A stretch of DNA of 64,000 nucleotides, taken from assembly GCA_965215005.1 (NCBI GenBank), contig CBDCCZ010000054.1, positions 160,001 to 224,000 on the forward strand, read 5' to 3'. Shown here in pieces: positions 1 to 64,000 of the stretch (position 1 is the first letter of the stretch; every line of letters begins with the position of its first letter). The stretch comes from Kofleriaceae bacterium. GTDB taxonomy: Bacteria; Myxococcota_A; Polyangia; Haliangiales; Haliangiaceae. Below the pieces are notes generated by a model, which worked only from the letters and a program-made list of their open reading frames with translations, ran no database searches and had not been told where the DNA came from. The translations under genes and the position numbers were made by a program.

Positions 1-372
1 GCTGAGGCCGACTGCCAGGTGGCGTGTCAGGCAGACGCCTCGTTTGACCTCGAGTGCAGCGATCCAGAGTTGGTGGTGACGGTGATCGGCGTCGCGTCGT
101 CGGCCGACCTCGAGGCGTTGGTAACCACACTGCAAGCGAACTACGGCAAGATTCTTAAAGCGTTGTTCAAGGTTCGGTTGGTGGTCAGGGCGGCCGCGGA
201 CTTCGGGGGCCAAATCGGCGGAGCCACCGCGGCAGCAGCTTCTGCGGGCGTCGAGGCCAGCCAATGCCTGGCACGCGCAGTGACGCTGGCCGCGGAGGCA
301 ACCGCCAGCGCGCAGGTCTCGGTGAGCGCCTCGGTCGAGGTGTCAGGCGCGGTCGGCGCAGACGTTCAGTAA
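1..372 (+). CDS. 3' part of a Cys/Ala-rich myxobacterial secreted or lipoprotein-type protein (truncated at window edge)
   Basis: Frame is open from base 1 (AEADCQVACQ...) to TAA at 372; Cys-rich segment then Ala-rich helices ending ASVEVSGAVGADVQ. Confidence 0.7.
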   Translation, partial: AEADCQVACQADASFDLECSDPELVVTVIGVASSADLEALVTTLQANYGKILKALFKVRLVVRAAADFGGQIGGATAAAASAGVEASQCLARAVTLAAEATASAQVSVSASVEVSGAVGADVQ

Positions 373-412
373 GGGGCTTGTTCTGAACTAAGCGGAATCT
401 CCTGAGATGAGA

Positions 413-444
413 AAACGGCTCGCAGCGGCTGCTGCGGGCCGTTT
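413..444. terminator. Hairpin between convergent genes, probable terminator
   Basis: AAACGGCTCGCAGC-ggct-GCTGCGGGCCGTTT, 14-bp stem with one G-U. Confidence 0.65.
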
Positions 445-449
445 GCGCG

Positions 450-2577
450 TCAGAAGCTAGCCAGATACTCGAGCCAGAACCAGTGCTCGGGAGACGGCTG
501 GCGCGTGACGGTGGAGCTGCGATCGTCGAGCCACATGTAGAGGTCGTAGCGCAGCCGCAGGCTGTCGGCGTTGCGCAGACGCACCGCGAGGTCGACGTAC
601 GACCACAGCGATTGCTCGAGGCGCTCGTTGTCGGTGATGTCTTCGAATAGATATCGCATCCTGCCGCGCACCCCGCACCCGCTCGGTCGGCTTGACCATG
701 GCGACGAGCCAGGTGGAGACGTCCTGACGGTCTTCGCTCATGGGCCGCTCGGGCTCGACGATGAGCTCGTGGGTGTATTGGCCCGCCAGGCTCCAGCGAC
801 GGCTGGGGGCGTAACGCAGACGAGCCGCGAGCTCGAGCTCGCGATCGTCACAGCCAATGAGCTCGCCGCCCTCCGCAACGGTGATGCGCGCCGCTTCGTC
901 GCAGCCATCGCTCGGGCCGCGGTCGCGATACTCCACCCACAAGCCACTGGCAAAGCTGCGCGTGAGGTCGACGTCGGCGCGCGCAAAGCTCGTATGAGCG
1001 AGCGCCGTTGTCGAGAGTGGCGTCCACACATCGACGCTCGCGCGCACCGCCACGCGGTCGAGGCGAGCGCGGTACTGCACGCGTGCACCGGTTTCATCGC
1101 GGGCGCGGTTGCCATCGTTTTCATCGGCAGCGGCGATGGGACGAGCGAAGGGATTGGCAAATCCTTCGCCGTAGTAGCGGACGACCGCTTCGAGCTCACT
1201 GTCGTCCCAGGTGGCGGTGGCGCGGGTGATGGCACCGAAGTCGCCACCGCTGGGCATGGAATCGAAGCTGCGCGCTGCTTCGACGAAGACGTCGAGCCAG
1301 CGATGGCCCCACGCGGCATCGACACCAACGGCGCCAAACGGGCCGCCGTAGGGCGTGCGCGCCCACTCTTGAAAGTCGAGGTCAATGCCGTCGACGAGCC
1401 AGTCGACGCGCGCGCCATAGCCAGTAACGCCAAGGTGGGTGCGGCGGTTGGTGGCGTAGCTGAGGTTGCCGCCGGCAAGCTCTTCGCGATAGAGCGACGG
1501 CAGAGTCTGAAAACTCAGCCGACCGGTTGGCGCCAGCAGATCGTCTTGCCGGCGATACACCGCCGGCGCGGCACACGCCGGGTCGTCATCATCGCGTGGA
1601 TCATCGCAGCGACCGGCATCGTAGATTTCGTACTGATAGACCGAGCGCGGCTGCGCGGACGCAAACGCGTAGGCTTGCAGCTCGCCCGCACCGAGCGGCA
1701 GCGAGCGCACTCCGCTCGCGACCCCGAGCAGGCCATCGCGCCAGCGAAAGTCGGGAGTCTCGTAGAGGTCGCGCCGGCCATCGCAGAGGCCAATGTCGAG
1801 CTCGCCGCGCGAGTCGCTGCACGCCCGCGACAAGCCGGTTCCACGCACCAGCTCGTCGTCGTAGTAGACGCCGTTCGGAGTGTATTCGCTGGAGTTGTCA
1901 AAGGTGAGACGCTGGCCAAAGCCGACCCGATAGGTGCCGACGATGAGCTCGTAGTCGTCGGTTTCCCAGTGGGCGTAGGCCTTCGGCACGTGCAGCGCCG
2001 GCTCGGCGGCTTCGGCGGAAAGTGCGTCTCGATTGGGGTCGAAGGCGACGTCGTCGACCCGGCGGCGGGTCAGGCTGGCGACGACTCCAACGGTGAGATC
2101 GGAGACCAATAGGCGCGCGCGAAGGCCCATGGGTGGAAGCTGCTCGTCGGCGGCGCTCCAGCGGGTTTGCGCGCGGATCCAGCCGTGAGCGCCGAGCCCC
2201 CGCTCCGGCTCGCTCAACAACAGAAACGGTGCAATGGCCAGAAATTTGGCCTCAGAGAGAGCGCCGGCCAAGACCAGGGCGGCGGGTTCGCTAATGAAGC
2301 CGGCCTCGGCGCGATAGGCCAAAATGGCGTCTACGTCTTCGTAGGTGAGGTTCGGTAGGCTGTATAGATCGGCCCGAGTCGCGGTGGACAAGTCGACGCC
2401 GCGGGCAAGGAGGATGAGCAGGTTGTCGAGGGTGTCTTCGCTGATTTGACCGGTAGAGAATAGGTCGTAGAGATCGTCTTCGCTCTCGATGTCGATGAAG
2501 ACCTCGAGAGGCACCGCGGCGGCAGGACGCGCGAGAGCAAGACAAGCAGCGACTGCAGATATCGCTACTGCGCGCAC
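450..2577 (-). pseudogene. Helix-hairpin-helix (ComEA-like) domain outer-membrane beta-barrel-type protein with an apparent +1 frameshift at 671-674 (real lesion or sequencing error)
   Basis: Signal peptide from GTG 2577; HhH-like VDLSTATRADLYSLPNLTYEDVDAILAYR; alternating beta-strand pattern. Removing one C from CCCC at 671-674 fuses it to ORF 450..671, which ends WLEYLASF (OMP-type terminal Phe). Confidence 0.7.
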
Positions 2578-3035
2578 GCAACCTCGGAACACGCGCCCCA
2601 CATGCCACGGCCTTCCGAGCGGGCTCGCGCCTCGAGGCCGACGAACTCCTCGCCGCGATCGCTGCCATTGGGCGGAATCGACAGCGAACAAGCAAGTCCT
2701 TCGTCGACCAGGGTGCGATTGATGTCGACGTCGGTGCGGCGCACGTAGGCCAGCAGCCGATCGTAGTCGTCGCGGCACTCGAGGTCGTAACTGAGCTCGA
2801 CGCGCTGGCCAAGCACCAGCTCAGCGTTGCGATCGCGCGCTTCGGGGGCATAGCAGTCGCCGCGCGACAACTCGGGGGTATCGATGAGCAGATAGCGAAC
2901 CCGCTCACCACTGTCGAGGTCGATGGTGTCGCCGTCGACCACCGCGATCACGATAGCCGAGCTAGGTCCGCAGCTTTCCTCGACCAAGTCGCAACCGCAG
3001 ATAGAAACTAGGACGAGGAGCCATAGGTGCTTCAT
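2565..3035 (-). CDS. Thermonuclease (SNase) family lipoprotein
   Basis: MKHLWLLVLVSICGC lipoprotein signal; VVDGDT, VRYLLIDTPE, DDYDRLLAYV, EARARSEGRGMW motifs; ATG overlaps the upstream stop. Confidence 0.9.
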   Translation of the reverse strand: MKHLWLLVLVSICGCDLVEESCGPSSAIVIAVVDGDTIDLDSGERVRYLLIDTPELSRGDCYAPEARDRNAELVLGQRVELSYDLECRDDYDRLLAYVRRTDVDINRTLVDEGLACSLSIPPNGSDRGEEFVGLEARARSEGRGMWGACSEVACAQ

Positions 3036-4744
3036 GGCAGGCACGCGTCGTTGGGGGCACCGGGGGTGCCGAAGTTGGGGGTGGGGGTGGTGCCGGTGGT
3101 GCCGTAGGAACGCGTCGTCGGGCTGTTGCAAGTCTGCTCTAAGTCTTGCGGGTCGCGTCCCACCGCGACGCCGTCAGCGAGCGCGGCGCCCGCTGCAGGA
3201 TAGGTGAGCGTGTCGAGCACCACCCCGGCTATTGCGATGCTCACGGCACCGCCGCCATTGGGCAGGGTGAGCTCGAGGAGCGCATCGAGCTCGGTGAGCA
3301 TGCCGTTGACCGTTGCATCTGCCGAGCGCACGAGCAGCGCGAGCGCGCTTGGGCCTTCGGCGCTGAGCGATAGGCAACGGGTCGATACCAGCTGCTGACA
3401 GAGCGCCGACCCATCGCAGGCAACGTCGAGATCACGCCGCAGCTCGATCCCATTTAGATCAAAGGTGCCTGCGACGGCGCGAAGCTCGACCCACTCCGCG
3501 ACGCCATCGGCACCGCTGCCTGCCGGGTCGGCCATGAGCTCGTTGACCACGAGCTCGCCGGCGCGCGGCGCGATGATGGCGCGGGTTGCACCGAGGCCGT
3601 CATCGAAACATTCGTCGTCGCCAATCTGCGCCGGACATGGAGGATTGGCCGCGCCCGGGGTGCCGAGGTCGCCAGCGCCATAGGCGGCTTGGCCGGGGCA
3701 CCAGCGCGCCTGATCGTCGTTGGCGCTGGGGGTCATCGCCTCGGGATCGAGGCTGCGCGAGGCGCCGCTTGGCACGCTCGGCCAGCTCACCTCGTCGAGC
3801 ACGAGGTCGCCGAGGCCGATGAACAGACGGCCGCTGCTGTTGGTCAAGCCGAAGTCGAACAGGAAGTCGGGGCTGGGGAGCTCGCCGTTGTCGCTGGGCG
3901 TCATCGACCGCGCGAACACCAAGTGGGTTCCGGCGCTCACCCGCAGGCACTCCATGGCGTTCCATCCGGCGTCGACCTCGGCGCGACCGGCGACCAAACC
4001 ATTGAGATCGACGTCGCGGGCGACGAACACCTCGAACCACTCGCCGCTATCGTCGCTGGAGGCTTCGGGATTTGCCATGAGCTCGGTGATCACCAAATCG
4101 CCGACCGTGGGGCTGATGAGGGCCCTAGCGATGCCATCGTCGGTGCACTCGGTGGGCACGCCGCCTACGCACGCGGGGTTGGCGGTGCCGGGCGAGCCGA
4201 GGTTGCCGGTGGCGTCGTAAGAGGCGGTGGCGGGGCACCAGTTGGCGCGATCGTCGTTGGCGCTCGCATTGGGGGCAATGGCGCCGTCGAGACCTTGGGC
4301 GATGCCATCGGCCATGTCGGCGTAGACGACAGCATCGACCTCGACCTCGCCGCAGCGAAGCAGCAACTTGCCGTCGCGATTGTTCAAGCTGCCGAGGTCG
4401 GAGCCATAGCCGTAGTCGACGTGAGCGGGCGCTAGCTCCGGCAGGACGCCGCCGAGCACGCGATACTCGCCGGGCTCGATAGCCAATCCCTCGATGCGAT
4501 GCGTCTGTTCATCGAGCCCGTCGGACTCAGCCGCGACCACGGACAATCTGCTGAGGTCGATCGCCGCGTCACTCGCGTTGTAGATCTCGAGCCACTCGAG
4601 GCCATCGTCGTCGCCATCGGGATTGGCGAGGACCTCGGTGATGATGAGAGCTCCCGCCGCGATGGAGGTGCACGGCGGCAGCTCGGCAGCTTCTTGCGAG
4701 CCGCACGCGGCGAGACATACGACCGCGAGGACGATGCGTGTCAT
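3032..4744 (-). CDS. Lipoprotein with three lamin-tail (LTD) domains
   Basis: LAAC lipobox; three repeats of (I/V)(T/N)E(V/L)(L/M)A(N/D)P...EW(L/F/V)E...G(S/T)PGxxN. Confidence 0.85.
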   Translation of the reverse strand: MTRIVLAVVCLAACGSQEAAELPPCTSIAAGALIITEVLANPDGDDDGLEWLEIYNASDAAIDLSRLSVVAAESDGLDEQTHRIEGLAIEPGEYRVLGGVLPELAPAHVDYGYGSDLGSLNNRDGKLLLRCGEVEVDAVVYADMADGIAQGLDGAIAPNASANDDRANWCPATASYDATGNLGSPGTANPACVGGVPTECTDDGIARALISPTVGDLVITELMANPEASSDDSGEWFEVFVARDVDLNGLVAGRAEVDAGWNAMECLRVSAGTHLVFARSMTPSDNGELPSPDFLFDFGLTNSSGRLFIGLGDLVLDEVSWPSVPSGASRSLDPEAMTPSANDDQARWCPGQAAYGAGDLGTPGAANPPCPAQIGDDECFDDGLGATRAIIAPRAGELVVNELMADPAGSGADGVAEWVELRAVAGTFDLNGIELRRDLDVACDGSALCQQLVSTRCLSLSAEGPSALALLVRSADATVNGMLTELDALLELTLPNGGGAVSIAIAGVVLDTLTYPAAGAALADGVAVGRDPQDLEQTCNSPTTRSYGTTGTTPTPNFGTPGAPNDACLP

Positions 4745-5874
4745 AGAGACTCCTCCGCCTTTGGCAGCCCGGGCACCTTCTCGGAGCCGGAAATCTGGCC
4801 AGGTCGATCGACGACGATTTGCAGCACGCGGCGCTTCTTGCGCCGGTCCTCATACTCGCTCACGAAGCCGCGTACGACGATGTATTCGCCGTCGAAGCGG
4901 GCGATGTTGCTGGTGCCGAATACGTCTTTGTCGAAGAAAATCAGCGGAAAATCGTTGAACATGCGCCGACTGAGCAACACGCGCGTAGGGCCGCGATCGC
5001 CGAGACGTATCGCACCCACGGAGCCGAGCAACGTCACTTCTTTGCCGAGGTGCTGCTCGAGCCGAGCGATGGCGTCCCAGTTGGTCAGCGCGATGTGGTC
5101 GGCTTTGTCGCCAGCGGACGCTTCGAAGGCCGCGATGAAGTCGGCTCGCGCGTTCCACCACGCGGTGCGCTCGTCGTAGTCGGGGTAGTGCCGCTTGGCT
5201 GGGTCCCAAATTCCGAGCTGCTGCTTCCGCGCTTCGGCCTCGGCGGCGACGAACTCGTCGTGAAACCGGCGCGAGTAGCCATACTTGGTGAAGTACGGGC
5301 TCATGCCGGCACGCACGGCTTCGACGTTGTAGTTGCGCCAGCGGCCGTCTTTGAACGCGAACACGTAGGCAAGGTAGCGGCCATAGCGGCCGCGAATCTC
5401 TTTGGGATGATCGCGCTCGAGGCGAACCCGCTCGACGCCCGCGAAGAACGCCTTGGCGAATTGTTTTGCCTCTTCCCCTAGCGGCGTTGCGTACTTGGCG
5501 GGACGCAGGCGCTCGCCGCGCTGCGCGACCCGGTACCCCGCCCAGTCCGCTTCGACGGCGCGGCGATCTTTTTCCTTCTTGAAGGTCTCTTCGGTGTCGA
5601 TCGCGAGCAATCGCAGCGTCGTGTCGAGCCCTTCTACTTTCAACGTGTCGCCGTCGACTACGCCATCGGAGGCCAGCGCCATCTCGCCGAGCAAAAGCTC
5701 TGGCGACTCCAGCGTCGCCAGGGTCTCTTGGGCGTCTTCTCGAGCGTAACGGCGAGCCTCTGCAGCGCCGCCGCAACCGCCGCTGCAACTGCCGCTGACT
5801 GCTACGACGAGCGCGCCGAGGACCGCACTAGGCAGCCACGGAACGGTGCGTTTGGGCGCTAAAGGAGGTCGCAT
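4741..5874 (-). CDS. Thermonuclease family secreted/lipoprotein with probable C-terminal OB-fold
   Basis: VVDGDTL, LRLLAIDTEE, RYGRYLAYV, AEAEARKQQLGIW; C-terminal GKEVTLLGSV...IVVRGFVSEY...LQIVVDRPGQI resembles an OB fold. Confidence 0.85.
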   Translation of the reverse strand: MRPPLAPKRTVPWLPSAVLGALVVAVSGSCSGGCGGAAEARRYAREDAQETLATLESPELLLGEMALASDGVVDGDTLKVEGLDTTLRLLAIDTEETFKKEKDRRAVEADWAGYRVAQRGERLRPAKYATPLGEEAKQFAKAFFAGVERVRLERDHPKEIRGRYGRYLAYVFAFKDGRWRNYNVEAVRAGMSPYFTKYGYSRRFHDEFVAAEAEARKQQLGIWDPAKRHYPDYDERTAWWNARADFIAAFEASAGDKADHIALTNWDAIARLEQHLGKEVTLLGSVGAIRLGDRGPTRVLLSRRMFNDFPLIFFDKDVFGTSNIARFDGEYIVVRGFVSEYEDRRKKRRVLQIVVDRPGQISGSEKVPGLPKAEESL

Positions 5875-6479
5875 GCTGGATTTGCCTCGCCAGGCGTGCC
5901 GGGCACGCCGAGGTGAATGGTGTCGCTGGGGTCGCGGCGGTTATCGACGCACCAGCGCGACTCGTCGTCATTGGCATCGGCCGCCGGCTCGGCGGCACCA
6001 TCGAGCGCTAGGCTGCCGGTGCGCGGCAGGCTGCGATAGACGATGCGGTCGATGCGCTCGCCGCATGCGATGGCGGTGACGGCGGCGCTGCTGTAGAGGC
6101 TGCGATCGAAGTCGGGCAAAAACGCGTAGGAAACGTGGGGAGGGCGCGTGGCGCGGCGCTGGCGACCTAACACCGCATAGCTGTCAGCCATCACCAGCAG
6201 CTGCTCGCGCACGAGGATGCGCGCCTGCTCAGTGCCATCGAGCTTCATGATCTCGACGGTGAGACCGCGCAGATCAATATCACTGCCGCTGGCGTTGTAG
6301 AGCTCGAGCCACTCGCCCCAGGTATCGCTGCCGCTTTGCGGGCCACGCACCTCGGTAATCACCAGCTCGCCCGGGGCGAGCTCCGGGCAAATCGGCGCGA
6401 GCGGCTCGCGAGCACAGCCGCCGGCGACGACCAGCCCTGAGACGGCGACAACCGCCCACGCACCTAGACTCGCAACCAC
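5859..6479 (-). CDS. Lamin-tail domain lipoprotein
   Basis: GTG 6479 follows TATGTT; hydrophobic signal ending AGGC; LVITEV...EWLELYN...GTPGEANP. Confidence 0.8.
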   Translation of the reverse strand: MVASLGAWAVVAVSGLVVAGGCAREPLAPICPELAPGELVITEVRGPQSGSDTWGEWLELYNASGSDIDLRGLTVEIMKLDGTEQARILVREQLLVMADSYAVLGRQRRATRPPHVSYAFLPDFDRSLYSSAAVTAIACGERIDRIVYRSLPRTGSLALDGAAEPAADANDDESRWCVDNRRDPSDTIHLGVPGTPGEANPACDLL

Positions 6480-6652
6480 GGCCGGGCAACATACCCTGGT
6501 GCACGCCGTGCGCGGCTGTAAGCCCGGCAACAACTCGATGACAATCCATTCACCGCGGGCGACCTTGCTCGGCTCGAGGTCGCAGATTCGCGCCGCGGGC
6601 GGTGCGAAGGTCAGCTCAGGCGAGCGCCAAGTCATGGGGTAAGGTGCCGTCG

Positions 6653-6961
6653 ATGCCGATCAAGTTTTCAGCGGGGCAGATCATCCACCACAAGCGCTTT
6701 GGCTATCGCGGAGTCATCGTGGGCGCTGACGAGCGCTTCGAGGGAACCGAGGAGTGGTACCAAACGGTGGCGGTGTCGCGGCCGCCACGGGATCGGCCTT
6801 GGTATCACGTGTTGGTCGACGGCTCCGAAAACGAGACCTACGTGGCGGAGCGGAATCTCGAGCTCGACGATTCCATCGAGCCGGTCGAGCATCCGCTTGT
6901 GGACATGTTCTTCGACGAGATCATCGGTGGTCGCTACGTACGCAACCGCCTGCTCAATTGA
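6653..6961 (+). CDS. hspQ: HspQ/YccV family protein
   Basis: KFSAGQIIHHKRFGYRGVI...PWYHVLVD...TYVAERNL. Confidence 0.9.
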   Translation: MPIKFSAGQIIHHKRFGYRGVIVGADERFEGTEEWYQTVAVSRPPRDRPWYHVLVDGSENETYVAERNLELDDSIEPVEHPLVDMFFDEIIGGRYVRNRLLN

Positions 6962-7041
6962 GCGAGTGACACGGTGAAGGCCAACGGCGGCATCGCTTGG
7001 CGAGTGAGAGTGCGGCGCGGCTTAGGCGCGCGGTGGTGGCC

Positions 7042-8127
7042 GTGAGCGCGCTGCAGGCCCTGCCGCGCACGGCGCGGGTGGTGATCATTGGCGGCGGCTT
7101 TGCTGGCGCGGCAACGGCCTATCACCTGGTGCGCGCCGGAGTACGCGAGGTGGTGGTCCTCGAGCGCGAGGCGTTCTGGGGGTATCACGCCAGCGGGCGC
7201 AACGCGGCTCTTGCGCGGCAAATCACCGAAGACGAGGTGACCTCGCAGCTCACTACGGCCGGCGCAGCGTTTCTTCGCGATCCGCCGCCAGGGTTTGCTG
7301 AGGCGCCGCTGTTGCGGCCCACGGGATCGATCTTGCTGGTTGATGACGATGCCGCGGCGGAGCGCTTGCTGGCGTCGGCGGGGAGGCTTGGGGTGCCGGC
7401 GGAGCGCATCGATGCTGTACGCATCGCGGCGCGCTGGCCGCGTATGCCGCAGCTCGGCAGCCAAGGGGTATATTTTGCGACCGACGGGGTCATCGACGTC
7501 CACGCGCTTCTGCATGGGTTTCTCGCCGGAGCACGACGCGGCGGTGCGCGGCTCGCGCTCGAGACCGAGGTGCTCGGGCTGCGCGCGAGTGCGGCTGGTG
7601 TCGAGGTGGTCACCAGCCGCGGAACGCTCACCGCAAGCGTCGTGGTCAATGCCGCCGGCGCTTGGGTAGCTCCCGTTGGCGCGCTCGCCGGTGCGCGCGC
7701 CACGTTCCATCCGATCAAGCGGCATCTATTCGTGACCGAGGCTGTCGAGGTCGATCGCGGCGCGCCGCTCTTGTGGAACATCGGAGCGCGCGAGGTCTAC
7801 GCGCGGCCCGAGGGGGCAGGGCTGCTGCTTTCAGGCTGCGACGAGCGGGTGGTGCAGCCGCATGATGCAGTGCCTGATGCCGATGCGGTTGCCGCGCTTG
7901 CCACGCGCCTCGCGAAGGCGGCGCCGGCGCTCTTAGAGCTGGGAATCGCGCGCAGCTGGGCGTGCTTGCGCACGTTTGCACCGGATAGGCGGCCGGTGAT
8001 CGGCTGGGATGCCGACGTCCCGTGGCTGTTTTGGGTGGCGGGGCTCGGCGGTCACGGCGCCACGGCGAGCAGCGCGGTTGGTGAGTCGGCGGCGGCGCTG
8101 CTCGTCGCTCGGCTGGGACCTTCGTAG
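7042..8127 (+). CDS. FAD-dependent oxidoreductase (DAO/glycine oxidase family)
   Basis: VVIIGGGFAG, ASGRNA, VVNAAGAW, GLGGHG; start uncertain. Confidence 0.85.
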   Translation: MSALQALPRTARVVIIGGGFAGAATAYHLVRAGVREVVVLEREAFWGYHASGRNAALARQITEDEVTSQLTTAGAAFLRDPPPGFAEAPLLRPTGSILLVDDDAAAERLLASAGRLGVPAERIDAVRIAARWPRMPQLGSQGVYFATDGVIDVHALLHGFLAGARRGGARLALETEVLGLRASAAGVEVVTSRGTLTASVVVNAAGAWVAPVGALAGARATFHPIKRHLFVTEAVEVDRGAPLLWNIGAREVYARPEGAGLLLSGCDERVVQPHDAVPDADAVAALATRLAKAAPALLELGIARSWACLRTFAPDRRPVIGWDADVPWLFWVAGLGGHGATASSAVGESAAALLVARLGPS

Positions 8128-8130
8128 CGG

Positions 8131-8436
8131 TTAACGCGTCTTCTCACACGCCGCCAGGTCATCGAACGACTTGGCGCGGAGCCCACACGCGACCTGCTTC
8201 TGGGGCGTTTCATTGGTGCATTTGGTGACGAAATCGGCGCGCACGTGCTCAGAGAGCTCTTTGCGCTGCGCTTCGAGATCCGCTTTCATCTCGCCACTGA
8301 GCTCGTCGGTGCCGAGGTCGGCGAGCTCGAGGTCGATGATGGTGTCGAGCAGTTTGTCGCAGTCGGCTTTAGACGCTTTATCGCCGCAGGCGGAGGCCAG
8401 GACCAGCGCCAGGAGACAGCCGAGGTGTGCGCGCAT
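8131..8436 (-). CDS. Small Cys-containing helical lipoprotein
   Basis: MRAHLGCLLALVLASAC signal; four further Cys; TACCAT 7 nt upstream of ATG. Confidence 0.75.
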   Translation of the reverse strand: MRAHLGCLLALVLASACGDKASKADCDKLLDTIIDLELADLGTDELSGEMKADLEAQRKELSEHVRADFVTKCTNETPQKQVACGLRAKSFDDLAACEKTR

Positions 8437-8449
8437 GGTCAAAATGGTA

Positions 8450-10162
8450 TCAACTTTCGCCGCCAACTGCGTGAATTCGGGCTTCGATCCGCTGCCGCAC
8501 CGGCGGGCTTGGATCTTCCGCGCGCGCCCGCTCGAGTAGCTCCAGGCCCCGCTCTCGCTCACCGCGCGTGAGATAGAGCTCGCCCAGATGCCAAAGAATT
8601 TCTGGCTCCCGGGGGCTGAGGCGAGCGGCGCGCAGGAGCATCGCCTCGGCTTCTCGATAGCGCTGCAGGCGAACCAACAGCCAGCCGTAGCTATCGAGGA
8701 CGTAGCCGCTCAGCGGCGCGAGCTCTAGGGCGCGGCTGAGCAGCCGCTCGGCGCGGGCGAGCTCGACGCCGCGGTCGGCGAGGGAGTAGCCGAGGAAATT
8801 GAGCGCTGAGACGTGATCGGGCTCGAGGGCCAAGATGCGCTCGAGAAACGCCACCGCGCGGCGCGGCGCGCCCAGCCGATCCTCGAGGGTTCCGGCGGCG
8901 TAAAGCAGGTCGAGGTCGGCAGGATGCGCGTCTAACGCCTGCGCAAGGACTTGTCGCGCCGCTCGCGCGTCGCCGGCGCGTTCGTGGACCTGCGCGAGTG
9001 CAATCAGGAGCTCGCGATTGCCACGGCGATGCGCAAGCGCGGCCTCTGCCAGCTGGCGCGCCTGCGCAAAGCGCCCCATGCGCGAGGCGAGGTCGGCGGC
9101 CAGCGCATGCGAGCGGGCATAGACGGAGTCGTCGGTGGTCACGCCAAGGAGCAGCGGCAGCGCTTCGAGGTAGCGGTTCTGCTGCGCGAGCACTTGCGCG
9201 CGCAGCAGCTGAGCAGCAACGGCGCGATCGTTTACGGCGAGCATATCGCTAGCAAGCGCCTCCGCAGCATCGAGCTGCCCGAGTTGCAGGTACAAGTGAG
9301 CGATGGCAACGCGGGCGTGTTGCGGCAGGTCATTGCGATCGAGTAGACGGAGCAACGCGAGCGCTTCAGCAGGCGCGCCGGCATCTAAGAGCTGCCGGAA
9401 GAGCTGCTCGGCAACCCATGGGTCGCCGCCAGAGCGGTCAAAGAGCTGCTGTGAGAGCTGCGCGGCCTCGCTCGCGCGCTGCTGTTCAACGAGCGAGCGG
9501 ACCAAGAGGATGGCGGCGTCGAGATGATCAGGGTCGAGCTCGAGAACGTTGCGCAGTGGCGGCTCCGCACGAGCGTAGTCTGCTTGCGAGGCCAGCAGCT
9601 GGCCGAGCTCGAAGTAGGCCTCGATGAGCTCGGGGCGGGCCTCGATGAGCTCGCGAAGAACCGCTTCGGCGGCAGCTGGCTCACTCAGCGCGACACGCGC
9701 TTTGGTTAGAAGCAGATAGCCGCGAGCATCGTCTGGAGCGTATCGGATGGCGCGCTCAAAGGCGCGTGCCGCAGTGCGATGGGCTGCCAACGCGCGATAA
9801 ATGCGGCCGCTGGCGAGCCAGATTTCTGGCTCATGCGGCCAGCGCATCTGCGCCGCTTCGATACTGCGCCGGGCGTCGGTTAGGCGATCGGCGGCGAGCA
9901 ACGCGTCTACGAAGGCGACGAGAATAGGCGCCTGATCCGGCGCCGCCGCGGTCGCGGCACGAAATTCGCGTATGGCGAGGGGCTGGTCGCCCTCGAAGCT
10001 TGCGACGCGGCCGCGCAGATAGTGGCTGTAGGCGGAAGCCGACAGCGGCGCTGGTGGCGGCGCCGGCGCTTGCAAGGACTCGGTCCGTGAACCGCACGCA
10101 GCCAGCAGCATCGGCAAAAACAGCGCGAGCACGAGCATCGAGCGCTGCCGCGCGGCGACCAT
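8450..10162 (-). CDS. Tetratricopeptide-repeat lipoprotein
   Basis: LAAC lipobox; many TPRs; ALNFLGYSLAD...YVLDSYGW. Confidence 0.85.
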   Translation of the reverse strand: MVAARQRSMLVLALFLPMLLAACGSRTESLQAPAPPPAPLSASAYSHYLRGRVASFEGDQPLAIREFRAATAAAPDQAPILVAFVDALLAADRLTDARRSIEAAQMRWPHEPEIWLASGRIYRALAAHRTAARAFERAIRYAPDDARGYLLLTKARVALSEPAAAEAVLRELIEARPELIEAYFELGQLLASQADYARAEPPLRNVLELDPDHLDAAILLVRSLVEQQRASEAAQLSQQLFDRSGGDPWVAEQLFRQLLDAGAPAEALALLRLLDRNDLPQHARVAIAHLYLQLGQLDAAEALASDMLAVNDRAVAAQLLRAQVLAQQNRYLEALPLLLGVTTDDSVYARSHALAADLASRMGRFAQARQLAEAALAHRRGNRELLIALAQVHERAGDARAARQVLAQALDAHPADLDLLYAAGTLEDRLGAPRRAVAFLERILALEPDHVSALNFLGYSLADRGVELARAERLLSRALELAPLSGYVLDSYGWLLVRLQRYREAEAMLLRAARLSPREPEILWHLGELYLTRGERERGLELLERARAEDPSPPVRQRIEARIHAVGGES

Positions 10163-10251
10163 TCCCGCAGTATATCGCTTCGATGTTGAAGACGAGCATC
10201 GGTGATCGCTCACGGCGCAAGTTCTCGACGATCGGCACGCACCCGAGACGC

Positions 10252-11340
10252 TCAACCCTTGGGGATACCAAGCGCAACGGCGGCCGCGTCCATCACGGTG
10301 CGGCGCAGCTCGCGGATGCCCTCGCGCTCGCGGCGCGGGTGCACGCGGTTGCTGAGGAGCACGACGTAGCGGCCGCCGCGAGGGTCGAGCCAAATGGAAC
10401 AACCGGTGAAGCCGAGATGGCCGACGCCCTCGCGCGGCCACAGATCGCCGGCTAGAGACGGGGCGACTCGCGACGGCGTATCCCAGCCGAGGCGCCAGGT
10501 GGTATCGGGGGCGGCAGCGTGGGTGAAAAAGTGCCGAACGACCGAGGGCGCGAAGATGCCGGTGTGCTCGCCGCTCGCCGCGACCAGCAGGGCACGCGCA
10601 AACGCCGCTAAATCGCCGGCGCTGGAGAACAGGCCTGCATGGCCAAAGACGCCACCGCCGGCGTGAGCATTCTCGTCATGCACCTCGCCGTGCACCAAGC
10701 CGCGACGCGGACAACGCTCTGTAGGCGCGACGGGGTGCACGAACGATTCGGGCGTGGCGTCGAGATTGGCGTAGCGGGTACTGGTCATCGCTAGCGGCTC
10801 GGTAATCCACGACGAAACCAAGGTATCTAGCGGTTGGCCGAGAGCGCGCTCGAGCACCGCGCCCATGAGAATCATGCCTAGGTCGCTATACAGGGCGCGA
10901 GTCCCAGGCTCATAGGCCAATGGCGTGGCGGCGGCCATGCGGATGAGCGCCTCATGACGACTATTGGCGTGCGCGCTTTCGCCGGCCCAGAGCCGGCGAA
11001 ATAGCTCGACATGCGCTGGCAAGCCCGAGGCGTGGCCGACGAGGTGGGCGAGCTGGATGCGTTGTGCGCCGTCTGCGGTGAGCTCGGGCAGCCAACGCGA
11101 CGCGAGCTGATCGAGCTCGAGATGGCCTTCCGCAACCGCGCGCATCAAAACCGCCGCGACGATTGGTTTCGTGATCGATGCGATGTCGTAGATGGTGGCG
11201 ACGGTCACCGGCACCGCAGCGAGATCGGCATCGGCTGTGGTGCCCACTGCGAGTTGCTCCAGCGCGCCATTGATATCGCCATAGTCGAGCACGGCACCTG
11301 GCGTGACGCCCCGAGCCGCCTCCTGCAGCAGGGTTCTCAC
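10252..11340 (-). CDS. Serine hydrolase, beta-lactamase class C-like family
   Basis: IASITK (SxxK), LYSDLG, GEVHDENA, GHAGLFS, GHLGFTG; start approximate. Confidence 0.85.
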   Translation of the reverse strand: MRTLLQEAARGVTPGAVLDYGDINGALEQLAVGTTADADLAAVPVTVATIYDIASITKPIVAAVLMRAVAEGHLELDQLASRWLPELTADGAQRIQLAHLVGHASGLPAHVELFRRLWAGESAHANSRHEALIRMAAATPLAYEPGTRALYSDLGMILMGAVLERALGQPLDTLVSSWITEPLAMTSTRYANLDATPESFVHPVAPTERCPRRGLVHGEVHDENAHAGGGVFGHAGLFSSAGDLAAFARALLVAASGEHTGIFAPSVVRHFFTHAAAPDTTWRLGWDTPSRVAPSLAGDLWPREGVGHLGFTGCSIWLDPRGGRYVVLLSNRVHPRREREGIRELRRTVMDAAAVALGIPKG

Positions 11341-11598
11341 GCCGGCCCCCTCGGTTCGGCGGCTGCGCGGCTCGGGGACGAGCCGGGTCGATGCGGCGCG
11401 TTTTGATGCGTAGGGGATGTATGTGCTGGAGCGCGGTCGGAGGTCAGCGTGGTGTGAAGTGGGTGAGGGTCGAGGCTGTCCGAGGATCGTCCTGGGACGG
11501 CAACGTGGGTGCAGTGCTGCGGCTCTCGGCGCCGCCGAAAAAGTCGACTGCTCGCGCCGAACCGGACGCGTTCCCGGTGTGTTAGGCTGGCTCCGGGC

Positions 11599-13284
11599 AT
11601 GACGCGGTACGAGCTGCTCGAGAGGATCGGCGCCGGGGGGATGGCCGAGATCTTCCGCGGCAAGGCCGTCGCGGCGGGTGGCTTTGAGAAGCCCGTGGCG
11701 ATCAAGCGCATCCTGCCGACGCTGAGCCAGGACAAGCGGTTCGTCGAGCTTCTCATTGCCGAAGCCAATATCCTCTCCCAGCTGCGTCATCGCAACATCG
11801 TGCAGATTTTCGATGTCGGGCTAGGCGACGACGGCCAGTACTTCTTGGTGATGGAGTTCGTCGAGGGCGCGGACGTTAGCCTCTTGCAGCGCACGATTGA
11901 GGCGCGGCGAAAGCGACTGCCGGCGGATCTGGCGCTGCATGTCGGTGCGGAAGTGTGTGATGCCCTCGACTATGCGCATCGAGCCCGCGCTTCCGATGGC
12001 AAAGCGCTGCGCCTGGTTCATCGCGACGTCTCGCCCAGCAACATCCTTCTGTCTAAGAGCGGCGAGGTGAAGCTTTCAGACTTCGGCATCGCCAAGCGAC
12101 CGGAGGAAAGCACCGGCCACGGTGGCGTTCGCGGCAAGTACGCCTACATCGCGCCGGAGCAGGCTTCCAATCTTCACGTCGACGCTCGCAGCGACGTGTA
12201 CGCGCTGGGTATCGTGTTGTTCGAGTTGGTCACCGGGCGGCGCTTGTTCTCCCATCTGCCCGACTTCGACGCGTTGCGTGCGGTTCGCGAAGGGCACGTG
12301 CCTCGGCCGCGTGAGATCGATAGCAGCATCGCCGCGGAGCTCGAGCGCATCCTTCTGAAGGCGCTCGCGCGCGAGCCCGAGGATCGCTACGCGAGCGCCG
12401 GTGAGCTCGGCGCCGAGTTGCGCGCCTTTCGCTACGCACTCCCCGAGACCGGCGGTGATCCCGCCAGTGAAATTGCCCGCATCGTGCGAGCGATTGGCGG
12501 TCGCGAGGAAAAGAAGCCGGCGCGAGCGCCACGCGGCAAGCGCGCCCGGTTCGACTTATCGGAGCAAGAGCCGACGGTGGTGCGAATTCAGACCGCGGCT
12601 GGATTCTCGACTGGCATGGAGGCGCGAGTACTGGCGAGCCCGCACGCTCGCGGCGACTTCGACGACGAGGAGACGCGGGCGATGTCGCGGCCGCCTCTCG
12701 AGCCCAGCGCTGACCTCGAGGCGCTGCTCGGCGTTCAGCCGGTCGAGCATGTCGACGTCGAGCTGAGCGAGGCAGAAACGCGGCTCTTCGACACCAGCGA
12801 TGTCGACGAGGAAGGCCCTGCAACGGTCGAAACTCCCACCCATGAGATCCAGGCAATGCACGAGGTGCAGATCGCCGCGGCGCTCGACCGTGCGGCAACA
12901 CCGACAGTGCGCGACTTTTTTCACCGCGGCGGCATGCTCGACCGCGATACTCCGCTCGGCCAGGGGCCGCCGAGCACCGGCGCCATCGTTCTGCCGGCGC
13001 CTGCGCGGCCGGTCGTGCGACGCCGCGGGCGCGTGTTGCTGCTGTCGCTTGCGGCGGTGGCCGTGGCCGCGGGCTCCTTCGTCCTCGCAGGCACCCTTTT
13101 GGCCAACGGCGACGACGCCCTTCCCGCCGCGTCTCTCGTCGACGCAGGGGTTGTTGACGCCGCTTCCCGAACGCTCGAGATGCCGCCCGACGACTTGCAG
13201 GTTGACGCCGCGCCCGCCAAACAAACGCCGCAGAAGCGCTCGAAAGGCTCCAAGGGTCGCAAGCGGCGCCCGCCGGCGCGCTGA
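11599..13284 (+). CDS. Membrane Ser/Thr protein kinase
   Basis: IGAGGMAE, VAIK, HRDVSPSN, DFG, APE; C-terminal TM helix. Confidence 0.92.
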   Translation: MTRYELLERIGAGGMAEIFRGKAVAAGGFEKPVAIKRILPTLSQDKRFVELLIAEANILSQLRHRNIVQIFDVGLGDDGQYFLVMEFVEGADVSLLQRTIEARRKRLPADLALHVGAEVCDALDYAHRARASDGKALRLVHRDVSPSNILLSKSGEVKLSDFGIAKRPEESTGHGGVRGKYAYIAPEQASNLHVDARSDVYALGIVLFELVTGRRLFSHLPDFDALRAVREGHVPRPREIDSSIAAELERILLKALAREPEDRYASAGELGAELRAFRYALPETGGDPASEIARIVRAIGGREEKKPARAPRGKRARFDLSEQEPTVVRIQTAAGFSTGMEARVLASPHARGDFDDEETRAMSRPPLEPSADLEALLGVQPVEHVDVELSEAETRLFDTSDVDEEGPATVETPTHEIQAMHEVQIAAALDRAATPTVRDFFHRGGMLDRDTPLGQGPPSTGAIVLPAPARPVVRRRGRVLLLSLAAVAVAAGSFVLAGTLLANGDDALPAASLVDAGVVDAASRTLEMPPDDLQVDAAPAKQTPQKRSKGSKGRKRRPPAR

Positions 13285-13374
13285 GCCTGTTACTCCTGGT
13301 GCCGGAATTGCCACGTGAGCAGTGGACACCCAGCCGCGGAGCGAGCGCTCTCCGATGGTCATCAGGTCCTTTCG

Positions 13375-13932
13375 TCAGCTCGTCGCCAGCGTCGTATCTC
13401 CGGTCACGGCGAGGTACGGAGCAAGCTTCTTGACGGTCTTATAACCAAAGCCCTTCACCCGACGCAGATCGAGGATTCTCGTGAAGCGGCCTCGACGTCG
13501 ACGAAACTCGAGGATGCGCTCGGCCTTGGCCGGTCCGATACCCGGCAGCAAGATGAGCTGCTCGGCGGTGGCGGTGTTGAGGTTCACCTTGCCCGTGAGT
13601 GTCTTTGTCCCGCTCTTGATAGCCCCGCTCGTCGCGGCATCCCTGGCGGAAGCGCTCTCGCGCGCATCGCTCGCAGTCTGCCCGGCGTCGGACCGATCAT
13701 CTCGCACCGATGCAGACGATCGCTCCCCCGGACCAGCTTCGTCGCGTGCTGGCAGCCGCTGCGCTCGCATCGGTGGAGCCACGACTCCAGCCGTGCTATT
13801 GGCGCGGGCCTCGCGACTTGCCGACCAGGTGGCCGTGCCGATGCAGGTCGCTGCGCATAGCGCCAGCGTTGCGAGCAAGCGCCGCACGCGATGCTGCTTG
13901 GGCGGCGCTTGCAGTTCCATTTGTGATTCCAT
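13375..13932 (-). CDS. comEA: ComEA family DNA-binding protein (HhH)
   Basis: Signal-like N-terminus; KVNLNTATAEQLILLPGIGPAKAERILEFR...RVKGFG; GGAG 6 nt before ATG 13932. Confidence 0.85.
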   Translation of the reverse strand: MESQMELQAPPKQHRVRRLLATLALCAATCIGTATWSASREARANSTAGVVAPPMRAQRLPARDEAGPGERSSASVRDDRSDAGQTASDARESASARDAATSGAIKSGTKTLTGKVNLNTATAEQLILLPGIGPAKAERILEFRRRRGRFTRILDLRRVKGFGYKTVKKLAPYLAVTGDTTLATS

Positions 13933-14073
13933 CCGTTGCTCCATTCGCTCTGCTCGAAGGCCCCTGCAACCACAGACTCCGTGCAGGTCTCCCAACGGAG
14001 TTTGCCGGCAGGGATGCAGGGGCGGAACTCAACCGTCGATGGCCTCCGCAGGTACAGCGAACGCCAAATCTCG

Positions 14074-14114
14074 CGATCTCGCCCGCTCACGCCATCCGCG
14101 GGCGGACGAGATCG
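14074..14114 (-). terminator. Long hairpin downstream of the SSB-tail gene
   Basis: Minus strand CGATCTCGTCCGCCCGC-ggatggc-GTGAGCGGGCGAGATCG, about 17-bp stem with G-U pairs and one mismatch. Confidence 0.5.
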
Positions 14115-14138
14115 GCCGATTCCTCTGCTACGAAGTTG

Positions 14139-14414
14139 CTAGAACGGCAGCTCATCGTGGCCTTGGCTCGAGCCATTGGCCGCGCTCAGCTCGGGTGGAG
14201 CTGGGGTGATGGCTGCGTCACCGTTGCCGCGCGCGAGATCGCGTTCGTCGAGTCCTCGTAGCTGCAGCTTGCCGTTCTGGGGATACGCGTCGAGATAGAT
14301 GTTGATGCTGTCGTCGCGATTGCGAAACGCGGTGCCCAAACGCATCCAGAAGGTTTTGCCGTTCTTGCCCTCGATGGGACAGAGCACTTTCATCATGGTC
14401 GTGTTTGCTTGCAT
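14139..14414 (-). CDS. Small beta-rich protein with SSB-like C-terminal tip (putative ssDNA-binding protein)
   Basis: [34 protein letters not shown] core, low-complexity linker, ends HDELPF. Confidence 0.75.
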
Positions 14415-14427
14415 GGGATGGGTCCAT

Positions 14428-14443
14428 CGCAAGCGCGGTGCCA
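14428..14443 (-). promoter_or_regulatory. sigma54 -24/-12 promoter
   Basis: TGGCACCGCGCTTGCG (GG-N10-GC); predicted +1 near 14417, ATG at 14414. Confidence 0.8.
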
Positions 14444-14472
14444 CGCGTAACCAGTCGTAATCTCGTGTCGGC

Positions 14473-14528
14473 TGTCCAGCGGCTCGGACACCTGGCCGAC
14501 AACCGGACGGAGCGTCCGGAGTGCGGCC
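14473..14528. promoter_or_regulatory. Three GTCC-N7/8-GGAC-type boxes (candidate regulator sites)
   Basis: TGTCC-agcggctc-GGACA (14473-14490), GGCC-N7-GGAC (14494), GTCC-N7-GGCC (14514); 20-bp period. Confidence 0.6.
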
Positions 14529-14576
14529 CACGAACGCCCCCGCTGCCAAGGGCGCTCGTTTCGCGCAAGCGAGTAC

Positions 14577-15935
14577 CTAGCGGCGGTCGACCACCCGAGC
14601 AGAGGCGATCGATGCGCGTGCGATGAGCAAAACGGCTGCTAACGGCAAAGCCAGATTTCCGACCAACTGAGCGAGCTCAGCAACGGATTGGCGCAGGAAG
14701 TGCGTGGATAGCTCGAGATCACCCGCCACACGCTCCGTCTCCAGCACACCTGCCATGATCCCGATCAATCCGTAGAGCAGCGTCGCTAGCGTTCTTCGCG
14801 AGCTCAGGCGCACCAACTCGATGCCTGCCCAGACGCCAAAGACCGCGGCCGTCGTGCCGAGCCAAAGCGCACCTTGCGTGACGCTATCGGCGCTGCTGCC
14901 GCGGCTGGTGGCCTCGGCTAAGCCCCAGACGTAATGGCCAAATAGGCTCGCGACCGCGTTACTACCGTTGAACGCGAGCAGAACCCAGCCGAGGGCCGTG
15001 AATCCCGAGTCGGGCGCTCGCTCGCGACGGACCATTGTGCCACCACCCTCGAGCTCGAGATGCGCCAGGCTACGCGCGCGGATGAACTGCGAGACGGCGT
15101 GCGGCCATAGGCCCAAGAACACCACTACGAGAACCGGGGAGAACAGCGTGAAAGCAGGATGTGCACCGATGATCAGGAAGATCACTGCAACGCCGACGGC
15201 GGCGAGGATCGACGTCATGAGCCCAAACTTGCCGTAGCGGAACGCCTGATCTTCGAAGCGCTCCGGTGAGGCACCGCGCACACCCAAGAGCGCGGCTTGG
15301 ATGTGCAAGTAGCAGCGGGCGGCCAGCATCAGAATGATGAGACCGCTGATGACTGCCGGACCTCCGACGTCCGCAGCAAGCAACATCGTCACGAGCCCGC
15401 TCAACAGGGTGACTCCCATGGCGGCGGCGACGACCATCAGCACGGCAAGCTGTTCGTAAGCCGAGTCGCATCCTTCGGGGAGGGTGGGATCAGCGCTGCG
15501 GAGCACGTTCATCGGCAGGGCTAGCCACGCCAGCGTGGCCGGCCAGACGCACAGATACAGCGTTATGATGATAAGAAAGAGGACCGGCATGCCGGCGACG
15601 ACTAAAAGTGCTGCCGTGACGGCTGCTTGCAAGAGGGCAAATCGCACGTAGCGGCGTACCGGGACGAAAGGTCCGCCGAGCTGGCCATAGATCAACGAGC
15701 GCCCCGCTCGACGATGCAGCTCGGAACGGGTCATAGCCAGCGCCAGTAAGATGAAGCCCGAGACGCCTTCTGCGGGCCTATTGAGTAACGACAAGACCAC
15801 CGGCATCACGAAGATGAAGGCGGCAAACAGGGTGATGATGCCGCCTAGGTACATCAAAAACCCAACCGTGGTGAGGCCGCGGTCGGCCGGCTGCTGCAAC
15901 GGCGGCGTTCGCAGCAGCGTGCTCAGGCCTCTCAT
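14577..15935 (-). CDS. Polytopic membrane protein of unknown function
   Basis: About 11-12 hydrophobic segments; start approximate. Confidence 0.7.
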   Translation of the reverse strand: MRGLSTLLRTPPLQQPADRGLTTVGFLMYLGGIITLFAAFIFVMPVVLSLLNRPAEGVSGFILLALAMTRSELHRRAGRSLIYGQLGGPFVPVRRYVRFALLQAAVTAALLVVAGMPVLFLIIITLYLCVWPATLAWLALPMNVLRSADPTLPEGCDSAYEQLAVLMVVAAAMGVTLLSGLVTMLLAADVGGPAVISGLIILMLAARCYLHIQAALLGVRGASPERFEDQAFRYGKFGLMTSILAAVGVAVIFLIIGAHPAFTLFSPVLVVVFLGLWPHAVSQFIRARSLAHLELEGGGTMVRRERAPDSGFTALGWVLLAFNGSNAVASLFGHYVWGLAEATSRGSSADSVTQGALWLGTTAAVFGVWAGIELVRLSSRRTLATLLYGLIGIMAGVLETERVAGDLELSTHFLRQSVAELAQLVGNLALPLAAVLLIARASIASARVVDRR

Positions 15936-16307
15936 GGCAGCTCCTGCTCGAGAGCGCGCTGCGACGATTGGCCAGTAAATACGCCGCTGCGTGACTTGTG
16001 AGCCGATTGCCGGCTGCCCCAAGGCAGGGCGCAATGGACCGCGAGCCGCTGCTCGAGCCTGCCTTTCGATGGTTCCTCAAGCGATTGCTGCGCTTCTAGC
16101 GACTCGCGACTCAGGCCGCGGTCCGCTGGGCGGCGTGAGCTATGTTTGTGCGACATCGGCCGACGCTAACGCAGCGCACGCGCTCCATTGGACGTCAAAA
16201 AGCAGTCGATGGCGGCAAAGTCCGGCAAGTTCTGCCCGGCGAGACGTCGCCCTCAGCCCCCGCACGGGGTGCGCCTTCACCGCATGGTCGGCATTCGCGC
16301 TGGAGCA

Positions 16308-17792
16308 CTATCGACCGCGGAAATAGCGCGCGCTTTGCGCGGCCGCCAGCTCGAGCATCGCGCGGCCATCTTTCTCACTCACCGACGTTGCAAACGCCAC
16401 GCGGCTGCCACTGCGGCGCAGCCGTAGCCCTGTTACTGCGGCATGGGCGCTGGCGCGCTCGAGCAGATACTTGCCGAGTCGCGACTCCGCAAAGCTGGTT
16501 CGCAGCCGCTCCAGGCTCTCGGTGAGCGCCTTGGCCTGCTCCTCGGTGGCGAACGCGGCGTTGCCGCGCACGAGGAAGCCACCCGCCGTGAGCTCGAGCG
16601 TCCCCGTGATGCGCTCGGGGCCAGGAATCGAGCCGAACCCAGGCACCCGGTACTCGTCGGCCAAGTGACCAATCGTGACCATCAGCGCTGGTCCGTCGAC
16701 CTCGCCAGACTCGCTCTCCAGCGCGGGAAGCCCGGCGAGCCAACGGGGCAACGCCACCGTGGCCTTTGCCCCAGAAAGCTCCCCAGACGCTGGTTCGAGG
16801 AGCGAGCCCAGGTGGCGTGGAGCTGCCATCACCATCCAGCCCGGCTGCGGCATCAGGAACACGCGTTCATCACCTGCTCCGATGAGAGCGGAGCGGCCCC
16901 GCCGGCCCAGCGCGCCGCCTTTGGCAACCGACCAAGCGACCGGCGCTGCAGGATGATTGAGCAGCGCGCGCAGCTCATCGTCCCTACCCGAGCGGGCATG
17001 AGCCGCCAACGTGGTTTCGGCGATGACGCGAGGATCAGGTGTAGACACCACCAACGTGTCGAACAGCGACGCCAGGTCGACCTTGCGACCGCCCACCAGG
17101 TTGCGGTAGTCGGGCAGCGGCGCGAGCACGTCATTAGCGAGTGCCGCCCACTTGGTGTCACGGATGCGATCGAACCGTATGAGCACCGTGACCACGTCGC
17201 CAGCGGGCATGTAGCTCAGGAGATTGGCTCCAGTGCCAGGGAACGGATCACCGCCGGGCGATGCCGACGCGGCAACCTCGCCACCCGAAGCCGCTGGTGG
17301 TGCGATTGGCGGAGCGTTCGGAAGAGCTCCAACCGCCACGGCGCCAAGGTCACCGTCGACCACGATATCGAGCGCTTGATCGGCCAGAGCCCCTTCGTCG
17401 GGCTGGGGTTGCTCTTCGGCGATCACAGGCTCCTCGATGGCTGGCACCCCGGCGTCGGTTCGCTGCCAAGCGTCGGCGACCTCGCGAACGCCTGCGTCGG
17501 TGGGAACCGCTATCCCGGCGGTGGGCTCGGCCGGTGTTGGTGCTGCCGGCGCTGGCTCAGGTGCTGCTACGGGCGCGGGCGCCGCCGCTTCGAGCGCTTC
17601 GGGCTCGGGAACCGCCGGCGCCACGTCGGTATCGAAGTCGACGACCAGCGGTTCTTCGACGGGCGCGTTGGGCTGCGGAGCTGTCGCTCGCATCACCGTG
17701 GCGATACCTACGTGCAGGAGCAGCGAGGTCATCAGCGCAGCCGCGAGAATTTGAGTGTGATGGATCCGCAAAGCGAGCTCACGAAGTAACAA
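16308..17792 (-). CDS. Membrane-anchored protein with Pro/Ala/Glu-rich linker, unknown function
   Basis: N-terminal SLLLH TM anchor, long PA-rich linker, globular C-terminal half. Confidence 0.7.
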   Translation of the reverse strand: MLLRELALRIHHTQILAAALMTSLLLHVGIATVMRATAPQPNAPVEEPLVVDFDTDVAPAVPEPEALEAAAPAPVAAPEPAPAAPTPAEPTAGIAVPTDAGVREVADAWQRTDAGVPAIEEPVIAEEQPQPDEGALADQALDIVVDGDLGAVAVGALPNAPPIAPPAASGGEVAASASPGGDPFPGTGANLLSYMPAGDVVTVLIRFDRIRDTKWAALANDVLAPLPDYRNLVGGRKVDLASLFDTLVVSTPDPRVIAETTLAAHARSGRDDELRALLNHPAAPVAWSVAKGGALGRRGRSALIGAGDERVFLMPQPGWMVMAAPRHLGSLLEPASGELSGAKATVALPRWLAGLPALESESGEVDGPALMVTIGHLADEYRVPGFGSIPGPERITGTLELTAGGFLVRGNAAFATEEQAKALTESLERLRTSFAESRLGKYLLERASAHAAVTGLRLRRSGSRVAFATSVSEKDGRAMLELAAAQSARYFRGR

Positions 17793-17923
17793 CGGTGACT
17801 GAAGGCCGATGGTGCCCTAGAGGTGGCCGCTCCTGCTAGGCGGCGCAGGGTAAGCAAATGTATGGCTTAACTGCGGCTCTCGCGTCGGCGACAGGCGATG
17901 GCCGAGCTTGCTACGCTCCACTC

Positions 17924-20836
17924 GTGACCGCGCGAGACGAGCACGAGGGAACGTCGTCGACTGTTGCGGAGGCAGGGGGCGGCGTGCCGTGGCCGAGCTC
18001 GCAGATGGCGGCGGAGGCGGAGCGGCCGACGGAAACGGCGGTCGGTGGGACCGCGGCGACGTTGCGAACCAGTGACGTGACGGCGGGGGAGCGGCACGCA
18101 GGAGAGGCCGTGGGCAGGTACGTGGTGCTCGAGCGGGTCGGTGCGGGCGCGATGGGGGCGGTCTACGCAGCTTACGATCCGGCGCTGGATCGGCGGGTAG
18201 CACTGAAGCTGTTGCATTTCGAGCCGCGGGCACGGCGACGTGAGCGGCGCCGCGAGCGGCTGTTGCAGGAGGCCAAGGCGCTCGCGCGGCTGCGGCATCC
18301 GAACATCGTGACCGTATACGACGTGGGGGTGATGAACGAGGAAGTGTTCATCGCGATGGAGTACGTGCAGGGGCCCACGCTGCGCGATTGGCTGAAGTCA
18401 GCGCAGCGGTCGTGGCGGGCGGTGGTGGCCACGTTCGTCGCCGCAGGGCGGGGATTGGCGGCAGCGCACGCCGCCGGCGTCATCCATCGCGATTTCAAAC
18501 CAGACAATGTCTTGGTCGATGAGGACGGCCGCGCGCGCGTGGTGGACTTCTCGATATCGGAGTCGGTGGACCCGAGCGAACAGTCGCAAAACAGCGAGGA
18601 TGGGCCAAGCGGTGGCAGCATCGCGGGGACGCCGCGCTACATGGCGCCGGAGCAGCACCTAGGGCAGCTGGCGCACGCGCGAGCGGATCAATACTGCTTT
18701 TGCGTCGCGCTGTACGAAGCGCTGCATGAGGTGCGGCCGTTTGGCGACGTGGTGAGCGAGCTGCTCGAGCGCAAACAGGCGCGCCAGCTCGAGCCATCGC
18801 CGCGTGATCGGGAGCTTCCGCCGTGGCTGCGGGAGGTGCTGCTTCGGGGGCTGGAGCCGTCGCCGGCGCGGCGTTGGCCGAACATGGACGCGCTGCTGGC
18901 GATGTTATCCCGGGATCCGCAGGCACTGCGCCGCCGTCGCGCCTTGGGAGTTGGCGCGGCGGTGCTGCTCCTTGGCGCGGGATCGGCCGCGACGCTGGCG
19001 GTGGTGGAGGAGTCGGGGCCGAGCTGCCAAGCGCCGCGCGATGCGTTGCAAGCGCTGTGGAATACCGAGCGCAGCGCGGCGCTGGAGCAGGCGTTCCGCG
19101 CCACTGGCGCCGCGTTCGCCGATGCCGCGTGGCAACGCGTGGGTGAGCGGTTGGAGGCCTGGCAGGAGGCTTGGCGCAGCGAATACACGCAAGCATGTCG
19201 GGCGACGCACGTGCTGGGCGAGCAGTCGCCGCAGCTCTTGGATCTGCGCATGGCGTGCTTGCGGCAGCGCAAGGACGAGCTCGATGCGACGCTCAGCAGT
19301 GCGTTTGCCCCCGCGGCGATCGACGCCGAGCTGGTGAGCCACGCCGATGAAGTGCTCGACACGCTGGAGTCGCCGCAGAGTTGCGCGCGTACGGCGCTGC
19401 ACAAAGAGCTGCCGGTTGCGGCGGCCGAGGTGCTGGTTCCACTGGAGCGCGCCGATGCGCTGCGAGCGGCGGCCCGGCTTGAGCCAGCGCTCGAGGCGGC
19501 GCGGCAGGCGCAGCAGGCGGCTGATGAGATCGGCGATCCGCGGCTCGAGGCGCTTGCGCATTTCACCATCGGTCGCATCCTCGCGGATGGCAGTCATCGC
19601 GATGCGGCGCGCGGCGAGCTTCTCGAGGCCTTTTTCGTGGCTCGCGGCGCTGGTGTTGCGGGCACCGCTGCTCGGGCGGCGATCTCACTCATCAAGTTGG
19701 TGGCGGTGGATGAAGCAGCCTTTGACGACGCGGCGCTGTGGAGTCGCCACGCTGCTGTCGAGATAGCAGCCGCAGGCGAGCCAGTTCTGCAGGTGCGGCA
19801 TTTGCTCGGTCGCGCGTATCTCGCCGACCTCCGCAGTGAGTACACCGAGGCGTTGTCGCTTTATCAGCAGGCGCTCGAGGTGCTCGACCGGCAGCCGATT
19901 TGGGATGAGTCGCTGCGCATTGGTGCTTTGACCGGAATCGGCAATATGCATCAGGCGATGGGGCATGTCGAAGAGGCGCTGCACTATCAAGAGCAGGCGC
20001 GCCAACAGCTCGAGGATGAAGTAGGAGCCGACCATCCTCGCATGGGTGCTATCTACAACAACATTGGCAACGCGCAATCGTCTCTTGGCCGCTACCAAGC
20101 CGCTCTTGCCTCGTACGAACGTGCATTGCAGATCTGGCGGAATACCTACGGGGACGAGCATCCGCGGGTAAGCGCTGTTCTGCACAACTTGGGAAGTGTG
20201 CGCAAGGAGATGGGCGACTGGGAGGCGGCGCGCGACTACTACCGTCGCGAGGGAGAGATCGCGTTAGCGAGCTTTGGGCCCACCCATCCCGTCATGATCG
20301 ATTATCACTTGTCCATCGGGGAGACCTTTCTACAGCAAGGCCAGCTAAGCAAGGCTCGTGAGCATTACGAGCTTGCGCATAAGCTTGCACTGGAGACTCT
20401 CGGGACCGAGCATTTCACCACCGGTGTTACTTGGGACAATCTCGGCATCCTCGCGCGCCGCGAGGGCCGTTTGCGCGAGTCGCGCCAGGCGCATGAGAAA
20501 GCACTCGATATTCTGCGCAACGTGGTTGGCGCTGACAGTCCGATCTTGGCGCATCCCTACCTGGGACTGGCGCGCGTGGCGCTGGAGCAGAATTCGCCCG
20601 CTGCCGCGTTGACGCACACGCGGGCTACGCTGGCGTTGGATGAGCATGGCGGGCTCGAGCCGGCCATGCGCACCGAGGCGCTGATCCTCGCGGCGAGGGC
20701 GCTCCAGAGCAGCGGCGGCGACCGCGACGAAGCGCAGAGACTGGCTCACCGGGCAAATCAGGAGGCGTCGAAGTTGATCGGCTACGCCGAGCTGCGCCGC
20801 GAGGTCGCACGCTGGCTGGCTGCCCACCCGCGTTAG
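17924..20836 (+). CDS. Ser/Thr kinase with TM helix and C-terminal TPR repeats
   Basis: VGAGAMG, VALK, HRDFKPDN, DFS, YMAPE; TPRs such as YNNIGNAQSSLGRY; TACGCT 6 nt before GTG. Confidence 0.9.
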   Translation: MTARDEHEGTSSTVAEAGGGVPWPSSQMAAEAERPTETAVGGTAATLRTSDVTAGERHAGEAVGRYVVLERVGAGAMGAVYAAYDPALDRRVALKLLHFEPRARRRERRRERLLQEAKALARLRHPNIVTVYDVGVMNEEVFIAMEYVQGPTLRDWLKSAQRSWRAVVATFVAAGRGLAAAHAAGVIHRDFKPDNVLVDEDGRARVVDFSISESVDPSEQSQNSEDGPSGGSIAGTPRYMAPEQHLGQLAHARADQYCFCVALYEALHEVRPFGDVVSELLERKQARQLEPSPRDRELPPWLREVLLRGLEPSPARRWPNMDALLAMLSRDPQALRRRRALGVGAAVLLLGAGSAATLAVVEESGPSCQAPRDALQALWNTERSAALEQAFRATGAAFADAAWQRVGERLEAWQEAWRSEYTQACRATHVLGEQSPQLLDLRMACLRQRKDELDATLSSAFAPAAIDAELVSHADEVLDTLESPQSCARTALHKELPVAAAEVLVPLERADALRAAARLEPALEAARQAQQAADEIGDPRLEALAHFTIGRILADGSHRDAARGELLEAFFVARGAGVAGTAARAAISLIKLVAVDEAAFDDAALWSRHAAVEIAAAGEPVLQVRHLLGRAYLADLRSEYTEALSLYQQALEVLDRQPIWDESLRIGALTGIGNMHQAMGHVEEALHYQEQARQQLEDEVGADHPRMGAIYNNIGNAQSSLGRYQAALASYERALQIWRNTYGDEHPRVSAVLHNLGSVRKEMGDWEAARDYYRREGEIALASFGPTHPVMIDYHLSIGETFLQQGQLSKAREHYELAHKLALETLGTEHFTTGVTWDNLGILARREGRLRESRQAHEKALDILRNVVGADSPILAHPYLGLARVALEQNSPAAALTHTRATLALDEHGGLEPAMRTEALILAARALQSSGGDRDEAQRLAHRANQEASKLIGYAELRREVARWLAAHPR

Positions 20837-20879
20837 GCCAGCGCTAGGCGCGAAGCGGCGAACGCTGTAGCATTGGCGA

Positions 20880-21410
20880 ATGTCCGACTCCGGCGCTTCC
20901 ACCCGGTCCCTCACGCCCGGTGAGGAAAGCATGGTGCGGGCGGCTCGAGACAAGGCGTTCGTTCTGTACGAGGGACGGCGGGTCAAGCATCGCAGCTGCG
21001 GAATTGCCCTTGCGGAGACCTTTGGGCTGCCGACGCGGCCGTATCAGGCGCTGCGTCGCGGAGGTATCACGGGGCAAGGGCAGTGCGGCGCGATCCGTGC
21101 CGGTGAGCAGGTGCTAGGCGAGCTGCTCGGTGATCCGAGCCCCACCGGCGCAGTCACCGAGGCCCTGCGAGATGCGATCGTCTGGTATCAGGACGAGCTG
21201 AGTCGGCGACTGGAGCTCGGTGGCGCGCCAGATCTGATCTGCAACACGCTCACGCGGCCGCTTGGCGAGTTCTCCGGTGAGCGCCGGATGAAGTTCTGCA
21301 CCAATCTAGCCGCCGATGTCGCAGCGCTGGTGTGTGAGGCTTGGGTGCGGTTCCACCCGAGCGACTCGGTCCTCACGGTTGAGCCGCTGAGCGAGGAGTA
21401 TGGCGGGTGA
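20880..21410 (+). CDS. C-GCAxxG-C-C family putative redox protein
   Basis: SC...GG...QCGAIRAG...IC...FC cysteine pattern. Confidence 0.75.
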   Translation: MSDSGASTRSLTPGEESMVRAARDKAFVLYEGRRVKHRSCGIALAETFGLPTRPYQALRRGGITGQGQCGAIRAGEQVLGELLGDPSPTGAVTEALRDAIVWYQDELSRRLELGGAPDLICNTLTRPLGEFSGERRMKFCTNLAADVAALVCEAWVRFHPSDSVLTVEPLSEEYGG

Positions 21411-21808
21411 GAGTGCACACCAAGACCGTCAAGGAGGTGGTGGAAGAAGCCTCCGTGAAGATGAAGGACCCCAACTACTCAGCCGTGATGGTGGGGGGAT
21501 TCGTCCAGCAGCAAACCGCTACGTCGCATTACATCGGCGCGCACGAGGAAGAGCTAGGCGGCACAGAGCATGTCGTCAACACCATCTTTCATGCCGCCCT
21601 GCTCGCGCTTTGTTATCAACGCGCAGGCAACCGAAGCTTGCCGGAGATGAGCTTCGAAGATCTCGATTACGTCGCTGGCGACGAAGTCTCGCAGCGGTTG
21701 CAAACCCTGCAGCCCGCAATTTCCGAGTACATCGCCGCCAACGTCGAGCATCCTTCCCAGCAGCGGGTGCTACAGCTGGTGGCGCTGGCGATGGATTGGG
21801 TGAGCTGA
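21407..21808 (+). CDS. Hypothetical protein
   Basis: GTGA overlap with upstream gene; ordinary globular composition. Confidence 0.75.
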   Translation: MRVHTKTVKEVVEEASVKMKDPNYSAVMVGGFVQQQTATSHYIGAHEEELGGTEHVVNTIFHAALLALCYQRAGNRSLPEMSFEDLDYVAGDEVSQRLQTLQPAISEYIAANVEHPSQQRVLQLVALAMDWVS

Positions 21809-21832
21809 TGAAGAGTGCGCTATCGATGTTTG

Positions 21833-22099
21833 CTAGGCGCGGCGGGTGACGCCACGGCGGGCGATCAACCGGTAGCCGAGCAGCAGGAGCACGGCACCTA
21901 AGATGGAGGCCAGAAATCCGGCTCCGTCGCTTGGTGCGTACCAGCCGAGGGCGCGCCCTAAGAATCCAGCGACGAAGCTACCTGCAATACCGATGAGCGC
22001 GGTGACGATGATGCCGCCGGGATCTCGCCCGGGCATGAGCAGCTTGGCGATGACGCCGACGACCAAACCAATCAAAAACATCCAGAGGATTGAAAGCAT
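21833..22099 (-). CDS. GlsB/YeaQ/YmgE family stress-response membrane protein
   Basis: IGLVVGVIAKLLMPGRDPGG...GIAGSFVAG; AAGGAG RBS. Confidence 0.9.
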   Translation of the reverse strand: MLSILWMFLIGLVVGVIAKLLMPGRDPGGIIVTALIGIAGSFVAGFLGRALGWYAPSDGAGFLASILGAVLLLLGYRLIARRGVTRRA

Positions 22100-22125
22100 G
22101 CGTGTCTCCTTGTGAGATGCTCCTC

Positions 22126-22141
22126 TGCATGGCGAGTGCCA
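22126..22141 (-). promoter_or_regulatory. sigma54 -24/-12 promoter
   Basis: TGGCACTCGCCATGCA (GG-N10-GC) 26 nt upstream of ATG. Confidence 0.7.
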
Positions 22142-22278
22142 GCGGCGCCTGAGTCGGCAAATCAGGAGGTTGCTGCAGTCATGCCCTGCTGCGCATCCCG
22201 GTGGCTGTTAGCAGAGTTGCCACATGAGCGTTTCCGTCGCGCGCCAGCGGGCTGACGGATTACGGCACTACCGCGGGC

Positions 22279-23265
22279 TCATGGACTAGCAGCGAGGGCT
22301 TCGGTGGCGCGCGCCAAGCGCTCGCGCATCGCCACCTTGGCTTCCTCGGGGCCGACGATCCAGGCGTGGCGGCCAAAGCCGAGGACCCAGCCGGTGACCC
22401 ACTCCAGGCCCTCGCAGTCGATGAGAATCTCGGCGCTGCCGTCCTCGTGCAGCGTGACCTCGCCGACCGGCCAGCCGGTGGCACCCACCCGGGTCGTTGC
22501 CAACGGATCGAGATGGACCTGCACCGAGGTGGCATCGGCCGACGGCACGTAGAGCTGCTCGCGGCGATAGGACTCGAGATCGAAGCCTGTAGGGGGTGTA
22601 AAGCGCTCGCTGGTGAGCTCGAGGTCGGCGATGCGATCGATGCGGAACGTGCGAGTGTCGCCGCGCTTGTGGCAATGGCCGATGACGTACCATTCGCCGG
22701 CGTGGTGCACGAGGCCGTACGGATCGAGACGGCGACGCTCGGCTTTGTGGCGCGAGGCGGCGACGTAATCGAGCTCGACGCGGCGATGCTCGCGCGCCGC
22801 GGTGACGAGTTGCCGTAAGAACCGCGCCACCACGCGATCGGGCTCGGCAACCACGGTGTCAGAAGCGAGGCTTTCGGCCGCATCGGCATCGCGTCCCATC
22901 GCGCGGAGGAGCTTGCGCTCGGCAGACTCGAGTGCCTCGTCATACGGCGCCACGCCGCTCTCGCGAAGCGCGCGAATGCCGAGCAGGAGCGAGCAACCTT
23001 CGGCCGGCGTGAGCCGAAGCGGGCGCGTAAGGCGCTGCGGCAGCTCGACGTAGACGCGCCCGTCTTCGACCGAAACCAGCAGATATTCGCCGGGATCGCC
23101 ATCGGGCGGGCCGACTTGAGAGAGAAGGTCTAGATCTTTGAGCAGCGCTTCGCGATCGACTCCGACGAGCTCGGCCAGATCCTCGACCGCGACGCCGTCG
23201 GGATGTTTGGCCACGTACGGCACGATGTACAGCAGACGGCGAAGCTTCTGCCCAACGTCCCTCAC
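22279..23265 (-). CDS. pafC: HTH-WYL transcriptional regulator, PafC-like
   Basis: RRLLYIVPYV...LLKDLDLL...GPPDGDPGE, RPLRLTPAE, WYVIGHC, RTFRIDRI; GTGA coupling to upstream gene. Confidence 0.8.
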   Translation of the reverse strand: MRDVGQKLRRLLYIVPYVAKHPDGVAVEDLAELVGVDREALLKDLDLLSQVGPPDGDPGEYLLVSVEDGRVYVELPQRLTRPLRLTPAEGCSLLLGIRALRESGVAPYDEALESAERKLLRAMGRDADAAESLASDTVVAEPDRVVARFLRQLVTAAREHRRVELDYVAASRHKAERRRLDPYGLVHHAGEWYVIGHCHKRGDTRTFRIDRIADLELTSERFTPPTGFDLESYRREQLYVPSADATSVQVHLDPLATTRVGATGWPVGEVTLHEDGSAEILIDCEGLEWVTGWVLGFGRHAWIVGPEEAKVAMRERLARATEALAASP

Positions 23266-24338
23266 CAAGCGTATCTCTCCTGAATCGCCGCGAGCTCCTC
23301 GCCGAGCCGTTGCCGCAGCCGCGGCCCTTCTAGCACCCGAATGGCACCTTTGGCCGCTAGCACTCGTGACACTGCAAAATCGGTGTTGGCGCACGAGAAC
23401 CGCACCACGGTCCGGTCGCCGTCGCGGGTGAGCTCGGCGTCGGCACCAAACTCTTCGTTGGCGACATCGGCGGCATCGGGCCCAATTTCGAGCGCCACGG
23501 TTTCCATGGGTTCGTTGTGGAAGGTCCACGGCGAGCGGTTGGCGTAGCTGCGGACGTCAAAGTCCCGAGGACGTTCGAAATCGGGCGACTTGGGCTTGGG
23601 CGCGCTCTCGAGCTCGAGGATTCGGTCGACTCGAAACGAGCGAACGTCGCGGCGCATGTGACAGTGGCCGACGAGTAGCCACGCACCTTGGCGATACACC
23701 AAGCCGTAGGGATCGAGCTCGCGCTGCGAGACCATGGCTGTCGAGGCGTTTTGATACTTAATGGTGAGGCGCTTGCGATTGCGGGTTGCCGCTTCGAGCT
23801 GGCTGAAGCGGTCGCTCAAGATGCGGGTGTCGGCGATGCGGACCTCGGGGAAATGCACCAGGACCGGCGCCAGCGAGGTCGGCGGCGGAAACTCGGTAGG
23901 CGTGTCGGGTGGCTCGGGAACATCGAAGGCGAGCTTGCGGAGCGCCAAGTCGACGATCTTTGGATAGCTGCCGCCCGGCGCCGCTCGCGCCACCGAAGCC
24001 GCGAGCACCAACGCCGAGACCTCATCGGCGTTGAGGTGGACCTCGGGCATGCGGAACCGACCCAAGTCGATGACGTAGCCGCCTTCTTCGACCGCGTCGT
24101 CTTCTTCCGGGGTGACGTACCGGATCGGAACCCCGAGCTCGAGGAGGTCGGACTTGTCGCGCTCGAACGCCCGCAGGCCGGCTTCGACGTTGGCGGTTTG
24201 GTAGGCGGTGAACTGGTCGCGAATGTCGCGGAAGGTGACCGGTGAGCGCGCTCGAAGGAGCAGCATCACGAGGTCGAGCAGGCGCTTGGACCTATCACCG
24301 CGTGCGGCGGACTTGGCTTTGCTAGTGGCTTTGGTCAA
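23262..24338 (-). CDS. pafB: HTH-WYL transcriptional regulator, PafB-like
   Basis: RLLDLVMLLL...RAFERDKSDLLELGVPI (PafB-type FERDK), WLLVGHC, RSFRVDRI; AGGAG before TTG 24338. Confidence 0.8.
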   Translation of the reverse strand: MTKATSKAKSAARGDRSKRLLDLVMLLLRARSPVTFRDIRDQFTAYQTANVEAGLRAFERDKSDLLELGVPIRYVTPEEDDAVEEGGYVIDLGRFRMPEVHLNADEVSALVLAASVARAAPGGSYPKIVDLALRKLAFDVPEPPDTPTEFPPPTSLAPVLVHFPEVRIADTRILSDRFSQLEAATRNRKRLTIKYQNASTAMVSQRELDPYGLVYRQGAWLLVGHCHMRRDVRSFRVDRILELESAPKPKSPDFERPRDFDVRSYANRSPWTFHNEPMETVALEIGPDAADVANEEFGADAELTRDGDRTVVRFSCANTDFAVSRVLAAKGAIRVLEGPRLRQRLGEELAAIQERYAW

Positions 24339-24535
24339 ACCCGAGCTCCTGGGGGCATCGTATCGCGATGGCCACGCCGGTGGCAGGCGGCGCGGGCGGC
24401 ATCGATAATCCGGAGCCGAGGCCGCCACCAATGCCGCCAGTGTAGCGGCCGATCGCCGGGTGAGCTAGGGCGCGAAGCCGCGGGACCGCGGTCCGAAAGA
24501 TGACCTCGCGCGGGGGCGCGTGTAGCGTTGCCGCC

Positions 24536-25066
24536 ATGTTGCAGTCGGTTGGTCCCTCGCTCGCGCGCTGGCTCCTAGTGGTGGCTAGCATCGGTTGGTT
24601 CGCTGCGCCACGCGCGGCTGCGGCGCAGGACGAAAAGGGCACCTTGGGTCTGGGAATCATTCTCGGCGAGCCCTCTGGCGTGAGCGCCAAGCTCTATCTT
24701 TCCGATGACCAGGCAATCGCCGGTGCCGCCGGTTCAGCACTGGTTGGCGGTGGGTTGCAGGTTCACGGCGACTATCTCTGGCACCCGGTCATTCTCGAGG
24801 ACCGCGACAAGTTCGTGCTGCCGCTGTACGTGGGTCCGGGGCTGCGGGTTTTCCAACACGACCGCGGCGAAGGCGGTGACGACGACGTGCATCTCGGCAT
24901 TCGCGGGGTCGGTGGCTTGGTCTTCGATTTCAAAGAGGGCATCCCGCTCGATGTCTTCGTCGAGGTCGCCGCGGTGCTCGATGTGGTGCTGGCGTCCGAC
25001 GATGACGACCACAGCGGCGTCGGCATCGCGCTCAACGCCGGTGCCGGCGCGCGCTATTACTTTTAG
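24536..25066 (+). CDS. Small outer-membrane beta-barrel protein
   Basis: Signal peptide; GLGIILGEPSGVSAK; ends ARYYF. Confidence 0.8.
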   Translation: MLQSVGPSLARWLLVVASIGWFAAPRAAAAQDEKGTLGLGIILGEPSGVSAKLYLSDDQAIAGAAGSALVGGGLQVHGDYLWHPVILEDRDKFVLPLYVGPGLRVFQHDRGEGGDDDVHLGIRGVGGLVFDFKEGIPLDVFVEVAAVLDVVLASDDDDHSGVGIALNAGAGARYYF

Positions 25067-25069
25067 CCG

Positions 25070-25942
25070 GTGATCACCCTCGAAGCTGACACCGATGATG
25101 GCGTGCGGCTGCGGCTGCGGCGGTTTGCAGCCGTGGGCACGCGCCGAGCGGTGCTGCTGTGTGGGCACGCGATGATGGCTCATGGCCGCTACTTTCACGG
25201 CGGCTCTGACCACGGCTTCGCGGGCCATTTAGCGCGCGCAGGTGTCGAGGTGTTCGTGCTCGACTGGCGCGGTCACGGCCTGAGCCGTCCGCCGCATCCG
25301 GGACGCTCCTGGTGGAGCTTCGACAGCTACGTCGAGCACGACTTGCCGGCGGCCGTGCGGGCCGTGTGCCGCTGTGCCGACATCGAGGCCAAGAATCTGG
25401 CTTATCTCGGTCACTCGCTGGGCGGGCTGGCGGTGGTTGCTGCGCTCGCGACGCAAGCCATCGCGCCTCTGGGGCGACTGGCGCTATGGGCGACGTCGGT
25501 GTGGCTACCCGGGCCGAGCGGCTCATGGCGACGACGCCTGCTGATGCGCGGATTTGAGCTAGCGGCGCGTCCTCTCGGATATGTGCCGATTCGAAGATTG
25601 CGGCTTGGCTCCGAAGACGAGGGCCGCGGCTATGTCGCGCAGCTGGCGCAGTGGGCGCGGACGGGACAGTGGTGTTCCGCCGCGGGAAACGATTATCTGG
25701 CCTCGTTAGCGGCAGTGCGCACCCCGACCTGGGCAGTCTGTGGCGCGGGCGATCGACTATGTACAGCGGTCGATGCGCAGGCGCTAGCGCAGCGGCTGCC
25801 GCTGGTCGCGCCACTGCGGGTGGTGGGGCGCGCCAGCGGTGACGCGCTGGATGCGGATCATTTTCAGCTGTTTACCCGGCGCGAGCTCGCGCCGCTCTGG
25901 GATCAGCTCATCGACTTCATCGCTCCTGCGTCATCGCGATGA
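25070..25942 (+). CDS. Alpha/beta hydrolase
   Basis: DWRGHG, GHSLG nucleophile elbow, D and H triad candidates. Confidence 0.85.
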   Translation: MITLEADTDDGVRLRLRRFAAVGTRRAVLLCGHAMMAHGRYFHGGSDHGFAGHLARAGVEVFVLDWRGHGLSRPPHPGRSWWSFDSYVEHDLPAAVRAVCRCADIEAKNLAYLGHSLGGLAVVAALATQAIAPLGRLALWATSVWLPGPSGSWRRRLLMRGFELAARPLGYVPIRRLRLGSEDEGRGYVAQLAQWARTGQWCSAAGNDYLASLAAVRTPTWAVCGAGDRLCTAVDAQALAQRLPLVAPLRVVGRASGDALDADHFQLFTRRELAPLWDQLIDFIAPASSR

Positions 25943-27104
25943 TTTCGCGGGCGGTGGCGCGCCAGGCGTCGAGCTGGTCGCCAACACCGAGCGCTTCGAC
26001 ATAGGCATGATCGAGGGAGTCGTGCTCGCCCAAGGCTTCACCGACGAGAGCGTTGGCAAGGTGCACCATCGCGAGGGGACCGAGCATGGCGCGGCCAGCG
26101 CGGAGCGGGCGATGGTGAAACGCGACGGCTTCGACGAGGTCGGCCGGCATGCCCCAGATGCCGAGCAAGTAGGCGCCGATCTCGCCATGTGTGGCGCCAA
26201 TATGTGCGAGCTCGAGCGCCGTAGACACCGATTGTTCGTGAGCGGCGATGGTCGCCACGGTGACCCAGCGCTCGGGCATCTCCGCAGCGATGATGAGCTT
26301 GCCGAGGTCGTGCAAGAGTCCCGCGGTGAAGCAGGCCTCGCCGAGGCCGGGGGGCGCGATCGCCGAGGCGACGGCACCGATGAGCATGGCGTGATGCTGC
26401 TCCGCGGAAAGTGAGAAGCCGGCTGCGCAGCGTTTTTCTTCGAAGAGGCGAAATACTTCCGCGACCAACACCAGGTTCTTGATCATGTGACCGCCGAGCG
26501 CGTGCACGGCTTCGGAAACCCGCCGCACGCGCTGTGAGAGGCCAAAGAACGGCGAGTTGGCGCTCTGCAGCACTCGATTCTCGATGCCCTCGTCGTGCTC
26601 GATGAGCGCCGCGATGGTCGCTGGGTCGACGTGAGGGTCGTCGACGATGCGCGCTAGCTGATCGTAACAGGCCGGGATGCTCGGCATCGCCGACATCCGC
26701 CCCAGCACCACCCGCAGTGCTGGCGCCGCTAGCAGCTCACGAACCCGGAGCGCACGCTCGATAACTTCGACCAGGTGATCGCGTTGCCATGGCTTGGCGA
26801 CGAATTGATGGGCGACCGGCAGAGCGCCGGTGGCGATCTCGTGCTCGATGTTGCCCGACATGATGACGCGAACGGTATCGGGATAGGCTTGTCGCACGCG
26901 ATGCAAGAGCTCGATGCCGCTGGTGTGCGGCATCGAGATGTCGGTGACGATGACATCTGTCGGCGACTTGGCCATCTCTTCGAGAGCGTCATCGGCGCTG
27001 TCGGCAAATGCCAGCTGCCAGCGGCCGGCATGGCGGCGAAGACCGCGCTCTACGGCGCGGAGAACGAACGGCTCGTCGTCGACGAATAGAACGCGTTGGT
27101 GCAT
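25917..27104 (-). CDS. Response regulator with receiver and HDOD domains
   Basis: VLFVDDE, TDISMP, AKPW; ANSPFFG, GLLHDLGK, EAVAFHH. Confidence 0.9.
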   Translation of the reverse strand: MHQRVLFVDDEPFVLRAVERGLRRHAGRWQLAFADSADDALEEMAKSPTDVIVTDISMPHTSGIELLHRVRQAYPDTVRVIMSGNIEHEIATGALPVAHQFVAKPWQRDHLVEVIERALRVRELLAAPALRVVLGRMSAMPSIPACYDQLARIVDDPHVDPATIAALIEHDEGIENRVLQSANSPFFGLSQRVRRVSEAVHALGGHMIKNLVLVAEVFRLFEEKRCAAGFSLSAEQHHAMLIGAVASAIAPPGLGEACFTAGLLHDLGKLIIAAEMPERWVTVATIAAHEQSVSTALELAHIGATHGEIGAYLLGIWGMPADLVEAVAFHHRPLRAGRAMLGPLAMVHLANALVGEALGEHDSLDHAYVEALGVGDQLDAWRATAREIIAMTQER

Positions 27105-27165
27105 GGACACGCGGTGGATCGCGCAAATGCGCCGGAGCTTGAGGAACAATCAACCGAAGCCATGC

Positions 27166-29367
<2,202 letters not shown>

Positions 29368-29373
29368 CGCAGC

Positions 29374-29383
29374 ATTCTATAGT
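29374..29383. promoter_or_regulatory. Overlapping divergent -10 elements
   Basis: TAGAAT (minus, 29374-29379) 6 nt before recD2 ATG; TATAGT (plus, 29378-29383) 7 nt before symporter ATG. Confidence 0.65.
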
Positions 29384-29390
29384 CACAGCC

Positions 29391-31307
29391 ATGCACGGCG
29401 TCGACGTCGCGATCCTCGCTGCCTTCGTGTTCTACGCACTCGGCAGCGGCTTGACCGCGCGCAAACGCGCCTCACGTGATCTCGAGCAGTACTTTCTCGC
29501 GGGTCGCAGCCTGCCGGGATGGAAGGCTGGACTCAGCATGGCGGCTACGCAGTTTGCCGCCGATACCCCGCTCGTGGTCATGGGCACCATCGCCGTCACC
29601 GGCATCTTTGGCCTCTGGCAGCTGTGGATCTACGCGCTGGCGTTTCTGCTGATGGGGCTGGTGTTGGCGCCGAGCTGGCGACGGGTGGGGGTGCTCACTG
29701 ACGCCGAGCTCACCGAGGTGCGCTACGGCCATCGACCTGCCGCGGTGCTGCGCGCGGTTAAGGCGCTCTATCTCGGCACGGTGTTCAACTGCGTGGTGCT
29801 GGCGATGGTGCTTTTGGCGGCAACCACCATTGCCGAGCCGTTCTTGCTCTGGCACCAGTGGCTGCCTGCGTGGCTCTTCGAGCCGCTGGTAGAGGGAGTG
29901 CGTGGGCTCGGGCTGCGGCTGGATTCCGGGCTGCCGGCTACGACGGATCCGTGGGTGCTCTCGACCAACAACTTGATCTCGGTGCTCTGCATCGTATCGG
30001 TCACTGCGATGTATTCGGCGACCGGCGGGCTGCGCAGCGTGGTCAATACAGACGTGGCGCAGCTCGGCATCATGCTCGTTGGCACTCTTGCGTATGCCGT
30101 GTGGCTCGTGAGCGAAGCCGGCGGGCTTAGCGCCATGCATCGAGCTCTTGCCGATAGCTTCGCCGCTGGTGGTCCCGCCGGCATGAGCCTCGATGAGCTG
30201 CTGGCGTTCGAGCCTTCGCGCGCCAGAGATGCCAGCGGCGCGGTGCTGGCCGCGTTTGGGCTGCAGTGGCTGCTACAGATCAACGCCGATGGAACCGGCT
30301 ACCTGGCGCAGCGTTCGATGGCGTGTCGCACCGACGACGATGCTCGCAAGGCCGCGCTGTGGTTCACGGTCACGCAGGTGCTGGTGCGCAGTCTGCTGTG
30401 GATTCCCATCGGGTTGGGCCTGTTGGTGGTGTTTCCGCCCGACCTCGGCGCCGACCTCGATACGCTCAAGCGCGCGCGCGAGGCCAGCTACGTGCGCGGC
30501 ATGCACGAGCTGTTGCCGCCGGGGCTGCTAGGGCTCCTGCTCACCGGCATGCTCGCGGCGCTCGCGTCCACCGTCGACACGCATCTCAACTGGGGCGCCT
30601 CGTACTGGACCAACGACCTCTACGCGCGATTCCTCTGTCGCCGCCAAGGTCGCGAGCCCAGCGGCCGTGAGCTGGTATGGGTGGCGCGCGCTGCCAACGT
30701 GGCCATCCTGCTGATTTCGTTGGCGGTGATGACGCAGCTATCGTCGATTCGCGATACCTGGCAGACGAGCCTGCTGCTAGGCGCCGGCATCGGCCCGCTG
30801 CTGGTGCTTCGTTGGCTGTGGTGGCGAATGAATGCATGGGGCGAGATCGCGACCATCGTGAGCTCGCTGATCGCGCTGCCGGTGGTGTGGGCGCTGTTTC
30901 CAGGCCCAGAAGAGGCAATGCGGCTGGTGGTGATGGGCAGCGTCGCGACCACCGCCGGCATCGTCGCCGCGCTGGTCGTCGGACCCGAGGATCGCGACCG
31001 GCTGGTGGAGTTCTACCGGCGGGCACGGCCGCCCGGCTTCTGGGGCCCCATCGCGGCGGCCGCTGGTGGCACTGGCGACGACGCTAGGCGACTGGGTCGC
31101 GGTGGGGCGGCGGTGGCCGTCACCGCCTTGTCGCTGTTTTGCCTGTTGGTCGCGGTCGGCTCGCTCATCGCTCAGAGCCCGCCGCCAACGTGGCTCCCGA
31201 GCCGCCCGGCGTGGATCGGAGGGTTGCTCGTGGCCGGAGTGGCGCTGGCTCCGGTGGCGTGGCGACTGGGATTTCGCGACTCCCGGGCAGGTAGTCGGGA
31301 GAGTTGA
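29391..31307 (+). CDS. Sodium:solute symporter family transporter
   Basis: YFLAGRSLP, GGLRSVVNTD, YLAQR, LAALASTVDT; many TM helices. Confidence 0.92.
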   Translation: MHGVDVAILAAFVFYALGSGLTARKRASRDLEQYFLAGRSLPGWKAGLSMAATQFAADTPLVVMGTIAVTGIFGLWQLWIYALAFLLMGLVLAPSWRRVGVLTDAELTEVRYGHRPAAVLRAVKALYLGTVFNCVVLAMVLLAATTIAEPFLLWHQWLPAWLFEPLVEGVRGLGLRLDSGLPATTDPWVLSTNNLISVLCIVSVTAMYSATGGLRSVVNTDVAQLGIMLVGTLAYAVWLVSEAGGLSAMHRALADSFAAGGPAGMSLDELLAFEPSRARDASGAVLAAFGLQWLLQINADGTGYLAQRSMACRTDDDARKAALWFTVTQVLVRSLLWIPIGLGLLVVFPPDLGADLDTLKRAREASYVRGMHELLPPGLLGLLLTGMLAALASTVDTHLNWGASYWTNDLYARFLCRRQGREPSGRELVWVARAANVAILLISLAVMTQLSSIRDTWQTSLLLGAGIGPLLVLRWLWWRMNAWGEIATIVSSLIALPVVWALFPGPEEAMRLVVMGSVATTAGIVAALVVGPEDRDRLVEFYRRARPPGFWGPIAAAAGGTGDDARRLGRGGAAVAVTALSLFCLLVAVGSLIAQSPPPTWLPSRPAWIGGLLVAGVALAPVAWRLGFRDSRAGSRES

Positions 31308-31423
31308 CGGCGATTTTGCCGTCTTCGCCGTCGCCTGGGGACTTGCGTTTGCCGGCGCGGCACAGGATGGTGTGCCGGTGCGTCGGGCCGCCGACGCGAG
31401 GTATCAAGAAAGGAATTCACGAT

Positions 31424-31915
31424 ATGAAACGATTTGGATGGACCAGCGTGCTCGCGCTCGGTTTGGCGGCTTCGCTAACCGCCTGTAAGAAAGAGGCTCC
31501 CAAGGAAGAAGCCGAGGTCGCGACCACGGACGAGGTACCGGTCGCGCCTGCTGAGCCTGGAGCCGCGGCGGCGCTGCCGACCGAAGGCGCCGATCCCGCT
31601 GTGATGGCCGAGCCGTCGGCCGAAGAGAAAGAATTCGCCGAGAACTCGGTTGCGGTGATGGAGAAAATGGCCGTCGCTGCGGAAGCTTCTGGTGGCGACT
31701 GCGATAAAGCCGCCGACGCGATGATGGTGGTGGTGAACGAGAACCAAGAGTTCATCACCAAGGCCAAGACGTTTGAGCAGAATCCGGCCAACAAGGCTTG
31801 GTTCGATGCGAACTACGGCGCCAAAGCTGAAGGCGTGATGCAGAAGCTCATGCCGATCTTGCAGAAGTGCCAGGACAACGAGAAGCTCACCGCGGTCTTT
31901 GCCGCGTTCCAGTAG
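31424..31915 (+). CDS. Lipoprotein of unknown function
   Basis: AAGGA RBS; LTAC lipobox; helical domain with two Cys. Confidence 0.8.
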   Translation: MKRFGWTSVLALGLAASLTACKKEAPKEEAEVATTDEVPVAPAEPGAAAALPTEGADPAVMAEPSAEEKEFAENSVAVMEKMAVAAEASGGDCDKAADAMMVVVNENQEFITKAKTFEQNPANKAWFDANYGAKAEGVMQKLMPILQKCQDNEKLTAVFAAFQ

Positions 31916-31928
31916 CCCTCGTGCAGCT

Positions 31929-31953
31929 GCGGTGCTCCACGCCGGAGCACCGC
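31929..31953. terminator. Hairpin between convergent genes
   Basis: GCGGTGCTCC-acgcc-GGAGCACCGC perfect 10-bp stem. Confidence 0.6.
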
Positions 31954-31982
31954 CTCCGCTTCGAGCTCGCCGTTGTGGCGCC

Positions 31983-32291
31983 TCAGTTCGAGGCGCGTGA
32001 TGATTGGTCCGGTGGCGACCCGCCGGGGCCGCGGCCGCTCGAGCCCTCTACGAACGAAACCGCGGCCTCGCACTCGAGGCTCTCGTAGGCGCGCAGCGAC
32101 TCGCTATCGGAGAAGACGCCGCCGCATTCCTCGACACACACCGCGAGCGACTCGTCGTCGTACCCTCCTCGGCACCCGAGGTAGTGCTCGCAAGCACCCT
32201 CGCAGGTACCGGTGAGGCGTGGTTGGCGAACCTGCACAGGCCGCGCGCACGCGACCAAGAGCAGTGCGAGCGCCAGATACATCAACTTCAT
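31983..32291 (-). CDS. Small Cys-rich lipoprotein
   Basis: GAGGAGG upstream; LVAC lipobox; CEGACEHYLGC...CVEEC...C. Confidence 0.75.
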   Translation of the reverse strand: MKLMYLALALLLVACARPVQVRQPRLTGTCEGACEHYLGCRGGYDDESLAVCVEECGGVFSDSESLRAYESLECEAAVSFVEGSSGRGPGGSPPDQSSRASN

Positions 32292-32539
32292 AGATCGAAA
32301 GCTCCTCCTCAACCGGCTCCACCAGCAACGTGCATCTGAGTCACCGCGCCGAGGCTCTCTACCCGCGTGCTCGCTTGCGACACTCGATCCATCGTCGCCA
32401 ACCGGGTTGCCAAAGGCAACACTGCAATTTCCCCGCGCCGATCGCCTCGTGAAGCCGAGCACACTGTGCGACGCAAGCCGTCATCGGTTTGCCCGAGCAA
32501 GCTGCGCAATCAATGCATTTTGGGTGACACTCGCCCGCG

Positions 32540-33643
32540 ATGGGCGGCCGACGAATAGCGATTCTCACCAGCGGCGGCGATGCACCGGGCATGAACGCGG
32601 CGGTGCGCGCGGCCACGCTCGTTGCGCTTGCGCAAGGCGTCGAAGTCTTCGGCGTGTTGCGCGGGTATCAAGGGCTCCTGGCGGGCGAGCTGGCTCCGTT
32701 GCACAGCGCCGACGTGCTCGGCGTGTTGCGTGAGGGCGGGACCTTTCTCGGTTCGGCGCGTTCGCGCGAGTTCCATGCGCGCGATGCTCGCGATCGAGCG
32801 CGCGCGATCCTGCGCGACCAAGGCATCGAGGGTGTCATCGTCATTGGCGGCAATGGCTCGCTTGCAGGCGCTTTGGCGTTGTCCAACGCGGCCGAATGCG
32901 CTGCGGAGCCAGTGCGCGTCGTCGCGATTCCCGCTTCTATCGACAACGACGTCGGTCTCACCGGCATGTGTATCGGCGTCGACACCGCGATGAACACCAT
33001 CGTCGATGCCGTCGACAAAATCGCCGACACCGCAACCGCCCACAGCCGCACCTTCATTGTCGAGGTCATGGGCCGCGACTGCGGCTATTTGGCGATGACC
33101 TCGGCCATCGCCTCCGGGGCGGACACGGTGCTGTTTCCCGAAGCCCATCACAGCGAAGAGCAAATCGTCGAGCGTCTTGCCGCCGCGGTGATTGCGGCGC
33201 ATGGTCGCGGGCATCGCAATCGTCGCGTCATCTGCGTCAAGGCCGAAGGCGTGCCCATTCCTGCCGAGCGCCTCAAGGCGTTGGTGGATGCTCGGCTTGA
33301 ACAGGAGCTCGGGGAGCTCACCAGCGAAACCCGCGTGACCGTGCTCGGACACGTGGTGCGTGGCGGCCGGCCGTCGGCCTTCGACAGGCTCCTAGCGAGT
33401 CGCTTGGCGCACGTCGCCGTGCGCGCGCTGCTCGCTGGAGCGACGCGCAAGATGGCGTCATGGATGCCTCCGGCCGAGCTTCCCGAAGAGTTTGGCGAGC
33501 GCTCCGACGTCGATCCGTACTGCTGGTTGGTCGAGTTGGAAGCGGCCATTGCCGAGAGCGACGAGATGCTCACCGGTGACAGCCCACTGGTGCGCTGGCG
33601 CGCGGGAGTCTTCGACGAGCTCGAGTCGGTGTTCTTGCTCTGA
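32540..33643 (+). CDS. pfkA: 6-phosphofructokinase
   Basis: LTSGGDAPGMNAA, GGNGS, SIDND, VEVMGR, LGHVVRGG. Confidence 0.95.
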   Translation: MGGRRIAILTSGGDAPGMNAAVRAATLVALAQGVEVFGVLRGYQGLLAGELAPLHSADVLGVLREGGTFLGSARSREFHARDARDRARAILRDQGIEGVIVIGGNGSLAGALALSNAAECAAEPVRVVAIPASIDNDVGLTGMCIGVDTAMNTIVDAVDKIADTATAHSRTFIVEVMGRDCGYLAMTSAIASGADTVLFPEAHHSEEQIVERLAAAVIAAHGRGHRNRRVICVKAEGVPIPAERLKALVDARLEQELGELTSETRVTVLGHVVRGGRPSAFDRLLASRLAHVAVRALLAGATRKMASWMPPAELPEEFGERSDVDPYCWLVELEAAIAESDEMLTGDSPLVRWRAGVFDELESVFLL

Positions 33644-33651
33644 GCTCACGC

Positions 33652-33736
33652 TAGTGATTTACGCGTAAGTCGGCAAACCGCTAGCAACGCAACTATTGCT
33701 TGGGGAGACGCCGAAGGGGGCGCGTGAGTAGCAGAA
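33652..33736 (+). repeat. 85-nt dispersed non-coding element, copy 1
   Basis: About 87% identical by hand alignment to 50815-50899; identical core TTGGGGAGACGCCGAAGGGGGC. Confidence 0.85.
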
Positions 33737-33831
33737 ATTAGTTCCTTTCTCCGTGGTTCAAGCCTTGCTCCCTGAGCTTCGTCGACCGTTGCCGGTGATC
33801 ATTCCGCCGTGTGCCTTGATAGAATCTGCGC

Positions 33832-35760
33832 ATGACGTTCTCTCCGGGCGAAGGCGAGCTGCGTCAGCTGTTCGAAAACGCGCCGCTCGGGATGTTTCAA
33901 AGCACTCCAGAAGGCCGCTTTGTGTTCGTAAATAGCGCCCTCGTCGAGATCTTGGGGTACTCGTGCATTGCTGAGGTGCTCGCTCTAGATCTCGCGCGCG
34001 AGGTGTATGTCGATCCGGTTGAGCGCGAGCAATCGCTTGCGCTGCTCGCGAAAAGCGGCGTGCTAAAGGGGGTGGAGGTCGCGTGGAAGCGCCGTGATGG
34101 CACGTGCCGCATGATTCGCATCGATTGCTACGCAGCGCTCGATGCACATGGCAATGCGTTGCATTACGCGGGCACCGTGCTCGACGTGACAGACCATCGC
34201 GCGGTGCAAGTCTCGCTCGAGAAGCGCACAGCCGAGCTCGCGCAGCGGGAGAGTGAGCTGCGATTGGTGCTGGCGCAGCTTCCAGGCATGGTCTGGACGA
34301 CCGACACCAAGCTCGCCTTTACGTCCTCTCAAGGTGCCGCGCTCCGCAGCCTCGGACTGAGCCCGGGGCAGTTGGTAGGAGTCACGCTCCCGCAATACTT
34401 TGGTACCAGCGATCCCAGCTTTCCGCCGCTCGCCCATCACATGACTGCCTTGGGGGGCCAGGCGGTGAGTTATTCCACCGATTGGGAGAGCCTCTCGTTC
34501 GTGAGTCAGGTCGTGCCGCTGCGTGGCCCCGATGAAAGCATCATCGGCACCCTCGGCTGCGCCATCGATGTAACCGAGCAGCGGCGCCTGGAAAGGAAGC
34601 TTCAGCAGGCGCAAAAGCTCGAGAGCCTGGGCCTGCTTGCGGGAGGCGTGGCGCACGACTTCAATAATCTGTTGGCGGCGATGCTCGGCAGTGCAGAGCT
34701 CGCGCTCCGAGTCGCGCACGACTCGCCGCGACTCGAGTCGCTGATTCGGCAATTTCGGCTCGGCGCGGTGCGAGCCGCGGGCCTCACGCGGCAGCTGCTC
34801 GACTACTCGGGCAAAGGCTACCTAGCCGCCGAGCCCCTCGACTTGAGTGAGCTAGTCGAAGAGACGGCGGCGCTGTTGCATCCTCGCCTTGCCGAGCGGG
34901 CAGAGTTGCACCTGGACCTCGACCCAACGCTGCCGGCGATTGAGGGCGACGCCGCGCAGATCCGACAAATCGTGATGAACCTGCTCACCAACGCCGCAGA
35001 GGCGATCGACGGCGAGCGCGGCAACATCGTCATACGGACGTACGCGTGCGAGCTCGGAGCGGCGCAGCTGCAGAATAGCGAGCTCGAGACGCCGCCACCG
35101 CCGGGAACGTATGGGTGCCTTGAGGTGAGCGATGATGGGTGCGGCATGGATGGCGAGACTCGCCGGCGCTTGTTCGAGCCGTTTTTCACCACGAAACAGC
35201 ACGGGCACGGGTTGGGGCTCGCTACGGCCATGGGTATCATGTCGGCCCACGGCGGGCTCATCGAGGTCCACAGTGGGAAGGCGCGGGGATCGAAATTCCG
35301 GCTGCTATTTCCGCTTGGAAGCTCACGTGTATCGCAGGGGGGAGGGACGCGGGTGAAAGGAGAAGCGAGCATGAAGGGAACTGTATTGGTCGTTGATGAT
35401 GACGACATGGTGCGGGACGTAGCGCTGCAGATGGTGGAAGAGCTCGGCTATGTCGCTCTGCCGGCGGCCGATGGCCATGCCGCGTTGGCGTGCATGGGCG
35501 AGTCGGCGGCGCAGGTGGGAGTGGTGCTGCTCGACATGACGATGCCCGGCATGGGTGGCGCGGAAGTGTTCGAGCGCATTCACGAGCGCTGGCCGAACAC
35601 GCAGATCATCCTGTCGAGCGGCTACGATGAGCAGCAGCATGTCAGCAACTTGGTGGCGCGTGGAGAGGCGTTCTTTCTGCAGAAGCCATACCATTTCGAA
35701 GCTCTCGAGGAGGTTCTGGCTGCCGCCATGCGTCGCGCGAGACCCTCACCGGATTCGTGA
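33832..35760 (+). CDS. Hybrid histidine kinase (PAS-PAS-HisKA-HATPase-receiver)
   Basis: Two PAS domains, AGGVAHDFNN, NLLTNA, DDGCG, FFTTK, VLVVDDD. Confidence 0.95.
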   Translation: MTFSPGEGELRQLFENAPLGMFQSTPEGRFVFVNSALVEILGYSCIAEVLALDLAREVYVDPVEREQSLALLAKSGVLKGVEVAWKRRDGTCRMIRIDCYAALDAHGNALHYAGTVLDVTDHRAVQVSLEKRTAELAQRESELRLVLAQLPGMVWTTDTKLAFTSSQGAALRSLGLSPGQLVGVTLPQYFGTSDPSFPPLAHHMTALGGQAVSYSTDWESLSFVSQVVPLRGPDESIIGTLGCAIDVTEQRRLERKLQQAQKLESLGLLAGGVAHDFNNLLAAMLGSAELALRVAHDSPRLESLIRQFRLGAVRAAGLTRQLLDYSGKGYLAAEPLDLSELVEETAALLHPRLAERAELHLDLDPTLPAIEGDAAQIRQIVMNLLTNAAEAIDGERGNIVIRTYACELGAAQLQNSELETPPPPGTYGCLEVSDDGCGMDGETRRRLFEPFFTTKQHGHGLGLATAMGIMSAHGGLIEVHSGKARGSKFRLLFPLGSSRVSQGGGTRVKGEASMKGTVLVVDDDDMVRDVALQMVEELGYVALPAADGHAALACMGESAAQVGVVLLDMTMPGMGGAEVFERIHERWPNTQIILSSGYDEQQHVSNLVARGEAFFLQKPYHFEALEEVLAAAMRRARPSPDS

Positions 35761-35772
35761 TAAATCTGGGTC

Positions 35773-36081
35773 ATGTACATCGCCATGAATCAGTTCCGGG
35801 TCGTCCCCGAGCGCAGCGAAGACTTCGAGCGGGCGTGGCGAGAGCGCGATTCGTATCTCGACGAGGTCGATGGCTTCGTCGAGTTTCGCTTGCTGCGCGG
35901 TGGCCAAACCGAGGAGGGCAATCAGCTCTATGCCTCGCACACCGTGTGGCGAGATGAGTCGGCGTTTCGCGCCTGGGTCGACAGCGAAGCGTTTCGCAAG
36001 GCGCACGCGCAGGGCCGACTGACCGGCATCATCGCCGGCCCACCGCAGTTTGCCGGCTGGAGCGCTGTCGATCTGGGCTAG
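35773..36081 (+). CDS. ABM-family monooxygenase (IsdG/HmoA-like)
   Basis: MYIAMNQFRV...W...AFRKAH. Confidence 0.85.
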   Translation: MYIAMNQFRVVPERSEDFERAWRERDSYLDEVDGFVEFRLLRGGQTEEGNQLYASHTVWRDESAFRAWVDSEAFRKAHAQGRLTGIIAGPPQFAGWSAVDLG

Positions 36082-36859
36082 TCGCGGCAGCAGGCTGGTT
36101 GCTATCGCGGCGGCCTCGGTGGTGGTGTGTGCGGTTGCGGTGGCGGCGCTTTGGTATCTATATCAGCCACGCGCGGAGCCGGCACAGCCCACCGCCCCCG
36201 CGCCCGTCGCGCCAGTGGACGCGGAGCTTGCCCAGCTGCGAACGCGCTACGGCAACGCGCTGTATTCGCAGTACGACGAGGAGCTGTTTATCCGTGACTT
36301 CTTTGGCGACCGCAGAGGCGGGGTGTTCGTCGATGTGGGCGCGAGTCACTACGAGATCAACAGCACAACGTACTATCTCGAGAAGCACCTGGGGTGGCGC
36401 GGCATCGCGATCGATGCGCTCGAGGACTATAGGCAGGGGTACCAGCGGCACCGGCCGGGCACGAAGTTCTTCGCGTACTACGTCGCCGACCACTCTGGTG
36501 GCATTTCCGATTTTCATATTGTGCGCGGCAATGAGCGGCTTTCGACCGGCCTCAAAGAGGTGGCCAGCGACAAAGGAAGTCATGAGACGGTGGCGCTGCC
36601 AACGGTGAGCTTGACCGACCTCTTGCAGCGCGAAGGCCTCGAGACGATCGACTTCTTGTCCATCGACATCGAGCAGGCCGAGCCAACTGCGTTGCGTGGG
36701 CTCGATATAGAGCGCTTTCGCCCGGCGCTGGTCTGCATCGACGTGAGCCAGCACCGCGACGCGATCTATGCGTACTTTCGCCGCCACGGCTATGAGGAGC
36801 TCGAGCACTACACCCGCCTCGATCCACTCAATGCGTACTTCCGCCCGGCCGCGGAATAG
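36050..36859 (+). CDS. FkbM family methyltransferase with N-terminal TM anchor
   Basis: YSQYDEE, FVDVGA, GWRGIAID, IDFLSIDIE; start uncertain. Confidence 0.8.
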   Translation: MPAGALSIWASRGSRLVAIAAASVVVCAVAVAALWYLYQPRAEPAQPTAPAPVAPVDAELAQLRTRYGNALYSQYDEELFIRDFFGDRRGGVFVDVGASHYEINSTTYYLEKHLGWRGIAIDALEDYRQGYQRHRPGTKFFAYYVADHSGGISDFHIVRGNERLSTGLKEVASDKGSHETVALPTVSLTDLLQREGLETIDFLSIDIEQAEPTALRGLDIERFRPALVCIDVSQHRDAIYAYFRRHGYEELEHYTRLDPLNAYFRPAAE

Positions 36860-36942
36860 CTCGTGCGACGGCGGCTTGGTGACGCGGCAACTCCGTCGAT
36901 TGGCGCTGGGCAATTCGAGGTGCATTTATTGGAGCGCTCATG

Positions 36943-37000
36943 GTCCGGCGTGTCGGACGCGGGCGTCCGAGTGGCCGGACGCGCGTCCGCTCGAGCGGAC
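36943..37000. promoter_or_regulatory. Three tandem GTCC-N8-GGAC palindromes
   Basis: Boxes at 36943-36958, 36965-36980 and 36985-37000. Confidence 0.75.
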
Positions 37001-37030
37001 GCAGGCCGTGCATTGTTGGGAACTTGGGCC

Positions 37031-37046
37031 TGGCGCCGAAGTTGCT
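37031..37046 (+). promoter_or_regulatory. sigma54 -24/-12 promoter of radC
   Basis: TGGCGCCGAAGTTGCT (GG-N10-GC); predicted +1 near 37057, ATG at 37058. Confidence 0.8.
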
Positions 37047-37057
37047 AAACCCGTCGC

Positions 37058-37738
37058 ATGGTCGATGCGGCGGAACGTCCTCGAGAACGAATGCTTGCTT
37101 GTGGCGGCGACGCGTTGTCCACCGAGGAGCTCTTGGCGTTGGTGCTCGGCAGCGGCACCCGCGGACGACCGGCAGATGCGGTCGCGCGCGAGCTTCTGGC
37201 TTCGGCGGGGGGAGTGGCGGCGCTTTCGCGGGCAGCGCCGCGCGAGCTTCTCGAGGTGGCCGGCGTGGGGCAGGCACGCGCCGCGCGAGTCGCTGCGGCG
37301 TTCTATCTCGGGCGGCGGGGAATGGCGCAGCTAGGAGCGCAAGACGCGGCGTTGCTCGATGCCGAAGGGGTGTTTCGCCGGCTACAGCCGCGGCTTGGGG
37401 GGCTGGCGCAGGAGGTGTTCGTGGTGCTTGCCCTCGATGCGCGCCATCGCGTCTTGGCCGAGCTCGAGGTCGCGCGCGGCCATTTGACTGGCGTCGACGT
37501 GCATCCACGGGAAGTGTTTCGCCCGCTGATTCGCCAGGCGGCAGCGGCGGCGGTGATCGCGCATAATCACCCATCGGGGGATCCGTCGCCGAGCGCTCAG
37601 GACGTGGCGCTTACCCTTCGGTTGCAGGCCGTCGGCGAGCTCGTCGGCATTCCAATCCTCGATCATGTGATCGTTACCACCAACCGCTTCGTCTCCCTGG
37701 TCGAGCACCTTCCCACCCTGAGCTCCGCAGAGTCATGA
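37058..37738 (+). CDS. radC: RadC family JAB-domain protein
   Basis: ERPRER, ELLALVLGSG, VHPREVF, AHNHPSGDPSPS, LDHVIV. Confidence 0.95.
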   Translation: MVDAAERPRERMLACGGDALSTEELLALVLGSGTRGRPADAVARELLASAGGVAALSRAAPRELLEVAGVGQARAARVAAAFYLGRRGMAQLGAQDAALLDAEGVFRRLQPRLGGLAQEVFVVLALDARHRVLAELEVARGHLTGVDVHPREVFRPLIRQAAAAAVIAHNHPSGDPSPSAQDVALTLRLQAVGELVGIPILDHVIVTTNRFVSLVEHLPTLSSAES

Positions 37739-37791
37739 TGAATCGACCGCACGCCTTGCTGCCGCTGCGCGCTTCCTGGAGAATCCGCCGC

Positions 37792-38709
37792 ATGAGGTCG
37801 TGCATCGCACCTGTTGCTGTCGTCGCGATTCTGGCCGCTGTGACACCGGCCTTTGCAGACTCGCTAGTCGAGAATCTCGGGCCGCGCGAGATTGCGCTGG
37901 GCGATGCCTCCCGCGCCGAGGCCACCGGCGGCATGGCTGTCAATCTCAACCCCGCGGGCTTGCCGCTGACCCGCGAGGTGGTGTTCGAGGGCTCGTTTGG
38001 CTATCGCTCCGAAGATAGCGCCTCGCTCATCGGCGTTTCCGCTTGCGACTCGACGGTGCCGATCCCGGGGTGCTTTTATTACAAGTACCTCAGCGCCAGC
38101 CCGGAGGTTGCGGGGCTGCAGCTGAGCCGGCGCTTGCACGAAGGTGGCGTGCTGCTCGCGCGCGCCATTGCGCCGCGCGTCGCGATTGGTGTCAACGGCA
38201 AGTACTTTGACTACAACACCGAGCTCGACGGCGAAGCGTCGGCCAGTGGCTTCAGTGTGGATGCGGGGGCCAGCGTCCGCGCGAGCAGCCGCATCGCCCT
38301 CGGTGTGGTTGGCTACAACCTCGCCGGCGAAGACTCTTCGCAGTACCCGCTGGGGCTCGGGGCGGGGCTTAGCGTGCGTCCAGTCCCAAATCTTGGCCTC
38401 GTTTTCGATGGCGTGTGGAACTTCGATCGACCCGAGGAGACTGCGATCGGGCGCTACGGCGGCGGGGCGGAGTATTTCGTGCGCTCGAGCGATAGTCTCA
38501 GCGGCTACCCGCTTCGGGCGGGGCTCGTGCACGATCGCGCGCGCGAGTCCACGTCTCTAACCGGCGGCTTGGGGCTGGTCTCGGCGAAAGTCGCCTTGGA
38601 CGTGAGCGCGCGCTATCAAGTCGGCGGCGAAGGAGATGAGCTCCTCGTCATCGGCAGCTTGCGAATATTCGGACCACGACAGGAAATGAGCTCGCTCGGT
38701 GGTTTGTGA
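37792..38709 (+). CDS. Outer-membrane beta-barrel protein (PorV/FadL-like N-terminus)
   Basis: Signal peptide; GPREIALGDA...NPAGL; amphipathic strands. Confidence 0.7.
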   Translation: MRSCIAPVAVVAILAAVTPAFADSLVENLGPREIALGDASRAEATGGMAVNLNPAGLPLTREVVFEGSFGYRSEDSASLIGVSACDSTVPIPGCFYYKYLSASPEVAGLQLSRRLHEGGVLLARAIAPRVAIGVNGKYFDYNTELDGEASASGFSVDAGASVRASSRIALGVVGYNLAGEDSSQYPLGLGAGLSVRPVPNLGLVFDGVWNFDRPEETAIGRYGGGAEYFVRSSDSLSGYPLRAGLVHDRARESTSLTGGLGLVSAKVALDVSARYQVGGEGDELLVIGSLRIFGPRQEMSSLGGL

Positions 38710-38773
38710 AAGCTGCCGGCATCGGCCCCGCGGGGCCCGGTGCCTCGTGCGGCTGAGGTAGACTGCTCCGGCC

Positions 38774-39352
38774 ATGTCGCGTCGCGAACGGCTTCTCGTG
38801 CGTCGCCTGCGCGAGCGAAGCGAGAAGGCCTTTCGTGAGCTGATGGAGCTCCACGGCGACCGGGTTTACAACATGACCTACCGCATGCTCGGCAATCACG
38901 AGGAGGCCGAGGATGTCGCTCAGGAAGTGTTCATCACCGTCTTCAAAACCATCGAGAGCTTTCGCGAAGACGCCAAGCTCTCGACGTGGCTGTATCGGGT
39001 CACCGCCAATCACTGTAAGAACCGCATCAAGTATCTGGCGCGTCGCCATGATCGCCGGCAGGCCGAATACGACGATTCACTCGACCGTAGCGTCACGCCC
39101 GGAGCGACCGCGCCATCCCCGTCGCCGCGTCCAGACAAGCAGCTCGAGGGGGTGGAGCTCGAGCGGTTGGTGCAGGAGGCCATCGCCGAGCTCGACGAGG
39201 AGCACCGACTGCTGGTGGTCCTGCGCGACATCGAAGAGCTGGCGTACGAGGAGATTTGCGAGATCACCTCGCTGCCGGAAGGTACTGTGAAATCACGGCT
39301 TCATCGGGCGCGGCTGGCTCTTCGCAAGAAAATGCTCAAACATGTGGAGTGA
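38774..39352 (+). CDS. ECF RNA polymerase sigma factor
   Basis: AEDVAQEVF, STWLYRV, YEEI, GTVKSRLHRAR. Confidence 0.93.
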   Translation: MSRRERLLVRRLRERSEKAFRELMELHGDRVYNMTYRMLGNHEEAEDVAQEVFITVFKTIESFREDAKLSTWLYRVTANHCKNRIKYLARRHDRRQAEYDDSLDRSVTPGATAPSPSPRPDKQLEGVELERLVQEAIAELDEEHRLLVVLRDIEELAYEEICEITSLPEGTVKSRLHRARLALRKKMLKHVE

Positions 39353-39355
39353 GCC

Positions 39356-39721
39356 ATGGCACCGCGACCGCCCAGCATCAAAGACGCTAACAGCCGGCAG
39401 GCCGGTGAGGATGCGGTCTCGGAGCCCGATGCTGGGGAGCTGGCAGGACTGCACCGCATGTCGGCGCCGCAGAGCTTTCGCACGCAAGTGGAACGCACGC
39501 TGCGTGAGCGTTCGGCGGGGCGCTTCTTTGGCCGCAGAGCGTTTGGCGATCGCGTCCCGTTCGGAGTGCTCGCGGTCGTCGCGCTGCTGGTCGGGCTGAT
39601 CATCGTCGCGCTGGTTTGGTCGAGTCACACCGGCAGCCTGCGCTACGAGCGCAATGGCTCTGAGCCCGAGCTGCCGCCCGCGGCCCGCGAGGTGGTGCCT
39701 CGGCCCCAAGGCCTGCGATGA
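39356..39721 (+). CDS. Single-TM protein, candidate anti-sigma factor
   Basis: Starts 3 nt after the ECF stop; one TM helix. Confidence 0.6.
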   Translation: MAPRPPSIKDANSRQAGEDAVSEPDAGELAGLHRMSAPQSFRTQVERTLRERSAGRFFGRRAFGDRVPFGVLAVVALLVGLIIVALVWSSHTGSLRYERNGSEPELPPAAREVVPRPQGLR

Positions 39722-39831
39722 CGCTCGCTGGGGTCGCGACGGAGTTCTCGGGCGTCCGCGGGGCGGCGCCAGGGGAGCGGGGCCGGGGCGCTGGCGAGGC
39801 CCGCGCCCCGATTCGTCCCTCAGCAGTGCCG

Positions 39832-40920
39832 CTAGCGGTGCTTGGTCTCGAAGTCTTTCATGAAACCGACCAGTTTCTCGACGCCGGCGCGCGGAAACGC
39901 GTTGTAGATGCTGGCCCGCATGCCGCCGACGCTGCGATGCCCTTTTAGACCAGAGAAGCCGCGCTGCTTGGATTCACGGAGGAACTCAGCCTCGAAGGCT
40001 TCGTCGCGGCCGCGAAAGCAGACGTTCATGTCAGAACGGCTGCCGGCGCGTGCGGTGGCGCGAAACGCGCGGCTTTCGTCCAAATAGTCGTAAAGCAGCG
40101 CTGCCTTGGCGGCGTTGTACTCGCCGAGCGCGGCGAGGCCGCCAAAATCGGCGATCCACTTGAGGACCTCGTCGAGCACGAAGATCGCGAAGGTCGGTGG
40201 CGTGTTGAACATGGAGTCCGCTTCGGCGTGCGTGCGGTACTGCAGCATCGTTGGCAGGTCTCGGCGGCCCTTTTCGACGAGCTCATCGCGGATGATGACC
40301 AGGGTGATTCCAGCTGGGCCGAGATTCTTCTGCGCGCCGGCGTAGATGATGCCGTAGCGCGCGACGTCAATCGGCCGGCTGAAGATGTGGCTCGAGGCAT
40401 CGGTGACGAGCGGGACTCCGCTTGGTATCGCCGGTAATTTCGCGTACTCGGTGCCGAAGATGGTGTTGTTGCCGGTCATGTGCACGTATGCCGGCGCGCT
40501 CGACCAGGTCATCGCCTCGGCCGCTGGAATGTACGCAAAGTTCTCGTCTTCGCTGGAGGCGGCGACGTGCACCGAACCGAATCGTTTGGCTTCTTTGATG
40601 GCCTTTTTCGACCACGACCCGGTGTTGATGTAGTCGGCAGTGTCGCCCTCGCCGAGCAGGTTCATCGGGATCATGAAGAACTGCGTGGAGGCGCCGCCTT
40701 GCAAGAACAGCACGCGATAGCCCTCGGGAATGCCGCCGACGCTGCGGCACCGAGCCTCTGCCGACTCGATGACCTCCGTGAACTCAGGGCTGCGATGGCT
40801 GTGCTCCATCACGCCGATGCCGGAGTCGCCGAGGCTCCAGAGGGCGCGCTGGGCTTTTTCGATCACCGGCTCGGGGAGCACGGCGGGGCCTGCAGAGAAG
40901 TTGTAGATGCGATCGCTCAT
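39832..40920 (-). CDS. serC: Phosphoserine aminotransferase
   Basis: [48 protein letters not shown]. Confidence 0.97.
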
Positions 40921-40921
40921 A

Positions 40922-42142
40922 TCAGGCTCCTTGGGTGCCGAGCTGGGTGAGCTCCATGCTGAGAATGTCGGGGCACGAGCGGCGTATCGCCTCGAGCTGT
41001 GCGTCTGACGGGGCCGCGGCCAGCTGAATGCGCGCGCACGCGGCTTCGGCTCCTTCGTAGAGCACGTTATCCATCTCTTCGACGTTGATGCGCGCTTCTC
41101 CGAGCACGCCGAATACTTTCGACAACACGCCGGGCCGGTTCTTGTGGCGCACCGTGAGTAGACAGGTCGCGCTGGCGCGGCTGGCGCGATTGACGCAGTT
41201 GGGGACTTGGCCGCTGGCGGCAAAGACCTCGGCAATGCGGGCAACTTCGAGCGCGATGGCATCTTGCGCTTGCTCAGTGGACGCACCGACGTGGTGGCTG
41301 CCAACCACTCGGTGGTGCTGCGCGAGCTTGCTTTCGAAGGTGCCTTCGGCCGCGCCCGGCTCATTGTCATAGACGTCGAGCCCAGCCCGGAGCTGTTTTT
41401 CGTCGAGGCCGCGCAGCAGCGCCGCTTCATCGATCACCGAGCCCCGCGAGGTATTGATGAGAGTCGCGCCGGGCTTCATCGCCGCGATGAACTCGCTGTC
41501 GACCAGTCGCTGGGTGTCGCGGGTGGCGGCAATGTGAATGGTGACGATGTCAGCGGCAGCCGCCACCTCGCGCATCGACGCGGCGCGGGTGATGCCAAGC
41601 TCGTCGGCATCATCGGCGGTGAGGCTACGCGAATAGGCGATGACGTCCATACCAAATGCCAGCGCGCGGGAAACCACCTCGCGAGCAATCGTTCCCATGC
41701 CGATGACGCCCAGCGTGCGTCCGAAGAGACCCGCCGCTTTGCCATACTCCTTCTTGTTCCAGCGTCCTTGGCGCAGCTCGGCGGCTTGGTCGGGCAAGCG
41801 TCGATCGCAACCGAGGATCAACCCCCACGTGAGCTCAGCCACCGCGATGGCGTTCTTACCTGGGCAGTTGGCGACGAACACGCCCCCGCGCGAGGCTGCG
41901 GCCACGTCGATGGTGTCGTAGCCGGCGCCGGCGCGAATGATGAGCTTGAGCCGCTGCGCAGTCTGGACCGCTTCGGCGGTGACCCGCGTCGAGCGCACGA
42001 CGAGGACGTCGGGCTCGTGTTGGCTCAGTGCTGCTGGCAGCGCATCCGCGCTCAGGCTCGGCTCACTGATGACGTCGTGGCCGGCGCGCTCGAGTGCGTC
42101 GCGGCCGACAGCTTCGAGCTTGTCGGCGATCAGAACCTTCAT
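40922..42142 (-). CDS. serA: D-3-phosphoglycerate dehydrogenase-like protein with ACT domain
   Basis: [33 protein letters not shown]; adjacent to serC. Confidence 0.85.
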
Positions 42143-42251
42143 GACAACCCCTTCTTCGGCATGCGTTACGAATTGAGTTCGGGGCGCATGCTAGCGTGGG
42201 TGGGAGATTCGATCCACCGCTCGTTCGGCCGAAGATGGTTAGGCGGAAGCT

Positions 42252-42506
42252 CTAATCCTGCTCTTCCCAGTAGAAGACGGTGATAGCGATGCAATGAAAC
42301 GCCTCGTCACTGGACTGCGTGACGACCACGTCGCACACCGTGCATTGCGGGTTGTTTGCGAGCCAGTCGGTGACCTTCTCGCCGAGCCGTTCCCGGTCGG
42401 CGACCATGGTCGCTGAGAAAACTTTGACGCCGTTGAACGTGCGTTGCTGTCCGAACGAGGCCTGTCCCACGGCACTGTTGGAAAACGCGGAGCGAATCTT
42501 GGACAT
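42252..42506 (-). CDS. Small hypothetical protein
   Basis: AAGGAG RBS; FNGVKVFSATM...VTQSSDEAFHCIAITVFY. Confidence 0.8.
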   Translation of the reverse strand: MSKIRSAFSNSAVGQASFGQQRTFNGVKVFSATMVADRERLGEKVTDWLANNPQCTVCDVVVTQSSDEAFHCIAITVFYWEEQD

Positions 42507-42521
42507 GAGCAGTTCTCCTTA

Positions 42522-43796
<1,275 letters not shown>

Positions 43797-43988
43797 ACAG
43801 TCCTCCGGGAGTCGTAGGTGTAAAAATTCGGCATCAACCTACCCCATTAGGATGGCCGGAAACGAGGCGGTGCGGGAGCCAAGTCGGCACAGCGACAGCA
43901 GATAGCGAATGACCCGCTGCGTCATTCGGCATCGCGAGGCGAGAAAATCGCCTCGCTGAGTCGCCTCAGGCTGCACGCGGACCGCGAA

Positions 43989-45059
43989 TCACTCCGCTAC
44001 GTGGCACGCGGCGTAGCTGCCGTTGCCGAGTTGGCGCAGAACCGGCCGCTCGGTGAAGCATTGCTCGGGCTTGTCCTTCACCTGACAGCGCGGGTGAAAG
44101 GGGCAGCCGGCGGGCGGCTTGAGCGGGCTTGGCACGTCGCCCTGCAGGATCACGCGCGACTTTTTACTGCGCGGGCGGGGCACCGGCACCGCCGACAGCA
44201 GCGCTTGCGTGTAGGGGTGTTTGGGATTGCGATAGAGCGCATCGCTGATAGCGAGCTCGACGACCCGGCCAAGATACATCACCGCAACGCGGTCGCAGAT
44301 GTACTGCACGATCTTGAGGTCGTGCGAGATGAACAGATAGGTGAGGCCTTCTTGCGCCTGGAGATCCTGCAAAAGGTTAACGATTTGCGCTTGAATCGAA
44401 ACGTCCAGCGCGCTGATCGGCTCATCGCAGACGATGAAGCGTGGCTCCACCGCCAGCGCGCGCGCGATGCCCACCCGCTGTCGCTGCCCGCCGGAAAACT
44501 CGTGAGGATAGCGGCTGACGGCATCGGCTCGGAGCCCGGTCCGCTCGAGCAGCGCCACGACCCGCTCGCGTTTTTCCCGCGCGCTGCTGGCAAGACGGTG
44601 AATCTCGATAGGCTCCGCGACGGTCGCGCCAATCGACATACGCGGGTTGAGAGAGGCGTAGGGATCCTGGAAGATCATCTGCATCTCGCGGCGAATGGGC
44701 CGCAGCTGCGCCTGGGACTTGTGGGTGATGTCGTTGCCGTCGAAGACGATGCGACCCGCGGTTGGGTCGAGCAGCCGCAGAATCGTGCGACCGAGGGTCG
44801 ACTTGCCGCAGCCTGACTCGCCTACCAGCCCGAGCGTCTCGCCCTCGAAGACGTCGAAGGTGACGTCTTCAACGGCGCGAACCAGCGCGCTCTTGCGCGT
44901 GAGCGCGCGTCGAACCTTCTCGAGCGCGGAGATATTCTCGCCCTTGGGCCAGGCGATCTTGAGGGGGAAGTACTTGGCGACGGATTCCACGGTAAGCAGC
45001 GCGCGCTGCGGGCGAGGGCGTCCATCGATGACGGCGTCGGCGAGGCTCGAGTTGCTCAT
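43989..45059 (-). CDS. oppF: Oligopeptide/dipeptide ABC transporter ATPase (OppF/DppF)
   Basis: [32 protein letters not shown]. Confidence 0.9.
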
Positions 45060-46090
45060 GCGGCGATTCCGGCGGGAAAATGACAGCGCACTTGGTTGTC
45101 GCCCACCGCCGTCAACGCCGGCTCGACCTCGCGGCACTTCGCGGCGACGGCGGGGCAGCGATCGGCAAACTTGCAGCCAACCGGCAGCTCCGAGAGGCTT
45201 GGGACCATTCCCGGGATTTCGTGGAGCCGCTGAGCGCGGCTTTTTTCACGATACGGCGCCTGGTGCGGGCTCTGCTCGCTGCTCTCGGCAACCTCCCCGT
45301 AGCTCGGCACCGATCGGAGAAGCCCAACCGTGTAGTGGTGTCGAGGCGTCTCGAACAGCGCGACCGTCTTGGCGCGCTCGACCACGCGACCGGCGTACAT
45401 CACGACGACCTCGTCACAGGTTTCCGCGACCACGCCCAAGTCGTGGGTGATCAGCATGATCGACATGCCCATGTCGCGCTGCAGGGCGCGAAGAACGTCG
45501 AGGATCTGCGCCTGGATGGTGACGTCGAGCGCGGTGGTTGGCTCGTCGGCGATGAGAAGATCGGGCTCACACGCCAAGGCCATTGCGATCATCACGCGCT
45601 GACGCATTCCACCCGATAGCTGATGCGGATAGCTATGTACCCGCTCTTCGGGCGCAGGAATGCCGACCTTGCGAAACATCTCTATAGCCACCTCGAGGGC
45701 GGCGCGTTTGCGCTTCCCTTGATGAAGACGAACCGCCTCGCTCACCTGATCGCCAACCGTGAACACCGGATTTAGCGACGTCATCGGCTCCTGGAAAATC
45801 ATCGAGATGTCATTGCCGCGGATCTTGCGGATGGCATCGTCGTCGAGCTCGAGTAGGTCGTTGCCCTTATAGAGGATCTGCCCCGCCGCAATTCGGCCCG
45901 GTGGTGAGGGGATGAGCCGCATCACCGAAAGCGCCGTGACCGACTTGCCGCAGCCGGACTCGCCCACCACGCCCAGCGTCTTGCCCGTGGGAATGTCGAA
46001 AGACACCTGATCGATGGCGCGAATGACGCCGCGGTCGGTGCGGAACTCCGTGACCAGATCGCGGATCTCGAGCAAGCTGCCTGCCGCCAT
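45056..46090 (-). CDS. oppD: Oligopeptide/dipeptide ABC transporter ATPase (OppD/DppD)
   Basis: [34 protein letters not shown]. Confidence 0.9.
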
Positions 46091-46124
46091 AGCCGCGGCA
46101 ACATAGCACGGGCTCGGTGGGTCT

Positions 46125-46949
46125 TCAGCGCGCCGCTTGACGCTCGCCGCAGCGGGGCAATCCTTCGGGCGGACTGAGCTCGAACTTCTGCGGCTCGAGC
46201 TGCGGATTGATCGAGCGCTGTTTCCACTCGACCATCAGATCCGCTTTTTGTGGTGGTTGCTTGAACAGCGTCTTGCCAGGAACTCGAAAGGACTGCCCGT
46301 CTTCGCCCGTGATGGTCTTGAAGTCGGTGTTTCGCAAGCTCCACAGCACCTTCCCCGCCGCATCGCGCAGCTCGCTGCGCACGACATCCCAGCGGCCCTC
46401 GCGCGCGTCGAGCTCGATCCGTTGTCGTTGCTGCTGGTCCGCAGAGATCAGCTCGAGAATCTCGTGGCCGGCGTCGGCGTCCCAGCGAACTTCCCCGCGC
46501 GCCCCCACGAGCACCGGAGTGCCGCCCACCGCCATGAGCAACAGCTCGTCTGGGTTCATGCTCACGCGCAGCAGCTGCGCGACCGAGTCACGGCTGCACG
46601 GGCCGGTGAGCTGGCAGTCATTATTGAAGTCGACGAACGCGAAGGACTGCCCATCGCAGGCCAAATCTGCGGCGACGGTGCCGCCGGTGGGGTTGAGCGC
46701 GTTGATACGAGCGCGCGAGCCCACCTCGCCCATCAGCAACACCGTGCCCTTCACGCGGTCGCTGCCGAGCCAGTAGTCCATCGAGCTCTCGGCGCGGTAG
46801 CTGGTAGCGGCAAGTCGCCGTGCTTCGAGGCGCGCGATGATCTCGCTTGCCTCGGGCTCTGGATAGCTGCGCGGAATCGATTTGCTGCCGCAGGCCGCGA
46901 AGAGAGCGAGCCCAGCCAGCGCCGCAATGCGAGTCGATTGCATGAGCAT
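46125..46949 (-). CDS. Lipoprotein, possibly LolA/LolB-like fold (DUF4292-like)
   Basis: FAAC lipobox; beta-rich; ends FELSPPEG. Confidence 0.65.
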
Positions 46950-46991
46950 TCTTTAGCAGAGATTGGCGCGGGTGCCGGGGCTGCAGCCGGC

Positions 46992-47837
46992 TCAAGCAAT
47001 CATCTTGTACAGCCCAAGGCAGATGTCGAAGAGGATCAAGAACACGATGTACCACTCGACACGCAGCGTCCGCTGCGCTTGCACCAGCTCGAGCAGCGTC
47101 TCAGCGGTGTTGGCGATGAGGCTGAGCTTGCGCTCGAGCGCTAGATGCCGTTCACGCAGCTCGTACTCGTCTTCGAGGCGCATATACAGCCGCTCGAGCT
47201 GCGGCTGCTCCCACAGCATCTCGGGCTTCTCGGTCACCTCGACGCGAGCCACCATCTTGTATTGCACCATGAGCGTGCCGCCGAGCTGCTTGAGCAGGTC
47301 TTTGGCCTCTTGCTTGCCGCGGCCGCTCTCCTGCAGACGCGCGGCGAGAGGCTCGATCTTGTCGAACACCGTCGCAATCTCGCGCTCGTAGTGGGCGAGC
47401 ACCACGCTCTTAGCCAGAATTTCGGCCACCGCTTGCAGCCGCAACAGACTCGGCTCCATGATGGCGATGGCGTGCTCATCGACACCCTCGAGCAGGTGTG
47501 GCTTGACCCACACCTGGGACTTTTCCAGCTCCGGTCGATCGAATGGACGCACGATGCGTTCGCCGAGCGCGGCGACGAACGCCTCTTCTTCGGCATCGGT
47601 GGTGCCGAAGAACACCGCACCGCCATAGCGAAACAGCACCACCCAGCCGCGGGTGCCGGCTTCCACGATGGTCGGTGCAACCGCCAGCCGTCCCTCCAGA
47701 GCGCGGGTATCGATGCGTTCGCCCAAGAAGTAGGCAACCGCGCGAAACGTGTTGTCATCGTGCGCCAAGAGCCGGTGCTCGAACGCTTCGGTGGCGGTGG
47801 TATCGCCGGTGAATGGCCGCATAGAAGACTCCGTCAT
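46992..47837 (-). CDS. RMD1/YagE (DUF155) family protein
   Basis: VLFRYG, LAKSVVLAHYE, PEMLWE, YELRER, VEWYIVFLI. Confidence 0.88.
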   Translation of the reverse strand: MTESSMRPFTGDTTATEAFEHRLLAHDDNTFRAVAYFLGERIDTRALEGRLAVAPTIVEAGTRGWVVLFRYGGAVFFGTTDAEEEAFVAALGERIVRPFDRPELEKSQVWVKPHLLEGVDEHAIAIMEPSLLRLQAVAEILAKSVVLAHYEREIATVFDKIEPLAARLQESGRGKQEAKDLLKQLGGTLMVQYKMVARVEVTEKPEMLWEQPQLERLYMRLEDEYELRERHLALERKLSLIANTAETLLELVQAQRTLRVEWYIVFLILFDICLGLYKMIA

Positions 47838-47910
47838 GGGTGACGCCGCTGGTGCCTCGTCACCAGCATGACATCAATTGGCCGCGCAAGAGAGTCGCGC
47901 GCGGCGCCCG

Positions 47911-48420
47911 TTACTCCTGCTTGAGGGACTCGGCGGCGAGCAGTATCTCGCGCAGCAGCGCGCTATGGGGATTGTGAGAAAGCGCCATACGCAGGCTCAA
48001 GATCGCGCTGGCGACCTCGCCGGCACGCAGCGCCGCCTGGGCCCGGCGATAATGTTGCTTGGCGCGCGGGCTGAGCAGCGCGGCTGCTGCTGTAGGGTCG
48101 ACATCCCCTTCGCGCTCGGCGTCGTAGCTGCGCGACTGCTCGACCAAATAGCGATCGCGCTGCAACGGATCGCGCAGCACCAAGTAGGCGTCTGCAATGC
48201 GGCCGTACACGATGCTCAATCGCTCGAGGTCGGCGGGGGCTAGCACCAGGCGGTACATGTCTGGGTGCAGGCGCGCCGCCATCTGATGATAGGCGTGCTG
48301 CAGCTCGACCTCGCTGGCGGTGTGGTCGATGTCGAGCAAGTCGAAGTGGCTCATGCGCGCAAGCCGCGGTTCCACTCGCCGCAGATAGGCGAGCAGCTCC
48401 TCCTTGGTCCATGCGCTCAC
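47911..48420 (-). CDS. J-domain protein with C-terminal TPR
   Basis: HFDLLDI...ARLHPD...AYLVLRDP. Confidence 0.85.
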   Translation of the reverse strand: MSAWTKEELLAYLRRVEPRLARMSHFDLLDIDHTASEVELQHAYHQMAARLHPDMYRLVLAPADLERLSIVYGRIADAYLVLRDPLQRDRYLVEQSRSYDAEREGDVDPTAAAALLSPRAKQHYRRAQAALRAGEVASAILSLRMALSHNPHSALLREILLAAESLKQE

Positions 48421-48429
48421 TCGCTCGCC

Positions 48430-49974
48430 CTAAGCAGCACTGGGCGCGCCGACGACTTGCAGCCGCGCTTCGCACTTGTTGCCGGTTTTGTCGTCGCGGG
48501 CGCGCACGTGCAGGATCCCATCGGTATCGACGCGGAACGTCACCTCGATTTGTGCTGCCCCGCGCGGCCCCAGCGGTAGCTTTTCGAGCACCAGCTGGCC
48601 GAGGAACTCGTTTTCGTCAAAGCGCTTGGACTCGCCGCGACAGCAGTCGATGACCACCCGATCTTGATCGGCGCGGGCGGTGGTAAAGAGCCGCGATCGT
48701 TCGATGGGAATCGGCGCGTTCTTATCGAGGAGCTTCTCGACATAGCCACCGGCGGTGGCGATGCCGAGCGAGGAGGGCGTGACATCGAGGAGGAGTGGTC
48801 GCGCGGGTGCATCACTGGAGCGATGGCCGGCGTCCAGACGCCCGGAGAGACTGGCGGCTTGAATCGCAGCGCCTTGAGCGACGACCTCATCGGGGTTGAT
48901 ATCGATGGAGGGGTAGCGACCAAAGAGCTGCGCCAATCGATCGCGTACCAGTGGAATGCGCGTGGAACCGCCAACGCACAGGACGTCGCTGATCTGCGTC
49001 ACTTCGAGCCGTGCCGCGGTCAGGACCTGGCGGCAGACCTCCATCGTGCGCTCGACGTAGCCTTCGATGAGGTGATTGAAGTAGTCGCGGGTAAGCGAAA
49101 ACGGCAGGTCGACGTGGCGGCCCTCAACCGGCAATCCATCGAGGGTGCCCGAGGCCTCGGCCTCGGTTGATAAGTAGCGCTTGATTTCTTCCGCGGCGAG
49201 CGCGAGCCGGCTCATGCACTGCGGGGACGTGCGGGGATCGATGGCGAGCTGGCGACTCATCTCCGCGGCGAGAAACTCCGCAATGCAGCGGTCGAGGTCA
49301 TCGCCGCCGAGAAAGTAGTCGCCATCGGTCGCCAGCACTTCGAAAAGCTGTTCGCGAACCCGCAAGATGCTCACGTCGAAGGTGCCACCGCCGAAGTCGA
49401 AGACGACCACGGTCTCATCGAGGCGTTGGCCGTAGCCATAGGCGAGCGCGGCGGCGGTGGGCTCGTTGATGAGCCGCAGCACCTCGAGGCCGGCGAGTCG
49501 ACCCGCTTCTTTGGTGGCCTGTCGTTGCGCATCGGAGAAGTTGGCGGGCACGGTGATGACCGCTTCGGCCACGATGTCGCCAAACTGGGTTTCAGCGAGG
49601 CGCTTTAGGTAGGCGAGCACCTGCGCGGAGATCTCGGGCACGGTGAGGCGGCGGTCGCCAGCAACGATGATGGGCTGCTGATTGATCCCTTCCTCGACGC
49701 GATACGGCAGTGAGGACAGCGCCAGCTGCACCAGCGGCGAGCGCAGGTTTTGGCCGATGAGACGCTTGGCGGAGTAGATGGTGCTCGTGGGGTCGGCAAG
49801 CCGGCAGGCGCGGGCGGCATGGCCGGCGATCACGCCAGCTCCCGCGGGAAACGCGACGACCGAGGGATGGATGCGCTCACCGTGCGATCCGAGAGCGAAG
49901 TTCACCCCTTGAGGCGTGGCCACCGCTGCAACCGAGTTGGTCGTCCCAAGGTCGATTCCGATGGCCAACGGCAT
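48430..49974 (-). CDS. Hsp70/DnaK family paralogue lacking the helical lid
   Basis: GIDLGTTNS, VITVPA, INEPTAAA, DFGGGTFD, GGSTRIP; ends right after the beta substrate-binding domain. Confidence 0.9.
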   Translation of the reverse strand: MPLAIGIDLGTTNSVAAVATPQGVNFALGSHGERIHPSVVAFPAGAGVIAGHAARACRLADPTSTIYSAKRLIGQNLRSPLVQLALSSLPYRVEEGINQQPIIVAGDRRLTVPEISAQVLAYLKRLAETQFGDIVAEAVITVPANFSDAQRQATKEAGRLAGLEVLRLINEPTAAALAYGYGQRLDETVVVFDFGGGTFDVSILRVREQLFEVLATDGDYFLGGDDLDRCIAEFLAAEMSRQLAIDPRTSPQCMSRLALAAEEIKRYLSTEAEASGTLDGLPVEGRHVDLPFSLTRDYFNHLIEGYVERTMEVCRQVLTAARLEVTQISDVLCVGGSTRIPLVRDRLAQLFGRYPSIDINPDEVVAQGAAIQAASLSGRLDAGHRSSDAPARPLLLDVTPSSLGIATAGGYVEKLLDKNAPIPIERSRLFTTARADQDRVVIDCCRGESKRFDENEFLGQLVLEKLPLGPRGAAQIEVTFRVDTDGILHVRARDDKTGNKCEARLQVVGAPSAA

Positions 49975-50100
49975 GAAGCGTCTCGAGTATCGCCCGAGCC
50001 GACGCGGCGGCGCAAAGGCTCCGCGCCCAGCGGCTGCGTTGCCTACCCCAGAGCCGGCGTGCGTCGGAACGGGGAGCGTGCAACTGGGGCCGATAAACAC

Positions 50101-50129
50101 TTGCTCCGTGCGCGTTGGCTGCGTATCTT
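50101..50129 (+). promoter_or_regulatory. sigma70-type promoter of tRNA-Met
   Basis: TTGCTC-N17-TATCTT. Confidence 0.55.
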
Positions 50130-50141
50130 ACGCGCCCTCTC

Positions 50142-50214
50142 GCCGGGGTAGCTCAGTCGGTAGAGCGGGGGTCTCATAAGCCCTGTGTCGGCGGTTCAAA
50201 TCCGCCCCTCGGCA
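50142..50214 (+). tRNA. tRNA-Met (CAT), probably elongator (Ile2 not excluded)
   Basis: Acceptor GCCGGGG/CCTCGGC, TAGCTCAG D arm, loop CTCATAA, GGTTCAAATCC; G1-C72 paired, so not the initiator. Confidence 0.92.
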
Positions 50215-50274
50215 CCGCGTTTGGTGCAGAACCCAGCGCCGCCAATCGGGCGGCGCTGGATGGCTCCGAGTCTA

Positions 50275-50303
50275 TTGACATCAAATCCGTGACAGGTAAA
50301 CGT
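50275..50303 (+). promoter_or_regulatory. Possible sigma70 promoter of tRNA-Gln
   Basis: Consensus TTGACA with a weak -10 (TAAACG/AAACGT) 16-17 nt downstream. Confidence 0.45.
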
Positions 50304-50329
50304 GTCTGTCACCCCCCGGAAGGGGCCAT

Positions 50330-50402
<73 letters not shown>

Positions 50403-50411
50403 GAAGAATCC

Positions 50412-50810
50412 ATGAAGATACAGAAAAGCAACCGCCTCTTCTTTGGGTGCAAGATCGACAGCAAACTGCGCGAGGCGTTGGCGCAGGCCAAGCCCGGCGA
50501 TAAGCGCTATTTCGAAGATCCCGAAGCACCGTTTCTCCGCATCGTGCTGGTCGAGGAAGAGCGCTGGATCGGCAAAGTCATCGGTGCCGGCATCAACGTC
50601 ACCGAGGTTGAGGACATTCAGCGCAACGTCACGTCAATTCTGCGGCGCATCGCGCCCAACGTGCGTCACTCGCCCACGGCGGTGAAGATTTTCGTCGTGG
50701 ATGAGCTGGCTGGCGACGAGGTCATTGACCCGGTCCCGGTCCCGGTCGTTGACGATGCCGAGGTCCCCGAAGCGGCCGAGTCGACGGGGCCCTACATCGC
50801 GGATTATTAG
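50412..50810 (+). CDS. Hypothetical protein with acidic tail
   Basis: MKIQKSNRLFFGCKID...; starts 11 nt after tRNA-Gln. Confidence 0.75.
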   Translation: MKIQKSNRLFFGCKIDSKLREALAQAKPGDKRYFEDPEAPFLRIVLVEEERWIGKVIGAGINVTEVEDIQRNVTSILRRIAPNVRHSPTAVKIFVVDELAGDEVIDPVPVPVVDDAEVPEAAESTGPYIADY

Positions 50811-50814
50811 CCAG

Positions 50815-50940
50815 TAGTGGTTTACGGCGTAAGTCGTAAACCGCAAGCAAAGCAACAATCGATTGGGGAGACGCCGAAGGGGGCACGTGAGCAGCAGAAG
50901 TCTGCCGCCCTTGCCCCGCATCGGGGCGGCGGATTTCTGC
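50815..50940 (+). ncRNA. Candidate structured ncRNA (copy 2 of the 85-nt element plus 3' hairpin)
   Basis: GTGGTTTACGGC-GTAA-GTCGTAAACCGC 12-bp stem with GNRA loop; 17-bp stem at 50894-50940; mismatches are G-U only on the + strand. Confidence 0.45.
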
Positions 50941-51059
50941 GTCACGAATCCCGCGGCGGCGTACTAGCTCGTTGAGCCTGCCTCAGGCGGCTCGAAGAGT
51001 ATCTCGGCGTTCTGCTGCGCGTTTCCACACGACGTGCGCTACAGGCGGGACCGCCGCGT

Positions 51060-51989
51060 TCAGTGAGCGCGGGTCGACTGCAGCTCGTAAGCCAGGCCCC
51101 AACGGACGCCCCGGTCGCAGGCGATGACTTCACTGGCGCCCATCTTGTGGACGAGGCGAGCGAAGATGGCGACGCCTCCAGCGATCACATCAGCGCGCTC
51201 CGGTTCCATTCCCGGCATCGCTTTGCGCTCCTCTACCGAGCTGTCGAAGAGCCGCGCTAGTAGTCGTCCGATGGCCGCCGGCTCGATGCGGTGGCCGTGG
51301 ACCGCTGCAGCGTCGTAGCGAGGCAAGCCGAGCTCTAGCGCCGCCATGGTGGTCGCCGTGCCTGCCGTTGCTACCAGTGGCACGCCGAAAGGCAAGCGCA
51401 CGCCCGCGAGCAGCTCGTCGAGCTCGGTCACCAGCGCCGTGGTCTGAAACGGTGCGGGTGGATCGTCGCGCAGATGGCGCTCCGTCATTCGTACCGAGCC
51501 GATCGGCACGCTCTCAACCGAGACCACCTTGCGCCGCTCGCACACGATGAGCTCGGTCGAGCCGCCGCCGACGTCGGCGATCACGGTGGTTGCATCGCCG
51601 AGCTCGGGCAGCGACTCAGTCACCGCCAAGCTCACCAACTCGGCTTCGCGGGCGCCGCTGATGACCTCGACCTTGGTGCCCAGAATTGCTTCGGCGGCGG
51701 CAAGGAAGTCGGAGGCGTTACCGGCTTCGCGCAGCGCCTGCGTGCCCACCACCGCGATGCGCTGCACCTGATGGGAATCGATGGTGGCGCGGAAGTCGCG
51801 CAGGATGGCGAGGCAGCGCTCGATGGCAGCGTGGTCGAGGACGCCGCTGGTATCCAATCCTTTGCCGAGTCGACCGAAGCGCGCCTCGTCATGCAGCGCA
51901 TGCAGCTGCCCTGGCTGCGGCTCTTCGACGATGAGCAGAAGGAGGGTGTTGGTGCCGATGTCGATGGTTGCAAGGCGAGGAAGGCGCAT
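51060..51989 (-). CDS. ppx: Ppx/GppA family phosphatase
   Basis: IDIGTNT, GTQALREA, DVGGGSTE, RADVI, GVRWG. Confidence 0.9.
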   Translation of the reverse strand: MRLPRLATIDIGTNTLLLLIVEEPQPGQLHALHDEARFGRLGKGLDTSGVLDHAAIERCLAILRDFRATIDSHQVQRIAVVGTQALREAGNASDFLAAAEAILGTKVEVISGAREAELVSLAVTESLPELGDATTVIADVGGGSTELIVCERRKVVSVESVPIGSVRMTERHLRDDPPAPFQTTALVTELDELLAGVRLPFGVPLVATAGTATTMAALELGLPRYDAAAVHGHRIEPAAIGRLLARLFDSSVEERKAMPGMEPERADVIAGGVAIFARLVHKMGASEVIACDRGVRWGLAYELQSTRAH

Positions 51990-52071
51990 GACAGCAACCT
52001 ACGGCGAACGCCAGGCGCTTGCCAGGATTGGGCGCCGTTGGGTGCCTAGCGGCGTGGGCCGCGCCGCTTCG

Positions 52072-53415
52072 TCAACGTCCCGTCAAGCGCGGCATTGGGC
52101 TCCAGTCCACCGACGTGGCCTTGCCGCTCCACACTCGCACCTGTTGCCCTTTGCCGTCGGCGTTGGCGAGATACACGCCGGGTCCCTGCCGACGGCTGGA
52201 CGCAAACGCAATCGCGCGGCCATTGGGCGAAAACGACGGCTCTTCGTTATCGCCTTGGTTTTGAGTGATGCGGACCATCTCGCGGCTGTCGAGGTCGAGC
52301 GTGACGATGTCGAAGTTGCCTTGGTCGCGTGTGGTGAAGGCCAGGATGCGCTTGCCTTTGCGCGGTGACCACGCCGGCGTCGTGTTGTACGGGCCGTTCA
52401 TCGATACTCGGCGCGGCGTGCCTCCGGTGGCTGGCATCACGAAGATCTGCGGTCCGCCTTCGCGATCCGACACGAACGCGATCTCCCGGCCATCCGGCGA
52501 CCACGCCGGCGAGGTATCGATCGCGCGGTCTTTCGTGAGTCGCTGCAGGATTCGGCCACTGCGGGCATCGAGAATGTAGATCTCGGGGTTGCCGTCTTGC
52601 GACAGCGTGACGGCCAGCTTACTGCCGTCGGGCGACCACGAGCCGCCGGTGTTCATGCCGCGGCGATTGCTGATGCGCTTGGGACGACCGCCACCGGCGC
52701 CGACGATGTACATGTCGGGGTTGTTGCGCATGTACGAGGTGAAGACCACTTGCGAGCCGGTTGGTGACCATTGCGGCAGAATGTTGATCGACCGGTTGCG
52801 CGTGAGTCCATAGGGATTGGCGCCGTCAAAATCCATCGCCATAACGGTTTTCACGCCCCGCCCGCCGGTCACGAATGCGATGCGCGAGCCGAAGAAGCCC
52901 GGCTCGCCCGTGAAGTACTCCACCACGTCGTTGGACCACTGGTGGACCATCTGCCGCAGTTGCTGCTTGGGGCCGCGGTAGGTACGCGACAGCACCGGCT
53001 GGCCGCCTTTCTCGATCTCGTACAGGCGAAACTCGGTCTCGACCTGATCGCCGCTCTCGCGCACCCGATACTTCATGACGCCAAACGCGCCGACGTTGCG
53101 CCACTTGTCGATCTCGATATCGAGCCCTTCGCGACTTAGGTCGGCCAAGAACGAGCGGGGGTCGAGCACCTGGAACCAGCCGGCCACCGACATATCGAAG
53201 CGCGCCACCTCGGCAACGAGCTTGGCCGCTGCGGAGTCGGAGTTGACTCCTTGCGGGATCGCGATGGGATAGAGCGTGCGCTTTGGCGAGTTGATGTCGA
53301 TGACGACACCCGACTCTTGCGCCGGCACCGGCGCGGCACTGAAAAGCAACGTCGCCACGGCAACGGCAGCGACGGCAAAATAGCGATTTAGGGGTTGAAA
53401 TTGAAGCATAGCCAT
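52072..53415 (-). CDS. tolB: TolB
   Basis: TolB N-domain plus WSP(D/T)G PD40 repeats; last gene of the tolQRA cluster. Confidence 0.9.
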
Positions 53416-54116
53416 TTCGTCGTGATGTGTTCGATCTCGGGCGGAACGGGATGATCACCGCCGCTGCGCCCCTTTTGCAGCTGCAGCAGCGCTAGTCTGA
53501 CGGAGCGATCGATGTTGGCATTCTCCGACGGCGGGTCCAGTTTGAATTCGGTAATGATTCCAGATTTTTGCAGGAGCACGCAGGCGACGGCGGGTTCGGT
53601 TCCCTGCTCTAACGTTGGAACTTCCCAAGCGTCGTAGGCTTCGGCGACGATCTCACGCATGTAGGGGTGGCCCTTATCGACCGAAGCGAAGCCTTTTTCC
53701 GAGCCATCGAACGAGCCCTCGGCAGTTTCCTCGCCTTGATCCATGTCGTCGTTGTCGTCTTGGGTGCGCTTGAAGCGTTCCTCGAAGAGCTTCTCGTAGT
53801 CGAGCTCGTCGGGCTTCTTTTCCGGCTCTTTCGTTTCCGGTTCCGCCGGCTCGGCCTCGGCGTCGTCGGCGATCTTGGTCTGCTCGGGCTCTTCAGGGGG
53901 CGGCGCCATCCGCTTGCGTTCTTTTTGCGGCTGCCGCGATTCAGTGTTGCTCTTGCGCGCCAGCGACACCTCGATGGCTTCCTTGTCGATGATCGAAGGT
54001 CGTTCGGCAGCGCTGCCGACGCCAGCAAAGAACGCCGCTCCGCCGAAGATGGCGCCGTGCAGGACCAACGTCACCAGGAACCCGAGCACGTGCAGAAGCT
54101 TGTTGTTCTGCGGCAT
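53388..54116 (-). CDS. tolA: TolA/TonB-like protein
   Basis: TLVLH TM motif, charged linker, TonB-C-like end; lies between tolR and tolB. Confidence 0.75.
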
Positions 54117-54119
54117 ACG

Positions 54120-54605
54120 CTACTCGCGCTCTGGCTGCTCGGCTGGCGACGGGCCGCTGCCGTCGCGGTCGAGAGCTTCTAAGTCGAGCTCTTCGGATGG
54201 ATCGGTTAGCAGCATGACTTTCTCGATACCAGCGCGTTTCGCCGTGGCCATGGCCGTGACGACCACCCCGTACGGGATGTCTTGATCGGCTTCGACGTAC
54301 AGCTCACTGTCAGTCTGCACCTTGCGATTGCTCGCAAGCTTGGGCTCGAGCTCGGTCCAGCTAACCTGCGTCTTGCCGAGGAACAGCTGCTTCCCTTTGT
54401 CGATGCTGAGGATCAGCTTTCCTTCGGCGGTATCGATGGCTTTACCCTCGGTTTGCGGCAACGCAATATCCACACCGGTATTGAGCATGGGCGCAGTGAT
54501 CATGAAGATGACCAACAGCACCAGCATGACATCGACGAACGGCGTGACATTGATTTCGCTGTTGAGCTCGTCACCGCCGCTACCACCTCCTACTTGCATA
54601 CCCAT
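54120..54605 (-). CDS. tolR: TolR/ExbD
   Basis: [31 protein letters not shown]. Confidence 0.9.
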
Positions 54606-54616
54606 GACAGCCCTCG

Positions 54617-55318
54617 CTAGTTAAGGAAGTGACGGCGAATGATGTTGAGATAGTCTTGCTCGAAGGTCTCCATGTTGGCTCTGGACACCCGCACGCGCCG
54701 AATGAAGTAGTTATAAGCGATGACCGCCGGTATTGCCGCCACCAAGCCGATAGCGGTCGCAAACAGCGCCTCGGCGATGCCCGGCGCCACGGTTTGAATG
54801 TTGGCGGAGCTGCCGCTCATCGACCGGAACGAGTTCATGATGCCGAATACGGTGCCGAACAAGCCGATGAACGGCGCCGCCGAACCGGTGGTTGCCAAGA
54901 ACGGCACCATCGAGTCGAGCCGCGTGGTCTCGAAGGTCTGCGCGCGCCGCAAAGCTCGCTTGACGTTGTCGAGATCACTCTCGCGATCCGCGCGATCGCG
55001 AGGCGTGTCGGTGGCGAGCTTGGCGAGCTCGGTGTAGCCCGCAGAGAACATGGCCGCCACGGGGCTGCGGGTGAGCGTCTGCGCGTACTTGTAGATTTGC
55101 TCGATGTCGCGGGACCGCCAGAACGCGTCCAAGAATTGTTTGGACTCTCCCTGCGCGCGCCGGATGTAGAAGTACTTGTAGCCGATGATGTACCAGCACG
55201 CGACGGACATCAGCGCAAGCAGCGCCATGACGAGCTTGACCACCCAGTGCGCCTGTTGGATGAGCGCCGTCAGGTCGAGATCCTCAGACACCGCCAAAAC
55301 CGAGAGTAAGTCTGGCAT
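54617..55318 (-). CDS. tolQ: TolQ
   Basis: [33 protein letters not shown]. Confidence 0.92.
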
Positions 55319-55481
55319 ATTCGCTATTTAGACTCAGTGTTGCCGCTAGCACAAGATCGATCGCGCGCGATGATCGCGCCAGCGGTGCTCGCGCAGGTAT
55401 CGAGGAGCACGGCCGATGACAACCCCTTTGAATAGCCGGCGGCAACGTGCGGTCGAATGGCCAGCGCATCCGCTTCTGCGT

Positions 55482-55958
55482 GTGCGAGGTCTCGCGCAGA
55501 TTGCGCTAATCGCAGCAATGATGACCAGTAGCACAGCGTGCGTAGATGTAGACGGCGGAGCAATTGAGCTCAGCTGGTCGCTTCGTTCGTTCACCGGCGC
55601 GCCGATCGATGACTGCGGCGATACCGGGATCGAGCAGATTCGCGTGCGGTGGAACCAGTGCGACGAGACTACATGCCCGATCTTCGCGTGTGCTCAAGAG
55701 CGCGGTGTGACCGACTTCATTGTGCCCGAAGGCACCCATAGCCTATCGATCGAACCACTGTGCGCGGATGGCCGACAGCCCGTCGACGGCACCTATCAGG
55801 TGCCACCGCCGATCGAGCGGCAAGTCATGCGCGGTCGCGTGGTAACGCTCAGCGCGCTCCTCATCATCGCGAGCGACAATCCCAAGGCTGACGTCGATGC
55901 GGAAGGAAAGGCGGCACAATGCCCGGCAGCGGGCTGTACGTGCCGACCCGACGCATGA
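55482..55958 (+). CDS. Cys-rich lipoprotein
   Basis: STAC lipobox; ELSWSL...C...FAC...GVT; start uncertain. Confidence 0.65.
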   Translation: MRGLAQIALIAAMMTSSTACVDVDGGAIELSWSLRSFTGAPIDDCGDTGIEQIRVRWNQCDETTCPIFACAQERGVTDFIVPEGTHSLSIEPLCADGRQPVDGTYQVPPPIERQVMRGRVVTLSALLIIASDNPKADVDAEGKAAQCPAAGCTCRPDA

Positions 55959-56142
55959 CCGAGGTCACGTGGTTGGCGGAGGCTTTTGGAGTAAGTCCGT
56001 CGACGGTGGAGTCCGCCTTGCCGGGTGCCACGTTTCGCCAGATACTTTGCCGCAGCGACTTTGGCGCTGCCCGGGCGCAGGCCACAGGATTCGTTCCATT
56101 CACGTTGCGACGTCGAGCTCGTAATCATCTAGGAGAACAACC

Positions 56143-56823
56143 ATGAAGCTAGTCTATGCAGCGCTCGTAGCAGCCGGTGTGTCACAAGCCGCCGGTTGCG
56201 TATTCACCTCCGTCGAAGAGGGCCAACTCGACGTCAGCTGGAACCTGGAGAGTGGCGACACCTGCCCAGGTGGAACCGCAGAGGTCAACATCGAGGAGGT
56301 TGGCGGCGGTCGCACGTATGTGGAGCTGTTCGACTGCGTCGATGGCCGCGGGCGCACCGGACCCATCCGCGAGGGCCGGTACACTGTCTATGTCAACCTG
56401 ATCGATGACAGCGGTGCTGCGCTGTACGCGCAGTCGTTCTCCGCGGATGTTTCCATCACCCGCGATGGCGAGCTGGTGCCGGTTTCCTTCGACATCAACG
56501 TCGACGAGGCGTTCTTTGCGCTCACCTGGTCGCTCGTCGATACGGGTGGTAGCGAGCTCAGCTGCGCCGAAGCCGGAGCCGGCGGCGTCTCGGTGCTGTC
56601 CACGCTGGTGGGGCCAGCTGGCTCGGGCTTCGACGACGTGTTTGACTGTGAAGCCCGCGAAGGCGTGACGAGCCCCTTGCCCCTCGGCGACTATGAGGTG
56701 GTGACCAGCGTGCTCGAGACCGGCTCCGATGCAGTGCTTGGGCAATCGCAAACACGCGCGGCGGCGCTCGACTTCGGCAACCAACTGAACGACCTCGGTA
56801 ATTTCGAGTTCGTTTTCGAGTAG
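56143..56823 (+). CDS. Lipoprotein with two tandem beta-rich repeats
   Basis: AGGAG RBS; AAGC lipobox; two copies of (S/T)WxL...C...FDC...GxTxP..GxY. Confidence 0.85.
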   Translation: MKLVYAALVAAGVSQAAGCVFTSVEEGQLDVSWNLESGDTCPGGTAEVNIEEVGGGRTYVELFDCVDGRGRTGPIREGRYTVYVNLIDDSGAALYAQSFSADVSITRDGELVPVSFDINVDEAFFALTWSLVDTGGSELSCAEAGAGGVSVLSTLVGPAGSGFDDVFDCEAREGVTSPLPLGDYEVVTSVLETGSDAVLGQSQTRAAALDFGNQLNDLGNFEFVFE

Positions 56824-56846
56824 ATCGTAGCGACGTCGCTCTACCG

Positions 56847-56874
56847 AGCCCGCCCACCTCTGGGCGGGCTTTCG
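56847..56874 (+). terminator. Intrinsic terminator
   Basis: AGCCCGCCCA-cctc-TGGGCGGGCT followed by TTCGT. Confidence 0.7.
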
Positions 56875-56940
56875 TGCGTATAGGCCGTGCCGCCTCGGTC
56901 GGCGGTTGCCGGGCTAGGTCGAGCAGCCTACATTCGTTGG

Positions 56941-57645
56941 ATGAGCCGGCAGCGAGACTTTGGAATCGGTAAGATGCGCATCACTCGAGGCGCGCTGTAC
57001 CTGCTGTTCGCCGAGGTCGGGTTCTCGCTCATCTATCTGTTCTCCGACGAGGCGCTGCGCGCGCAGCTCTACCGCTGGTTTGCCGCCACCACCGAAAACG
57101 TCTGGCTCGACGGCAAGGTGTGGACGCTGGTCACGGGCGCGCTGTGGCAGCCAGACTTCATCACGTTGGTGTTTCACATCCTCATCTTGTGGATGTTCGT
57201 ACCGACGCTGGAGCGTTGGTGGGGCACGAAGAAGTTCCTCCTCTTTGCGCTTTACACCTCGTTAGCGGGCACGGTGGTGGGCACGGCAGCGGGCTTCGTG
57301 CTCAGCGGCGGTGCTCCGACTGGATTGGACCCCTTCATCTACGGCAGCATCGTCGCGTTTGGCGTGCTCTATGCCGACCATCCGGTGCAGTTCTTTGGCG
57401 TCCTGCCGATGACCGGCAAGCAGCTGATGTTTGGCATCATCGGCTTTGTCCTTCTATTCATTGTCCTGACCGGCGCCTGGGCCAAAGGCGCGGGCTTCGC
57501 GGCCGCCATGCTGACCGCGTGGCTCATCACCTCTGGACGATGGAATCCGCGGCTCTGGTTTCTAAAGTGGAAGCAGCAGCGGATCCGTCGGCACCTCAAA
57601 GTGGTCGACAAAGACGGCGATGAGCCGCGCCGTTGGATGAATTAG
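56941..57645 (+). CDS. Rhomboid-superfamily membrane protein (probably catalytically inactive)
   Basis: VWTLVT, LERWWG, six TM helices; the usual GxS and His motifs are not seen (GLD in place). Confidence 0.7.
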   Translation: MSRQRDFGIGKMRITRGALYLLFAEVGFSLIYLFSDEALRAQLYRWFAATTENVWLDGKVWTLVTGALWQPDFITLVFHILILWMFVPTLERWWGTKKFLLFALYTSLAGTVVGTAAGFVLSGGAPTGLDPFIYGSIVAFGVLYADHPVQFFGVLPMTGKQLMFGIIGFVLLFIVLTGAWAKGAGFAAAMLTAWLITSGRWNPRLWFLKWKQQRIRRHLKVVDKDGDEPRRWMN

Positions 57646-57728
57646 GCGCGTGTCGAGCGGCTGCTGGTGGCCGCCGACAACCGGCTGGCTGCTCGGCAGC
57701 CATGCAACGGTCATGGTAACTTTCGCCC

Positions 57729-59192
<1,464 letters not shown>

Positions 59193-59279
59193 GCGCGGGT
59201 AGATTCGACGTCGGCAGGGCCGCAGAGACGCCGCTCGAGGAGCCCGTTCGGCAGTTCCTCGATCGACGTGGCTCAGCTT

Positions 59280-60446
59280 CTAAGGAGCGTGCGTGCGCGG
59301 CCGATCGCTAGCCGGCGGATGCACGCGCCGGGGCGGTGGATTGCCGGCGCTGTCGCGTGGCGCAGGCGGTGGCGCGGCTCGCCGCGGCGTGTTGGAAGGC
59401 GCCGACTGGCCGGACGTGTTGGGCCGCGACGGCGGCGGTGGGGCGGTGCGCCGCGGCGGCGCCTGCGGCGTGTTGGGCCGTGACGGCGGCGGCGCAGCGC
59501 GACCCGGACTCCGCGGCGGAGTGGTGGTGCGCGGCGGCGGTGCGCTCGGCGTGTTGGGCCGTGACGGCGGCGGCGCCGTGCGGCCCGGACTCCGCGGCGG
59601 GGTGGTGGTGCGCGGCGGTGGTGCGCTCGGCGTGTTGGGCCGCGACGGCGGCGGCGCGGTCTGCCCCGGTCCCCGCGGCGGGGTGGTGGTGCGCGGCGGC
59701 GGTGCGCTCGGCGTGTTGGGCCGCGACGGCGGCGGCGCGGTCTGCCCCGGTCCCCGCGGCGGGGTGGTGGTGCGCGGCGGCGGTGCACCCGGCGTGCTGG
59801 GCCGCGACGGCGGCGTTTGCCCCCGCACTGGCGGCTGCGGGCGATACACCGGTTGCCGTGGCGGCGTGTACGTCGGGCGTTGACGCGGGGGCGTATAGGT
59901 TCGCGCCGGCGGCCGCTGCGGGTCATGCGTCGGCGGCTGCCGATAGCGCCCGTAGTTCGATGGAACTCGCTCATTGCCGCGCGGTCGATACCCCGTGGTG
60001 GGGCGTCCGCTACGGTGATCGCGAATGGTCACGCCGCTGGGAACCCGGTTGCGATGCGACCAATAGCCCGAGTGATAGACGTAGGCGCTGCCGTTATAGT
60101 TGTAGTAGGGCTGGATATAGACGTAGTCGGAGCGGTCTTGCACCCAACGGCCGCCAACCCAAACCCACTCATAGCCGTTCCAGTGCCAGTAGCCGTCGAT
60201 CCACACATAGCCGTAGCCGGGCGAGGCCGTGACCTCTTCATAAAGTGGCTCGGGCGGATAACTTTCCACGTTCAGCGTTGTGGGGCTGCCCACGGCGACC
60301 GAACCCGAGGCATAGCCGGAGCTTCTGCCGGTCGTGGAGTACCCGCTCGAGGGGCGACTCTCTCGGACGACGCAGCCAGACGCCGTCAGCGTAAAGCCGA
60401 GGCTGGCAAGTCCGAGAAGCGAGACCAGATGTCGCTTCGTAGTCAT
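59280..60446 (-). CDS. YXWGXW/WXXGXW-repeat lipoprotein with long Pro/Arg-rich tail
   Basis: GGAGG RBS; ASGC lipobox; YVWIDGYWHWNGYEWVWVGGRW. Confidence 0.85.
   Translation of the reverse strand: MTTKRHLVSLLGLASLGFTLTASGCVVRESRPSSGYSTTGRSSGYASGSVAVGSPTTLNVESYPPEPLYEEVTASPGYGYVWIDGYWHWNGYEWVWVGGRWVQDRSDYVYIQPYYNYNGSAYVYHSGYWSHRNRVPSGVTIRDHRSGRPTTGYRPRGNERVPSNYGRYRQPPTHDPQRPPARTYTPPRQRPTYTPPRQPVYRPQPPVRGQTPPSRPSTPGAPPPRTTTPPRGPGQTAPPPSRPNTPSAPPPRTTTPPRGPGQTAPPPSRPNTPSAPPPRTTTPPRSPGRTAPPPSRPNTPSAPPPRTTTPPRSPGRAAPPPSRPNTPQAPPRRTAPPPPSRPNTSGQSAPSNTPRRAAPPPAPRDSAGNPPPRRVHPPASDRPRTHAP
59416..59815. repeat. 81-bp coding tandem repeat (about 4.3 units plus a partial unit)
   Basis: GTG(T/C)TGGGCCG anchors at 59470, 59551, 59632, 59713, 59794; unit PPPSRPNTPSAPPPRTTTPPR(G/S)PG(Q/R)TA. 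Confidence 0.9.
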
Positions 60447-60470
60447 AGTCGTTCCTCCATGCACGCGGTT

Positions 60471-60498
60471 TTGACGGCGCCGGAGCAGCGTCGATTCA
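60471..60498 (-). promoter_or_regulatory. Possible ECF-type promoter
   Basis: TGAATC-N16-CGTCAA upstream of the RBS of the Pro-rich lipoprotein. Confidence 0.4.
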
Positions 60499-60629
60499 AC
60501 TGTATAGTCCAGCGCAAACGTACGCGCAAAAACTCGGGCTCGCTGCGCTCAGCGCGCACGCCTCGGGGCGGGCGCATCGCGGTCGACGCGTTGCCGCTTC
60601 CATAGCCCATCCGCGGCAGCTTCGCGCGC

Positions 60630-60651
60630 TGTCGGCAGGCTTTGCTATCGT
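60630..60651 (+). promoter_or_regulatory. PafBC/RecA-NDp-type promoter motif upstream of recQ
   Basis: TGTCGG-caggctttgc-TA-tcg-T, 7 nt before ATG 60659. Confidence 0.65.
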
Positions 60652-60658
60652 GGCGGCG

Positions 60659-62743
<2,085 letters not shown>

Positions 62744-62745
62744 GG

Positions 62746-63897
62746 CTAACGCTGGCTGCGAGGTTGGCGCCGCCGCAAGCCTATGAGAACCACGATGACG
62801 AGGGCGCCGGTGGGGTCGTGGCGGGCGCTGAGCGCGCACGAGGAGAGCGGCACGACGTCGCGCAGCGCTTCGGTTTCGGCGTCGGCATCGACGACGACGT
62901 GAAGGACGTTGGGGGCGCGGTGCACGCCGTCGGAGGCGATGACGGCAAGGTCATGAGGGCCTGTTGGCAGGTCGGCCGGTGCGCGTAACGCGTAAGGGGC
63001 AACGGTGTCGGCGTCGACGCGTTCGCCATCGACGTAGAGCTCGACGAAGGCGATGCCGCGCTCATCCGTAGCCTCGACCTTGACCTCAAATCCTGGTCCT
63101 ACGTGGGCACCGGGGGAGGGATAGCGAACTTGAATGCTGGGCGCGCGGTCATCGGGCAGTCGCGGGCCCATGGTGGCTAATAGCTTGCGAAACGAGTTCT
63201 GCGTCTGCTCGCAGCGGCATGCGCGGGGCGCATCCTCGCCACACGTTTGCTCAGCATCGCGAAATTGCTTGGCACCGCAGCCGTCGAGATAGGTCATCAA
63301 GTCGGGGCAGTGATAGGAATGATCGAGTCCGAAGGTATGGCCGAGCTCATGCGCGGCAATTTCGCAGACCTTGTCGATGCCTTGGCCGATCGACTCTGGG
63401 AACACAAACGCGATTGCTCGAGGAACGTGCTCGCAGCCGCCGCTGGCGAACGGAGCCACTCCACCGACCTCCGGTGCCAGCTGCAGCGTCGATGAGCTAC
63501 CGCCAATCACGACCTCCACGGCCGGAGCTCGAGGTTCGTCATCGACCACGGTGATGTCGAAGGTGGCAAGCCTGCTTCGCATGCAGTCCATGAACGCTAG
63601 CCACTCGCGCTCGGGCACGTCCCAGCGCGGAATCGTGACTGCCTGCTCGAGAACCGTCGAGACGTTGAGGCCTGAGTCGTTGCGCCGGCCGGGATAGTAG
63701 CGACCTCCCCGATGATTTAGGAACGCCACCTTGGTGGTCGGAAAAAGCGGCTCATCTGGCCCCGCAAGCTCGTTTCGTGGCGGTTCTGCGACGGCTTCGG
63801 TCTCGACGACTAAACAGTAGTCAGAGGCCGCCGCCGCCGCTGGGACGAGAGCCAGAATCCAGCCAAGCAAGGCTGCTGCGATGCGCGCCGATCTCAT
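62746..63897 (-). CDS. Secreted metzincin metalloprotease with Ig-like domain and MYXO-CTERM-like anchor
   Basis: Signal peptide; HELGHTFGLDH plus Met-turn LM; VELYVDG...APY Ig-like domain; ends SC...ALVIVVLIGLRRR. Confidence 0.85.
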   Translation of the reverse strand: MRSARIAAALLGWILALVPAAAAASDYCLVVETEAVAEPPRNELAGPDEPLFPTTKVAFLNHRGGRYYPGRRNDSGLNVSTVLEQAVTIPRWDVPEREWLAFMDCMRSRLATFDITVVDDEPRAPAVEVVIGGSSSTLQLAPEVGGVAPFASGGCEHVPRAIAFVFPESIGQGIDKVCEIAAHELGHTFGLDHSYHCPDLMTYLDGCGAKQFRDAEQTCGEDAPRACRCEQTQNSFRKLLATMGPRLPDDRAPSIQVRYPSPGAHVGPGFEVKVEATDERGIAFVELYVDGERVDADTVAPYALRAPADLPTGPHDLAVIASDGVHRAPNVLHVVVDADAETEALRDVVPLSSCALSARHDPTGALVIVVLIGLRRRQPRSQR

Positions 63898-64000
63898 GAG
63901 GAGCTTGGCCGCGGTAGCACGGCCGTCGACCAAGTCTAGGAGCGCATCGCGTGCGGGCACCTTAGCCGTGCCTTAAACGCGCCATGAGCGAGGCTTCACG

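Follow-up and report, generated by a model that had tools for sequence, protein, structure and literature searches.

A predicted sigma54 regulon with an arrayed operator at radC, comM, recA1 and comEA in myxobacteria, and its possible part in DNA capture and recombination

In the window, i.e., the whole 64,000-nucleotide stretch of DNA analyzed here, radC is preceded by three inverted repeats, an IHF-like site and a sigma54 -24/-12 element (Table 1). The initial annotation had described three boxes, a 30-bp spacer, a -24/-12 element and a nearly leaderless radC at this locus, and all of these were recovered: the ATG of radC lies 27 nt past the T of the TGG, which corresponds to about +1 to +3 of the predicted transcript. 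The IHF-like site was compared with the E. coli IHF consensus, WATCARNNNNTTR. An FkbM-family methyltransferase gene (36050-36859) is located directly upstream of the array, and downstream of radC the minus strand carries what is presumably a serA/serC-like pair (39832-42142), named from its sequence. The same geometry had been noticed ahead of a small gene next to comEA, and this was borne out, as the proximal box of the second array ends 30 bp upstream of TGGCACCGCGCTTGCG; moreover, each of the 27 genomes with the small gene has comEA downstream of it. The designation of the small gene by an SSB tail is not supported as an SSB assignment, since its product has no sequence match in Pfam, NCBIfam or PDB and no clear fold match. 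Foldseek yielded no match at E 0.001 and the best VIA Z was 3.1, which is not evidence of a different fold; the model reached a pLDDT of 73, and the nearest named ESM cluster was DUF736 at 0.78, which is a lead only. The protein search detected three relatives only, and one unnamed PHROG was found in 6 of the 28 members. We infer that the small protein might be SSB-like and handle single-stranded DNA.

Table 1. Features of the radC and small-gene/comEA promoters in the window and further sites of the same geometry in the source genome (contig:position)
Feature	Position	Strand	Remarks
Operator box 1, distal, putative enhancer site	36943..36958		GTCCGGCGTGTCGGAC, GTCCG-N6-CGGAC
Operator box 2	36965..36980		GTCCGAGTGGCCGGAC
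Operator box 3, proximal	36985..37000		GTCCGCTCGAGCGGAC; ends 30 bp before the sigma54 TGG
IHF-like site, radC	37014..37026	+	6/9 informative positions of the consensus WATCARNNNNTTR; same register as the peak over the 54 promoters of other genomes
sigma54 -24/-12 element, radC	37031..37046	+	TGGCGCCGAAGTTGCT, GG-N10-GC
radC	37058..37738	+	UPF0758 N-terminal domain and RadC JAB domain; NF000642, TIGR00608 over cut-off
Second operator array, small-gene/comEA promoter	14474..14528		one near-perfect and two degenerate boxes
IHF-like site, small-gene/comEA	14448..14460	-	TTACGACTGGTTA, 6/9
sigma54 -24/-12 element, small-gene/comEA	14428..14443	-	TGGCACCGCGCTTGCG
Small conserved gene, ~90 aa	14139..14414	-	four-strand beta domain and acidic tail, end xxxPF
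comEA-like gene	13375..13995	-	HHH_3 over cut-off; ComEA TIGR models just below cut-off
Same geometry at comM	C38:160473		TIGR00368 over cut-off
Same geometry at one of two recA paralogues	C38:170195		
Same geometry at RAYT-like transposase	C31:40001		
Same geometry at Rpn-family nuclease	C39:58838		
Same geometry at two genes without known function	C33:18584, C14:99333		

Counted singly, GTCC-N8-GGAC was not enriched in the 6.2-Mb source genome (G000, 65% GC), with 63 copies as compared to 17-60 for other spacer lengths, and GTCCG-N6-CGGAC was mildly enriched (16 copies vs. 0-10 at other spacings). In the window, GTCC-N8-GGAC occurs four times against 1.41 expected, and at least four matches were seen in 3 of 100 shuffles. 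The triple box cluster is the sole one in the genome, and 0 of 40 whole-genome shuffles produced any. The remaining sites of Table 1 come from a genome scan for sigma54-like sites with upstream half-sites. Under strict criteria for the architecture, which were tuned on these very sites and miss comM and the C14 site, six sites were obtained as compared to 0-2 across 40 shuffles. A loose form of the architecture was not above chance in this genome (8 vs. 2, 9 and 8 in shuffles), and in 31 genomes a loose box plus sigma54 pattern showed no excess over its reversed control; a tight pattern gave 95 matches in 22 genomes vs. 21 for the reversed control. The genome has an ORF with an rpoN box, about 48 domains of enhancer-binding proteins (EBPs), and EBPs of the GAFTGA type. 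The two boxed genes without known function encode a protein of 154 aa without family match (C33:18614-19075) and one of 233 aa with a weak zinc-finger match (C14:98605-99303).

The conservation of the promoters was analyzed in 30 relatives, 18 from the same family, nine from the same order and three from the same class, and the tallies cover these other genomes only. A promoter was counted as having the architecture if a sigma54 site scoring 10.5 or more lay no farther than 250 bp from the aligned start and was preceded, 25-115 bp upstream, by two or more exact half-sites. By this rule, the architecture was found at radC in 22 of 28 genomes, at comM in 21 of 26, at recA1 in 17 of 23 and at the small-gene/comEA operon in 23 of 25, whereas the controls recA2 (0/26), comEC (0/28) and dprA (0/28) lacked it; since kin are not independent, these tallies are not to be read as p-values. 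In each of the sets for the small gene, dprA and comEC, one locus with a short flank was skipped; the second copy in genome G026 is not part of the comM set, and the recA sets are without copies directly behind comM or not fetched. For dprA, which is probably operon-internal, 250-300 bp upstream were examined. The -24 GG and -12 GC, ten bases apart, were present at radC in 26 of 28 genomes, at all 26 comM loci and at all 25 small-gene loci. In a quick IQ-TREE phylogeny of 51 recA rows, boxed and unboxed paralogues split, and the unboxed clade of 27 rows had an SH-aLRT support of 100. The proposal of a sigma54 promoter with a new operator array is supported at orthologous promoters and extends to comM, recA1 and the comEA operon besides radC. 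The suggested search for the motif at other competence genes had a mixed outcome: comM carries it, and comEC and dprA under the above rule, as well as pilA, pilM, pilB/T and the comF-like gene in this genome, do not. Likewise, ssb in this genome is without the architecture of boxes and sigma54 site. A weak single box at comEC in this genome was not conserved in the others, and comEC was rejected as a member. Genome G002 had been considered as a clean loss control since it is without comM and recA1; it retains a boxed comEA operon, however, and thus excludes nothing. The highly reduced order member G022 (1.6 Mb, 98% complete) has three EBPs only; it still has radC, preceded by a sigma54 site, as well as two recA genes, comEC and dprA, and comM and the small gene were not found in it.

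Promoter anatomy was deduced from 54 promoters of genomes other than this one; of 78 loci, 55 had the three or more half-sites that the filter required. The family consensus is YGTCCG-N5/6-CGGACR, with alternating half-sites about one helical turn apart: GTCCG is preceded by a pyrimidine in 121 of 126 cases and CGGAC takes the form CGGACR in 130 of 137. The step from GTCCG to CGGAC is 10-11 bp and that from CGGAC to GTCCG 10 bp; like halves repeat every 20-23 bp. The perfect GTCC-N8-GGAC box described initially thus applies to radC, but not as the form of the family, in which the spacer between GTCCG and CGGAC is N5 or N6. The last CGGAC ends at -30 (15), -41 (9) or -50 (6) from the TGG in these 54 promoters, with the positions overall being -30, -41, -50 to -52, -60 to -63 and -71/-72, and the 30-bp gap of radC is the modal distance. 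Phase coherence was best at 10.5 bp (R = 0.41, 130 half-sites), i.e., the half-sites are helically phased to the promoter. In the spacer, T prevails at -17/-16/-15, C at -14 and TT at -7/-6, which is the register of the E. coli IHF consensus, and the mean match to this consensus over the 54 promoters peaks at -17 with 4.35 of 9, compared to 1.4-3.4 elsewhere. In this genome, the match to the same consensus is 9/9 at comM, 8/9 at recA1 and 6/9 at radC. It had been remarked that the boxes are closer to the promoter than typical enhancers, and this is correct, with 30 bp as compared to a typical distance of 80-150 bp (PMC7910581); the IHF-like site in the spacer may account for the short distance. 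The start of comM lies 28-31 nt past the TGG in 20 of 21 boxed promoters, which suggests that comM is probably leaderless throughout; the distance varies at radC (25-100 nt) and at the small gene (22-126 nt), where a fixed leaderless start does not hold.

Across the phylum, a sigma54 site was found at 31 of 50 inspected comM loci (68 other genomes have comM), and at least two exact half-sites in five. By eye, variant repeats such as GTCCA/TGGAC and GAGAC/GATAC were recognized in other lineages. In Myxococcaceae, the family of the record labelled Hyalangium, a sigma54 site precedes comM at 23 of 24 loci, and a variant box RTCCN-N4..7-NGGAY (background 1.5% per 90 bp) was found at seven of the 24. 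In five Myxococcaceae genomes, a strong sigma54 site precedes the comM-linked recA in four, and a LexA box precedes the other recA in four, with one poor match of two mismatches at the comM-linked recA. The M. xanthus order MXAN_1443 (AAA ATPase, 547 aa), oxidoreductase, recA1 is the same arrangement as that of the comM-linked recA, and the M. xanthus genes are recA1 MXAN_1441, comM MXAN_1443 (by synteny), radC MXAN_1952, MXAN_6587 and comEA MXAN_6588. No sigma54 site was found near comM in family f17. The comM promoters of that family (L309, L310, L312-L316, L320) have a common CGATAAC motif just upstream. This motif resembles a sigma28 -10 element and may reflect a regulatory switch in that lineage. 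In family f20, loci L326 and L329 show clusters of comM, recA and a canonical ssb, which at L329 are co-directional behind a sigma54 promoter.

Taken all together, these sequence comparisons indicate that the promoters very probably belong to a real regulon of sigma54 and an EBP. Its purpose is likely DNA capture and recombination, and we favor, with moderate confidence, the reading in which it captures and recombines incoming DNA through an EBP array and IHF, as a sub-regulon similar to that of late competence. The earlier idea of a competence-like regulon under sigma54 is accordingly kept for comEA, comM, radC and recA1; comEC is outside, and dprA, the pilus genes and the comF-like gene appear to be so, which suggests a sub-regulon that serves DNA binding and recombination rather than the competence machinery as a whole. 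We propose that about three dimers of one EBP would occupy one helix face of the array and that IHF would bend the spacer DNA, so that the activator could reach the sigma54-RNA polymerase at short range, the genes being off until the activator is switched on. Following this, ComEA would bind DNA in the periplasm, the small protein would presumably handle single strands, and RecA1 and ComM, with RadC, would carry out strand exchange and branch migration, while pili, ComEC and DprA would be under separate control. This assignment is in line with the view of ComEA, ComM, RadC and RecA as the proteins that bind and recombine DNA in competence (PMC12378983, PMC6237807, PMC8088505) and with comEA, comM and radC being co-repressed competence genes in Legionella (PMC12378983). 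In M. xanthus, RecA1, whose promoter has no LexA box, is the paralogue required for the integration of linear DNA after electroporation (PMC7029660). Moreover, in the supplementary data on growth and development of M. xanthus, MXAN_6587 was undetected in 14 of 14 samples and MXAN_6588 (comEA) in 13 of 14, and expression of radC, recA1 and comM was low (PMC6791715), as expected of a sigma54 promoter that is not activated.

An unlikely alternative retains the same sigma54/EBP/IHF promoter and assigns it to a LexA-independent response to DNA damage or recombination stress, in which comEA would be a mere passenger. Selfish nucleases often track damage, which counts for this reading, as does the position of comEC, dprA and pilA, all uptake genes, outside the regulon. 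It is further supported by M. xanthus recA1, which is UV-inducible with a delay and whose promoter is described as being without a LexA box (PMC7029660), and by the RecA1 protein, which rises by 2.3 log2 with mitomycin C and by 3.4 log2 in the lexA mutant (PMC12288472). ComM, RadC, ComEA and MXAN_6587 are absent from the protein table on mitomycin, lexA and ddiA in the same work (PMC12288472), which speaks against it but may be due to non-detection. The comEA operon, which would be the passenger, is the most consistently boxed member, and no SOS-type gene was among the inspected targets. Damage-induced competence occurs in other bacteria, so the competence and damage readings overlap.

Returning to the regulon for incoming DNA, its activator was sought among EBPs enumerated fully in six genomes (G035, G075, G032, G070, G002, G022) and partly in five (G009, G003, G004, G007, G029). 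The sole reciprocal-best EBP across G000, G035, G075, G032, G070 and G002 has FHA, GAF, AAA and HTH domains (G000:C58:78254-80041), and its gene follows a Ser/Thr kinase gene and a TPR-like one; the top NCBIfam matches of the protein include NorR and NifA, below cut-off. A clear orthologue (E <1e-40) is present in 47 of 59 genomes, and there was no match in seven genomes of the phylum whose comM is also without a sigma54 site. This FHA-GAF EBP is our best candidate for the activator, tentatively so and with the chances close to balanced, and by gene order (MXAN_4017-4018-4020) and length it probably corresponds to MXAN_4020 of M. xanthus. The kinase linkage and the FHA domain point to phospho-threonine control. 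Several observations fit less well: the gene has no box promoter of its own (0/10), it is present where the comM promoter is absent (5/6 f17 genomes, G096, G066), it was not found in G022 and G103, which have sigma54 sites or boxes, and its HTH is nearly invariant as compared to the box variants, with only a P-to-V change in f20 that also occurs in G075. In addition, MXAN_4020 protein decreases by 2.0 log2 in the M. xanthus lexA mutant while RecA1 rises (PMC12288472 supplement), which is the opposite of a simple activator-target relation.

It is rather unlikely that, with the regulon as described, the activator is instead an FHA-EBP limited to the order (G000:C40:26005-27528, between moaD/E and gspN) or another EBP. 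The order-limited protein is among the only three EBPs that the 1.6-Mb G022 has; throughout the order its HTH is conserved, and in G008, G014 and G018 its gene is driven by a promoter with boxes and sigma54 site, as positive feedback predicts. There is, however, no such promoter in 12 other inspected genomes of the order, and no orthologue was found in G021, G029 or G113, nor in G035, G034, G055 or G045, the latter four of which have identical GTCCG/CGGAC boxes at comM. Being boxed in three genomes but confined to the order, it is read as a downstream or auxiliary regulator. Other EBPs were rejected. Nla18 (MXAN_3692) is encoded by 1431 bp with a divergent kinase, as compared to about 600 aa behind a co-oriented kinase for the FHA-GAF candidate, and an Nla4-like EBP was not found in G075 or G103. 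PilR and PilR2 are each missing from a fully enumerated genome; pilM is without boxes, and PilR is disfavored because pilA is without them. The gene for the PilR2-like EBP upstream of pilM (G000:C21:1514-2970) is split over frames, probably by sequencing errors.

Further targets were sought in a species-wide pattern scan, in which 53 loci were inspected among 80 matches listed of 84 (the 27 others being mostly actinobacterial or Sphingomonas), together with 20 fetched pattern matches. The full architecture was found at about 22 of the 53 inspected loci, among them records labelled Kofleriaceae, Myxococcales and Myxococcota, labels that together with the gene content place the source genome in Myxococcota and probably in Haliangiales; many other inspected loci (Streptomyces, Sphingomonas, other labels and some Myxococcota) were tandem repeats or chance. 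The full promoter precedes comM, recA, radC and the small gene and, in addition, many mobile nuclease genes, with four unrelated nuclease families sharing it: RAYT-like, HNH, Rpn-like and Uma2. The RAYT-like HUH proteins (NF047646 and Y1_Tnp, both below cut-off) comprise several subfamilies with 24-40% mutual identity. An HNH-bearing multicopy element was inspected in eight copies in G018, where the pattern has 26 matches, and Rpn-like proteins with the promoter occur in G000 and fourfold in G011 (DUF4351). Each copy of the G018 element (L635, L663, L665-L671) has its own boxed sigma54 promoter and starts about 28 nt past the TGG, and the element matches an IscB model weakly and in the HNH part only. 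We infer that the selfish nucleases copied the promoter, so that their expression would coincide with the presence of single-stranded or incoming DNA and of recombination proteins. At L067, in a record that bears the label of a gammaproteobacterial MAG (Methylothermaceae), the full promoter likewise precedes a RAYT-like gene; comM of that record (L351) is without a sigma54 site, which may indicate mis-binning or horizontal transfer.

The presence of the array at RAYT-like genes, some of which have inverted repeats containing GGTCCGGA on both flanks, could mean that the boxes are REP-like repeats spread by the transposase without regulatory role, and dozens of single boxes are indeed scattered in G003. 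We regard this as very improbable, as the arrays are fixed in phase to the sigma54 site, occur at the same four housekeeping promoters across the order, are absent at recA2 and lie only on the promoter side of the transposase genes, whose REP-like flanks are of different sequence. Such flanks were seen at L059 (741-926 and 2177-2256) and L043, where RAYT-like genes have inverted REP-like repeats (AAGACCTCCGGTCCGGA) on both sides that differ from the array of the promoter. The single sites of G003 (L146, L150, L153, L156, L159) have the form GTCCG-(AT-rich N5)-CGGAC; the five inspected ones lie within ORFs or at their margins, away from any sigma54 site, and possibly represent a chromosome-wide binding site. 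The regulon promoters of G003 have degenerate boxes. That the boxes are palindromes that arose by chance, or that they form a terminator or RNA hairpin belonging to the FkbM-family gene upstream, is virtually ruled out by the tallies of orthologues and paralogues: despite the lack of genome-wide enrichment of the single box and the short hairpins that the boxes can form, the radC region folds no better than shuffles (z -0.30), a U tract is absent, and conserved arrays occur at unrelated loci whose upstream genes differ.

A wider interpretation of the sub-regulon for incoming DNA is possible, if on the doubtful side: a phylum-wide, kinase-gated competence switch, in which a Ser/Thr kinase and an FHA-GAF activator of the MXAN_4017/MXAN_4020 type would control ComEA, a new ssDNA-binding protein, ComM, RadC and a RecA dedicated to transformation, e.g., in predation, and whose promoter, firing during DNA uptake, would have been captured independently by at least four nuclease families. 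The questions addressed here are how myxobacteria regulate DNA uptake and why they retain two recA genes, and the prediction is that MXAN_1441, MXAN_1443, MXAN_1952 and MXAN_6587-comEA share a sigma54 promoter and one activator. If true, a competence-type circuit would be built from sigma54, an EBP and IHF, and a constitutive activator would render slow, hard-to-engineer myxobacteria naturally transformable, with possible use in natural-product strains. With the promoter captured repeatedly by RAYT-like, HNH, Rpn-like and Uma2 nucleases, this would also be a clear case of selfish genes timed to the recombination window of their host.

Sigma54 enhancers of three sites with IHF are known from the NorR type (E. 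coli norV), and promoters with IHF from the nifH type. The promoters described here are similar in having several dyad sites, an IHF-like site beside the -24 element and a GAF-containing AAA+ protein as candidate activator; they differ in the operator, in the position of the array 30 bp from the -24 element, in the DNA-processing targets and in the additional FHA domain and linked Ser/Thr kinase of the candidate. To our knowledge, no late competence regulon controls these genes through sigma54 together with an EBP and IHF. Contrary to late competence regulons, the present one leaves out comEC and dprA and includes a dedicated recA paralogue. Co-control of comEA, comM and radC is nevertheless shared with Vibrio TfoX/QstR, Haemophilus Sxy-CRP-S, Bacillus ComK, streptococcal ComX and Legionella RocC/RocR (PMC6237807, PMC12378983), and the likeness to QstR is that of a partial sub-regulon, as QstR covers comEA, comEC, comM and comF and the pilus genes are under TfoX. 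With LexA/DdiA of M. xanthus the regulon has in common that both touch recombination genes and that RecA1 is up in damage and in the lexA mutant; in contrast to the LexA regulon, the LexA box is at recA2, not recA1, and the account of LexA and the XRE protein DdiA names, in the parts consulted, no sigma54 control, radC, comEA or competence (PMC12288472). In a survey of sigma54, predicted promoters were enriched at COG2003 (RadC) across phyla (PMC12316311); its text and supplements, as far as searched, do not contain COG0606, COG1555 or COG0468 and, unlike the present analysis, give no operator, activator, regulon or link to competence. No description of the operator or of a sigma54 regulon of comM, radC, recA1 and comEA was found in the freely readable article texts that were searched, and the conserved regulon is apparently undescribed so far. 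A sigma54 activator is also needed, through PilSR control of pilA in Pseudomonas, Acinetobacter and M. xanthus, for type IV pili and thus indirectly for transformation (PMC8088505); by contrast, pilA is without boxes here, and the targets are DNA-processing genes.

Follow-up and report, generated by a model that had tools for sequence, protein, structure and literature searches.

The stretch of DNA analysed here, 64,000 nucleotides long and hereafter called the window, carries on its forward strand a recQ gene preceded by a promoter-like element and, 36 kb away, two adjacent genes on the reverse strand whose products resemble the two subunits of PafBC (Table 1). The recQ product matches the Pfam families DEAD (5.8e-25), Helicase_C (8.1e-23), HRDC (2.7e-21), and RecQ_Zn_bind (1.1e-8), which identifies it as a RecQ helicase. 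The ATG shares its frame with the listed open reading frame, which runs from GTG 60650 to 62743; this GTG is an unlikely start codon because it lies inside the -10 element. The window also encodes tolQ/R/B-like genes, Ser/Thr kinases, and a sigma-54 activator; the host is not an actinobacterium.

The element in front of recQ, separated from the ATG by the 7-nt spacer GGCGGCG, is an exact match to the 22-nt mycobacterial consensus tGTCgg(N10)tA(N3)T, whose 3' part acts as a -10 element according to the available text of PMC8635444. The preliminary description of this DNA had pointed out this site and had named the RecA-NDp consensus together with the terms "-26 element" and "sigma adaptation." The site is confirmed from the sequence, and the consensus and terms agree with the accessible portions of PMC8635444 and PMC8682763. 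By inspection, no -35-like hexamer is present 16-18 nt upstream of the -10 element, CGCGCG standing at 60623-60628. The search for canonical sigma-70-type -35/-10 promoters within 60400-60720 returned 0 sites. The recQ site also lacks GTTCAG, i.e., the sequence of the myxobacterial SOS box, an imperfect palindrome ending in GTTCAGS.

Considering both strands, TGTCGG-N10-TA-N3-T occurs once in the window; the mean in shuffled versions of the window was 0.09, with at least one match in 9/100 shuffles. For the relaxed TGTCRG version, the shuffle mean was 0.30, and 25/100 shuffles contained at least one match. The recQ site taken singly is therefore only mildly unlikely by chance, a caution already present in the preliminary description. 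It is the placement of the site, together with its conservation, that raises it above chance.

Table 1. Features of the recQ promoter and of the PafB/PafC-like gene pair (window coordinates)
Feature	Position	Strand	Remarks
22-nt motif TGTCGGCAGGCTTTGCTATCGT	60630..60651	+	TGTCGG 60630-60635, ten bases, then TATCGT
-26 element TGTCGGCA	60630..60637	+	core GTC 60631-60633, the part kept in relatives
Extended -10 TGcTATCGT	60643..60651	+	hexamer TATCGT 60646-60651, TG 60643-60644
Predicted transcription start	60658..60659	+	at the ATG or one base 5' of it; mRNA probably leaderless
recQ	60659..62743	+	694 aa from ATG 60659-60661; Pfam domains and ORF list
pafB-like gene	23262..24338	-	358 aa from TTG 24338; HTH, WYL, and WCX; candidate DNA-reading subunit
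pafC-like gene	22279..23265	-	328 aa from GTG 23265; candidate sigma-contacting subunit

Conservation of the element at recQ and other repair genes

Orthologues of recQ were found in 61/61 genomes of the order, with protein identities of 56-69%. The closest named relatives of the RecQ protein come from two metagenome-assembled genomes (MAGs) labelled "Deltaproteobacteria bacterium" (67%) and "Kofleriaceae bacterium" (63%), the Kofleriaceae (order Haliangiales) being Myxococcota. The promoter comparison covered 31 loci, from 29 genomes of the order and the two named MAGs. The exact mycobacterial pattern stands directly upstream of recQ in 8/31 loci, and the relaxed pattern [T/G]GTC-N12-TA-N3-[T/A] was found within 80 nt of the recQ start in 17/31; an 18th match, at +5, is doubtful, and at 14/31 loci the motif was not found. 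Across the orthologous promoters of recQ and of the genes compared below, GTC is the conserved triplet, some loci carrying ATC or no motif. At every recQ site read in the relatives, the start codon lies 6-9 nt past the -10 region, which has the consensus cTGcTAgggT. The information in these sites is limited to motif positions 0-7 and to cTGcTAgggT, with unconserved flanks.

The shape of the conserved block bears on the possibility that a repressor uses the GTC element as its operator, sitting on the promoter spacer until it is released after damage. The element overlaps the core promoter, which is a frequent position for repressors, and an extended -10 of the recQ type could act without an activator. 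However, the element is short, and no second half-site accompanies it: across positions -30..-1 of the recQ sites the information did not exceed 0.5 bits, and no CGAC was found at the recA sites, so the motif is two-part and non-palindromic. Furthermore, the -10 elements of the recA and mutS type are weak, having neither TG nor a final T, and there is no -35, which argues that activation is needed; the regulators of matching specificity known so far are indeed activators. Overall, we regard repression as very improbable.

The same applies, even more strongly, to known palindromic operators. GTCAG is similar to GTTCAG in the SOS box of myxobacteria (PMC9705874), and the sites of the WYL regulators DriD and DdaA end in GTCG (PMC13010146), so that the element could be taken for a LexA operator or for a DriD/DdaA-type site. 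However, lexA in this genome has its own TTGTTCAG boxes and no GTC-N12-TA motif, and what is conserved together with GTC is a -10-like TA at a fixed distance, followed by the start codon. The LexA operator was rejected on account of these separate boxes and of the missing second half of the motif, and the palindrome CGAC-N7-GTCG on account of the missing conserved left half-site. The probability that the site belongs to either type is, in our opinion, negligible.

Then, the regular expression NGTC-N3-N9-TA was applied to other repair loci of the family genomes, including the locus of the genome studied here (G000). Over 1.5 Mb of family loci, the empirical background of this expression is 3.6e-4 per nt, i.e., 0.02 per 56 nt. 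The motif was found in 24/29 loci of recA, 20/28 of recJ (every one within -60..-5), 22/27 of mutS (21 within -60..-5), 16/29 of ruvC (13 at -27..-32), and 12/29 of uvrD (two of them far upstream and probably due to chance), the sampled genomes being kin from at least 17 genera and the counts not independent events.

Among the five recA loci without the motif, two carry ATC instead of GTC; moreover, 3/29 recA loci represent the other paralogue, and one of these three has a doubtful match. At recJ, three further loci match the mycobacterial pattern and have T at position 7, which falls outside the regular expression. Several of the ruvC loci without the motif sit directly behind an upstream gene. 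The -10 element of the recA type (TAcAAc) is without the usual final T.

The consensus of the clade is yGTCAGA(c/g)-N8-TA and not TGTCGG; the mycobacterial motif has T where this local consensus has A. The recQ site of the window also differs from the clade consensus, with C and not A at motif position 7. On a matrix built from recQ sites only, it scores 15.7 bits, and on the combined recQ and recA matrix 6.1 bits. The latter value is at about the 90th percentile of upstream regions (the best scores of 591 random regions had a median of 1.8, a 90th percentile of 6.4, and a 99th percentile of 11.1). The idea, put forward in the preliminary description, that one and the same DNA motif is conserved across phyla is supported, although the clade has a consensus of its own: the element is conserved at recQ orthologues, and sites of equal geometry mark recA, uvrD, ruvC, recJ, mutS, ssb, and imuB, in a clade that also has the gene pair.

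Matches across the genome

The genome is represented by a metagenome-type assembly of 6.2 Mb in 62 contigs (65% G+C), on which genes were called with a crude ORF/GC3 heuristic. The strict pattern has 13 TGTCRG-type matches in the 6.2 Mb, nine of them with TGTCGG. Scaled up roughly from the window shuffles, about 29 and about 9 matches would be expected, respectively; thus, the strict pattern is not over-represented. By eye, 9/13 strict matches have an ORF start within ~25 nt, and recQ, a recJ-like gene, and the gene of a DnaQ-like exonuclease are among them. For TGTCGG, 4/9 matches are promoter-positioned, the second highest value in a comparison with 60 letter permutations, which have a mean of ~1. 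For TGTCAG, one of the four matches is promoter-positioned, and by this automatic criterion the word is indistinguishable from its permutations.

The genome was also scanned with a position matrix trained on the relatives only (17 recQ and 23 recA sites, leaving G000 out). At a threshold of at least 14 bits, it gave 25 matches outside deep coding sequence, a density of 8.3 per Mb, as against 16 matches (1.7 per Mb) within it. The best 40 matches with an ORF start within 60 nt were annotated. Among the top 20 of these promoter-proximal matches, 10/20 belong to replication or repair genes: UvrD (19.9 bits), RecJ/DHH (18.1), MutS (17.5), SSB (17.1), ImuB/IMS (15.6), and RuvC (14.3), together with RNase H, RNase HII, a 1200-aa DnaE, and an RNase_T exonuclease. 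The other half is not related to repair and includes sucA, a Rieske protein, parA, a phosphoribosyltransferase, an ABC transporter, a TonB receptor, and two IS200-like genes. Ranks 21-40 contain no further repair enzyme; a DNA methylase, a deaminase-domain protein, and more IS200-like genes are found there. Conversely, a decoy matrix, obtained by reversing the first eight columns, retrieved 0/20 repair genes in its top 20 and 1/40 overall (a second DnaE-type gene), and it also matched a fragment of the exonuclease gene.

The recA site (15.2 bits) is missing from the list of top matches because it lies 136 nt from the start codon. The recA, uvrD, and ruvC scores all exceed the 99th percentile of the random upstream regions. 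On the negative side, the matrix scan found no site at uvrA, uvrC, radA, or lexA, and a partial match without TA at uvrB; likewise, it gave no convincing site at the second recA, the second recQ-like gene, recD2, radC, or the pafB-like gene itself. With respect to the preliminary description, which had looked to repair genes for an enrichment of the motif, the expectation is borne out for one of the two recA paralogues, for uvrD, and for ruvC, and it fails for uvrA, uvrC, radA, and lexA, as well as for uvrB if a TA is demanded. The remark that recD2 lacks the motif proved correct, as the best matrix scores upstream of recD2 are below 0.

A distance of 6-10 nt from the -10 element to the start codon was observed in 14/40 real matches and in 4/40 decoy matches. 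The N-termini that follow the predicted starts are typical for their families, e.g., MRILGVDPG for RuvC. The predicted layout is thus leaderless, with most sites ending 6-10 nt upstream of the start codon.

Extended -10 promoters of the type TGn-TAnnnT are able to work without a -35 element. The TGTCGG at recQ could then be a chance neighbour of an ordinary constitutive promoter of this kind, with no regulatory role, and both the exact matches in the shuffles and the genome-wide frequency of the strict pattern are compatible with such a coincidence. However, a coincidence at recQ would not account for the constant distance between GTC and the -10 element in 17/31 orthologous promoters with unconserved flanks, nor for the block at recJ, mutS, recA, ruvC, and uvrD, whose frequency there is well beyond the background of the regular expression, and the decoy matrix had no repair gene among its top matches. 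We therefore consider it quite unlikely that the recQ site is a product of chance.

The PafB/PafC-like pair and its distribution

The preliminary description had also stated that PafBC-like proteins are encoded in the window, and this is correct: the stop codon of the pafB-like gene and the GTG start of the pafC-like gene overlap as GTGA, and each product corresponds to one subunit. The PafB-like protein contains WYL (4.2e-22) and WCX (2.2e-5) domains, and the solved structures closest to it are the PafB half of PafBC 6sj9 (2.9e-24) and Mycobacterium smegmatis PafB 7p5x_AY (2.1e-19); against M. smegmatis PafC the match is only 7e-4. The PafC-like protein has HTH_PafC (5.8e-27), WYL (3.3e-24), and WCX (3.9e-12) domains, HTH_PafC being found on the second gene only. 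Among solved structures, it is closest to the PafC half of 6sj9 (2.2e-42) and to M. smegmatis PafC 7p5x_AX (6.4e-29, full length), and its match to M. smegmatis PafB is 1.7e-11. As judged by these similarities, the PafB-like and PafC-like assignment is one-to-one and reciprocal, and it stands without the recQ site because it is based on the proteins.

The alignment of the PafB-like protein to 7p5x_AY retains R..FERDK, i.e., the equivalents of R46 and R50. The R-x3-R-D pattern is common in this class of HTH; hence, the kept arginines carry modest weight. In the solved complex, R46 and R50 of PafB read two guanines of GTC, according to the structural account in the available part of PMC8635444.

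No PafA or proteasome domain was detected among the 58 window ORFs scanned; thus, no Pup-proteasome gene accompanies the pair within the window. No GTTCAG box was seen upstream of the pair. In the assembly, rpoD (C47:8564-9937) ends at a contig end, inside region 2 and before region 4.

A strong HTH_PafC match is present in 59/61 genomes of the order (G058, an unpublished genome, is part of this tally). Elsewhere in the phylum, 60 genomes gave one strong match and 14 weak ones, and the recA motif was found in 0/29 recA loci sampled from the wider phylum outside the order. Within the order, the genomes that allow a closer comparison are too few to carry a conclusion: two from one genus, G002 (no PafC match) and G006 (PafC match), both without the GTC motif at recA, and two others, G005 (1.6 Mb, no PafC), without the recA motif, and G001 (PafC), with it. 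In general, the clade with the pair is the clade with the motif; since this is essentially one clade, the co-distribution amounts to a single evolutionary event and not to many.

The motif could conceivably be functional and the mark of a regulon, yet be read by another factor (the third WYL protein, an XRE-type regulator like DdiA of Myxococcus xanthus, or some other activator), the pair doing something else. The tie between pair and motif is one of sequence and distribution; the genome has only three WYL genes, the third of which is at C23:74614-74808, and G075, the sole strong PafC carrier outside the order in our sample, has no motif at either of its recA genes. Moreover, the non-WYL regulator DdiA governs part of the LexA-independent response in M. 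xanthus, as reported in the accessible text of PMC12288472. Against another reader speak the sequence and the geometry of the site, which equal those of the only characterised example of a non-palindromic -26 element being read by a PafB/PafC heterodimer, the retention of the GTC-reading arginines in the PafB-like protein, and the fact that pair and motif are common to one clade. On balance, we deem a reader other than the pair unlikely.

Proposed mechanism and comparison with known systems

Overall, the evidence makes it likely that recQ is transcribed from a core promoter of PafBC type, that this promoter is part of an order-wide damage regulon, and that the PafB/PafC-like pair is its likeliest activator. 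The conserved damage control proposed in the preliminary description is thus supported. By analogy with mycobacteria, we infer damage induction, sensing of single-stranded DNA, contact with the sigma factor (sigma adaptation), and reading of the motif by this WYL pair, on which induction would depend. More in detail, DNA damage would produce single-stranded DNA, to which the PafB/PafC-like heterodimer would bind through its WYL domains; the heterodimer would then place itself between the promoter and region 4 of the sigma factor in the housekeeping holoenzyme. The PafB-like subunit would read GTC at -27/-25 and the PafC-like subunit would hold sigma, with sigma region 2 reading the -10 element, so that housekeeping RNA polymerase could use promoters without a -35. 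At recQ, the promoter would consist of the GTC-centred element about 26 bp before the start and of the -10 element ten bases downstream, and transcription would begin on the ATG or beside it, so that the recQ mRNA would be leaderless. Across the myxobacteria-like order, the regulon would include recA, recJ, mutS, uvrD, ruvC, ssb, imuB, a dnaE-type polymerase gene, the genes of RNase HI, RNase HII, and a DnaQ-like exonuclease, as well as IS200-like genes and some others outside repair.

Only in mycobacteria have PafBC and sigma adaptation been elucidated, and the mechanism is discussed as an actinobacterial one. If the proposed reading is true, PafBC-type control would be an old or horizontally mobile module and not an actinobacterial speciality, and the missing regulator of the myxobacterial LexA-independent damage response would be named. 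If confirmed, it would also mean that the same kind of re-aiming is open to the housekeeping sigma factors of Gram-negative bacteria, and the promoter would offer a simple marker of damage-inducible genes in uncultured relatives. In any case, a one-line claim of the literature becomes a testable regulon, with a 22-nt promoter type, targets over at least 17 genera, predicted leaderless starts, and a candidate activator.

The idea of a cross-phylum distribution is not wholly new, being already in print in outline, because PafBC homologues and "PafBC-binding sequences" have been named for M. xanthus: a 2021 paper reports a LexA-repressed pafB-pafC-cyaA operon along with such sequences (PMC9705874), with the motif instances not given in the text and neither "PafBC" nor "TGTC" in the available supplement. 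As far as our searches show, the conserved regulon, the leaderless layout, and the clade-wide evidence have not appeared in print. Apart from PMC9705874 and PMC12288472 (with a preprint), no tie of PafBC to myxobacteria was found among the papers retrieved, as judged by their titles and abstract openings. That the order possesses a complete PafBC-type sigma adaptation, Gram-negative, detached from Pup, and with an almost entirely leaderless regulon that includes mutS, dnaE, ssb, RNase HI/HII, and IS200-like transposase genes, is a proposition for which we see an even chance.

In M. xanthus, the PafB/PafC homologues MXAN_1359/1360 are upregulated by mitomycin C treatment as well as by loss of lexA, and they were "not investigated further," in the words of the accessible text of PMC12288472. 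In the same text, the pair rises 3.4-fold in the lexA mutant, where RecJ, RecA1, RuvA, and UvrA also rise, and this 2025 paper on DdiA states that regulators of the LexA-independent response "remain to be identified." The two pairs have in common that they are wHTH-WYL genes of Myxococcota with a tie to the DNA damage response, which is predicted for the one described here. However, the M. xanthus operon has an SOS-like box and is repressed by LexA, and no such box was seen upstream of our pair. The two may not be one system, because outside the order the PafC-type HTH is mostly weak and the recA motif was not found in the phylum sample.

DriD of Caulobacter and DdaA of Acinetobacter share the wHTH-WYL-WCX architecture and are LexA-independent activators of recA, ssb, and other repair genes that sense single-stranded DNA. 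Unlike PafBC, they are homodimers, bind the palindrome CGAC-N7-GTCG unaided, and contact other parts of RNA polymerase (PMC13010146); here, the site is a single GTC-centred half without a partner, and the regulator is a PafB/PafC-type pair. The myxobacterial LexA/SOS regulon also controls damage genes, and lexA with GTTCAG-type boxes is present in this genome. However, the SOS box differs in sequence and has no fixed link to a -10 element, and lexA itself is without GTC-N12-TA.

The closest counterpart is mycobacterial PafBC, which has been described in Actinobacteria together with the RecA-NDp motif, as set out in the available text of PMC8635444. The two systems share the 22-nt two-part motif with GTC as invariant core and no -35, the sites at recA, ruvC, uvrD, imuB, and other repair genes, and the two adjacent HTH-WYL-WCX genes, the second with a PafC-type HTH, with the GTC arginines kept. 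Conversely, the system described here is found in a Gram-negative, myxobacteria-like order and has no pafA or Pup-proteasome gene beside the pair, a linkage that is a feature of the actinobacterial locus and not of the mechanism. It also differs in the yGTCAGA(c/g) consensus, in the recA-type -10 element without the final T, and in the layout of the transcripts, nearly all strong sites being predicted to be leaderless. Finally, its predicted targets extend to mutS, ssb, the RNase H genes, and IS200-like genes.

Further genes with probable PafBC-type sites

Besides the repair and replication genes, other genes of the genome carry the PafBC-type promoter motif (GTC-N12-TA). An exact match to the mycobacterial pattern (TGTCGG-N10-TANNNT) lies in front of a gene whose 517-aa product has a dCMP/cytidine deaminase domain, and a weaker site precedes an Eco57I-like N6 DNA methylase gene. 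These two could be nucleotide-pool or defence genes of the same regulon.

At least four copies of an IS200-like (Y1_Tnp) gene of ~220 aa have TGTCAGACG on their 5' side; at three of the four, GAGA stands where the -10 TA would be. Another gene, present in two inverted copies 6 kb apart, has the identical exact motif at both. Either genes of mobile elements are members of the regulon, or the motif belongs to the end of the element.

Coordinates of the features in the genome under study (C, contig)
Feature	Location	Strand	Remark
IS200-like (Y1_Tnp) gene copies	C4:217171; C3:186021; C46:5185; C17:91974
Inverted gene copies, identical exact motif	C31:33868; C31:39951	+; -
Deaminase-domain gene	C40:51525-53078	-
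Eco57I-like N6 DNA methylase gene	C10:158282-159976	-
Three tandem GTCCG-N6-CGGAC palindromes	window 36943-37000	+	20-22 nt spacing
Further sites of this type	C33:18498-18553; C38:160387-160422; C38:170149
Lamin-tail/staphylococcal-nuclease gene cluster	window 3032-6635	-
recJ-like ORF	C42:59541-60833	-
rpoD-like primary sigma factor gene	C47:8564-9937		region 1.2 match 3.7e-14
lexA	C6, match 70278-70469	-

Tandem palindromes, the nuclease cluster and incomplete or odd genes

The tandem GTCCG-N6-CGGAC array of the window ends ~58 nt before the radC start (37058), and palindromes of this type recur as arrays at two other places in the genome, and also upstream of the second recA paralogue. In relatives, GTCCGAATTTCGGAC/TTTCGGAC repeats are found 5' of recQ and recA2-type genes. 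Overall, the palindromes look like a separate regulon.

Elsewhere in the window, a three-gene cluster with Lamin-tail and staphylococcal-nuclease domains, which apparently encodes secreted nucleases, adjoins a YccV-like hemimethylated-DNA-binding gene.

Two genes of the assembly are incomplete or odd. The recJ-like ORF spans 430 aa and has an odd C-terminal tail; the relatives' open frames are longer (~575-600 aa) and align to it only up to residue ~400, which points to a frameshift or a fault in the assembly. A contig end cuts the gene for the primary sigma factor within region 2, and regions 3-4 were not assembled with it.

LexA boxes and the pafB/pafC-like locus

The stop of the pafB-like gene and the GTG start of the pafC-like gene overlap in GTGA (window 23262-23265, minus strand). 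A perfect palindrome, GGACCGCGGTCC (~24470-24490, minus strand), lies upstream of the pafB-like gene, some 150 nt from its start; this upstream region shows neither a GTC-N12-TA motif nor a GTTCAG (SOS-like) box, and in the latter respect it differs from the LexA-controlled operon of M. xanthus.

Two TTGTTCAG boxes, similar to the SOS box published for M. xanthus, lie upstream of lexA. In relatives, several promoters of the recA1 type have GGTTCnGAGTAC 60-70 nt 5' of the GTC element (recA loci listed for this observation: L111, L113, L126, L133, L134 and L283), and thus recA may be under dual control, by LexA and by a PafBC-type system, as recA is by LexA and PafBC in mycobacteria.
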